Positions 1 to 64,000 of a DNA stretch of 64,000 nucleotides are shown piece after piece (position 1 is the stretch's first letter; every line of letters starts with the position of its first letter). The position numbers and the translations under genes are program-made. Source of the stretch: Octopus vulgaris (taxonomy: Eukaryota); NCBI GenBank assembly GCA_951406725.2, contig OX597830.1, positions 60,450,001 through 60,514,000 on the forward strand, read 5' to 3'. A model generated the notes under the pieces. That model saw nothing but the letters and a program-made list of their open reading frames with translations. It was not told the origin of the DNA and searched no databases.

Positions 1-319
1 TTCGTGATGGTTATTTTTATCAGTTCATTACGTCCATTTTACAAAGGGGGAAGAGGACCGATGGTGAGGTATCTTGCTTGTCCACTTTACAATTCTTATT
101 TCTATGCTTTACACCCCCACCCCCAACATCTAAGCATAGCATCGGGGTCCTTTTGCGCAGATCCTTTGACGTTAAGACATCTTGATTGCCTTCCAGATGC
201 CGATAGCATCAAGGCACTTGATTACACTAATTGCTTTCATCTCCTAGGAAATATCTTGAAGACATATCAATAACACGCTTGCCTCATCCTCGTCCTTATC
301 GTAGACATTGTCATCGTCG

Positions 320-379
<60 letters not shown>

Positions 380-488
380 CTATTATCAGAGCCCTTGTGG
401 CTAACAATGAAAATATTAATATTGTTCTTATTGTCATTACTATTAGAGCTCTTGTGGGTAATAATGAAGTTATTGTTGTTATAGTTAT

Positions 489-560
<72 letters not shown>

Positions 561-834
561 AAAAAGAAGAAGCAGCAGCGGCAGCGGCAGTAGCAGAAGT
601 AGAAAAGGTATTCTATCAAGTTCATTGATGTAATCTTCCTGAAATTGTTATTAGATTTTAATGTAAAAGTCCAAATATATACGCAACATAGATTTACTAT
701 CGAAGGATAATAGGCGCACATCTGTACACATGTTCCTATTTTTTAATACCGTTTAAATTTTCTTTTTCACGTGGCTTCATGTCAGTCCTCAAAATAATCA
801 TCGTTCTTATGTTGCACCAGCCTTCGATATCCTT

Positions 835-1311
835 CTTGCATCAATCATCATCATCATTGTTCGACCGTGGTCGAGACAATGGAATTTACCATGCTACGCC
901 AGACTTCACGGTCCATCATGGCATTACAGAGGTCCTGTTGCTGGATGCCTGTATCCCTGGAGATTACATCAGGGTAGGAGAGTGTGCGCCCTCTGGTATC
1001 GCGAGTAGATGGCTTCCAGAGGAGAAGAGTAGAAATTGCCTTGTTTTCAGCTCTACAACAATATCCAGCAAACTGGACTCTCCTACTTTTCACAAGAGAT
1101 GACACAGGTGGTAGTTTCCCATATATTTGTATTCAAATCTTCAAAGCCACAGTCAAACCAATTCTACTATATGGCTCAGAAACCTGGACGTTATCAAAGA
1201 AGCTTGTGAGGCGGTTGGATGGAACTTACACTCGCCTCCTTATGAGAGCTCAAAATCTCTCGTGGAAGCGTCATCCAACCAAAATATAAATATATGGGAA
1301 ACTTGCACCAA
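835..1311 (-). mobile_element. RTE-like LINE 3' fragment with inverted 5' segment
   Basis: 845-1133 matches the 3' end of the longer copy at 25951-26240 (…[12 protein letters not shown]…STTVEQ* then a (TGA)n tail on the - strand). 1134-1301 encodes the immediately upstream RT segment (IFKATVKPILLYGSETW…HPTK) on the + strand. Flanks CTTGCATCAA (835-844) and CTTGCACCAA (1302-1311) resemble a TSD. Confidence 0.85.
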
Positions 1312-1826
1312 ATAATATCAGTAAAATATTTGGATACGTTCGTACTGCCCTTCACGTTACTTGTCATAGTCTTCTGAAATAACCAGCATATGGATTCTCA
1401 TTCCCATATTGATGAACACAATCAAGCATGATCTCATTTTGCTGTCTGCAATCTGAAGAACTTTTGCAAGAAATTGTTCAGTAACATATGATTGCAAGTT
1501 CTTAGATGAAATTCAGATATACTATACCACAAGTGAGCCTTTTACATCCATCTTCATGTGAAAATGCCTTCAACTACAGATGTAAATTTATTGCCTGGGT
1601 ATTTGAATCTTCTGCTAACTTTATTAAAAGATTTTACAATTCTCTTAAACTCTAACATCAAAGAGAGTTCCGTAAGATATTTTTTTAAATCATGGAAAAA
1701 CAAAGGCTGGTATGCATGGGCGACCGCTGTCTTCCATAAACAAACTTGCCAGGACTTGTGCCCTGCAGGGGAACTTTCTAGGTGCAATCCCATGATCATT
1801 CATGACCGAAGGGAGTCTTTACCCAA

Positions 1827-1865
<39 letters not shown>

Positions 1866-2289
1866 CTCGCACCACGATGTGAACTGCTATACTGCGATTT
1901 GCCAATCTTCCCCTCCTGATGAAGGAAGCCGGTTTACAGTAATGTCTATATGTATTCATCTACTGATTACATATCCATAGCGTTTTGCACACTCCATCTG
2001 ATAAGTATGGACATTGCAACTATCAAGTAATTCAGAGCTCTGTCAATTTAAACACTATGCATTTTCCCCTCAATTTTCTGTCAATTTAGTTGTCGATATA
2101 TATATATATAAATATCTATATGCTTGTACATAAGTATTTATCATCAGAACACTTTCAGTTTTTGTATATCGCTATAGATATCTACATGTCTAAATCTATA
2201 TATGTGTGCATATTTATGTATATCAATTATATATAATCATGTTTATCACTATCTCTATCTCTCCCTCTCTCTCTCTCTCTCTCTCAATG

Positions 2290-2333
<44 letters not shown>

Positions 2334-3035
2334 TGTATATACATATATATATATAACATGTATATACATATATATATATGTGTGTGTGTGTATGTATGTA
2401 TGTATGTATGTATGTATGTATGTATGTATGTATGTATACGTATATACTGGAAACAAACACATATATCAGTCAATTCTGATCCATAAAGACAAGAATGAGA
2501 AATTATATAACTACCTCGATATATAATATTTTTGAATCAGCACACACCAAGTAATGGCGATTTATCATAGTAGACAGTAATTCCATACTTTTTCTTCTTT
2601 TTTGCTTCAGACAGCTGTAGACGGCTGTACAGAATGTCCTGTAGCTATACATGTTACAAACGGCCCATTATACGAAAATACGGATTTCATACTTTAAATA
2701 ATCAATAAACAATTTCCAATCATCGGCTTTGTATCGGTTTCCAATTTATTCGATTAAGCTTTTATTATTTGTTCAGTAAATGTGTTTTCCTTGCTTAAGA
2801 ATCCATAACTGCTTTCTTTTTATAATGTTATCATGCGAATGTTTCTATTGCAAGCTGATATTTTATAGTGGGTATTTGTTAATATAATAGTTAGAAATAA
2901 TATTATCAAAATATCAAACATACTATATGTTGTTTAGATAAATAACACGTTGTAAGGACGGCAGATATTACGACAAGGTATGTAAAAACGGTATAAACGT
3001 TGCAGGGCAATCACCTATCTTTATGTAGAATATGC

Positions 3036-3109
<74 letters not shown>

Positions 3110-4631
3110 ACACAATACATTGACTTTAATTCTGAAAGTGATGGATCGAAAAAAAGCAAGAGTTTTGAAACTCAGCATGCCAGGAATTACAAATACCTTT
3201 TGAATTCAACACCAAAAATTGATTCAATACAGAGGAATTGTTGTGGTCCCACTGCATTCATTAGGGATCTTTATTACCAATTTGCAGTGTGAATATTCCC
3301 TATTAACACATCTTCGCTCTAGTCGCATAAAAGTTATGTTTCTATTACCCGGTATTTCTAGCATGCCCAAAAGAACGTAATATTAGGATGTGACCCGTGA
3401 GAAATGATTTATATTGCTCCCTTATTGTATCCTTCTATAAAGTAAAACTGAGATTATATATGATATATATGTATATATATTACTATATGTGTATTATTGC
3501 ATTAATGCTAGAGATGCAGCCGTTTTATGACATTATGACGAATTTCTTTAAATCAACAATAAGGAACAGGCAAATAATTCCTTCAAAGCCGACTGCAACG
3601 TGATTATGAATCCCATTCTTTCTGAAATATACCTTGGGATATTTCAAGGCGATAATATTTATAATCTTCACTTTGTACTGCGCCAGTAATGCATGCATTG
3701 TGTAATGACTAACACTAGGAATAGGGCGGACAAAGCTTATTTCCTCTATCGATAAACTAAAACAGTATGTAGCCAATGGTTCGCAGTTTGATAGTCTCTT
3801 GGGTATTGTAAAACGAACGTGAGAAATTAACAATACAGCAGGCCAGACAAATGAGCAACATGGAAAACTCTACATATTATAGACATTAAGGAGTAGATTG
3901 AAGCATAGTATATGCGTGAAAGCTACGACATAATAATGAAGAATGTGTATTTTGAAATGATAATATAAATTCCAAGGAATCATTTGTATAACAAGAATCC
4001 TATCTCCACCATCAGCTCATTTCAGTTAGTAGCCATAATATTTATTTTGCGTTATTAGACTGAAATAATTAAACACAATAGCAACGTTAAGAATCTACTA
4101 AACAGTATGACATATTACCTGAAATATGATTGTAACAATGGTAATAAATCAATTACTATCGCAACAGGAAAATTCTCACAAGAAATTTGACGGATTTTCA
4201 GCAGCCAAATTCTAAATCCAACCTAATAGCAAGGCACAAATTCGATTACTGTATAAACAAACATAAAAGAATTTGACACGAGTAAATGCATCCATGGGCT
4301 ATAAACAATCACCTGCTTAGAATAGTAGCCAAGTTATCTTCAAATTACCCCCTACTATTAAAACAGGAATTACACTAACATTAGAATCTCTCCGCTCCTA
4401 AAAATGCAACACCTGATGGCCCGAATCTGCCAATCCATCGTCTTCGGAGAACTGGTAGATTCAATGCCAAATAGTTGTCAAATTTCTCTTCAATTACATG
4501 CTACAGTCTTAAATATATAAGGTAGTCGTAGATACACTGTTTCGATATATGAGATGGTCGTGGCTGAAACCTAACAATCTTGTTCTGCTAATTCAGGGTC
4601 GATATTGAGCTAAACAACAACTTTTCGATCA

Positions 4632-5040
4632 AGGAGTGACTGTGTGGTAAGTAGCTTGCAAACCAAACACATGGTTCCGGGTTCAGTCCCACTGCGTGGC
4701 ACCTTGGGCAAGTGTCTTCAGCTATAGCCCCGGGCCGACCAATGCCTTGTTTGTGGATTTGGTAGACGGAAACTGAAAGAAGCCCGTCGTATATATGTAT
4801 ATATATGTATGTATATGTATGTGTGTGTGTTTGTGTGTCTGTGTTTGTCCCCCTAGCATTGCTTGACAACCAATGCTGGTGTGTTTATGTCGCCGTTACT
4901 TAGCGGCTCGGCAAAAAGAGACCGATAGAATAAGTACTGGGCTTACAAAGAATAAGTCCCGGGGTCGATTTGCTCGACTAAAGGCGGTGCTCCAGCATGG
5001 CCGCAGCCAATGACTGAAACAAGTAAAAGAGTAAAAGAGA
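4632..5040 (+). mobile_element. SINE family A (tRNA-derived, CORE-like)
   Basis: Head with box-B-like GGTTCAGTCCC, CORE-like GGCACCTTGGGCAAGTG, internal (TA)/(TG) tract, tail …GACTGAAACAAGTAAAAGA. Several homologous copies occur in the window. Confidence 0.85.
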
Positions 5041-5079
5041 GAGAGAGAGAATGCCATCAAGCCTGAGGGAGGGTGCAAG

Positions 5080-5240
5080 TCCATTACATCGACCTCAGTG
5101 CTCCACTGGAACTTATTTTATCGACCCCGAAAGAGCAAAAGACAAAGTTGACGACAGTGGAATTTGAAGTCAGAAAGACGGATGAAATACAGCTAAGCAT
5201 TTCTTCCGGCGTGTTAAAGATTCTGCCAGCTCGCCACCTT
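5080..5240 (-). mobile_element. SINE family B, diverged copy
   Basis: Reverse complement matches the family B body (compare 24866-25095). Confidence 0.65.
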
Positions 5241-5701
5241 AATAATAAGGATGATGATATCAATGATTTCCCAGCACTGGTGATACTGACGGGGGTTAAT
5301 TGGTAAAATTTACCTCAGAGGTACAATTCACTGAATCATCTATAATATATTACCAGTTCTTATTGACTCAACAGGTGGGGATGAAGGTAAATGACAGGTG
5401 TTCAGGTTTTAAACCAAGGGTGTACAGAGGTGAGGGTAAATATTATAAGACATCCAGTTCATCCCAACGCTCTATTATTTATGCCAACCAGTGACGTGTA
5501 TTACTTGGGAGAATTAAAATAATTATATAATAAGTTACATAATTTGACCACAGAACCTCTTTATCTTCGGTGGAGACTCGATTAGTTTACGTAGACAGTT
5601 ACGATTCCCTATTTCACTTCACCTCACATATCAGTTACAACCTGAGTACAAAGTCATAAAGTGTGATGGTTACAAAATTACGTTCGTCTACAAATCCAGT
5701 A

Positions 5702-5747
<46 letters not shown>

Positions 5748-6771
5748 ATATATAAAAATACAAAATGGGACAAGAACGCAAAACATTCAAATAGACGATA
5801 CAAAAAACGGACGGGTCATTCGAAGCCTCTAATCTTCAGTCAAGAACCGGATTATCCTCGCAATTTCGGCTGATTAATCTTGAGATTTCTCTAATCTGGC
5901 TAGCCCCAAGGAAAAACTAAGCTACGAGCATTAGATTTCTTGGAAAAAGGATCGAATGTATTCGAAACAAGGACAGAAAAACGGACGATGTTACACGAAT
6001 ATAAATACAAAAAACAAAAAGTAATACGAATATAAATACAAAAAACAATAATAATAATAATTATAACAGGACAAAAACAACAGGCGTCTTTCGACTTTAG
6101 ACAGTTCAACTTAGCTGGCGTATTTGAAAAATAATGCCTGGATATAATTACCTTTATGTATACACCGAATGAATGAACATACGCGTGTATATATGGGTGC
6201 AGGCGAATAAGTCTCTTCCTGTGTGATAGGAATCTGTTAATGGCTGATTAAGCGACAGCGATGGGTATCAGGGCAACTGAAGTTACGTTTTACGAGACGA
6301 CAGCAGACAAGTTGGTATTCGGCTGGGATAATAGGATGACCACGAATCCTTTGAAGAAAAGCAGGCAAAAGAGGAAACGAATACTTCAAGTCTATATCCT
6401 GATACATCACAGTGTTAATCTGTCTCCATAAAAAAAGAAAGAACGAGATATGCTTACGATAAAATAGAAGACAGAATTTTAAGTTCGATTTATATTTACA
6501 CTTTTGATTTTTATTTTCGTTGACTGATTTTAGTCTGTTTGTATCGTAATTCATATTTTCAATTTTTTTTTTTTTACTGTCATTACTTTATTTTGTATTT
6601 TTATTACTTTGTTTGAATCTGAAAGTTACTCAGTACAGAGGGAATGCTAAAAATACAAAGGGGTATAAAGCAGTGGAAAACTGAACGTGATCCAGCAGTG
6701 CTATCGAAGCCAGTAGCCTGATGACGACGTACTAAAACACTGTTGCTGATAAATCATATTCATTTATGTAA

Positions 6772-7166
6772 TCTTTATATATAAAAGTGAGGTTGTATGC
6801 TGTCTGTCTCCTACGATTTAGATTCCTAACTACTCTCACATTTTGCGGTGCAGTTTAACCAAAACCGGGTATCGTATAGTCGTGATTCATATCGAGCCCT
6901 TCTGGGTATTAGGGCGCGTCTACGATGAGTCTACGATTTAAACAAAAATTTATCATCAATTTTTCCCATTTTTAATGCATCTTTGGCATATATAAGGGAA
7001 GTAACTCTCTAAAAATGTATTATTAAATCTCAGAACGTAAAAAGCTACAGTAACCCCTCCCCTTGTGGTTAACCATATTGAGATGGCTATTATACTTTAC
7101 ATCTCTAAAAATGCTTATATAGTTATTTCCCTTACAAACCCGAGCAACGCCGGGCGATACTGCTAG
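6772..7166 (+). mobile_element. Non-autonomous Helitron
   Basis: 5' TC(TTTATATATAAAAG), subterminal GC hairpin CCCGAGCAACGCCGGG, 3' CTAG, inserted between A and T with no TSD. A near-identical copy lies at 45475-45866. Confidence 0.88.
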
Positions 7167-7295
7167 TTATTTCTAAAAGGTCTTATATATTAGTATGAAA
7201 TGAAAAGCCCAGCAACTAAAACTATTTACATTTGCACAGAAACAATTGTTGTGGTAAGTGATTAAAACCTGTTCATACCATTTTCATGTTGTATA

Positions 7296-7699
7296 CTCTC
7301 TTTTAATTGTTTCAGTCATTTGACTGTGGCCATGCTGGAGCACCGCCTTTAGTCGAGCAAATCGACCCCATGACTTATTCTTTGTAAGCCTAGTACTTAT
7401 TCTATCGGTCTGTTTTGCCGAACCGCTAAGTTACGGGGACGTAAACACACCAGCATTGGTTGTCAAGCGATGTTGGTGGGGACAAACACAGACAAATACA
7501 CACACACACACACACATATATACATATATATAAACATATATACGACGGGCTTCTTTCAGTTTCCGTCTACCAAATCCACTCACAAGGCTTTGGTCGGCCC
7601 GAGGCTATAGTAAAAAAACACTTACGCAAGGTGCCACGCAGTGGGAATGAACCCGGAAACCATGTGGTACGTAAGCAAGCTACTTACCACACAGCCACT

Positions 7700-7701
<2 letters not shown>
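7296..7701 (-). mobile_element. SINE family A
   Basis: Reverse complement of the 4632-5040 / 10776-11211 family. Confidence 0.85.
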
Positions 7702-7738
<37 letters not shown>

Positions 7739-7778
7739 CGTATTTTTGCCATTTCAATATGGCTAACCCCTAAGGGTG

Positions 7779-7832
<54 letters not shown>

Positions 7833-7958
7833 GAGGGGAAGTCAAGATTTATCCGCACTTTCGTTACAACACATCTTTATTATTGTCACACTGCTATTGT
7901 GGTCACGTGATCAAAGTTTGAGCCTGATCGCTCCATCTTGCTTTCTGGCTTTACAGTG

Positions 7959-8768
7959 TGTTGTAGGGAATTAGTAATCATGGTATACGCCTCCCACGTG
8001 ACGAATGGAATAACTTAGTCACTATAAGTAAAGAGAAGTACTAGAAGTTCCGGAGTACGTAGTAGGCGGTGAGAGATAGCCGTGTCTTTACTGGTTTCAT
8101 TAAGGATACTGCATACCGAAGTGGGCGTTATGATAATCCAACATTAAAAGGATTACAACAGTGGCGACGAGGATTTAAACAGCTTACGAGGAATTAACAA
8201 ACTCAACGAGGATTTAAACAACTCACGAGGAATTAACAATTCGCGTGGAGTTAATAGAAACTCGAAAACGAGTTGATAAACTCACAAAGTTTTGTTGTGT
8301 GAATTTTACGAAAAAAATCATAAAATTATGGAAAATTTGTTGACCGGTTTGCTCGAGTTTGAAACACAGCAACAACAGCAACTGAAAGAACAAAAGCTGA
8401 ACAACAACCGAAAGAACAACAGCAGCAGATACAACTGCAAAAGCAACAACAGAAACAACAACATATAATATTACAGCAAGAAATGCTGCAATTACTGAAG
8501 TCAACAGGAAAGTCAGAAGAAGTGTTCTCGACAGACTATGTCGCGAACACCATTACAGAGTTCAAATACGAACCTGACGAAGGAGTTATCTTCATGCTAC
8601 AGAAGATATGAGCAAACCTTCGAGAAAGAAAGTAAAGATTAGGACGACGAATGAAAATGCGCTTAATCTTGAAAAAACTGGAGGCAGTAGGCGGTCAGAG
8701 ATAGCCGTGTCTTAACTGGTTTTATTAAGGATACTGTGAACCGAAGTGGGCGTTATAATAATCCAACA
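7959..8768 (+). mobile_element. Internally deleted Ty3/gypsy-type LTR retrotransposon
   Basis: LTR 7959-8160 bounded by TGTTGTA…TACAACA, followed directly by PBS-like GTGGCGACGAGG. A broken gag-like peptide follows (Q-rich; ITEFKYEPDEGVIF…RRYEQTF…KMRLILKKL). A partial second LTR copy lies at 8685-8768. Confidence 0.75.
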
Positions 8769-8849
8769 GTAATTATGTAATCCCAAGAAAACCTTCGGAC
8801 ATAAACTTTAATGACACAATAGATATATTGTGTAAAATTTTTAGTGAAA

Positions 8850-9110
8850 AAAGCTCATTGTTCAACACACGTTGGAAGTGTCTGATCCGATTTCTCTGGT
8901 CGGAAGGTGTGTCAGGTACTGGAAATCTAGCATTTTTAGCACAATATGGGGACAGTGCACAACTGCGTAGAAGTGTGTATGAGTGGATCGAGAAGATTAA
9001 AGTCGCCAGACAAGCGTGATGCCCGAAGAGGGAGCAGGAGGCCCATCAACATCGACCACTGAAGAGAAGATTCAGCAAACTCGAAAGATGGTAATGGCGA
9101 ACGGGTTCAC
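8850..9110 (+). pseudogene. Mariner transposase N-terminal (HTH) relic
   Basis: LIRFLWSEGV…AQYGDSAQLRRSVYEWIEK / EGAGGPSTSTTEEKIQQ. A mariner-like end TACGAGGGG lies at ~7830, upstream of the LTR insertion. Confidence 0.7.
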
Positions 9111-9347
9111 CATTACCAAACAGGACAGTGAAAGCAAACAGGAAGTGCTGCTAAGCCTAAACGAGGCTCTGGTGGCGAACGCGAAGAAAGAAGCCTGGAC
9201 AGGAGAGAGACAAGAATGTCTTTCTTGTCCAGCTGCAACAGAAAGAAAGAAACACAAGAGAAGAAATATACATACATACGTACATACATACATACATACA
9301 TACATACATACATACATACATACATACATACATACATACATACACAC

Positions 9348-9378
<31 letters not shown>

Positions 9379-9383
9379 TATAT

Positions 9384-9686
9384 ATCACGTGACCGACCAG
9401 ACCATCAGATGCTGCTACACATCGCTGGTCACAATGCGCTTCGCATTGTTTTAGCCTTCAAATGACGCCACCCCGCTGGCTAAGCGAGCAGGCCAACAGA
9501 AGAAAGAGTGGGAGAAAGAGTGGTGAAAGAGTACAGCAGGGATCACCACCATCCCCTGCCGGAGTCTCGTGGAGCTTTTAGGTGTTTTCGCTCAATAAAC
9601 ACTCACAACGCCCGATCTGGGAATCGAAACCGCGATCCTACGACCGCGAGTCCGCTGCCCCAACCACTGGGCCATTGCACCTCCAC
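9384..9686 (-). mobile_element. SINE family C (tRNA-derived), tail type 1
   Basis: - strand head GGAGGTGCAATGGCCCAGTGGTT…GGTTTCGATTCC (tRNA A/B boxes). It shares head and body with 33902-34293. Confidence 0.8.
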
Positions 9687-9697
9687 ACACATACACA

Positions 9698-9835
<138 letters not shown>

Positions 9836-9947
9836 AACAAAGAGAGAGAGTGAGAAAGCGAGAGAGAGTGAGAAAGCGAGAGAGAAAGAGAGAGAGACAT
9901 GAATACATATGCACACAAACACATATACACATATATAGTTAAATAAA

Positions 9948-10690
9948 CATGTGATATTAAAAAATTCCCGGACTAGTATTGTAGCGCGCCGACAGATGGC
10001 AGCACAAAGTTGCGTGCGCAATGGGAGATAGCAGGGACCTTCATGAGGCAGTGTTCAGAGTGACACTACTGTCCTTACTTGGCAAGTTGTGAAATGTATG
10101 CTTTTGTGATCACCTGTATGCTGTAGTCTGCGATTTTTATCATGGGCAGGGAGTTGGAACAAAAAGTCAACGTGAAATTTTGCGCTAAACTTGGGAAGTC
10201 TATTACTGAGACATTGAGCATGTTTCGGCAAGCTTACGGCGACGAGGCAATGGGTCGTACGCAAGGTTTCGAGTAGCACGGGTGCATGCCAAAGCTGCAG
10301 CTCAACCAAGGGCATGCTCATCGTTTTTCTCGACATCCGCGGCATTGTGCATCGAGAATTCGTCCCCCAGGGCAAGATTCTTTAAAGTTCTTTAAAGAAT
10401 CATACCCGCCCTGTTCGCCAGATTTAGCACCTGCCAACTTCCATCCCTTCCCTAAGATAGAAATGCACCTCAAAGGTCACCGTCTTAACAACAATGCCAA
10501 GATCCAGAGCAAGTTGCAGAAGGCTCACTACTCGCTTACGAAAAACGACTTCTAGGTCGGATTCCCAAAGGGATATGAACAATGGGACCGGTGGCGCAAG
10601 GTGACTACGTCGAAGCCGATAGAGTTAGAACTTAGATAAGTGATTCTTTATTAAACATAACTAGTCCGGCAACTTTTTGAATCATGCATC
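9948..10690 (+). mobile_element. Internally deleted mariner transposon
   Basis: Imperfect TIRs (…CCGGACTAGT / ACTAGTCCGG…). Broken transposase: MGRELEQKVNVKFCAKLGKS…AYGDEAM; DIRGIVHREFVP; PPCSPDLAPANFHPFPK. Confidence 0.85.
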
Positions 10691-10729
10691 TATTCCACTC
10701 TTATTATATCTATTTATCTATCTATCTCT

Positions 10730-10775
<46 letters not shown>

Positions 10776-10777
<2 letters not shown>

Positions 10778-10938
10778 CGCAGGAGTGGCTGTGTGGCAAG
10801 TAGCTTGCTTACCAGCCACATGGTTCCGGGTTCAGTCCCACTGCGTAGCATCTTGGGCAAGTGTCTTCTGCTATAGCCTCGGGCCGACCAATGCCTTGTG
10901 AGTGGATTTGGTAGACGGAAACTGAAAGAAGCCTGTCG

Positions 10939-11006
<68 letters not shown>

Positions 11007-11211
11007 TGTGTCTGTGTTTGTCCCCCAAGCATTGCTTGACAACCGATGCTGTCTGTGTTTACGTCCCCGGAAACGCGGTTCGGCAAAAGAGACCAATAGA
11101 ATAAGCACTGGGTTTACAAAGAATAAGTCCCGGGGTCGATTTGCTCGACTAAAGGCGGTACTCCAGCATGGCCGCAGTCAAATGACTGAAACAAGTAAAA
11201 AAGTAAAAGAG
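10776..11211 (+). mobile_element. SINE family A, full length
   Basis: GGCGCAGGAGTGGCTGTGTGG head, CORE-like segment, internal microsatellite, A-rich tail. Confidence 0.88.
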
Positions 11212-11212
11212 C

Positions 11213-11244
<32 letters not shown>

Positions 11245-11680
11245 AGTGAGGAAGAGATGTCCACATGCGTGTAAACATAATACAGTCATATACATGTTTA
11301 CTCTACAGGATCTGAAAATGCATAAAAATTTTAATTATTACAAATCTCAAAAACAACTACACTAAAAGAAATGCAGAAATCTTCACCATCCGCAAAATAA
11401 TTAAGAGAACATGAAACGCTGCAGCTGTAAAGTGAGTGCAAGCTGGGTGTAGTTGTTAGAGAAAAGCCTTGTTATTTCAGCTATGTCCACCACACTACCT
11501 CTTTCAGCAAGGTACAAGACAACTTCCTGTCTTTCCGTGCCACAAAAAAAGGCGACAGGATGAACTCAGATGACTGGCAGATGTTATAATGATATATCTA
11601 AAGTATCGTAGAACCACCACAAATGACTTGGAAACATTCTGGTTCTCATCACATTCTGTAGTCATCAACAACACAATAAC

Positions 11681-11755
<75 letters not shown>

Positions 11756-13109
11756 AGCAGAGCAGGCCGAACAACATCTGATTTTTTTATTACCCACAAG
11801 GGGCAAACATAGAGGGGACAATACAATCTGATATGGGGTCAGTCTAACGAATAATAAATACACAAAATGATGAACTTTAACAATTAACAAAAAATGGCAA
11901 TGTAATTAAAAACAAAAATCGAATGGTAGAACAGACCAGAAGACATTACGGATGGAGTGGGGGCGGGTTTAGCTTGGACCCCACGTGCCCCGCCTCGACA
12001 TCTATCTAACAGTTACTACTCTCACCCAAAAGCTCATTTACGGTTGAAATTGGTGCAAGCGATGGAGCGCTTTTGCTGTTAAACCCACAAACATCCCGGC
12101 CTGCATTTATTAGAAGTCCATTCGACTGATTCCCAAAGACTAAAACACCAACACATTGCAACACGCATGCGTGCGTAAGGTTTATTCCCCAAGACTTTTC
12201 TATTGCTATTGTAAAGACGTTTTCTCATCAATACTTGATAGTCGCATACCACCTCCACCTCGCACAGTTAGTCTACCCGTCACTATTATATGCAGATACA
12301 CCACTAACCACTTCGCCCAACACCCCATCCCAATAACGGAAACTCTAGAAATCCTACTCCACCTAGTTTTTCTATTGACAAATGTCTCTTGATTTTCAAG
12401 TTGAATACCTACTTCAGACTTATTGGTCTGAGATGCCTTACAAATATCCTGTCTATTGACCCTCTTCCTCCCACTATATCATAAAAGACCACTGTATGGA
12501 AACATAAAATGTCAAAACTTGAGCAAACAATAAAGATATCACAAGTAAGCAGTTCACGTTTGAAGCTGTTGTGAACTCGCGTCGATCTTTATGTCAAAGA
12601 TTTTTTTAATGACATTTCCATCGAAGAGAATAAGAAATCTTTGGTCACTTTTTTTTTTCTCGAAATGGCCACTTTGGACAGGAGAAAATTCACTTACGAG
12701 GTTATTATTTAAGGAAACACTTACGAGGTTATTATTTAAGGAAAATCTAATGCTTAATTTCTCTGATATATTTAAATGCACATGTTAAGAAGTTGTTTGT
12801 AAAAATATATGAGAGGAACCGAAGTTGTTTCACAAGTTATTTTAAGAAATAAATCAAGAGTTATTCATAGAAACTAAATAACCAAACAGTGGGAAAATGC
12901 AAACAGAAATACCACGAGATAAATATCTCAAATCCACCTCTGAAAAATACACAAACCATTCAAAAGAGTATTGTATAAATCACGAGCATATTAACTGTAG
13001 AATAAATGAGCGCATTATCAAAAACCTCCTACAACAATATAAAATGCAAAACAATAAACTGAGATTAACAACAGTTTTAAATTTTGGTACAAGGTCAGTA
13101 ATTTCGGGG

Positions 13110-13260
13110 TGGAGTACATCGATTACATCGACCACAATGTTCAACTGGTTCTTATTTATGCACCCTGAGAGGATGAAAGTCGACGACGGCGGAATTTGAG
13201 CTCAGAACATAAAGATGGACGAAATGCTGCCAAGCATTTTGCCCGGCGTTCAAAACGATT
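13110..13260 (-). mobile_element. SINE family B, diverged copy
   Basis: Reverse complement matches the family B body. Confidence 0.65.
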
Positions 13261-13471
13261 CTTATTTTTTGCTGCTATTTTAGTGCTGCAAGGGATTTTT
13301 AATTGTGCTACAAAGGATTAGCAGAGTTGAATTTTGTTGTCATTTGAACCGTCTTCCTTCGTTCTTTTTCTCTTGTCAGTCTTTCTGCTCTTTTTTGTGT
13401 TTGCATTAGAGACTTTTATTTGAACATTTTTGATTTTGCTATGGACTTTTATATTTTAGTTTATTTTATCA

Positions 13472-14620
13472 ATGGCAACCAAATGTAAGAAGGCCTTGGA
13501 GTGGCGAATTGTGGCCCCTAAGGAGTGGCTAAAAACTATGACAGAACGGTGGTGTTGCGGACCTATTGCAAGGTCCACGACACCATCTGTGTATTCCCTC
13601 AGAGTGAAATTGAAGAAGAGTTGGTGGGATTCGTGTCACCCCGTAGGGGTGCAAAGTACGCAACAGTGTGCGTGCTTTTCGACACCCCTACGGAGGCTCA
13701 GAAACTTGCGAGCCAACCTATAGATGGGAGGAAGATTTTGTTTCTCCCCACTTATGGTGGGCGTAAATTGACAAGAGCCCAGTACAGAGGCTGAATGGAT
13801 AGAAAATTTTATCCGTCGAGGCCTGGGTGGTGGCCCTGCCAGGCTCTTGAATGTATAAATACTGCCTGCGGTCGATTGGGTCGCGGCAGAAGCAATTTTG
13901 ACCCAATCGGCCCAATCGGCCGAAAATCTGGTTTTACCAGATTTCTTGACAATGGCCGGTTCCAGGCACCCGGTGATTATTGATGCCCCCTCCCCCAAGA
14001 GTCACCTGTGTCTGGAATCAGGGCACATGAAGAACTGTTGCCGGGACCAGGCGAAGGTCCTGGAACAGTTGATTGATGACTGTAAACCCCCTGTTTCCCC
14101 AACGGAGCCTCCTGCTTCTTCATTGAAAGTCGAGGAGGAGGTAACCTCCTCGAGAAAAGGTACTAAGAGAAAGAAGGTGGGCAACAATGGTTGCCCACCG
14201 ATGGACCCTGAGGTGGTGAGAGGGGAGGAGGGAACTCTGGACATGTCGGAGGAACTCCACCATCCCGTCCCTCTCAATGAAAGTGATGAGGAATTTGTAT
14301 TCCTCTGTAGCAGGGGAGGGGCGATTGAGGAGTATGTGGAAAATAATCTTGATAGTCGGGTTTATCGGACTTTTATTGGCAATCGAGAGTGGCCGTCGCA
14401 GGTGGCTGCACTGCTACTGGAAAGAAAAGATTTTCTCCACAGGTCAAGATCCTTCCGAAAGGAGGACTACAGATTACTTTTTTTTTTTTTTTGGCTCCGA
14501 TTGGTGGTTGCAGGAATACCTTCAGGCCGCAAAAGAGTTAATTGGGGGAGTAATGTAAGAGGTTATCGCCTCCATATGTATGTGTATAAAAATTTTGTTT
14601 CCTTTGTGATGAACTTCTAG
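13472..14620 (+). pseudogene. Frameshifted gag/ORF1-like gene of a non-LTR retroelement (L1/Tx1-like ORF1)
   Basis: Overlapping GC-richer ORFs (NYDRTVVLRTY…RGAKYATVCVLFDTPTEAQKLASQP…LPTYGG). A degenerate CCHC knuckle (SHLCLESGHMKNC) precedes a basic/acidic low-complexity tail. No downstream ORF2 is seen. Confidence 0.5.
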
Positions 14621-14835
14621 TCCAATTTTTTGTATATATTTGTAAGAGGTTTAATACGTCTATAAATGTTGTTTTTAGCGAATAATATTTTAGAGAAGCA
14701 GAGGGTCGACGGCTGCTTTCTGTCTTCTTCCATCTTTATAATCTTGTATTATTATCATTCGCCTCATTAAGGTCTTGTCCATCCCGCAAAGCAACATATC
14801 TGTGTACTGCCTTTATGGCAAATGATATAAAATAT

Positions 14836-15211
14836 AGTAGCTTGCTTACCAACCACATAGTTCCGAGTTCAGTCCCACTGCATGGCACCTTGGGCAAGTG
14901 TCTTCTACTTTAGCTTCGAGCTGACCAAAGACTTGTGAGTGGATTTAATAGACGGAAACTGCGAGCAGGCAGAATTGTTAGCACGCCCGGGCGAAATGCT
15001 TTGCGGTATTTCGTCTGCCGTTACGTTGTGAGTTCAAATTCCGCCGAGGTCCACTTTGCTTTTCATCCTTTCTGGGTCGATAAATTAAGTACCAGTTACG
15101 CACTGGGGGTCGATATGATCGACTTAATACCTATGTCTGTCCTTGTTTGTCCCTTCTATGTTTAGCCCCTTGTGGGTAATAAAGAAATTGGAAACTGAAA
15201 GAAGCCCGTCG

Positions 15212-15264
<53 letters not shown>

Positions 15265-15463
15265 GTTTGTAACCCCCTCCAACATCGCTTGACAACCGAT
15301 ACTGGTGTGTTTACGTCCCTGTAACTTATCTGTTCGGCAAAAGAGACCGAGAAAATAAGTACGAGGCTTACAAAGAATAAGTCCTGGGGTCGATTTGCTC
15401 GACTAAAGGCGGTGCTCCAGCATGGCCGCAGTCAAATGACTGAAACAAATAAAAGAGTAAAAG
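14836..15463 (+). mobile_element. SINE family A interrupted by a family B SINE
   Basis: Family A sequence is split at GGAAACTG, which is duplicated at 14954-14961 and 15190-15197. Confidence 0.85.
14962..15189 (+). mobile_element. SINE family B nested in SINE A
   Basis: Family B body (GAGTTCAAATTCCGCCGAGG…TTTCATCCTTTC…GTCGATAAATTAAGTACC) with an 8-bp TSD. Confidence 0.85.
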
Positions 15464-15465
15464 AG

Positions 15466-15496
<31 letters not shown>

Positions 15497-15717
15497 ATAT
15501 GTATGTATATGTATATGTATATATGTATGTATATGAATATAGATATATACACACATACGTACATACATATATAGTCAGTATATACATATATTCATATATA
15601 CATTCATATACTCACACACATATATTGTGTGTGTGAATCTGTGTAACATAAGTGTGTGCGCGCGCGCGTGTGAGTATGGTAATATGTTTAGAATGAAGCA
15701 TCTATGCAAATTGATAT

Positions 15718-15778
<61 letters not shown>

Positions 15779-15781
15779 TGC

Positions 15782-15823
<42 letters not shown>

Positions 15824-15843
15824 CATATATATGTATATATGTA

Positions 15844-15885
<42 letters not shown>

Positions 15886-16476
15886 TGTGTGTGTGCGCGC
15901 GTATATATATATATACAAGCACACGCGCGTTTGTGGGTGTATGAATGTTCGAGTTGGTGGCACGTAGAAGTCTATGGATGTGGGTGAGTAAAGGCAGCTT
16001 AAAATGTTCAACAAAATTAAATTTGAATCCATACATAGACAAGAAGAAAAATATAAAAAGAAACAGAAAATGCATATTCAATATATTTAATATAAGAGAG
16101 AACCTTTTTTCCCCCCGTGTCATGCACTCTAAGCAGCTTTTACATTTCTATATATAATAAGCAGAACTTTAAAGTATCCATTCCTTTGATTCCTCTGCTG
16201 AAGATGCTAAAAGGTAACGAACAGAGAATATATCTTTGTTGCATCAGTGAAATACTCTCTCTATATATTACATACAGACGCATACACACGCGCACACACA
16301 CACATGCACAGGCACACACACACACACGCATACACACACATACACATTACTCTTTTACCTTAGCATTGCTAAAAATATACTACACATCTCTACACTAAGT
16401 CGACCAGATGTTAATGCAAAAGAACCCGATATTTAAATGATAAATATACTGCTCGGTTTTGTAATTCAACCAAATA

Positions 16477-16548
<72 letters not shown>

Positions 16549-16668
16549 CAAAGGCGCGAAACGTAGGCTCGAAACGAAAGACTTTTTCTATTCCTGAGCG
16601 TTATGCTAATACATCTGTTTGTTTTGTATACCACCTGTCTTCGTCTTTTGTTTTTTTCGTAAACTCTC

Positions 16669-16726
<58 letters not shown>

Positions 16727-16895
16727 GCACATGCACATACGCATACACACACATACACACACACTTGCATATACTCACACATACATATATATATTACATA
16801 CTTGATAATCGCACCTGGATAGATACCGATGGTCATAAAATGTCAAGTAATTGCATGTCACCGTTTCTGTACGGAATATATGTGTGTGTGTGAGT

Positions 16896-16998
<103 letters not shown>

Positions 16999-17127
16999 CA
17001 TGTATATATATATATATAGTAGTTGAAAAATGTCGTTATAGGTATAAAAAATACCATAAACAATTATAGAAAAATGGAGGAGAAAAAGATGTTGAATCAA
17101 AATTAGATTTAATAAAAATAGGATTCA

Positions 17128-17228
17128 ATACATACGCGCGTTTCAAAAGATAATAAAAATATGTAAGAAAAAATTATAACCATAATAATTATAATTAAAT
17201 TTATGCATTGTCATTTTCATCAGTGTGA
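17128..17228 (-). ncRNA. Hammerhead ribozyme-like motif with long loop 2
   Basis: - strand: ACA-CTGATGA-AAATGA…~60 nt…TCTTTT-GAAA-CGCGCG-TA-TGT. The core is intact, stems I and II are weak, and stem III is palindromic. Confidence 0.55.
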
Positions 17229-17990
17229 GGGATTTTTGTAAAGACATCAAAACAGGTTTAATAAAATAAAGTAAATTAAGATAAGATACAATAAGGGAGA
17301 ACACAAAAATAATGTGTCCAACTCATTAAAAATATTCTATTTATTTATGCAGCTAAGGATAGTCCTGCATTTAAACTGATGTAATGATTGCATTGTTCAA
17401 TTAAATAGAGCCGCTTGAAAAGGTCGTACTGCATCACATCTTCATATCCTGTTGCTTATTTTGATTATATATATATAAACAACGGTCTAACCTTACTTTA
17501 GTTTATTGATCCCTTTTTATATCCCATAAAATTACGTTCTCTCATGAATTTGATGACTACTACCATTTTTAGATTTTGTTCCAATTCCACGAACGAAATG
17601 TTATATCTGAAATTGCCCTGTATTCCGGAGTGAAGAATTTTAAACGTAAACGTTTTTCTGCTCGAAATTTTGCATTTCCTGTTCCTATTTTTGCTTCACA
17701 TGAAAAACTAATCTATTTCGATCAAAAATCCATTTCGTGGTTCGACAGTGGAAGTAAATGTGTTTTAGGAGAGTTCTTCATTTTTCATATACATTTATCT
17801 CGCAAAACTATAATTTTGTCTCGAGTAACAAAGAAATCTATATGAATTATATTTTAATATGTATGCCTTGATTCTAACGACGAGCTGCTAGAATCGTTAG
17901 CAAGGCGAGCAAAGTACCACTTGACTGGGGTCAATGAAATAGACTTAACTCCTCGTCTGAAATTGGTGGCCCTGTGCTTTTGGTAGAAAA

Positions 17991-19802
<1,812 letters not shown>

Positions 19803-19806
19803 CATT

Positions 19807-20519
19807 TCAGTAGTTTTATTTTTATCACGTGCTTTCACTTCACTACCGAGCGCAGCTCTGTGTGCCTTGGGTATGTGCTGTGATTTGTTGTGATGCTCCG
19901 ATGGTTATTGTATGGAAAGTGTTCTGCGTAGGATGTGTGCAATGCCTGGTAGTGCAATTTTCTGTATGTTATATGTGTTTGTAAGTCCTGGTGTTTTTGT
20001 TATGTATTTGTCTAAATACTTTTTTTATCATGCCTAATGCACCTACTATGATAGGAATTGTTTCTGTTTTTAGATTCCACATTCTGGTTACCTGTATTTC
20101 CAGGTCTTTGTATTTTGAAAGTTTCTCCATTTCTTTTAGAGAAACGTTATCATCTGCCGGTATTGATCAATTAGCAATTAGAAAGCATTTTTTTTTCTTC
20201 ATGATCTCTGACAACTATATCTGGTCTGTTGGTCTTAATTTCTCTATCTGTGTGTATCGGCATATCCCAGAGTATGGTTGCTTTCTCGTTTTCTGTGACC
20301 TTTTCTGGTGTGTGCCTATACCATCTTTTTTCTGTTGTTATTCCATAATGTTGGCATAGCTTCCAATGTATGTAGGTTCCAACTCTGTCATGTCTGTGAA
20401 TATATTCCTTTTTAGCCAGGACTGGGCAGCTAGAGATAATATGATTTATTGTTTCTTGTCCATCTCCACATATTCTGCAGTTATTTGTTATATTTCTTTT
20501 CATTACATGTTTTTGGTAA

Positions 20520-20523
<4 letters not shown>
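19807..20523 (-). mobile_element. R4/Dong-like 3' fragment, copy 2
   Basis: Near-identical to copy 1, frameshifted and more 5'-truncated. Flanked by (TTA)n. Confidence 0.88.
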
Positions 20524-20589
<66 letters not shown>

Positions 20590-20607
20590 CATCATTATTA
20601 TTATTAT

Positions 20608-20992
20608 TCAGTAGTTTTATTTTTATAGCGTGCTTTCACTTCACTACCGAGCGCAGCTCTGTGTGCCTTGGGTATGTGCTGTGATTTGTTGTGATGCTCT
20701 GATGGTTATTGCATGGAAAGTGTTCTGCGTAGGATGTGTGCAGTGCCTAGTAGTGCAATTTTCTGTATGTTATATGTGTTTGTAAGTCCTGGTGTTTTTG
20801 TTATGTATTTGTCTGAATATTTTTTTATCATGCCTAATGCACCTACTATGATAGGAATTGTTTCTGTTTTCAGATTCCACATTCTAGTTACCTCTATTTC
20901 CAGGTCTTTGTATTTTGAGAGTTTCTCCATTTCTTTTAGAGACACGTTGTCATCTGCCGGTATTGATACATCAATTAGAAAGCATTTTTTCT

Positions 20993-20996
<4 letters not shown>
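20608..20996 (-). mobile_element. R4/Dong-like 3' fragment, copy 3
   Basis: KKCFLIDVSIP…ILRRTLSMQ plus the same 3' UTR. Flanked by (TTA)n/(TCA)n. Confidence 0.88.
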
Positions 20997-21056
<60 letters not shown>

Positions 21057-21079
21057 CATCATCATCATCATCATCATCA

Positions 21080-21116
<37 letters not shown>

Positions 21117-22362
21117 CATTATTATTATTATTATTATTATTACGCGTAGGCATAACGAAACTAAAACCAGATGTTAGATCTCAATACCATTAGATAAATA
21201 CATAGAATGATATAAATTAACGAATGACAAAAGAACATGAATTATGTAGTCTCTTTCATTAGCTTACGGCTGTTTCTGCCTCCTCCCATACCGATTGTAT
21301 TTTTAATACAGCACATCAGAGTAAACATCACAGAAAATGACCTATCAACAGCGAATATACATTAACCTTAAAATTTAGAATTAAATTGATTTAAATTGCC
21401 TTATCATAAGTGTAGCTTAAAAGTATTTACATTTACGATATTTTTTTTTTTTTTGTGACTAAAGTAAGAATCGGTATAAAACAGTAGAATTCGAACCTTT
21501 GAAGAACCATGTAAAAATTACGTTGATTTTAACGTTCAGATTTATTGTTAATGCATTAATGAGTAAGATTTGCATTTTATATAACTTTTTATATAAGAAG
21601 CACAACTTTTTAAATATTCCTAAAATTCACTCTTTCCGCCTCTTTAGCTAAAGATTGTGTATCTACGTGTCATATTCAAATTTAAAGTCAAATTTTAAAA
21701 ACGATTCACAGCCCCGATTATCACTACTATATTCTAAATTTAAATCATTTGAAAATAAAAACTGACTTATACAATTTTTCTTTTAAATTTGAAATTAGAT
21801 ATTTGCACAAAATTTGAAATAAGTTCAAATTTCCTGATATAAGGCAAATTTCATTATAAATCAAGGCTAATGACACGAAACTCCCCGAGTTTCTCCAGTT
21901 GCACTATTAGAAACTGGGAACTAATTATCTCCTTTTCTTTTAATTACTACTTCATTCCCCCAAATTCATATTGATGTAGGTTCACAAATACTTATTTACC
22001 ACAAAATTGAGGCTAAAACATTTGAAAATTTGACAAAAGTAACAAAGCATAGAAAACACGAAACGGGGACGCAAACACGACTATAAAACACGACTTTCTA
22101 GATATATTGTGTCGAAAACACGCGCGCACGTTTTTTTTTTTTTTGTTAAATACTATAATAACTAACTTTTTCGCCTGCGAGTATATTTTGCAAATTTGAA
22201 TAAATTTTAAAAGAAATTGAAAATAAATACGATAGTGGAGCTACTCGAAATCGATATAAACAATTTCTGCAAACCTTCTCCACTTTAAATATTTAAATGC
22301 AAATAAAAAATAATATAAATTTCTCTTTACACACACACACACACACACACACACGCGCACAC

Positions 22363-22417
<55 letters not shown>

Positions 22418-23870
22418 CAGGGGTTGAACAAAATAATGGAAACACCTAGCATCATAGCTTCATAATTTTGAAATATCTATAAAACCATGAAAAGCTGGGT
22501 TTTTTTAATGTTTTTTGATTTATTGTTAGTGTTGTTTCATATGTTTGGCTAAAATTGTTGTTTCTTTTCAGACATCATCAGAAATGGGTCATTAAAATGA
22601 CAGATGTATCGGTCTTTCAAAGAGGTTAAATTGTTGGTGCTCGTATGGCAGGCTCTAGCGTAATGAAAACAGCCGAAATGTTTTGTGTATCGACAAGTAG
22701 TCTCGAAAGTAATGACAGCCTTTGAAAAAGAGGGAAAAGCCTCTCGCCGAAACAAAATTCTGGAAAAAACCCAAAACTTTCAGATAGGGACCGTCGAACT
22801 CTTACGTGAATTGTTAGAAAGGATCACAAAAGTACAGTTCCCAAAATTGCTGCAGAGCTTAATGACCACCTCGAGAACTCAGTTTCCACAAAAACTGTTT
22901 GCCAGGAGGGCGTAATTAGAAAGCCACTACTTTCACGGGAAGGCAGAATCAGAAAGCCACTACTTTCTAAAGCAAACGTTGCAAAGAGTTTAGAGTGAAG
23001 TAAAAACCTTCGGAATTGGTCCCTAGAGAAGTGGAAGAATGTTATTTTCTCGAACGAATCCTTTACATATTTACATCCTTTACCATATTTCCGACCAAAA
23101 GAGGCATTTGACCCAGACTGCCTTCTTCCATCTGTTAAACATGGAGGAGGATATGTGATGATCTAGGGGGAAAATATCTTGGAAATCTGCTGGCCCAAAG
23201 GTTTCCCTTCTTGGCAGAATTAATAGTGAAGACAATCTAAGCATTTTATCTGATCAAATTTATTCTATGTTTGCGGAACTGTTTCTGGAGAGAAACGCAA
23301 TGTATCAATTCACACAGTTAAATTTGTTACTGAATGGTACGAGAAACAATCTAGTGAAGTTGAACATCTTATATTGTTGTTGCTTGTAGAGAAGAGACTA
23401 CAGGATATGATATACTGTTGTACAAAACGCATGACAATATCACTAATATTTGTTTATTTACAGAGAACACACAACTAGATACAAAACAAGAGGGAAATGC
23501 AATCTTTTAGGATGATAATGCACCAATTCACACATCTAAAGTTGATACTGAATGGCACGAGGAACATTCTAGTGAAGTTGAACATCTTATCTGGCTACCA
23601 CAGTCCCTAGATCTCAATATTATTAAACATTTATGGTGCATTTTAGAAAAACAAGTAAGGAGTCGATATCTTCCACCATCATCACTACAAGAACTGTAGA
23701 CTGTTTTAGCTGAAGAATGGCCAAAAATTCCTTTGGAAACAGTTCAAAATTTGTACGAGTGCATACCTCGCAGAATTCAAGCTGTAATTACTGCCAAAGG
23801 CAGTCCAACTCCATATTAAAATAGATTTGTTTGAGAATTTAAGGTGTTTCCATTATTTGACCAAAACCTG
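22418..23870 (+). mobile_element. Tc1-family transposon (degenerate, near full length)
   Basis: TIRs CAGGGGTTGAACAAAATAATGGAAACACCT / AGGTGTTTCCATTATTTGACCAAAACCTG after TA. Broken transposase with WKNVIFS, VKHGGG, DDNAPIH, QSLDLNII. Confidence 0.9.
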
Positions 23871-23874
23871 TCAA

Positions 23875-24210
23875 TTTATCGGGGTCGATAAATTAAGTAC
23901 CAGTTACACACTGGGGTCCATGTAATCGACTTAATCCGTTTGTCTGTTCTTGTTTGTCCCCTCTGTGTTTAGCCTCTTGTGGGTAGTAAAGAAATAGAAA
24001 TACATAGCGGTATTTCGTCTGCCGTTTCGTTCTGAGTTCAAATTCCGCCGAGGTCGACTTAGCCTTTCATCCTTTCGGGGTCGATTAAATAGGTACCAGT
24101 GATGCACTGGGGGTCGATGTAATCGACTTAATCTTTTTGTCTGTCCTTGTTTGTCCCATCTCTGTATAGCCTTCCACCCCACCCCCCAGTAAGCAATAAA
24201 GAAATAAATA
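23875..24210 (+). mobile_element. Two tandem 5'-truncated family B SINEs
   Basis: Two successive family B bodies, each ending in …TAAAGAAATA. Confidence 0.75.
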
Positions 24211-24351
24211 TATAAATGTCTACATATTTATACTTGAATATACATCATCTGAACATTTTAGGTTCTTACCTTCTCTCTATTTACATGAATACATGTCTAT
24301 ATATTTTGTATTTGAAACTCAAGCAGTTATTTGATTATTTGCATCTCTCTC

Positions 24352-24386
<35 letters not shown>

Positions 24387-24510
24387 ATATATACATATAC
24401 ATATATATATATATATGTGTGTGTATATGTATATGTATATATACATGTATGTATCTATATGTGTGTGTGTATGCATAAATACATACTCATACACAGACAG
24501 ACAGACAGAC

Positions 24511-24605
<95 letters not shown>

Positions 24606-24865
24606 GATATACAGCTTTGAGGTGCAGAGGATGTTGTAAGGCTAATTTTTTTTACTACAGTTATCACCAAAAAGATGGTGAATCTATTAAGGCGGCGAAA
24701 GGCGGTGAGCTGGCAGAATTGTTAGTTAGTACGCCGAACGTTCTGGGTGCAGATTTCGCCGAGGTAATTCTATCTAATCAACTAGTTCCCTCCCAAAAAA
24801 TTTAGACATTGGGGCCGTAGCACACAGGGACCCTCATCACCCCGGCTCCGGTATTTCTGCTACAA

Positions 24866-25095
24866 GGCGGCGAGCTGGCAGAACCGTTAGCACGTCGGGC
24901 GAAATGCTGAGCGGTATTTCGTCTGCTGTTACGTTCTGAGTCCAAATTCCGCCGAGGTCGACTTTGCCTTTCATCCTTTCAGAGTCGATAACTTAAGTAC
25001 CAGTTACGCACTGGGGTCGATGTAATCGACTTAATCCTTTGGCTGTCCTTGTTTGTCCTCTCTGTGTTTAGCCCCTTGTGGGTAGTAAAGAAAAA
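24866..25095 (+). mobile_element. SINE family B, full length
   Basis: Perfect 16-bp TSD GGTATTTCTGCTACAA at 24850-24865 and 25096-25111. Confidence 0.9.
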
Positions 25096-25950
25096 GGTAT
25101 TTCTGCTACAAATATTATTGGTGAATTAATCATTTAAAACAAATATCAAAAATTGGATTAAATTATATTTTATGGAATTATATTAAATTATATTTCATAA
25201 ATTAGAACATTTTTTAAAAAAAAGACAAAAATTTCAAGTAACTAAATACAGAAAATTACAAGATTGCCAATATGTATGATTGATCACTAACATAGTAAGT
25301 CACATGTATTTGTGAATATCTAACATAAAATTGGAAGTATTAAAGAATTATATATGGTTAATTTGCTTAATTTGCTAGTGAGTGAGAAATTGGGAAATTT
25401 TATTCCAGAAAATTGTAGTAAAACTTTGTTAAGAACGTTTTGAGAGTTTCATAAGTAAAATTACACTAAGCATATACGAATGATAAGATAATTTATATAG
25501 ACGCGTGCATCTCCCTAGCAATCTATACCTATCTTTCTATCTATACCTATATATATACATGTATATGTGTGTGTGTATATATATATTTGTCTATATATAT
25601 ACACACACACATATATACATGTATATATGCATTTACACACATGTATATGAGTGTTTGCCAGACTAGTTTTGTAGCGCGCCAACAGATGGTAGCACACTGT
25701 TGCGCGCGCAGTGAGAGCTAGCAGTGACTGTCATGAGGTAGAGGGAGAGGGTGGAGGGAGGGAGGGAGGGAGGGAGGGAGGTGGATGGATGGATGGATGG
25801 ATGGATGGATGGATGGATGGATGGATTGATGGATGGAGGGTGGTCTATGCATATGTATGCTTTCTTGTATGTATATGTATGTGTGTGTATGTAAGTAAAC
25901 TGGATCCGGCAGACTTTGCGGAAGAAATATTCTTGATTAAACGGAGAGGA

Positions 25951-27275
25951 TCATCATCATCATTGTTCGACCGTGGTCGAGACAATGGAATTTACCATGC
26001 TACGCCAGACTTCACTGTCCATCATGGCATTACGGAGGTCCTGTTGCTGGATGCCTGTATCCCTGGAGATTACATCAGGGTAGGAGAGTGTGCGCCCTCT
26101 GGTATTGCGAGTAGATGGCTTCCAGAGGAGAAGAGTAGAAATTGCCTCGTTTTCAGCTCTACAACAGTGTTCAGCAACCTGGACTCTCCTACCTTTCACA
26201 AGAGATGACACAGGTGGTAGTTTCCCATATATTTGCATTTTGGTTGGATGGCGCTTCCACGAGAGATTTTGAGCTCTCATAAGGAGGCGATTGTAGGTTC
26301 CATCCAACCGCCTGTCAAGCTTCTTTGATAACGTCCAGGTTTCTGAGCCATATAGTAGAATTGGTTCGACTGTGGCTTTGAAGATTTCAAGTTTGAAGTC
26401 TCTACTTAGATTTGATGACCAGATCTTATGCATGTCATTACAGGCTGACCAGGCCATACCCTTTCTAGTTAGAAAATCTTTTCCAGATGATATGTATGAC
26501 CCAAGATATTTGTAATCAGAAACCATATTTAAGGGCGCATTGTTGAGAGTATGGATGATGCAATCACTGTTGGACAGGCACTTGTTTATATATTCAGTCT
26601 TGGCTTCATTGAGGTAAAGACCTACACAATTTGAGGCTTGTTCGAGAGATTGTAAAAGAGACTAGGCATTAGAGAGAGAATCACTGATAAGAGCGATGTC
26701 GTCAGCAAAGTCAGTGTCTGTCAAGTATTCAGCTGGGTGTCTGGAACTTCTTCTTGGGTTTATTTCAAAGCCCTTGCCAGAGATGGTATCAACTACGTAG
26801 CACATAGTCAACGACAATGATGAAAAGAAATGGGGCAAGTGTGTCTCCCTGCAGTATTCCGGCTTTGATTGAGAAAGATGATGTTTCTCCGTCAGGGGTT
26901 AAGATGGTTGAAGACGTATCTGTGTAGAGGACCCTGATGGCAGAAATGATTTTGTCTGGTATCCCATAGAGCTTAAGGATTTCAAACATCTTGTACCTAT
27001 CTACAGAGTCGAACGCTTTAGAAAAGTCTACAAATACCATTGCAAGATCACGATTAAATGCTTTTGATTCTTCAATAAGTCTGCGTAGGCATAGTATCTG
27101 TCTCAGCGTTGAGCGCACATGTCTGAATCCATTTTGGTTCTTTCGGAGCAAAGGTTCAACAAAAAGGACAAGACGATTTAGAATCAGTTTGTTGTACAGT
27201 TTTTCAGCAATTGACATTAGAGATATACCCCTGTAGTTGGTAACGAGAGACAAATCGCCTTTTTGGAGAGGAAGG
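25951..27275 (-). mobile_element. RTE-like LINE reverse transcriptase region (disrupted)
   Basis: KGDLSLVTNYRGISLMS, QNGFR, FVDFSKAFDSV, GILQGDTLAPFLF, DFADDIAL, YKYLGS, LLYGSETW. (TGA)n 3' tail. Confidence 0.92.
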
Positions 27276-28413
27276 CGGCTGCTGCAACGCATTTTGGAGT
27301 GTAGAGAGCAAGATGAGACAAGTAAGACATTTTGGTCATCCATTGCATCTATCCCCATCCCTTAGTTGTCTTGACTTGGGTTTGTCGCAGACGAGAGGGT
27401 GAGGTTTATGGTGCGCAACTCATCTTCACCTGAAGCAAAATCACTTCACAGGTGATCAGTGATCCTTAAGGATTGCTAGATTGTCCTACGTCGCTCCGAC
27501 GGGTGGACATGGAACATGTAAGAAATGCATGAATCGACCAAACAATTCAAAACGTCTCCATCGACGAAGACTAAAGCAACAACAAGCTCAAATCTCATTC
27601 TGAAGCAGCAATGAGTTTATTTGAAAATGTATAATCTCTAGAAAGTGGTGGGCGGATGTATATGAAGAAGACACTTTTGATTAAGACTTCCATTTATATA
27701 CTTCAAATAAAATCTTATTTCTTTTGACAGTAATTGCAAATACCAATTTCTGCAGGACACAAAACAAGTAGTCTTCTTTTCTATGTATCGAGAGAAATTA
27801 TTATTTCACTTATTTGTGGACAATGAAATGTCAAAATGTCAGAATGAAAATTGAGGCTTAAACATTTTTTTTCTGGACAAAATCCAGAGGGACATTTTAT
27901 AAAAAAAGTATAACTCTAAATTTCTGCTGAAACAATGCAGGAAACTTATTTCTCTCCAGTCATTTGATATCGGTCCTTCTAATAGAATCGTTCTTTATTA
28001 TTGTAGTCCTAGTGACGCGACCACAAGTAAAGAGTTTTTACACGAAACTTACATTTCCAACTTGCTAACACCTTGTGTTCTGCATTACGTCATCCACGAT
28101 TTACGTAAACGAGTCGATTTGTAGCAATTACAATTATTTCACAGAAATACAATTGTGCCCTTCTTTCAAAAAAATATATTATATTTTAATAAGTATGCAT
28201 TCGTTATGTGTGTGTGGTGGGGGAGAATCATTCTGTTTTAATGCCGTATTAAGTAACACGCTCACCGGTTCAATTTCCACTTATTTGTTAGTTTTTCCCT
28301 AAGATTTTACTTGCTTCTTTCAGCCTCTTCAATAGTTGTTCACTGTCCGTTATCGGAGCTGCGCTCTGTTTGTTTGTGCGCATGTGTGTGCGTCAGTGTG
28401 CATGCGTATACAA

Positions 28414-28444
<31 letters not shown>

Positions 28445-28590
28445 TGTATGTATGTATATATGTATGTATGTATGTATGTGTGTGTATGTATGTATGTATG
28501 TATGTACATACATTCAAAATGTGACCGCGTGTGTACCGTTGGCGATTTTTTTCCTCTGTCTTCCCTTCTCTGGATCTTTCCTTCTCCTAT

Positions 28591-28625
28591 GTTTCTGACG
28601 AAGAGATCCGCTCGAAACGTTAAAC
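28591..28625 (+). ncRNA. Minimal type I hammerhead ribozyme (Penelope-type)
   Basis: GTTT-CTGACGA-A-GAG(ATCCG)CTC-GAAA-CG-TT-AAAC. Stem I GTTT/AAAC, stem II GAG/CTC, palindromic minimal stem III (AACGTT). Confidence 0.75.
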
Positions 28626-28799
28626 CCTCCTTCTTCCCTTCCTTTCTGAGCGTCCAATAATACTATATTCGTTCCACGTCCTCGCGTTGTTGTGTTTTCT
28701 CTTTGTGCTTTCATGTTTGGATTAACTATGTATGTATGTATGTATGTATGTATGTATGTATGTATGTATGTATGTATGTGTCAAAGAAGGTCCTACTGC

Positions 28800-29400
28800 A
28801 TGAACTTTAAAATACCACTATACTACACGAAAGAGACAGATTTATGACGCACATCCAACAAGAATACTGCCAAATAAACCATGCCTGTAACAAACACTTT
28901 AACAACAAACTCGGATGAAACAGCAACAGCAATGATCTCGGCATAGTAGGAATCAACACAGGTCCCCAAGCAATATTACGGGATCGTCGTGTCGGAATGT
29001 GAACTACCAGACGACTTCGGCACCAAGGCACTGAAAAACAATGCCACCACCACCAACAACAACAACATCAATTACACCCCTGGAATATACTACGGTGTAA
29101 TACAGCTAGATACGGATGACATACATGCCTTAGAGTTACCATCAAAATTCACCACATATGAGGTCAGAAAAATTGATATGCAACTACTCGTACTCTGTGC
29201 AGTAGAAACACGTGCAGGTCATCAACTCTGTGCAGTAGAAACACGTGCAGGTCATCAACTCTGTGCAGTAGAAACACGTGCAGGTCATCAACTCTGTGCA
29301 GTAGAAACACGTGTAGGTCATCTTAACCATAGAACTATGCTGTATGACATTGTGAAATAAAAGAAAAGATGTATCAGTCTCTGCATACTTTATCGTTATA
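28800..29400 (+). mobile_element. Degenerate Penelope-like element 3' end
   Basis: Broken peptide …NKHFN…DLGIVGIN…ECEL…FGTKAL resembles a GIY-YIG endonuclease C-terminus, followed by a hammerhead 3' half (GAAACACGTGTA). Confidence 0.45.
29192..29322 (+). repeat. 33-bp minisatellite x4
   Basis: ACTCTGTGCAGTAGAAACACGTGCAGGTCATCA repeated four times. Confidence 0.95.
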
Positions 29401-29707
29401 ATTATTGCGAATATACACTCCAGATAATATTACCCTCCAGTGAAGCGAATACGGAATTACTCATAGGAAGAATTTACTGCGTGATGTTAAATACTTCTCG
29501 ATGCGGTTAGCGGTAACGTGGAACATAACCGAGAGCTACCACGGTATCTACCCGGAATAGAAGGCAATAAAGCATTCAGACAGATAGACGATACAAAGGC
29601 GGACATGAGAAACAACGATTATAAGGACAAGCAAAAAAAAAAAAGACGATTCATTCGTGGCCTTCTTTCCTCTGTCAAGTACCAGAAGTCATAACCGTTT
29701 CGGGCAG

Positions 29708-29775
<68 letters not shown>

Positions 29776-30612
29776 GAATCGTCTTTATATATATATAAAA
29801 TAACACATAATAAATAAAACATATGCATACATACATATATGTACATACCTACATCTATATATATATATACATGCATATATGGGTACAGGACACCACAAAT
29901 AAACGTAGAACACAACGAGAAACGAAAACATAAAACCAAACAAGGAAACGGACTTTTTTTAACAACGAAAAAACAGAGTACAAGACAACCAACACAAGGA
30001 ACATTCTCCTTCTTCAGCTGCACCTGTTTCGACTCAATGCGTGTTTTCGAAGGTATATATATACATATATATATATAATTTTTATTAATCCCGACAATCG
30101 TTTCGACACATCTAGCATCGACAGGTGGGACAGTTAACAACTTTAAGTTATGGATGAATTAAGTTTAGCTTTCAGCTCCTCATTCTTATAAACACCAAGT
30201 AGCTATTTTAACTGGCTTTGTGATCGTGTATTCACCAAACCATATGCGCTCATATGCTCACATTTTCGTAAATGCTTCTATTAGCGAGTGTACACGCTCA
30301 ATGCAGCTTGCGCGAGGGCGTTTATACACCCTCATCTCTTAACGGTTATTTTTAATACTTTTCTCGCTGTATTGCATGTTTGTTTCTTTTTTGCATCTGT
30401 GATTTGATTTGATTTCTGATCTTCTATAAAAATGAAGATATATCCTTCGTTTTGCTGCTTTTCTTTCTACGGAATGAGAAGATGCATTGCGGAAAAGTTA
30501 TTTTAACGAGTTATATCTATTTATCACCCGATGAGACACATCTGCACCGTTTCTGACCATACAGTGTATAAGTTGTGTTAATTGATATTTTCAATAAATA
30601 GTTAACAAAGAG

Positions 30613-30850
30613 CAATTGCAGCGTGGAAGGTGTTTGTAAGCCATCCGTGCTGCAGCACGGATTTTTGTCAGTGAACAGGTCGCGGTCTTAAAGCGACGAA
30701 AATATTTTGACAAATTAAACTTAAATGTTGAAGTGAATCGAACGGCTTTTGTGTGTTTCTTAAATGGCTTACAAACACCTTCCACGCTGCAATTGTTTTC
30801 GTTTCAGCACACGATCTCAGGTCAAGTCACTTGCTATGCAAGTACATCTC
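30613..30850 (+). mobile_element. Short fold-back element (Penelope pLTR-like), copy 1
   Basis: Inverted arms 30613-30644 / 30764-30795. Homologous to 46386-46625. Confidence 0.6.
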
Positions 30851-31517
30851 AGTTAACAAAGAGCCAGAAAAAAATGTGTCGATCACGCAGCAAATTAGAA
30901 ATTGCACAAATTTTAATAGGTCTCGATGTGGAACGGATGTTAGGTGGAACCTCAAGCCCAGAAAGACTAAAGATGAAGATGATTACATTAAAAAATTAAA
31001 AGAAAAATAAAGAAGTAGGGTATAAAGAATGTTGAGGAAGGCGAAAGGGTAAAATAAGAGGAGATAGAGGGAAAGGAAAAGGATAAGAAAAGGAAGAATC
31101 TAACGGAGAACAAAGAAGGTAGGTTGACGATGAAGGGGGGAAGAGAGAGGAAAGAAAAGGAATAATAAAAGGAGGAGGAGTGTAGTAGCAAGAACAAAGC
31201 AGGAGTAAAGAGGAATAGAAAATAGGGGCAAAACAATAAAAAGAGATGGAAAATGAAGGAAATGAAGAAGAAAAGAAGAAGAAATATCAGACAGAAACGA
31301 TTAGTTGCAAGTCATGAAGTGTTATAATTATAGGATTTTCACAAAGTCTTCTCAGAAATTATAGACTATATTATATATAGGAAATTTATATCTATGCATA
31401 AACGTACAAAGGCTGGACACGCACGTTTGTGTGAGTGTATATACAAATACACACACACATGTATACATACGTATATACATACACATACATCATGTATGTA
31501 TGTATGTATGTATGTAC

Positions 31518-31589
<72 letters not shown>

Positions 31590-31831
31590 CATTGATACCA
31601 AAATAATTGTCGTTTCTGTTATTTATAACATTGATACTTATACGAGAATAAATTTTTATTTATGTTTATGTAAAACACCATTTTATAGAACGCATTTCGA
31701 CTCATTCTTCTTTATTTTCAATTATTGTTGAATTTAGGATGGGGAAAAAACGGAAATTCGTTCGATCTCATTGCAAGACTTCAAAATGGAACACAAAATT
31801 ACGGAAACTAATCCTAATATCAGCCTTGAAT

Positions 31832-32040
31832 TTAAGGTGGCGAGCTGGCAGAAACGGGAGCACGCCGAGCGAAATGCTTAGCAGTATTTCGTCTCTGTCT
31901 TTATGTTCTGAGTTCAAATTCCACCGAGGTTGACTTTGCCTTTCATCCTTTCGGGGTCGATAAATTAAGTACCAGTTGCGTACTGGGGTCGATCTAATCG
32001 ACTGTTCCCCTCCTCTTGTACCTAGAGTAGAAAAGGAAAG
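31832..32040 (+). mobile_element. SINE family B
   Basis: 16-bp TSD AATATCAGCCTTGAAT at 31816-31831 and 32041-32056. Confidence 0.88.
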
Positions 32041-32099
32041 AATATCAGCCTTGAATCTGGTTGATCGATAATAAACCAGCTTGGTTCCAAAACCTTCGC

Positions 32100-32426
32100 A
32101 GTAGTATTTTATAGGTGAAGAAGGCTTCGGATGATCTACTGTTAACAATTACGAGCTAAATCCCTTAATTGGAGTGGGACCCTGCAAAATAACTCATGAC
32201 ATTGCAGGAGAATTAAATGTTGACCATTAAAGAGTTATTCTTCGACATCTTCGCCTCATTGGAAAGTTAAAATGCTCTCGATAAATGGATGCTACACGAG
32301 ATAAACGAAAAACACAAATGAAGTCCTGTGCAAAATTTGTAACGGGTATTTTTATGTGTCTCCGTTATCTACGTTTATCGAGAGTATTTTGATCTTCCAA
32401 TGAGGTGTAAATGTCGAAGAATAACT
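32100..32426 (+). pseudogene. Mariner transposase relic with fold-back duplication
   Basis: …KITHDIAGELNVDH…ILRHLRLIGK…DKW.LHEINEK (WVPHEL-like motif), followed by an inverted copy of its last ~70 bp. Confidence 0.6.
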
Positions 32427-33901
32427 ACGATAGTTTTACTATACATAACACTGATGGAGGGGATTAAACCACTCATAGTGCAATTACAGCATCGATATTA
32501 GGGTTTGAGGATAATTCGAAATATAAGGTATACGTTTTTGAATAAACATTATTTTTGTCCCACTGTAAAATTTAAGAAGGTTTTATCTCTTCGCCATTTT
32601 TCGCAATTGCAATATAGAACACACATTGAATAAACGCGTATTCCCAGTAATATGAGAAGGAATCTGAAAGACGTTCTCAAATAAATGAGTTAATAAACTA
32701 TAAAAACAATTGTACCAAAGCGAGAATATTATTAGAATATTTATGAGAAATTATTAATTAGAATATTATTAGAATATTTATGAGAAATTATTAATTAAAA
32801 TATTATTAGAATATTTATGAGAAATTATCAGAATATTTTCCAAAGAAAATTTACATAGTTCGTTTTTCGAAGAACGTACGAGAATCATAAGTTTAGTTAA
32901 GTTGGCACGGAAAATATTTAATATAGTGACTATATTTTGATTACAGAAACCTCCGAGGACATGTGCGTTATTACCATCGTATCTATGTACGTATAATGCA
33001 CAGCGTTTAGTTATTTCCATCTACAACGATCTGTCCCACATCTAAAGCAACAAAAAGCACTTTTGGAGAAAAAAAAATTCTCTCTTCTACCACATGCACT
33101 TGATGCCTGTAACTCTGACAAATGTCACTGCTCAAGCAGCTGTTGACTAGCTTTGGAATTTCTGCCAGACCGTTGTTCTAGCAACACTTTAGCAATAGTT
33201 AATAGCAATACGGCACAGGCAAATATATTCAGAAGGTCAGCAAGCACATCATGACTTCAGTCGTGATATTTGTCACTCTCCATGTAAAATGAATGCGCCA
33301 CTAATGGAAATCAATAAGTTGAAACAGTCGTTTGTCCTGCGATGACCCGGAAGTTTGCTCTCTAAATGTCGTTCGTTGCTTTATTGTGTAATATATACAC
33401 ACAAGTGGACACACAGACACACAAAAACATAAACATGTATAAGTATAAGTATGCTCTATCCGGATTTATTAATTGCATCTAAGTCCGAAAAACCACATCT
33501 TCTCTCCCTCCTCCCCCTTCACTTACTGTTCCTACAACGCATCATCGTCCACCTCTTCCAACGCCTGCAATCTGGCTGTGCCACCTCTCGTTTCTTCCCT
33601 TTCCGACTGATTCATTCCTTTAAGTGCCCTCGCAACCGATGCAGCCTCCTCATCCACAGTTCTTTTCCCATGTCCGTCCCGCTCCTAAAATCCTCCCCCG
33701 CCTGGTTTTCGTCCCGCTGCTTTCTTTTTCAACACCACCACCCTGATCGGACCCAAGCTTCGCAACTTACCTGTTAAATACTCTTTTCGATGCACTTAAC
33801 TTCTTCATACATGCGCACTAATATTCCCTCAGCAGATCGATCTACACCAAGCAAAATGGCCGCGAATGGTTGAACACGTTTTCAGAGTATTTCAGAGACG
33901 T

Positions 33902-34293
33902 GGTGGTGGAAGCACTCCGTCGGTTACGACGACGAGGGTTCCGGTTGATCCGAATCAACGGAACAGCCTGCTCGTGAAATTAACGTGTAAGTGGCTGAGC
34001 ACTCCACAGACACGTGCACCCTTAACGTAGTTCTCGGGGATATTCAGCGTGACACAGAGAGTGACAAGGCCGGCCCCTTGAAATACAAGTACATCAGAAA
34101 CAGGAAGTAAGAGTGAGAGAACGTTGTGGTGAAAGAGTACAGCAGGGATCACCACCATCCCCTGCCGGAGCCTCGTGGAGCTTTTAGGTGTTTTTTCGCT
34201 CAATAAACACTCACAACGCCCGGTCAGGGAATCGAAACCGCGATCCTATGACCGCGAGTCCGCTGCCCTAACCACTGGGCCATTGCGCCTCCA
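33902..34293 (-). mobile_element. SINE family C (tRNA-derived), tail type 2
   Basis: tRNA-like head on the - strand, (ACC)n end, 9-bp TSD CAGAGACGT (33893-33901 / 34294-34302). Confidence 0.88.
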
Positions 34294-35770
34294 CAGAGAC
34301 GTACAGCTTGGCAAACAGTCGCCTGCTTTTTGACATTTCTGCTCCACTGAATATTCCCCCCCCCCACATCTCTCAGTCATTAGCTTGGCCTCCAACATAG
34401 GATCTCCCATTACACGCCTTCCGAGGGAACTTCTCTCAAAAATCTGCACGATCTCAAAAATCTGCCTAAATCACCATCGTCAATTTTCTAACTTGCACTT
34501 CCTTCCTACAACCCCTTAAATTACACTACTGTTTCTTCTGCTCTGCCTCTTTTCTCTGCAGCCCTACCTGTACCTTACTCTCCTCTCCCCTATATCCCTT
34601 ATCTCACCCTTCACCCCTTACATTTACAAACACCCTTCAACACATTAACACAGCCTCCACGTACAAGTACACATATACGCACATCGCTGTCCACCAATCA
34701 TCTTGCTTCTTTGAAACACATACTTTGACATGTGGACACACACGTACCCACACCTATCAACTCTTCACATACGCACACATTCACACGTGCACACCCACTA
34801 GCACACTCTTACATACGCCTTCTACTCTTCATTTATATACGCATATACACACACGTATGCGGAACAGATAAGCCCCAACGCACCACACACGTACGCATAC
34901 ATTCATTCACACACTAGTATATACACTTCTTCTAGATTTCAGAACTCCTGTTTCGAATCACACCTTTCTTCACCTCGTCTTCCACTTATTAGATCTGTTT
35001 AACCATTAATTATTCAACTGGACGACATGCAAGCGACACCGCTCTCATACCCAAGCTGTTTGTGAGATTTCACTCACCATATTATCCTTTAATCACTTTC
35101 AAAACACTAAATTTGTCCCTGTTTATTGTTTTTTTTCCTACACCACATGTGTTACATGTACCTATTCCTGTGTTCTCCATGCTTATGTTCTCCATGGACT
35201 TTAATTACTTTTTTACCCTCCTCTCGACACGCTGCCAAACTATTCAGACCTTTTACCCATGTTGTGTAATTGTTATCAATTTCTTTTACTTTTCTTCTCT
35301 TCACATGATTCATACACATTTCTCTCATTTCAAAGTTTTGGTTAAAAAATGTTTCCACACCTTTACGTACGCTTGTTATTCACTCCCACATACATCAACA
35401 AACTCTCCCACCTTGCACTCACCATTTCATGTACTTCTATGCCTTTATTGTATCACGCTCGAACACGCTCTCACTTTCCAACATACTCGCTTTCATACTA
35501 ATCACCTAACGATCACACGCACACACCAATACCTCACACCACCACAAACCAACGCTACTGTACTTTCATCCTTACGCACCTCTCCTCTATAATGCCTGCT
35601 TCGTGAGGTAAATATACTCTTATATACACCCACCCTTGTGCCGCTTTCTTTCTTTGTTCAGCTGAATATCTGACATCCGAAACGTCACGACATATATTCG
35701 CACACACGCGCGCACACATATCGTCGTTAGTGGTTTCACATGTTTGTAAAATGTAACACATACACACACT

Positions 35771-35856
<86 letters not shown>

Positions 35857-35885
35857 GTATGTATATATATATATGTATATATATG

Positions 35886-35936
<51 letters not shown>

Positions 35937-36106
35937 GTATATATATGTATATATATATATATATATATGTATATGTATATATATATATAAAATATACATA
36001 CATCCATAAATATATATATATATATTTATACATCTCTCCCTCTCTCTATATATATACATCCATCCATATATAAAAAGTATATACATACGTACGGGTATGT
36101 GTATGA

Positions 36107-36171
<65 letters not shown>

Positions 36172-36392
36172 GTTTAACAGTAGAATGAAAGTGAAAGACA
36201 TAATAGAAAAAGGTAAGTACGTTACAAGATGGCAAGAGAGAGAGAAAGAGAGAGAGAGACATAAATACAGAGGGAGAGAAAGAGAGAGAGAGAGAGAGAT
36301 GTACTGGAATAAAAGGAAAACTATCATATCATATTCACATGTAAACAAAAACAAATACAATAGGAAATTACATTAACAAGTGCTACTGCTGG

Positions 36393-36451
<59 letters not shown>

Positions 36452-36583
36452 TTACTACCACTAATACTACTACTACAAAAATAACAAAGTGAAAAGGAGT
36501 AATGACAACAAACGAAATCTAATTTCCTTGGAGAGGACGAGAAAAATAAGCCGTTCTGTGTTGACATTTATATGGTTGATGTA

Positions 36584-36676
<93 letters not shown>

Positions 36677-36681
36677 ATACA

Positions 36682-36725
<44 letters not shown>

Positions 36726-37044
36726 CATATATATATAAAGCATATATACATACATGGGTGTGTTTAATGTGTATTATGAGTACACCAATGTATATAATGT
36801 GGTATATGTATATGCATACGTACGTATGTATGGATGAAGGGATACATTATGTATGCACTTGTTAAGAGAAAGTGAATGAGTGACACGGATATAGATGTAA
36901 GAAAATTAAAGAAACATTGTGATATACACATGTACAATAATATATGTACACTATATATGTATATGTGTATATGTGTGTGTATATACGTGTTTATATATAT
37001 GTATATACTCACGCACACACACACATATATATATTTACAAACAT

Positions 37045-37116
<72 letters not shown>

Positions 37117-37652
37117 ACATATGTATGTAATTATATTTGTGATGCATTTGTGTACATATATGTATGTATGTATATGTGTGTGTGTGTATCTGCTTGTGTG
37201 TGTGCGTGTGTGTGTGTGTGTAACTATTTCTTTATCTGCTTATCTCTCTATTCCTCTGTACTAACAGTGTTTCACTGTGAGTCATAGTGGCCACAGTTGG
37301 CAGGGAAATTCACGGCACCACCGATACTAAGACAGAAAGAAAAAATGTTATTCATGGTAATATTGATGTCTGTGATGAGCAATGTGATGATAAACTCGCC
37401 CATCACATTCGTTATGACGATAACAAAATCATCGTCATCAAAAACTAAATCAAATACAACTACAATAATAATATTCCTTTCTACTAAAGTCACAAGGCCT
37501 GGAATTATGGGATGGGGGGGTAGTCGTAACCGGTACTTATTTCATCGACCCCGAAAGGATGAAAGACAAAATCGACCTGAGTGGCGTAAAGAGTTGCAAG
37601 AAATGTCACCAAACGCCAAGATAAAATACCGGCCAATTTAGCATGCACTAGC

Positions 37653-37720
<68 letters not shown>

Positions 37721-37887
37721 CATAATTTTCGTATGTTTTTTTTAGGCATTCACTAGTACAACACTAAGTACAAAACCAAATATATGGCAACCTAGGCATA
37801 ACACCAACATGAACTTCCAACTTGTCTCTTGAGGTCTCTAGGTGAGACTTGGAGCTAGCTTGTGCAAATGTAAAGCAAAAGTGAAAC

Positions 37888-37950
<63 letters not shown>

Positions 37951-38488
37951 GACAGAAAAAAAAGGAAAGAAAAAGAGAGAAAGAAGAATATTTGATCAAA
38001 CAGCTTTGTATAAATTTGATGATATTCTCCTGTCATCTTATTCATTCCTCCAGGGCGTGATGTTAATAACCTGCAAACATATTTCTCCTCATACATTCTG
38101 AGAAGTGAAAGCGAAGTAGATTCAGAATATTTTCTGAGAACATGCGCTTTCAAGTCCTCCTCAAAACTGCAGCCGCTTGAAACGAAATGCTCCGCAAGTT
38201 CCGTCGAACTGCTGTTATTACGCCTGGCGTCAAATCTGTGCCCATTAAATCTTTTGTTTAATTAACAATAATAATAATTAGAAGACTGCGTGGAGTTAGA
38301 GTAGATATAGACTCCTATGTAGGTAATAGGGAAGAAAGTTTATTAAAAGCTACTAGAGTCACAGCAAGGCATAGGGAAACCAAAAAAAGGGGGACATCCT
38401 ACGCATAAGTAGGAGTAAGAATGCAACATTTACTTTGGCTCACAACACAAAACAATTCCATCGAGTAATGATACTTGTTAGTCTAGAG

Positions 38489-38707
38489 CAGTGCTTTTCA
38501 AACTTTTTGCTGGAGCGGAACCCCAAGGAAACATTCCACTGGCTCCAGGAACCCCTGTGCAATAATTTAATAGTCTTATGCACACACATCTGCACAGGAG
38601 AATTAAAAATTACTGCCGATTTTAGCAGTTTTGTAACTTCTTGCGGAACCCCTGGACTGTTCTGGCGGAACCCTAAGGTTCCGTGGAACCCTGGTTGAAA
38701 ACCACTA
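38489..38707. mobile_element. hAT-type MITE
   Basis: TIRs CAGTGCTTTTCAA / TTGAAAACCACTA, internal GGAACCC subterminal repeats, 8-bp TSD GTCTAGAG / GTCTAGGG. Confidence 0.85.
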
Positions 38708-40994
38708 GTCTAGGGAAAGTGTGCCCGCTGAAAGTTCTGTGAGTTTGTTTGGCGTGAAACTAGGGGGAAATCTCCCATCATGTATCCCTGTTTTGACTGC
38801 TAGTTTGGTTCTCACCACCAGTCTATCTTTTAAATGTTTTACAGCATTGGATCCAATCTGCTCTTCATTTAACGCGGTTTTATGTTTTGTCTTCTTCTTT
38901 CAGGGAACCAACATCGTCGCTAAGAATTGTCCAAGACGGGAAAATGTTTCTTTTCATGCGTCTTGCTCGTTTTTGGTCTGAGTTTGCTCTTTCTCTTCCA
39001 AACCTTTCCTTTCATGGCTGTCACCGAAAATCTGTCATTCTTGCCAACATCCATTACTTCCCCTCTGCCGCAATACATGAGATGACACTACAGGGAGGTG
39101 GCTCCCTACTTCCGACTTTCACCTCCTGGTACTAAGGACGGGACATGGCAATCTTTGCAACTGTTCTTACTTGTGTTGCTCTGTAAACAACAGCTTCTAG
39201 TTTTGCTGGTGTTTCGTATTTTCTTTATCGTCTGGGCAGAAACTCCTCACTTTAGAAACTCCTAGGCTTGCACCACTAGTCTGATTGCTTCTCTTTCTGT
39301 ATAAACAATGCGGTACAACTCCGAGGTAGCTTTATAATCTTCGAAGTTCATCAACGCTGGAATGTCATTTGGTGGGGAAGGAATGGGTAAGTGGGGTAAA
39401 AGGAGAAATTTCTGATTTCTCATTATGTTCTCTCTACCTATTTGAAACCATTGCACTGTAAGTATTGCATCCTCAGTTTGTACTGTTGCATCATCTTTGG
39501 GAGTAAAACCTGATGAGCATAGTTGTTGTTGTTGTTGTTGAGAGAGTTTGAAACAAAGTCAGGTTACAGATACGTTTATCTTAAGATGATTTTTTTCCCA
39601 ACTTTGACCTAATTGCAATTGAGGTTGCTAATAAAATATCTGGATAATTTTTGGTGTTTAGTAATCAATATTCTTTTCTCTATTGGATTCCAAGGAAAAT
39701 TTTTCCCCTCAACAATATCTGATAGATAGGTTTTAATTTTCCAAAAAAAATATGTTTAAATTGAGGTAAAATGAGTAATGACTAATTTCAATAATTTCTC
39801 CTTTTTACTTGAATGTTGCGTAAATATGTAAATTAGAAAAGGAACCATTCCTGCAGATCGCGAAGAAGCTGTAGAGAATATTTTATGTTGAGATTTTAGA
39901 TTTACTAAAAAATTTTGTTAATTTCTTATTATGTGCCTTTTTCCATGATCGTCTTTCCTTTAACCTAGATATTTTAAGTTTTTGTGTCATTTCTGATCTT
40001 TCTGATGTTCTTGTTTAACAGATTTAGTTATTGTAAGGCAATGAAAAAATATAAAAAAATATTTTTTTCTCGAAGTCAAAAATGCAGTAAATATTACTCA
40101 TTGAGCTCCCTCCCACCTCAAAAGAATCAACTCGACTATATATTGTTTCATATTACTTGTGCGCTCACCATCTGCCAATATTGTGTCTTGTATGTAACAT
40201 CGAGCCAAAGGCCAACGTCACAACGTCACTGGTTGTGATACGTGTTTTACATCGTTCCATAAATATTATAGCGCCGGCTTGTAGTATGATGTGTGATGCA
40301 CCATCCCCTGTGTTGTCTCGCCTCATTTTCCATCACAAACACAAAACACACACTTCCAAGTGTTGCTCTGCAATGATCGATCGGATGGACATTGTTTCAT
40401 CAGTTGGTAGAGGACATCTCTTCTTGCTGTTCTTTTGTGTCATATGAAAGCTCTCTTGGTTTTATTTATTTATTTATTTATTTTTGCAAGACGAAAGCAC
40501 AACACACTTCAATGTCTTTTTCTGCAATCACCACTTTCTTGCTGATCAGACAAGCTGAGCCAGTAAAATGTTCGCCATGGTTATTTGTGTGTAGTGGGGC
40601 TAATGCCTACTTTTGAAAATGCATCTTTTTATCATTTTTTTTCATTTTCTAGTTATCAATAATTTAATTGGTAATAGTTTTGTGAAGCGTAGGTGTTGCT
40701 ACCAACCTTATGCTTGTACGACTCCATCTCAGTCAAGGCCATGCCTACAAATATTTTCTTGAAATTTGTCTGACGGCTAAATTGAAATTTTTGTCTCTAA
40801 ATGTAAAGTCTTTTTAATCTCCGGAACGGCGGGGAGGCAACAGAAAAATATTATTTTCTCTGTGTAACGAGTATACACGAACGATTCAAAAACAAGCATC
40901 CAATTTGAAAAGATCTGCGATAATTTTCCTATAATATTAAGACTGTAAACAACATATCCATCGCGAGAAACTTCCAAAATAATATGAACAATAT

Positions 40995-41395
40995 AGGCGC
41001 AGACATATTTGCCTGGCTATGAAGCACACATTGAAACCACATGCTTTCGTGTTCAATCACATTGAGTGGCACCTTGAAGAAGTGTCTTTTGTTATCGCCC
41101 CGCGCTGACCAAGGCCATGTGAATGTATTTGGTAGATAGAAATATGTGGAAATCTGTCGATATATATATATGCATCTATGTATGTATGTTTGTATGAATA
41201 TGTAAAATGTGTGTGGCTTTGAGTTTATCAACCTGTTTGTATCTCTGTAACTTAACGGTTTGGCGAAAGTTACTGATAGAATAAGTACCGGACTAAAATA
41301 AAATAGGTACTTGCGGGAATTTGATTGACTAAACCCTTCAAAGTGGGGCCCCAGCATGGCCTCAGGCCAATGACTGAAAGTAAGAATAAAAGATG
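40995..41395 (+). mobile_element. SINE family A, old diverged copy
   Basis: Diverged but colinear with 10776-11211. Confidence 0.7.
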
Positions 41396-41429
41396 ATATT
41401 GATTCCAAAGGCCTGCAAGTTCGAGTAAG

Positions 41430-41602
41430 GGTTAGTCGATAATATTGATGCCAGTACTCAACTGGTAGTTATTTCATCGACCCCTGAAAGAATTAAAGTC
41501 AAAATCGACCTCGGCGGAATTTGAACTCAGTAAGTAAAGAAGGGCGCCATGCCGCTAGCCATATTGCCCGACGTGGATAACGTTTCTGCCAGCCAACCGC
41601 CT
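41430..41602 (-). mobile_element. SINE family B, diverged copy
   Basis: Reverse complement matches the family B body. Confidence 0.65.
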
Positions 41603-41906
41603 TCGGATAAAAGATTATATTAATATCGAGATGGCAACAACAAGTAAAACAACAGCAATAGCAGTAAAAATAATCGGATGCACTCAGACATGTGTATGCA
41701 TCTGTATGTGTATTTATGCACGCAAGAGTGTGAATATATATGTATAAATGTGTTTGTTAGTGTGTGCGTGTGTATATATATATATACACACATATGCCTA
41801 CACATATGCAGTATACACACACACCACCCACATTTAGTGATACAATTCTGTGTGCACACCACACAGAAACATGTATAGGCACATGTGTGTGTATGTGTGT
41901 GTGTGG

Positions 41907-42009
<103 letters not shown>

Positions 42010-42093
42010 GTATATATATATATATGTATGTATATATATGTGTATATGTGTATATAGTTGTGTTTGGAGAGAGTCATTCTGTTTTAATGCCTC

Positions 42094-42141
<48 letters not shown>

Positions 42142-42830
42142 AGAGTGAGTTACAACTTAAGTGCAATGTGCATTCAATTTTTTCCATTGATGGGAAAATT
42201 AATTGCACCCGCATCACTAGATATGTTCGTTCTTTTTTTTACAACGCTGCAGATTTGAAATTGAAATTCCAATGAAGTTGCTGCTATGATGTTAGCCAAG
42301 TCTACTGTCGATGGTTTCAGGGACAAAATCATGAGTAATTTCTCATATTACTTTATGAATAGTCATCATTTGTTCGTCAGAACAGTGTTATGGACTTTTT
42401 CATTATTGTTGTTAACACCGGACGTATTCGGGCCTTCAGATCCTTCTCGAAGCATAAAAACTATGCGGCCATTCACTGAAATTTTCAGTGCATTCATTGA
42501 CAGACTGTTATGGAAAATAATCGTTTCCTAATAATCAGAAAAGCCATCGCTGGTTTGTGGGGTCTTGAAGTACTTTCATCCCACACAAAAACAGATCAAT
42601 GGCAATACTCTGTTCGGAACAAGAAGAATGCGATGCGGCCAAAGTTGACGTAACAAGAACAACAATTTAACTGATGTTTAAGTTTAGACCTGCACTAAGT
42701 GACTTATGGAAGATGGCACTTGTGATGCGCGAGCAACAATTTTCCTGCAATAGGAAACTAAATTTCGAATGCATATTGTGGATATGTAATGATTCCCCCA
42801 CCACGTGAATCATATATAGGTGTACACACA

Positions 42831-42969
<139 letters not shown>

Positions 42970-42974
42970 ATATG

Positions 42975-43026
<52 letters not shown>

Positions 43027-43080
43027 TATATCTATACATATACTTATACATATATATCATATATATATATATATATATAT

Positions 43081-43143
<63 letters not shown>

Positions 43144-43760
43144 TACATATATATATATATAATCCACACACACACACATATGCATATACATGTTTCCGTG
43201 TGGTGTGCACACAGAATTGTATCACTAAATGTGGGTGGTGTGTGTGTGTGTGTGTATACTGCATATGTGTAGGCATCTGTGCGTATGCGTATGCACATTA
43301 GTATGATAATATTCCAACAGAGCTATCCAATATTCAGTGCAGATTGAAGATGGGAAACTGGTATGTATTAATATAAACTTTTATCATATGTCATATCAGA
43401 TTCCATGAACCATAAAATGCTTCTTTCCTATTCTTATTAATTTTTCTTTCCAATTATCTCAGTGACGTAGTACAATATAGAATGAAAGAGATAAAAAGAG
43501 CAGAAGAGAAAGCGAAACTAAGAGACACAACACAGAGATAAATACTTATTGTACGATAAAACAGAAAATGTTCTATGAAAATCTTATCTAAATGACAATC
43601 TCTCGTAGTCTCAAGCTCTCCCATATATACACACGCATACATGGACAGCACACACACATTTGTACGTATAATATATTATATATGTATTTGGGTAAACTTT
43701 GCTTATTATAGTATATATTTATTTATATATATATGTATATATGTATATATATATGTATAT

Positions 43761-43810
<50 letters not shown>

Positions 43811-43819
43811 GTATATATA

Positions 43820-43851
<32 letters not shown>

Positions 43852-43915
43852 CAGTATATATATGTTTGTATGTATGTATATATGTATGTGAATATATATA
43901 CGTATATATATATGT

Positions 43916-43967
<52 letters not shown>

Positions 43968-44128
43968 TTATGTATGTGTGTTTTAGCAATCGTTTTTCCT
44001 ACTGAATATCTGAATATTAGATACCTGGACAGTTATCTAATACTTTTCCTCTCAAGAGATGACAGGTATGGAAAAAAATTGGTGACATGCGCGAGTGTGT
44101 GTGCGTGCGTGCGTGTGTGTGTGTGTGT

Positions 44129-44165
<37 letters not shown>

Positions 44166-44364
44166 TGACTGTCTGTCTGTGAGTGTGGACGGAAATATGA
44201 CCGTGTTTCTTAAATGATTGAAAACGCTGTTCTACGTTCGATCACACTGCGTGGCACTTCGGATAAGTGTCTTTTAAAGAATGTCTTTTACAGAAAATGA
44301 AAACAACAGCCCAAACCGAACCCTTTATGCATATGCTCATATACTTACATCGATAAATGCTCGA

Positions 44365-44417
<53 letters not shown>

Positions 44418-44742
44418 TATACATACACACACACACACACGTATATATATGCTGTTGAATAAAATTTATACAAAGCACCTCCACAATTATTGGCTAGCTG
44501 ATGTCATCATACAGTGGGAATACTCTTGTTACTGTACATACATCAAGAATACTAAATTGTACGTAGATAGCATATATATATATATATATATATATATACA
44601 GTAGTCTGGAACAACTGAATCTTAGTCAGTCAGTTGATGGGCTCCACTACCTCAAATGTTCTTAAAATTTAAATCCACATCTTTGTCTATGTATCTACCT
44701 TCTCTATAATGTTGTCACTTTGTATGAAAATTTTTGTATTAA

Positions 44743-44828
44743 TTGGCTGATGAGTGCTCAGCATTTTAAAACTGTTGTAATACCTACAACATTTAATAAA
44801 ATGATGTAGTACGAAACGATCGTACCAA
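44743..44828 (+). ncRNA. Type I hammerhead ribozyme with extended stem II
   Basis: TTGG-CTGATGA-GTGCT…CATTTTA…TGTTGTA(ATACC)TACAACA…TAAAATG…AGTAC-GAAA-CGATCG-TA-CCAA. All core nucleotides are present. Predicted cleavage after A44824 (GUA). Confidence 0.85.
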
Positions 44829-44859
44829 ATTACCGGAGTCATTCTTGTTGCTTATTTTG

Positions 44860-44915
<56 letters not shown>

Positions 44916-45474
44916 TGTAAGCATCATTTCAGCAACACAGTCTCCATTTAGTTCTGTTTGGTTTATTCCAAAACTTACAGTCTAATCGTACTAAAGAAAC
45001 AAAATCCCCAACCAGATCTTTGACTTCAGATATTTGGGATAAATAGTTGTAGAACGGAACTAAGGATATACACCGGGCAGCTTATATACACCTTTGTTTT
45101 CAATGCTGTTGGGAGTAAGGCGTTCCCAATGATTTCTGTAGAACTCTTCTTATTTTTTTTTCTTTCTGTTGAGCTCCACTTTGTCTTACCTCTTACTATG
45201 TGGCATACATAAAACTCATACTTACGTATATCCGTGCAAACATCCGTACATCCACACGCTTATACATAGATATATATATATTTACTGCACCGTCTTGCCG
45301 CTAAATTCGAAATCATGGTATCAGATTAACCAGCATTACTTTTGCTAACCTAGCATGGACATTTTTCCTACCATGCCTGTATTAATTTTGTGACTATTCC
45401 GTGGCTCAGAAGTATTTTTAACTTCTATTTTTAGCGATGCAGGTACTCATGTAGTACCCTTGAGTGTATGTATA

Positions 45475-45866
45475 TCTTTATATATAAAAGTGAGGTTGTG
45501 TGCTGTCTGTCTCCTACGATTTAGATTCCTAACTACTCCCACATTTTGCGGTGCAGTTTAACCAAAACCGGGTATCTTATAGTCGTGATTAATATCGAGC
45601 CCTTCTGGGTATTAGCGCGCGTCTACGATGAGTCTACGATTTAAAAAAAAATTACCATCAATTTTTCCCATTTTTAATGCATTTTGGCATATATAAGGGA
45701 AGTAACTCTCTAAAAATTTATTATTAAATCTCAGAACGTAAAAAGCTACAGTAACACCCCCTTTGTGGTTAACCATATTGAGATGGCTATTATACTTTAC
45801 ATCTCTAAAAATGCTTATATAGTTATTTCCCTTACAAACCCGAGCAACGCCGGGCGATACTGCTAG
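45475..45866 (+). mobile_element. Non-autonomous Helitron, copy 2
   Basis: 5' TC, 3' hairpin + CTAG, A|T insertion. Near-identical to 6772-7166. Confidence 0.88.
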
Positions 45867-45892
45867 TGAATATATATAAAAGTAAATGTCTT

Positions 45893-45951
<59 letters not shown>

Positions 45952-46318
45952 GCCTGTACGGCTGGCATTCGCTTGCCAATAGTGATGGTATTTTAATAGG
46001 ACAATCACTCTCATATTTACTTATAAATAAGTTCAGGTATTTCGTTTGTTTAAATAGTATTTGATCACTTCAAACGAATTTTGCAGGCATGATTCTGACT
46101 AAGGAGAATCAGGCACCGTTTTGGCACTAAATTCGAAACCTGATATCAGATTAACCTAACAGAGGTAAGACAATTTTAATGTTCACTGGAATTTTTTTCC
46201 TACTATGCCTGCATTAATTTTGCGACTATTCCGTGGCACAGAAGTACTTTTAACTTTCATTTTTAGCGATGCAGGTGCTCATGTAATTTCCTTGTGTGTA
46301 TGTATGTATGTATGTATG

Positions 46319-46385
<67 letters not shown>

Positions 46386-46389
<4 letters not shown>

Positions 46390-46625
46390 AATTGCAGCGT
46401 GGAAGGTGTTTATAAGCCATTTAAGAAACACACAAAAACCGTTAGATTCAGTGAACAGGTCGCGGTCTCAAAGCGACGAAAATATTATGACAAATTAAAT
46501 TTAAGTGTTGAAGTGAATCTAACGTTTTGTTTTTTTTGTGTTTCTTAAAGGGCTTATAAACACCTTCCACGCTGCAATTGTTTTCGATCTCAGATCAAGT
46601 CACTTGCTATGCAAGTATATCCCCG
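46386..46625 (+). mobile_element. Short fold-back element (Penelope pLTR-like), copy 2
   Basis: Inverted arms 46386-46451 / 46514-46583. Inserted in (TA)n. Homologous to 30613-30850. Confidence 0.6.
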
Positions 46626-46789
46626 TAACATATATATATATATATATATTATTATTATTATTAATTAGCCTGTACGGCTGGTATTCGCTTGCCAGTTGTA
46701 ATGGTATTTTAATAGTACTATCGCTAGTGTAACCACACACGTGTTTTTCTTGGACTATTTTTGCCTTTTCTGGATATTTCATCTTTCCA

Positions 46790-46823
46790 TTTTCTGACGA
46801 AGAACCATGCTCGAAACGTCACA
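46790..46823 (+). ncRNA. Minimal hammerhead motif, decayed copy of the 28591 family
   Basis: CTGACGAAGAACCATGCTCGAAACGTCA. Flanks are homologous to 28570-28660. Stems are partly mismatched. Confidence 0.55.
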
Positions 46824-46942
46824 CACACACCAACTTTTTTTTCCATCTTAAACTGAGCATCAGCCTAATACATTCACTGTGTTCGTCCTTTTAACTTTTG
46901 TTGCTTTCGTCTTTATTTTCAATTTGCCTATATATATATATA

Positions 46943-47026
<84 letters not shown>

Positions 47027-47689
47027 CATGTATGTATGTACACACAACTACATAGGCAAATGATTTTGCTTAATTGCATACCAGATAATTGTATAATCCA
47101 GTTCAACGTAGAATGGCGTCGTCAACTGATCAAAAGCTGTCGAGTTTGACTTTACTGATGGAAATCTAATATTACAGAAAGGTGTCTGTCACCTTGACAA
47201 CGATTAGTTATCACCTCGAGAAGCTTTCAAATTTTCTCTTTGACAAAGTTTAGATTTTCCACTTCGCATGTCAGTTGTGTGAAAAATTTTTTATAAAATT
47301 CTTCTAACTTTTATCTTTTATTAGTCTCAGCGAAAGGTTGAGGCCATGCTGGAGCACCGCATTTCAGTATGTTTGAGTTTCTGGGGAAGTATCGAATTGG
47401 ACGAGTTGCTCTTCTTTGTGCCACCTCCGTGATGTGGGTTCATCTGGTATCTCAATAAAAAAAAATTATTCTGACGTTCTTTGAAGACCTCCTCACCTAC
47501 ACCACGCAAATCTTTGAGACTGTTTGCTCGAATGTTGCGTCGATGTGGACCCTTGAAACTCAAGTTGTTACAGTACTAGGTTCTTATTTTAGTTGGAGAA
47601 AACGGAATCTTTGGTACTATGCTGTGCCGTCCAGTTCGGTGGTTTGTATAGCTTTCAATTCCAATGTTAGAAATGAGACCTTCCAGGAT

Positions 47690-48255
47690 CTTCCATATTT
47701 ATATCACTGCATATCTTTAATGCCTTCTCTCTAGAGATTAGAGCTTCAGCTCCTTTAACCTCTCCCAGCAGCTCATCTTTTTCAACGAGTTAATCTTCTG
47801 TGTGTAGTGGCGCTGGTTCGCCTCAAGTTCCGCCACAAGTTTGACGCTCTTCGGTGACCACCACTGGGAGCAGTAATACAGACGACCAATAGCGAAAGTT
47901 CCCCATATGAATAGCATGATATCCTGTTTCCTGGTTCTGAATATCAAAATCCTTCCAGCTACTCACCTGCACAGTGTTGTCACCTTAGTAATATGCCTCA
48001 TTACTCATGTACATTCTTAAATCACGCACCGACTCTGACTCTGGGATTGCACTACCACCTGGTACTGAGTATTCCGAAAGTATTCGATTTGTTGGACGAT
48101 AGTAGAGCGCTTGAGCCTTCTCAGCATTGAACTGCATGTTATTTTCATCTGCTCGTTCGTATATTGCACGCAGGTCGTTTTGCAGTTTTAGTATCAGGGT
48201 TCTTGACCGTCTCTAATACTTTTGTATCATCAGCAAAGCTGGTGAGAATGGTTGA
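47690..48255 (-). pseudogene. CR1/L2-like LINE RT C-terminal relic
   Basis: SFADDTK…LQNDL…NMQFNAEK…YCSQWWSP…LEANQRHYT…ERLKELKL*SLE. Confidence 0.8.
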
Positions 48256-49499
48256 ATGTATGGATGAGGGTATATCTGAGAGAGTCGCCACAAACAGTAG
48301 TGGTCCCAGTACAGTTCCTTAAGGGACGCTCCTACGGATTGATGCCTCACCAGACAGAGCACTATTTGCTGGAACCTTTTTTAGAAGAGGAGGGGAATTC
48401 ATGCAGCCACTATGCCAGTTTTCCAGTGCTATTAAGGTCACTCTCAAAACTCACTCTCAAATGCATTTCCCTCTCTGTCCTTTCTTTCGATACATTTTCT
48501 GTTCTCCCGAACTAGTTAAACGCATATTCTCCTCGTCCCTACGTATTCGATCCACCTGCCTTTGTCTCCACTCGTGTTACATGTCACCTTGCCTATCACT
48601 AAAGACTTCACCAATCCTTACTCTTCATAACTTCAAAATTCTGGAATTTTTATTCAAACTATGATTTTTTTTTTTCAGAGCCCATCGATCCACCATTTTA
48701 GAAGATCCTGAAAAAATCACAGTGACTGGCCCCACTCCTCTGAATTCCCTCTTAAAAAACAAAAATGTGAAGGAATACTAGAAATGATATGTTTCCATAC
48801 CCAGAAACATCAACACATGACTACCACTTCAGTCCCAAGCCAACGGGTGGAGATTCAAAGTCGCTTGCCCAGCTGTTAAGGATAAAGTTTCTAAAATGGA
48901 TTCCGGGATCCGAATGTTTGCTTTGGTACATTGGTTGAACGTCTGTGATATTGACAGAAGGGTTCGAGTCCCACGGATAGCCTTCCACTTTTTCTGTGCA
49001 AAGGATTTTTAACCCAATATTAACACGTTATTCTTTTTAACTTCATTTGCTCTTAGCTTCAACTTTTTAAAAAATTATTATTAACTTTTCACTGTTACTG
49101 CTGCAGTAGTTGCTAAAATTATTCTCGTCCTCCAACAAGAATATCAATATACTAACAGAAAGAAGCCATTGTGACAGAAGAACAAAGGCCTGCGTTGCTA
49201 TGACCGCCATTTGTCCTCGAGCCGAAAAATGCGGAACGCTTTTCCTCCCTCTCAGCATCTCAGTTACATCTCTCACTTTCTTCCAATGCAAATGTCGTTG
49301 AACGATGTTTTTGTAGAGGAAAATATGGATTTTTAAGTAAAACAAGATTTTAACGGTGGTATGAGTCACAATCAAAAGAAAAACTGCATCGAAATATTCA
49401 AGTGTCAGTTTCTCAATAATATTGACAAGTAAAAATTTGTTAAATGTATCACTTTTAGGGCATAAACAACAGAAATTTGTGTGAAAAATATAGAGACAA

Positions 49500-49945
49500 G
49501 TTGTGAAAGTTTTACACTGGAAGCTTTGTCAAAGATGGAGTTTGGAGCAGGAAGTACATGGTACAAGCATCGGATAGAACGAGTTCTTGTATTGAAAACA
49601 TGCACAATTTTATAGAATTTCCCCATTCAAATGGATAAGGAGATGGAACATAACGAGGCAGATATTACAGAAACGGGCTGATTGATCCACCGTGTCCGTT
49701 TGAAACTAGGATTGTGAAGAAAGCAGATGAAAGGGGTGAAAATCTGCAAACCCTTAAAATTGGAAATTGCGAGTATTTGGAATAAGAATCCTATAAGGTT
49801 TGTACTTGTGATAATTGCAGTAGTAGGGGCTGTGTGTGATGAAGGAGATTGGTGGATAAAGGGGATTGGAATGGAATGTCCTTTACATCTTCTACACAAT
49901 TATCTCTTGGGAACAGGGAGGTTAATCTGAGAGGTTTTTATCACT
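49500..49945 (+). pseudogene. Old R4/NeSL-like endonuclease-domain relic
   Basis: WYKH…PIQMDKEMEHNEADI…LKLEIASIW…VIIAVVGAV…LGTGRLI, a diverged homolog of the 18161-18847 peptide. Confidence 0.6.
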
Positions 49946-50289
49946 TGATGGCTTATTGAAATCATGTGAATATCTAAGGTTACAGATAGCTGCCCGCTAC
50001 TCCCATAAATTCTTTCAAGAATAAGATCAATTCTGAGTCAAGAAAATTTCTGCTATTTGCCACATGGGCGTGAGATGAGGAGAACATTACAAAGACAGGT
50101 TACAATTTCTGTGTGGAGCGGGGAAAATAATTATAATGATTTCTTTTATTTACCATCATGGCAACCCATAAGGAATACAATTATAAAAAGAGAGACATAA
50201 AGTATGGTAAATTAAGGGTGGTGGGAAATGTAACGTAACTGTGCATTGTATACAAATAATGAGAAATCTTGATGATGAGGGCGGAAATT

Positions 50290-50640
50290 GTTCTGATACC
50301 AAAAAACTTCCATTTTGCTCCTTCCTGCATCCCGGATTCGGATCAGCTAGATGTCAGCATCGTACCAAACCCCGAGGAATTTAACCGTTTTGTTAGTTCA
50401 GTGTCCCCGACGATGCAGCTAATCGGCTTGGACTTTCCTCTTCAAGAGACGAACCAGCCGACTTGTTCGGATTGATTTTTTTCCTCTGCACCAACTCCTT
50501 TAGAAGAGTGCAAATCGCTTCCTCTCCGGTGGCATTCGTTACCATAACGGTGCTATCGTCCGCATACGGCAACACGGGTCTTCTGGATTCCAGTTCTAAC
50601 AATAACATTCTCTTAAGCATTCCAACTTCCACAACAGTGA
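50290..50640 (-). pseudogene. L1/Tx1-like RT fragment
   Basis: YADDSTVMVT…KINPNKSAG, the RT catalytic motif and following segment. Confidence 0.65.
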
Positions 50641-50806
50641 CACGAGAGCAGTTAATAATAATAATAAGGATCCAACCACTGAAAGCGAGTCAGAAATCAG
50701 ACACACACTTATATGTATACACACACAGACACACGCACACAAACACATATATGCATAAGTAAGCATACATATATATGTACATAAATATATAAGCATATAG
50801 ATGCAT

Positions 50807-50856
<50 letters not shown>

Positions 50857-50875
50857 TATAGAGAGAGAGAAGGGC

Positions 50876-50909
<34 letters not shown>

Positions 50910-50950
50910 AAGAAAGCGGGATACACACACACACACAAATATACACATAT

Positions 50951-51002
<52 letters not shown>

Positions 51003-51005
<3 letters not shown>

Positions 51006-51123
51006 CCAGCTCGCTTAGCCATCGGGGTGGTGTCATTCAAAGGCTAAAACAATGCGAATGCATTGTGACCAGCGATGTGTAACAACATCTGATGGTCTGG
51101 TCGGTCACGTGATCTCACGTGAT
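51003..51123 (+). mobile_element. Isolated 3' tail of SINE C type 1 (or of its partner LINE)
   Basis: Reverse-complement match to 9384-9496, ending in repeated TCACGTGA. Confidence 0.7.
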
Positions 51124-51256
51124 ATATATATATATATATGGCTGAGGGTGTAGAAATAAGACCTAAACGCTCTAATGCTGCACTCAAAGCACAAAACTGT
51201 ATACACACATGCTGACAGGGAGCGTAATTGCTCGAAAAGCAGTGGTCGAGATATTC

Positions 51257-51303
51257 CCAGACTGATCGATCAGTTTCGGCTTTTGCCGTAGCCTCTTCAG
51301 TGG
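51257..51303 (-). ncRNA. Type I hammerhead ribozyme
   Basis: - strand: CCA-CTGAAGA-GGCT(ACGGCAAA)AGCC-GAAA-CTGAT(CG)ATCAG-TC-TGG. Canonical core, G10.1-C11.1 pair, GUC site (cut between 51260 and 51259). Confidence 0.9.
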
Positions 51304-51558
51304 CAGCGGCCCGACACGGCTGATTCCGGACGACGACAACTCCCAGCAGATATGTCTAGAATCTGGGAATATCCCCACCTCTGCTTTTCGGGGAATTACG
51401 TTCCTGTGAACATGTATGTATACAATTATGTGCTTTGGCTGCAGTATTTGAGAATTTAACTCTTATTTCTAGCAATGTAGGTGCTTATAACACCCTCCAT
51501 CATATTTAATGAGGATTGTAGTTCCCCTTATTGGTACACATTTGCTTACTGCAGCCTA

Positions 51559-51627
<69 letters not shown>

Positions 51628-51835
51628 ACAGGTAAAGAGTGAAATATAATTAATTAATTTTATTTTTAATTTAATAAAATCAATAAATTCCACCTAGTAG
51701 TAGTTCGTTATGGAAAAGGACCATATTCGGTAAAAATTTATATGATTATAATAATAAGGGTTTTTTGCAACAAGATGCTTAACCACATTTCGATATGTGG
51801 TTTAAGCAACTTTTTGCAAAAAACCCTTATTATTA

Positions 51836-51877
<42 letters not shown>

Positions 51878-51960
51878 CAACAATTGAGGGTAAAATTAAT
51901 TAATCAATTTCACCAAGTGTTCAGTATGTAAAAGGACCATTTAAGGCGAATTCAAAATAT

Positions 51961-52427
51961 TACATTATATAATTAGGGCTTAGTAAAATAAATTACTTTG
52001 CCACATACTGAACTTAGTAGAAATAGCAGCCAAAAAAAGGAGTGCAGAAATTTACGCCTGCGCATTTTGAATTTGTTGGCACTGGCAGTTGGAGCTGGTT
52101 CATTTGAAGCGACAAGTTCGCCGATAGGTAAAGTTCCTTCTTTTTAGTGTTTCCAAATCTAAATTAAGAAATTTTGAGCTGACGAAAGAAATGCTGATTT
52201 TATTTGGCTAATCTTGAAACGTTGACGTACTCAAACGATCTATGTACTTGTGATATTTTTCTGTATTTACCTCCAAACCTTCGTGAGCTGTCTGGAGTAA
52301 ACATTATTTGAGAGAAATTTTCTTTAAGTAGTAGAAATGGGTAAAAAGATTTTTTTGGCTGCTATTTCTACTAAGTTCAGTATGTGGCAAAGTAATTTAT
52401 TTTACTAAGCCCTAATTATATAATGTA
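51961..52427. repeat. Perfect 78-bp inverted repeat enclosing a hammerhead
   Basis: 51961-52038 is the exact reverse complement of 52350-52427. Confidence 0.95.
52173..52235 (+). ncRNA. Type I hammerhead ribozyme
   Basis: TTTGAG-CTGACGA-AAGA…GCTGA…TTGGC…TCTT-GAAA-CGT(TG)ACG-TA-CTCAAA. 6-bp stem I. Predicted cleavage after A52229 (GUA). Confidence 0.88.
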
Positions 52428-52438
52428 TATATATATAT

Positions 52439-52514
<76 letters not shown>

Positions 52515-53328
52515 GAAGGTAAGAAGGTAGTAAGCTGGCTTACTATACAGACAGATAGGTAGGAAGAGGGATAAAGACATACACATTTGGTGAAGCGTGC
52601 GAGTTTTCTTATATTAAAGGCTGGAAATCAATCCGAAGAAACGTATTAATTGGGTTTTTTTACAGAGGAGATTATCATTGGTGACTTCGGGGATTTTCTT
52701 TTCTTTTTTTTTTCTTACAGACGTACATGCTCTCGCGCAGAGAAACACTCATGCACAGGACGTACAAATATCTGTAAGCTCAGATACACCCACATGCATC
52801 GTGTGTGTGTGTATGTGTGTGTGTGTGTAACGTGAGCCCTTGCCATTATCTGCCAAAATTTCGTGCAAGACTGTCTATGTTGCGTGAACGGATATATACA
52901 ATTTGTCACTTCATTTCTACCTGTGGAGCGGTAAATCTGTCGGTGTTAATGTATATGTGTATGTGTGTAGTTACGCTGTGCATTTATGGCCGCTTGTATG
53001 TTTACATGTACGCTATTACGTATTTATGTATATATGTATCTATATTATATATATATGTATCTATATATATATATATGTCACAATGACAAATTCATATAAG
53101 CGGTGTGTGTGTATGTATATATGCGTGTGTGTGTGTGTATACACACATACACATACGTACACACACACACACATTAGATATACATATGTATAGACAGAGG
53201 AGGGGGAGATATTTATGTATAAATATGCATATATTGATCTTACCTTAACGGAACAGTAAACTAAATATGCATATAAATATATATACGTGTGTGTATCAGC
53301 ATATATGTTTACTAAAGGAATGTATAAA

Positions 53329-53381
<53 letters not shown>

Positions 53382-53459
53382 ATATACATGTATTATGCAG
53401 ATACGCGTGTGTGTGTGCCAATAAATATAAGTATATATATGTATATATATATATATTTC

Positions 53460-53673
53460 TTTACTACCCACAGAGGGGACAAACAAGGACAGACAAAGCG
53501 ATTAAGTCGATTCCATCGCCCCCAGTGCGTAACTGGTACTTAATTTATCGACCCCGAAAGCATGAAAGGCAAAGTCGACCTTGGTGGAATTTGAACTCAG
53601 AACGTAACGGCAGACGAAATACGGCTACGCATTTCGCCGGGCGTGCTACCGTTTCTGCCAGCTCGCCGCCTTC
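53460..53673 (-). mobile_element. SINE family B
   Basis: Reverse complement of the 24866-25095 family. Confidence 0.85.
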
Positions 53674-53689
53674 CAAATATATATATGTG

Positions 53690-53758
<69 letters not shown>

Positions 53759-54281
53759 ATACACACACGCATATATATAGATTTACATATATAGACACAT
53801 ACATATATATATGTATGTTTGTATGTCCGTGTATTAAAAGTGTGTCCGTGCATGTATCCAAGTATATAATTATAGGATCAGAGCTAACAGAGGAGAATTA
53901 CATGTAATGAAAGCATTCGCAAACGTGGTGATCCTTACCTGATCTTTCTGGGGCTCCTTGTCTTTTCTTCTTTGCTTGAAGAACTTGTAACCAAGATGGA
54001 ATATTCCTCCGTTGCTTTCTATTCTTAGCGACAGGTGTCGTCTCCTTTGGTTGACTATTGTTGTGTGAATGGTTTTGCTTCCGTATGTCTCTGAATCTCA
54101 TGATAACGTTTTCCTATTGCCCGTTCAGAACATAACTCATCAACATCGCCCCTGTGCATCATATTTATGCTTGTCCAACGACATAGATGTTGTTATTGTT
54201 TGCTGTCAGTCAAAAGATTTCATTAACGGAGCCGTTCAACATCTTTGATGTGACGTCACTAAAGGAGTACCAGCTGTCCCC

Positions 54282-54715
54282 GAGGTGATATCAAAAGATT
54301 CCAGGGTTCGTTATGTTTAATATCGTTGTAACATCATCTCCTTCGAAATTGTCACCTTGCGTAGCAACACACCGGTCCCAGCATTCCGGACACTTTTGGA
54401 ATCCGGCCTGGAAATCGTTTTCCGTAAGCGAATGGAGGACCTTCTACGATTCGCTCTGGATCTCGACAACGGTGTTAAAACGGAGCCATTGAACAGCATT
54501 TTTATCTTAGGGAAGAGATGGAAGTCTGCAAGTGCTAAATCTGGCGAATAGGGCGGGTGCGGAAACGATACCATGTTGTTTTTGACGAGAAACTTACGAG
54601 TTAGGAGATCTCGGTGACTGGGCGCATTGACATCGTGAAGAATCCAATTCTTCACTCTCCACAAATCTGGTCGCTTTCGCCAAATGACCTCTCTGAAATG
54701 CTTCCTGGAACCATG
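54282..54715 (-). pseudogene. Mariner transposase C-terminal relic with TIR
   Basis: WILHDVNAPSH…HPPYSPDLALADFHLFPKIK. Same family as 9948-10690. Confidence 0.85.
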
Positions 54716-55429
54716 TGATCTGAAAGCATGCTTCTTAGTACAGAGGCACGACATATTAAAGTTTTGACTATGCAGAGGCAACACCTATTGCCAATAGTGC
54801 AGTTAGGAGGAGATTCAATTACAGCCAATTTATTTTTTTAATGAGAGATACCTCTTTTAAGCCCTAGATGTATTTTGAAAGAGTTGTTGCATTTCATTGG
54901 TGTCATGTCTGAATGTATACGTATGTTGAGCATACCCGAATTTAAATGAGTTCCCGGTAAGCCTACATAGCATTTTTTGTTATCATTGTTATCTTTAGCA
55001 AAGTAAATGATATTTATTTGAAGACATATATTGTATAGAATGCATGCACTTTTTATGGGGAAGAGTTGAATTTATCCTTACACCAATAACTTTGAAGTTT
55101 TATGTTTAAAATTTTATAGCATTTATGAAAACAAGGGAAGCATTTACTGACAAATTTAAGAAGAATATGAAAATATTGGTTCAGCCTGAAAACTGGAGTT
55201 ATACCATATACCTTTTCTTTTTCTGGCGTTTTTGCATTAGTTGGATCCTTGTGGAAGGGTATATTCTACATTAATGAAGCGCCTCCGCTTAGAAGCGACG
55301 TTGTAAGTTTCTTCTTTAGAGAGATTTTTTTGCTTATGTTTCTGGGTATGTTTGATGGGTATTTCTGAGTTTTTCTGAATGTGGCGCATGACCACATTAG
55401 GTTTGTTTTAGATTATTTTATTCACTTAT

Positions 55430-55828
55430 TCTTTTATTCGTTTCAGTCATTTGACTGCGACCATACTGGAACACCGCTTTGGGGGTTTTAATCGAACAAG
55501 TCGAGCCCAGGACTTATTTTTTTAAGCCTAGTACTTATTCTATCATACTCTTTTGCTGAGCCCTTAAGTTACGGGGTTGTAAGCCCACCAACACCAATTG
55601 TCAAGCGGTGATGGAGGTACAAACACAGACACAAAGACACATTTACATAGATATATACAATAATATATAAGGCAGGCTTCTTTCAGGTTCCAACTACCAA
55701 ATCCATTCACGAGACTTTGGTCGATTCGAGGCTATAGTAGAAGACACTTGCCCGAGGTGCCACACAGTGAGACTGAAGCCGGAAACATGTGGTTTGAAAG
55801 CAAACCTTTAACAACACAGCCACGCCTA
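55430..55828 (-). mobile_element. SINE family A, diverged copy
   Basis: Reverse complement is colinear with family A. Confidence 0.75.
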
Positions 55829-56837
55829 TATAATTTTTTAATATATAATGTGTTTAATAATAGTATATGTTATTACATATCAAAAATATTATGCCTCTTT
55901 TTAAACATATATATTGTATATGTTGAAAAAATTATATCTATATATATTGGGCACAGCCTGTAGGCTGAAACTAATAAAAGAATACAAGTATAAAAGAATA
56001 CACATGTTTTGAGTTCTATTTTCCTGTTAGTATAATCAAACCTATATATGTGTGAATATATATATATATAAATGTATGTATGTATATGTATATATACGTA
56101 CACACACACACACATATATATATACGTACATACCAAAATACGTGCATACATACATATATACATACATATACATTCATACATTCATACATACATATACATA
56201 CATACAACATTCATACTTACATACATATACATACATACATACATACATACATACATACATACATACATACATACATACATACATGCATACATACACACAT
56301 ACATACATACAAATACACATATTCTCAGCTTCGTGATTGTTTGCATATACATACATATATATATATTTGTGTTATAAGCTCCTTCCATGCTTCTCCACAT
56401 AACATTAGTTTTGTACGTGCGGCTATACGTATGCATGGGAGCGTGCCGTTGTGTGTGCATCCTCTTCACTATTACTATTGCGTTTTTATACCAAAGTTGT
56501 ATGCAGTGAATTTAGGTTCTTATCTAAGGGGAAAATGTACATGTATTTCATTGTACAGTATATATTTGGACATAATCTTGCATGTTGTAGGTAATTGCCA
56601 TCAATGTGTGTGCGAGTAGTGTGTGTGTGTGTGTGTGGGTGTATGTGTATACTTTATATTATGGGAATGTGTATTTCTCTGTGTAGGTTGCTGCACGTGT
56701 GTGGATTTATGTGGGTGGATGAAGGTACATGCTTTCTATCCATTATCACTTTTTCCCTCTCTCACTCCACTCCCCCTCAAATTCTCATTTTTATGTTTCA
56801 GCTATTTTCTCTCTCTCCCTCTCCCAGTAGCTCTCTA

Positions 56838-56871
<34 letters not shown>

Positions 56872-56881
56872 CCTCTCCCTG

Positions 56882-56923
<42 letters not shown>

Positions 56924-57022
56924 AATATATATGCACATGTACATAGGCGTATATACACACATACACACTTCATTACCACCCACCGTATCTCCAAACCCCA
57001 TATATGCATATGTGTATGTATG

Positions 57023-57213
<191 letters not shown>

Positions 57214-57719
57214 ATATATATATATATATCGATGTATATTTATATTCATTATGTTTTTTTTATATTATTTAACCTTCCCCCCCCCACTCTCACTGTAAGG
57301 CCCTTTTCTCTCAGTTTTCTTTATCTCTGTCGACAATTATCTACATACAACCTCAGGCAAAGTATTCAGCAATTCAGTACAGAGAATGTATGCGCGCGTA
57401 CACACCACATACACACACGTATACATACACACACCACACACACACACTCACACACACGCACACACACTCATGCACACACACACAAATGAACGAACGGATA
57501 CACACCCACGCATATACACACTCAAACAAATACAAGCAAGTGAATGAATGAACCAAGCCACTCCCACTCCCACTCCCACACATGCAAACAAATACTTCAG
57601 AATCATGACCCCACCCCACCCCCCACCATGCCGCCTCTGCTCTGCAAACATAGGAACCTTACCACTGCAGGAATGTAGGTGCCCGCCCACGCAATTTGTA
57701 CTGTCACTGGAAATATTGA

Positions 57720-57910
57720 TTTCAAATTTTGGCACAAGTCCAGCAAGTTCGGGGCAGGAGCCTAATCGATTACATCGACCCCTGTACTCAACTGGTGCTA
57801 ATTTTATCGACCTTCGAAAGGATGGAAGGCAAAGTCGACCTCGGCGGAATTTGAACTCAGAACGTAAAGACGGACGAAATGCCGATAAGTATTTTGCCGA
57901 ACATCCTAAC
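57720..57910 (-). mobile_element. SINE family B
   Basis: Reverse complement matches the family B body. Confidence 0.75.
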
Positions 57911-57913
57911 GAT

Positions 57914-57980
<67 letters not shown>

Positions 57981-58038
57981 CATACATACATACATACATA
58001 CATACATACATACATACATACATACATACATACATACA

Positions 58039-58069
<31 letters not shown>

Positions 58070-58564
58070 GTGTGTGTTTACACTTATGTATGTATTTGAA
58101 TTTCACTGGTTCGATGAAAAGCCTCGTTAGGGGCTTTGAAACTTTAAGTTGCATGGAATTTGAATCAAACTGTTTTGATCCGTATATATATCAACGCGAA
58201 AATAAAAACTAGTCTACATCATTAGACATTGTCAGTGTTGCAGGTTTTCACTCTGAGTTATCTTCTCTTAGAGAGATGCTGTGACAACAGAGGGGTCTTC
58301 TTGTCACAGTGGGCTAACCGCGCGCCTGGAAGCCAAGCCATGTATTTCCACGTCAATGCGCATATGTTGTCCATGTTCAGAGAATGGCATTGGATTTATG
58401 CAAATCCTTTCCCCACTATAAAAAAAATCATCATGCACAGGCATCGATTAAAAAAAGTCACACATATCCCCAAAATGGCTGGTCGTAGCCTTTGCATGTG
58501 TGGGACTTTCGACCAGGCGATGGCAATACTGGAACATGCGTTTGCAGCCACCATATATACACAT

Positions 58565-59868
<1,304 letters not shown>

Positions 59869-59871
59869 TTT

Positions 59872-60720
59872 GATAAAATTATCAAACATTTTATACCAGT
59901 GGTTTGCATATGTAATAAGAGACAGAAGACATAGATATTTTTATATATAATAGTGTATGAAATATACACGGAGGGAAGACCACCATGTGGATTTCTTACA
60001 GGCTAAAAGTAGCAGTCGAAGCCTAAAACCACGAAAGAATATTCTTACATTAAAGCACGTTAATTTATACCTATATATTTATAAAGTTAAATATTTATGT
60101 CTTCTGACCCTTATTACACATGCAAACCACTGGTATGAAATGTTTGATAATTTTAATCCTTATATTTATAAAGTTAAATGTTTAAATTCTTCTGCCAGAC
60201 GAATACGTTTGAATTTATTCACTGCTATACTGCTCTGGTGTCACATGTTGTTCTGAGGGCATTCTGGGGTGAATCCATGATGTATAAACACGGAACTGGG
60301 TGCCTCTGTGTTTTACTTTGTATTTCCGGTACGTATTGCAGTTATATGTTTATGCATTTAATTAGCGACCTTGTTGATGAGCTACGGTTGATTAAATAGT
60401 CAGTTAATTATCTTATTAGTTGATTTATTTGGCCAGTAACGGCGAAACTTATAAATATAAGTTTACTATATTTTATTCACTGGAGTATCTTTCTTGTGTA
60501 CAAATCAACGGGCTTTAATGTAAGAATATTCTTTCGTGGGTTTAGGCTTCGACTGTCATTTTTAGCATGTAAGAAATCCACATGATGGTTTTTCTCTTCA
60601 TATATGTTTCATATACTGTTATATGTAAAAATATTTATGTCTTCTGACACTCAACGCGCATGCTAACTACTGGTAAATAATTATTTAATAATGTTTTACC
60701 CTTATATTCATGAAGCTTTA
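59872..60720 (+). mobile_element. Penelope-like pLTR structure with inverted 5' copy and decayed hammerhead
   Basis: 59872-60070 is an inverted copy of 60498-60710. 60088-60170 is a direct partial repeat of 60628-60715. TTGATGA…GGC-GAAA-CTTATA(AA)TATAAG-TT lies at 60374-60463. Confidence 0.6.
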
Positions 60721-60874
60721 TATATATATATATATATATATACATAAATTCATACATACATGGACTCACATACACACACACATGAACACAGAGACACATA
60801 CACACGCACGCACGCACGCACTCACACACACACACACACTCACTCACACACACATACATACTATAGAGATAGAA

Positions 60875-61287
<413 letters not shown>

Positions 61288-61289
61288 TG

Positions 61290-61520
61290 TACATATTTGT
61301 GCGTGTGATTTGTAGTTATCCTCCAACACCGCTTAAGAATCGATGATGGTCTGTTTACCTCTCTGTAACTTACCGTTTCCGGAAAAAAGAAAAGCCCCGA
61401 TAGAATGAGCACAAGGCTTTAAAAAAAGTACTGGGACCGATTAATCGCTTAAACCCTTCAAAGTGGTGCCCCAGCATGGCTGCAGTCCAATGACTGAAAC
61501 ATGTAAAAGTTATAAGATAA
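61290..61520 (+). mobile_element. SINE family A, 3' half
   Basis: …GGTGCCCCAGCATGGCTGCAGTCCAATGACTGAAAC tail. Confidence 0.65.
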
Positions 61521-62854
61521 AGATACATTCTGTAGGTATAGGTATCCGGTCCGTCGTAACATGACCCCTTCAGTGTTTCAACATTTACTATGATGGCGTA
61601 TGTCTCTCAACTGGTCTTAAATCACAGTCATATCTTGTTCTTCCATTTTATAGTCGCTCTGTTTACTAGAAATAGCAGCTAAATTTACTTCAAATTACAC
61701 CCCCAAAGTCTTTAAAATAACACATTGACAATCCAGTTTTACATGTTTGAAAAAAAAGACAGAATGACAACAACTGAAATCATTTTGATGATAGGCCTTA
61801 CTCAATCAAGGATGACCTGGGACTCAACAACAACAACAAACACTTCATCCTTCTTTCTCTAAAACGCCGCGGCCAATTACTCCCTGAACCACATCTCTCT
61901 ACATCATCTTTGCACACTTCGTCCCATCAAGCATTAATCCCATCAAGCATCAAGCATTAATCTACAACAACTCAGGTTATGCAGGGATAGCCTCGTTATA
62001 CTATTTCACAGATGCTCCCAGGATATATGTCAAGAAATCGTGCGCTCTTCATCGGATAACAGAGCTGCAACATCACTTTGTGACTATAGCGAGATGTAAG
62101 CTATCAGAAAGTGTCATTCTTTATAGTAAGCTGTTTTATTGGGAATTTGAGCAGTCAAATCGTGACCATCCTGTCTTTTAGGACTGTCTATACCTACATT
62201 ATCTCATGCACTCGAATCTTTATTTTATTTAACATAATAGGTGCCGATTTAAGGTACATTTGGTTGCATTTCCATCAGGTCAACTAACCACGTATAGGGA
62301 CCAATGTGGTTTATCTTCTGGAGTTAGTCAGTAAGTCAAACTTTATGCTGTCTTGTAACATAAAAACAGTTACAACTGTAATACCTACAACGATAATAGA
62401 AATATCAAAAGTCTACCAACCAACTCTCTTGAAGATATCACCTCAAAACTGATATATCTTCGTTCTCAATGTAAGCTTTGCGACAAGACTCATGCAACTT
62501 AAACTTCAGGGCCCCTAATCTCGGAAGAGCCCCAGAAATAGCCTTATTTTAATGAATGAATCTCTCTACATCAGGTTTAACAGTGTTTATAAAAAATCTC
62601 CATCTAATATAGTGCAGCAAAGTCGTAATTTTACTAATATATTTTTCTTCTTCTAAAGAATAAAGAATGAAAATAGAAAAAGAAATGAATGTTTAAATCA
62701 AGGGCAGTAAAATTCTCGAGGAAACCGAATATACAGCCAAAAATGCCTGGAACTGAATAAAAAGAAGAACAGCAGCAACAATAACAAAAGCAAAAACCAA
62801 AAACAGTGCTGAAAAAATGCAGTACACAAATTATATTTAACTCTTTCTTTCTCC

Positions 62855-62942
<88 letters not shown>

Positions 62943-64000
62943 TGACATTCTCAAAACCCTTTTTTTTTTTCATTTAAAATTTACATTAAAGGTAAGAAAT
63001 CTTTCATATTTTCCAAAATTGCCAAACACCTTTTGCAGATCAAGTCTATGAGAAAATTCACTGAATCGTCTTTGTTTTCTTTTACTCTGATTATTTTAGT
63101 TTCTTTTACCTTTTTTGTAAAGTATTTTATGTTTTCTTTTGTTTCAGTTAAAAAGTTTTTGTATTTAATTCAAATTCGAATAGTTTTACTATTTCGAATT
63201 TTAAAATGTTTCTTTCATTTTTACATTTTTCGTCAATCAATCGTTAATGATTTAGAATAATTAAGTGTTACAATAAAATAGTGATTCTTTAAACAACAGA
63301 AAGAGGAATACTCGATTAGGAATATTTTGATGATGTACTTTATTCTGAAACTTTGCCTTAAAATTGTTCTGAAGTGCCAACTCAGAAAGTTTTGAAGTCC
63401 ACTCTCTAGCACCTGGTAACGGGTCTGCTTATATTCTAAAAAATTTAGCGTGTCTAAATATATTTTGGCAATTCCAGAGAAATACAATTAGCGCGAGTTC
63501 TTGGTTTTCTTAGCTCTTATTTAGAATGAGTGACGGAGCAACTTCGCTGATACTCTGTTATTGTTGACTACGCTTCACCTGATATATGTTGACCAGCTGG
63601 TAATTATGGTTCAATACTGTTATAATGGAAAACCCTACAAGAAATTTTAAACATTTTCATTAATAGAAAAGCATTCATTCACGACTATATTTAACACGAT
63701 ACAAGTTCTAAAATATCTGTACCGTGTCTGTTTACCTCAACTTTGCTGGAGGAAAAGGCTAGATCTGCTATACATGAAGAAATTAAATATTTTTTAATTG
63801 TGCAGGAGCTGTGTTTTCTTTCTTGAACGGGAGATACAAAACAAGCTGGACAAAATGATTTTTCTCTGAAGAGCCCAATTGTAACTGTGTAACTACGAAG
63901 AAATCAGGACAATGAAAAAAGGAAAAACAGGGATTTTTCAAACTCTCAACCATATTTTGTAAGGGAGTAACCTAAATGTAAACACGATACAAAGAATTTA

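Follow-up and report, generated by a model that had tools for sequence, protein, structure and literature searches.

A hammerhead-bearing insert framed by a perfect inverted repeat in a TA array of Octopus vulgaris, and its probable origin from Penelope-like machinery

Described Penelope-like insertions and the octopus insert

Insertions of Penelope-like elements (PLEs) are described as carrying an inverted 5'-truncated copy at their 5' end together with a tail of 30–40 nt that can stand at either end, and as showing palindromes at the 5' end of the repeat and duplications of 8–10 bp (PMC8557442, PMC3846280). A preference for (TA)n is recorded for the Neptune, Hydra and Naiad clades, and the formation of tandem and inverted PLE ends is treated as an open question (PMC8557442). 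In vitro, a PLE protein acts on AT-rich DNA, where it cuts both strands and extends them from the same two start sites; the tail is equated with the distance between these two reverse-transcription start sites, and unprocessed RNA is reported as the main template (PMC11167929).

The insert considered here lies at 51872/51874..52427 within a TA array of the 64,000-nt stretch of Octopus vulgaris DNA that was analysed (the window). Very probably it is a non-coding insertion made by endonuclease-positive (EN+) Penelope-like machinery, either as a heavily 5'-truncated copy or as a non-autonomous derivative. Its anatomy is already known for PLEs (PMC8557442, PMC3846280) and only the long tail departs from what is described.

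Pen2a and Pen3a, which are EN+ PLEs of Adineta vaga (PMC3846280; scheme in the Fig. 2 legend of PMC8557442), share with the octopus insert a head-to-head inverted 5'-truncated copy, a tail on one end only, a palindrome at the 5' end of the repeat and a hammerhead in the terminal repeat. The octopus insert differs from them in that no ORF is kept, the (TA)n target hides any duplication and the tail, at 89 nt, is two to three times longer than the length published for PLEs (PMC8557442). The C-terminal-endonuclease PLEs of the Neptune and Hydra clades resemble it in having a canonical hammerhead and in targeting (TA)n or microsatellites (PMC8557442), and these clades are the likeliest class of partner; no protein sequence ties the insert to either. 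Naiad PLEs, including Naiad_Obim and Naiad_Ovul in supplement S1 of PMC8557442, share the (TA)n preference, the inverted copies and the tail, but are described in that paper as being without canonical hammerheads and long inactive in cephalopods, whereas the insert has the full motif and so stands apart from them.

With metazoan type I hammerheads and non-LTR retrozymes (PMC4209133; bioRxiv 10.64898/2026.07.22.740005) the insert has in common a helix I of 6 bp, a helix II of 4 bp, a short palindromic helix III and a lack of coding capacity, although it is a single copy framed by an inverted repeat rather than a tandem array and has A10.1–U11.1. In PAc (Poseidon, Anolis) there are two internal RT start sites downstream of the hammerhead with the tail between them, an AT-rich target and uncleaved RNA as template, all of which have counterparts in the reading of the insert given below; however, the PAc hammerhead overlaps the start of the ORF and its start sites lie ~90 nt after the cut, whereas in the insert, which has no ORF, they would lie 198 and 287 nt beyond the cut (PMC11167929). 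The metadata-table supplement of PMC8557442 does not contain four motifs taken from the window, and no description of octopus PLE hammerheads was found in the literature searched. The family is thus probably undescribed in detail, and repeat libraries may contain it.

Anatomy and tail of the insert

The insert is bounded on the left by a (TA)n run at 51840..51873 and on the right by TA sequence at 52426..52511, which consists of 52426–52442 and 52449–52511. These two right-hand runs are split by a break of six bases at 52443–52448. A target-site duplication is not readable inside (TA)n. The original prediction had described exactly complementary arms around a spacer of about 310 bp, an extra leader of about 90 bp on one side and (TA)n on both, and each of these elements was recovered: the arms, at 51961–52038 and 52350–52427, are complementary over 78 of 78 nt (100%), the spacer is 311 nt and the leader, at 51872/51874..51960 on the minus strand, is 87–89 nt.

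The left arm (51961..52038, minus strand) is an inverted pLTR arm, that is, an inverted 5'-truncated copy of the 3' end of the element. In the right arm (52350..52427, plus strand) the direct copy reaches its 3' end, at the same homologous point as a relative that ends at 51840; position 52427 would be the proximal start site of reverse transcription. Between the arms lies the unique part of the direct 5'-truncated copy (52039..52349, plus strand), which is single copy in the window. An imperfect 12-bp hairpin (52329..52373, plus strand) joins the spacer to the right arm, with its centre at 52351 and the inner end of the arm at 52350. It is the longest of four hairpins of at least nine pairs in the direct copy (z −2.44; 4/200 shuffles). 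Several features expected of a PLE-derived insertion are present: on the 5' side the 3' end recurs as an inverted, 5'-truncated copy, a tail is found on one end only, and the terminal repeat region contains a type I hammerhead that is sense to the 3' end, an orientation to which both the spacer–arm hairpin and the neighbouring inserts point.

An autonomous EN+ PLE has a single ORF encoding RT and GIY-YIG. A search by translation found all six frames of the insert, including those of its spacer, closed by stops, and for this reason it was not filed as an autonomous PLE. No coding PLE sharing the 3' end of the insert was matched within the 64-kb window. The window does hold, at 37992–38261 on the minus strand, the 3' remnant of a C-terminal-endonuclease PLE ORF, corresponding to the GIY-YIG C-terminus. 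A full phmmer scan gave this remnant 76 protein relatives at E up to 0.001, the long ones being RT plus GIY-YIG proteins of 1000–1450 aa; when eight relatives were scanned, RT was found in five, GIY-YIG in five, both in three and neither in one. What we take to be PLE-type RT motifs are present in all seven long relatives. A word-index search with the GIY-YIG fragment returned nothing. The remnant has no DNA similarity to the insert and no hammerhead was found downstream of it. It shows that PLE machinery has been in the genome, and is not evidence that this particular element was the partner of the insert.

The leader is a PLE tail read backwards, a 3' extension of the element RNA that is present on the inverted copy only: it adjoins the arm without a break, pairs with it in the predicted fold and is homologous to the neighbouring insert at 51624. 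On the minus strand the arm and the leader form a contiguous unit that folds at −34.6 kcal/mol (z −3.62) with none of 200 shuffles as stable, and within this fold an 11-bp helix pairs the arm with the leader. Leader and arm are homologous to 51624–51790 with a local score of 76, against a mean of 32.6 and a maximum of 62 in 1000 shuffles. The arm–tail helix has nine of nine pairs in the insert and eight of nine in the 51624 relative, where there is one compensatory change and one broken pair. The direct copies of the two inserts stop at the same homologous point, their arms being 78 and ~50 nt long respectively. The unity of arm and leader, the homology to 51624, the shared end point and the spacer–arm hairpin together lead to a parent RNA that would have run, on the plus strand, from the spacer with its hammerhead through the arm to the tail, the right copy being without the tail and the inverted left copy having it.

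A perfect inverted repeat, TA flanks and the lack of an ORF would also suit a MITE with 78-bp terminal inverted repeats at TA, in which the hammerhead was captured or is accidental and the leader is a separate insert. The repeats of a MITE are terminal and fixed, whereas the left arm here starts 89 nt inside the boundary and arm length varies among relatives (78 versus ~50 nt in one family, 32 versus 64 nt in another). Moreover, the leader both pairs with the arm and is co-inherited with it, and the hammerhead motif arose in 0/100 simulated windows. The MITE reading is largely refuted and carries very little weight. A fold-back chimera produced beside TA repeats in sequencing or assembly is hardly credible either: the perfect identity and low-complexity flanks speak for it, and such structures do trouble assemblies (PMC8557442), but older neighbours whose arms are 83–95% identical have the same anatomy and homologous end points. 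The insert is best regarded as an ordinary PLE by-product, and its value is mainly one of annotation, since such inserts resemble MITEs and are easily misfiled.

The hammerhead motif

The complete type I hammerhead of the original prediction, with a 6-bp stem I and GUA, is found on the plus strand at 52173..52235. Helix I consists of 6 bp (52173–52178 with 52230–52235), the core comprises CUGAcGA at 52179–52185 and GAAA at 52216–52219, and helix II has 4 bp followed by a 5-bp distal stem. The helix III segment, ACGUUGACGU, is followed by GUA, with cleavage predicted after 52229. All the core positions in the definition of PMC3088659 are present (C3 U4 G5 A6 N7 G8 A9, G12 A13 A14 A15.1, U16.1 and H17), as are three helices of 6, 4 and 3 bp that are open at helix I. 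As a monomer helix III has 2–3 bp, and as a dimer it is self-complementary over 10 bp with two G–U pairs, at −10.8 kcal/mol. Canonical metazoan type I hammerheads are described as having a helix I of 6 bp, a helix II of 4 bp and a helix III of 1–2 bp with a palindromic loop, and as being active as dimers (PMC4209133), and by its sequence the motif fits this canonical, dimer-dependent form, which is typical of PLEs.

The first pair of helix II, 10.1–11.1, is A–U in the insert, a position at which G–C is called highly conserved (PMC4209133). When the whole insert was folded as RNA, the probability of helix I was only 0.06–0.08. Both the A–U pair and the predicted rarity of helix I in a read-through transcript would argue against full activity of the putative ribozyme. 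The fold of the hammerhead taken alone is not more stable than that of shuffled sequence (z −0.4 and −0.9), and these energies are uninformative.

Both strands of the window were scanned with a structure-aware descriptor, which was written after the match in the insert had been seen and is thus post hoc; the null consisted of 100 windows simulated by a first-order Markov model on the 56,630 non-simple bases. Six matches were obtained in the 64 kb, of which only that in the insert has the canonical core together with a 6-bp helix I. With a helix I of at least 6 and a helix II of at least 4 required, the motif was recovered in the window and in none of the 100 simulated windows. A match with U3–A8 at 59885 was set aside as weak, as 9/100 simulated windows give some match at that laxity. 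MAFFT could not align the six hammerheads of the window by sequence. Rfam gave no match in the 64 kb at its gathering score. At E up to 10 over 50900–52600 it gave 36 matches, none at the hammerhead of the insert; a sub-threshold Hammerhead_3 match falls at 51273–51315, in the insert at 51140, the rest being low-complexity or hairpin noise, and the other descriptor matches were missed by Rfam.

The 64-kb window contains no second hammerhead-bearing copy of the family. A 21-nt match at 61663–61683 (E 0.03) did not extend and was treated as chance. The insert sequence had no match among phages or plasmids, and a hammerhead pattern search of prokaryotic genomes found none.

Inside the insert 190 nt lie upstream of the predicted cut, so the template RNA would have been either uncleaved or re-ligated. 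Copying through the cleavage site, a canonical type I hammerhead and non-coding sequence would also be seen with a non-LTR retrozyme monomer; in that reading a small non-autonomous RNA cleaves itself in its dimeric form, closes into a circle and serves as template for a PLE protein. Retrozymes have been argued to be PLE derivatives (bioRxiv 10.64898/2026.07.22.740005), and this reading is compatible with the main PLE reading rather than exclusive of it. The insert, however, has one hammerhead and no tandem array of units, and the 5' part of the spacer does not repeat the tail except for a 10-nt match, which was rejected as a real repeat since it is within chance for AT-rich DNA. A retrozyme monomer is accordingly held to be unlikely. 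As for the PLE class itself, what counts against it is the lack of an ORF and of a sequence link to any autonomous PLE, the single hammerhead-bearing copy in the window, the length of the tail, the A–U pair at 10.1–11.1, the failure of Rfam to detect the motif, the ordinary fold energy of the motif and a target duplication hidden by (TA)n.

Neighbouring inserts and the making of the inverted arm

Among 47 segments between TA runs in the window, four have strong inverted repeats (51140, 51624, 51874 and 46387), and a fifth insert of this type, at 30613–30849, lies outside TA. In all five the tail is on one arm only, being on the inverted copy in two, on the direct copy in two and undecidable in one. 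The insert at 51624..51840, to which no strand is assigned, is an older relative of the family of the 51874 insert; it consists of a tail of ~115 nt and fold-back arms that match at 47/50 positions, and is truncated before the hammerhead. The insert at 51140..51565 (minus strand) belongs to a different family and shows the same anatomy mirrored, with its core at 51300–51260 on the minus strand, arms matching at 91/110 positions and a tail of 68–94 nt on the inverted copy. Its minus-strand hammerhead has a 14-nt palindromic helix III and a helix I of only 3 bp, and its arms are 83% identical though the core is intact. In the alignment (51261/51362) its inverted arm starts at most 2 nt from where cleavage is predicted, as would be seen if the template RNA had already cleaved itself; this is a single case.

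Four consecutive inserts had been proposed in one TA array. Four segments do follow one another (51003, 51140, 51624 and 51874), but the first of these, 51003..51121 on the plus strand, belongs to a SINE-like repeat, of which it is the 3' end; over 112 nt it is 92% identical to a longer copy at 9386–9682 on the minus strand. It has neither an inverted repeat nor a hammerhead, and its TA run may be the SINE's own tail.

The inserts at 30613–30849 and 46387–46629 (both plus strand) are one family, 80% identical over 246 columns. They have the same outer ends and arms of 32 and 64 nt respectively. At a C/T site that separates the two copies, each left arm matches its own right arm; in the 46387 copy two other right-arm differences, which sort with the other copy and not with its own right arm, are read as later mutation. 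The inversion junction of the 46387 copy shows a 3-nt microhomology and that of the 30613 copy a perfect 20-nt palindrome. The 30613 copy, being outside TA, is also flanked on both sides by a direct repeat, up to 13 nt long (30600–30612/30850–30862), and some of these matching bases may represent microhomology with the tail. Arm and tail of this family fold no better than shuffles, unlike those of the 51874 insert. Because the two copies share outer ends whilst differing in arm length, and one of them has a duplication of up to 13 nt, the inverted arm is made anew at each insertion and is not the fixed end of a DNA transposon. Arms generated in this way in the neighbours, together with a leader that reads as a tail, strengthen the proposal that the insert is Penelope-like with an inverted pLTR copy at its 5' end. 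The strongest mechanistic evidence comes from these neighbouring families and not from the family of the insert itself.

Both copies of the 30613/46387 family contain a minimal hammerhead with a G3–C8 core instead of C3–G8 (cores at 30671 and 46451). Helix I is 7 bp in the 30613 copy and is cut off at the inversion junction in the 46387 copy, helix II is 5 bp and helix III is palindromic; 0/100 simulated windows gave such a motif. A U3–A8 core is known in nature (PMC3088659), and C3G/G8C appears in print as an engineered mutant with partial rescue. No natural G3–C8 core was found in the literature searched, the coverage of which is incomplete, so that absence from print is not established. Going by the two sequences, this core is possibly an unreported natural variant. 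If it is real, the family would be hidden from all ribozyme searches based on CUGANGA, and a natural G3–C8 hammerhead that proved conserved and active would widen the known variation of the core. Were it confirmed, the counts of PLE ribozymes, and the claims of clades without ribozymes, may be set too low.

In the route suggested for the 51874 insert, the template RNA would run, from its 5' end, through the spacer with its hammerhead into the arm and then the tail. A PLE protein with RT and GIY-YIG, acting in trans or deriving from the lost 5' part, would cleave a (TA)n run on both strands, as may be envisaged from PMC11167929. The right target end would then prime internally at 52427 and copy 389 nt through the uncleaved hammerhead, whilst the left target end would prime 89 nt further 3' and copy the tail and 78 nt of arm (167 nt in all), stopping at a U7 run at the apex of an RNA hairpin. 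Joining of the two cDNAs head to head would give a perfect inverted repeat with the tail on one side. The hammerhead would be a passenger from the pLTR which, with its helix III of 2–3 bp, would cleave only as a dimer and would have been copied either uncleaved or after re-ligation.

The same PLE origin can be combined with a single priming event, the inverted arm then arising by snap-back self-priming on the antisense strand at a palindrome, followed by a template jump. Snap-back has been argued from palindromes at inverted junctions (PMC3846280), and it is in keeping with the inner end of the arm at the centre of the imperfect 12-bp hairpin, with the perfect 20-nt palindrome at the junction of the 30613 copy and with the direct fold-back seen in the 51624 insert. 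The arms of the 51874 insert are, however, 311 nt apart, and the PLE protein extends both strands in vitro from the same two start sites (PMC11167929). In addition, a simple snap-back leaves unexplained the difference in tail between the outer ends, which is seen on either arm and in five of five inserts. Snap-back is thus a possible route, to be entertained with reserve; once the PLE class is granted, the two-primer route is slightly favoured, and snap-back accounts for most of the remainder. Short young inserts whose outer ends are fixed but whose arms vary, where a genome has many of them, would provide a data set with which to set two-ended priming against snap-back.

A wider and speculative proposal, put forward with some doubt, is that small PLE derivatives with hammerheads have radiated in the TA runs of this genome, and that their insertions record two-ended target-primed reverse transcription in vivo. 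Both broken ends would prime the same RNA at two fixed sites up to ~90–115 nt apart, with either end able to use either site; one family would have fixed a G3–C8 core and the family of the 51874 insert would still be moving.

Ages were estimated from divergence at 0.0036 substitutions/site/Myr (PMC13282606), an octopus rate assumed for the host. For Octopus vulgaris the same source reports 336 insertions belonging to 31 PLE families that were recently active, so that, if the host is octopus, young PLE copies are to be expected (PMC13282606). The absence of differences over the 78 positions of the arms corresponds to a 95% upper bound of 3.8% divergence, or ~5.4 Myr. For the neighbours the estimates are ~7, 10 and 27 Myr, each within a wide interval; in its cluster the insert is probably the youngest. 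The suggestion that the insertion is very recent, and its family perhaps active, is weakly supported by the identical arms, but 'very recent' overstates the case: the bound allows ~5.4 Myr, inverted arms can be homogenised after insertion, and the window contains a single relative, which is older and diverged.

Other repeats of the window may be recorded here. A third hammerhead family without an inverted arm lies between TA runs at 44599–44861 and 17009–17465 (plus strand); both copies end 37 nt past the cleavage site, their helix I sequences differ yet pair, and the core of the 17-kb copy has decayed. TA-flanked segments at 45287–45470, 45948–46298 and 46664–46725 are repeated and are possibly another related family, and 34 nt in them resemble the sequence where arm and tail meet in the 51140 insert (E 4e-4). 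A repeat at 45484–45870 ends in a GC hairpin followed by CTAG, which we take to be a Helitron-like pattern. The window as a whole is AT-rich, microsatellite-dense animal DNA with remnants of LINEs and DNA transposons, and one SINE-like repeat occurs in it about ten times. For a LINE ORF, the named matches were all from starfish, sea cucumber, corals and shrimp, at 54–61%. The copies of the SINE-like repeat at 9386–9682 (minus strand) and 51003–51121 (plus strand) show a TA tail and, by eye, a tRNA-like head, in which ARAGORN finds no tRNA; the repeat presumably resembles an octopus SINE. Between 17900 and 21200 on the minus strand, the 3' part of one LINE (zf-RVT) is present as several tandem fragments split by (AAT)n, one run of which, at 18900–19806, reaches ~300 units.
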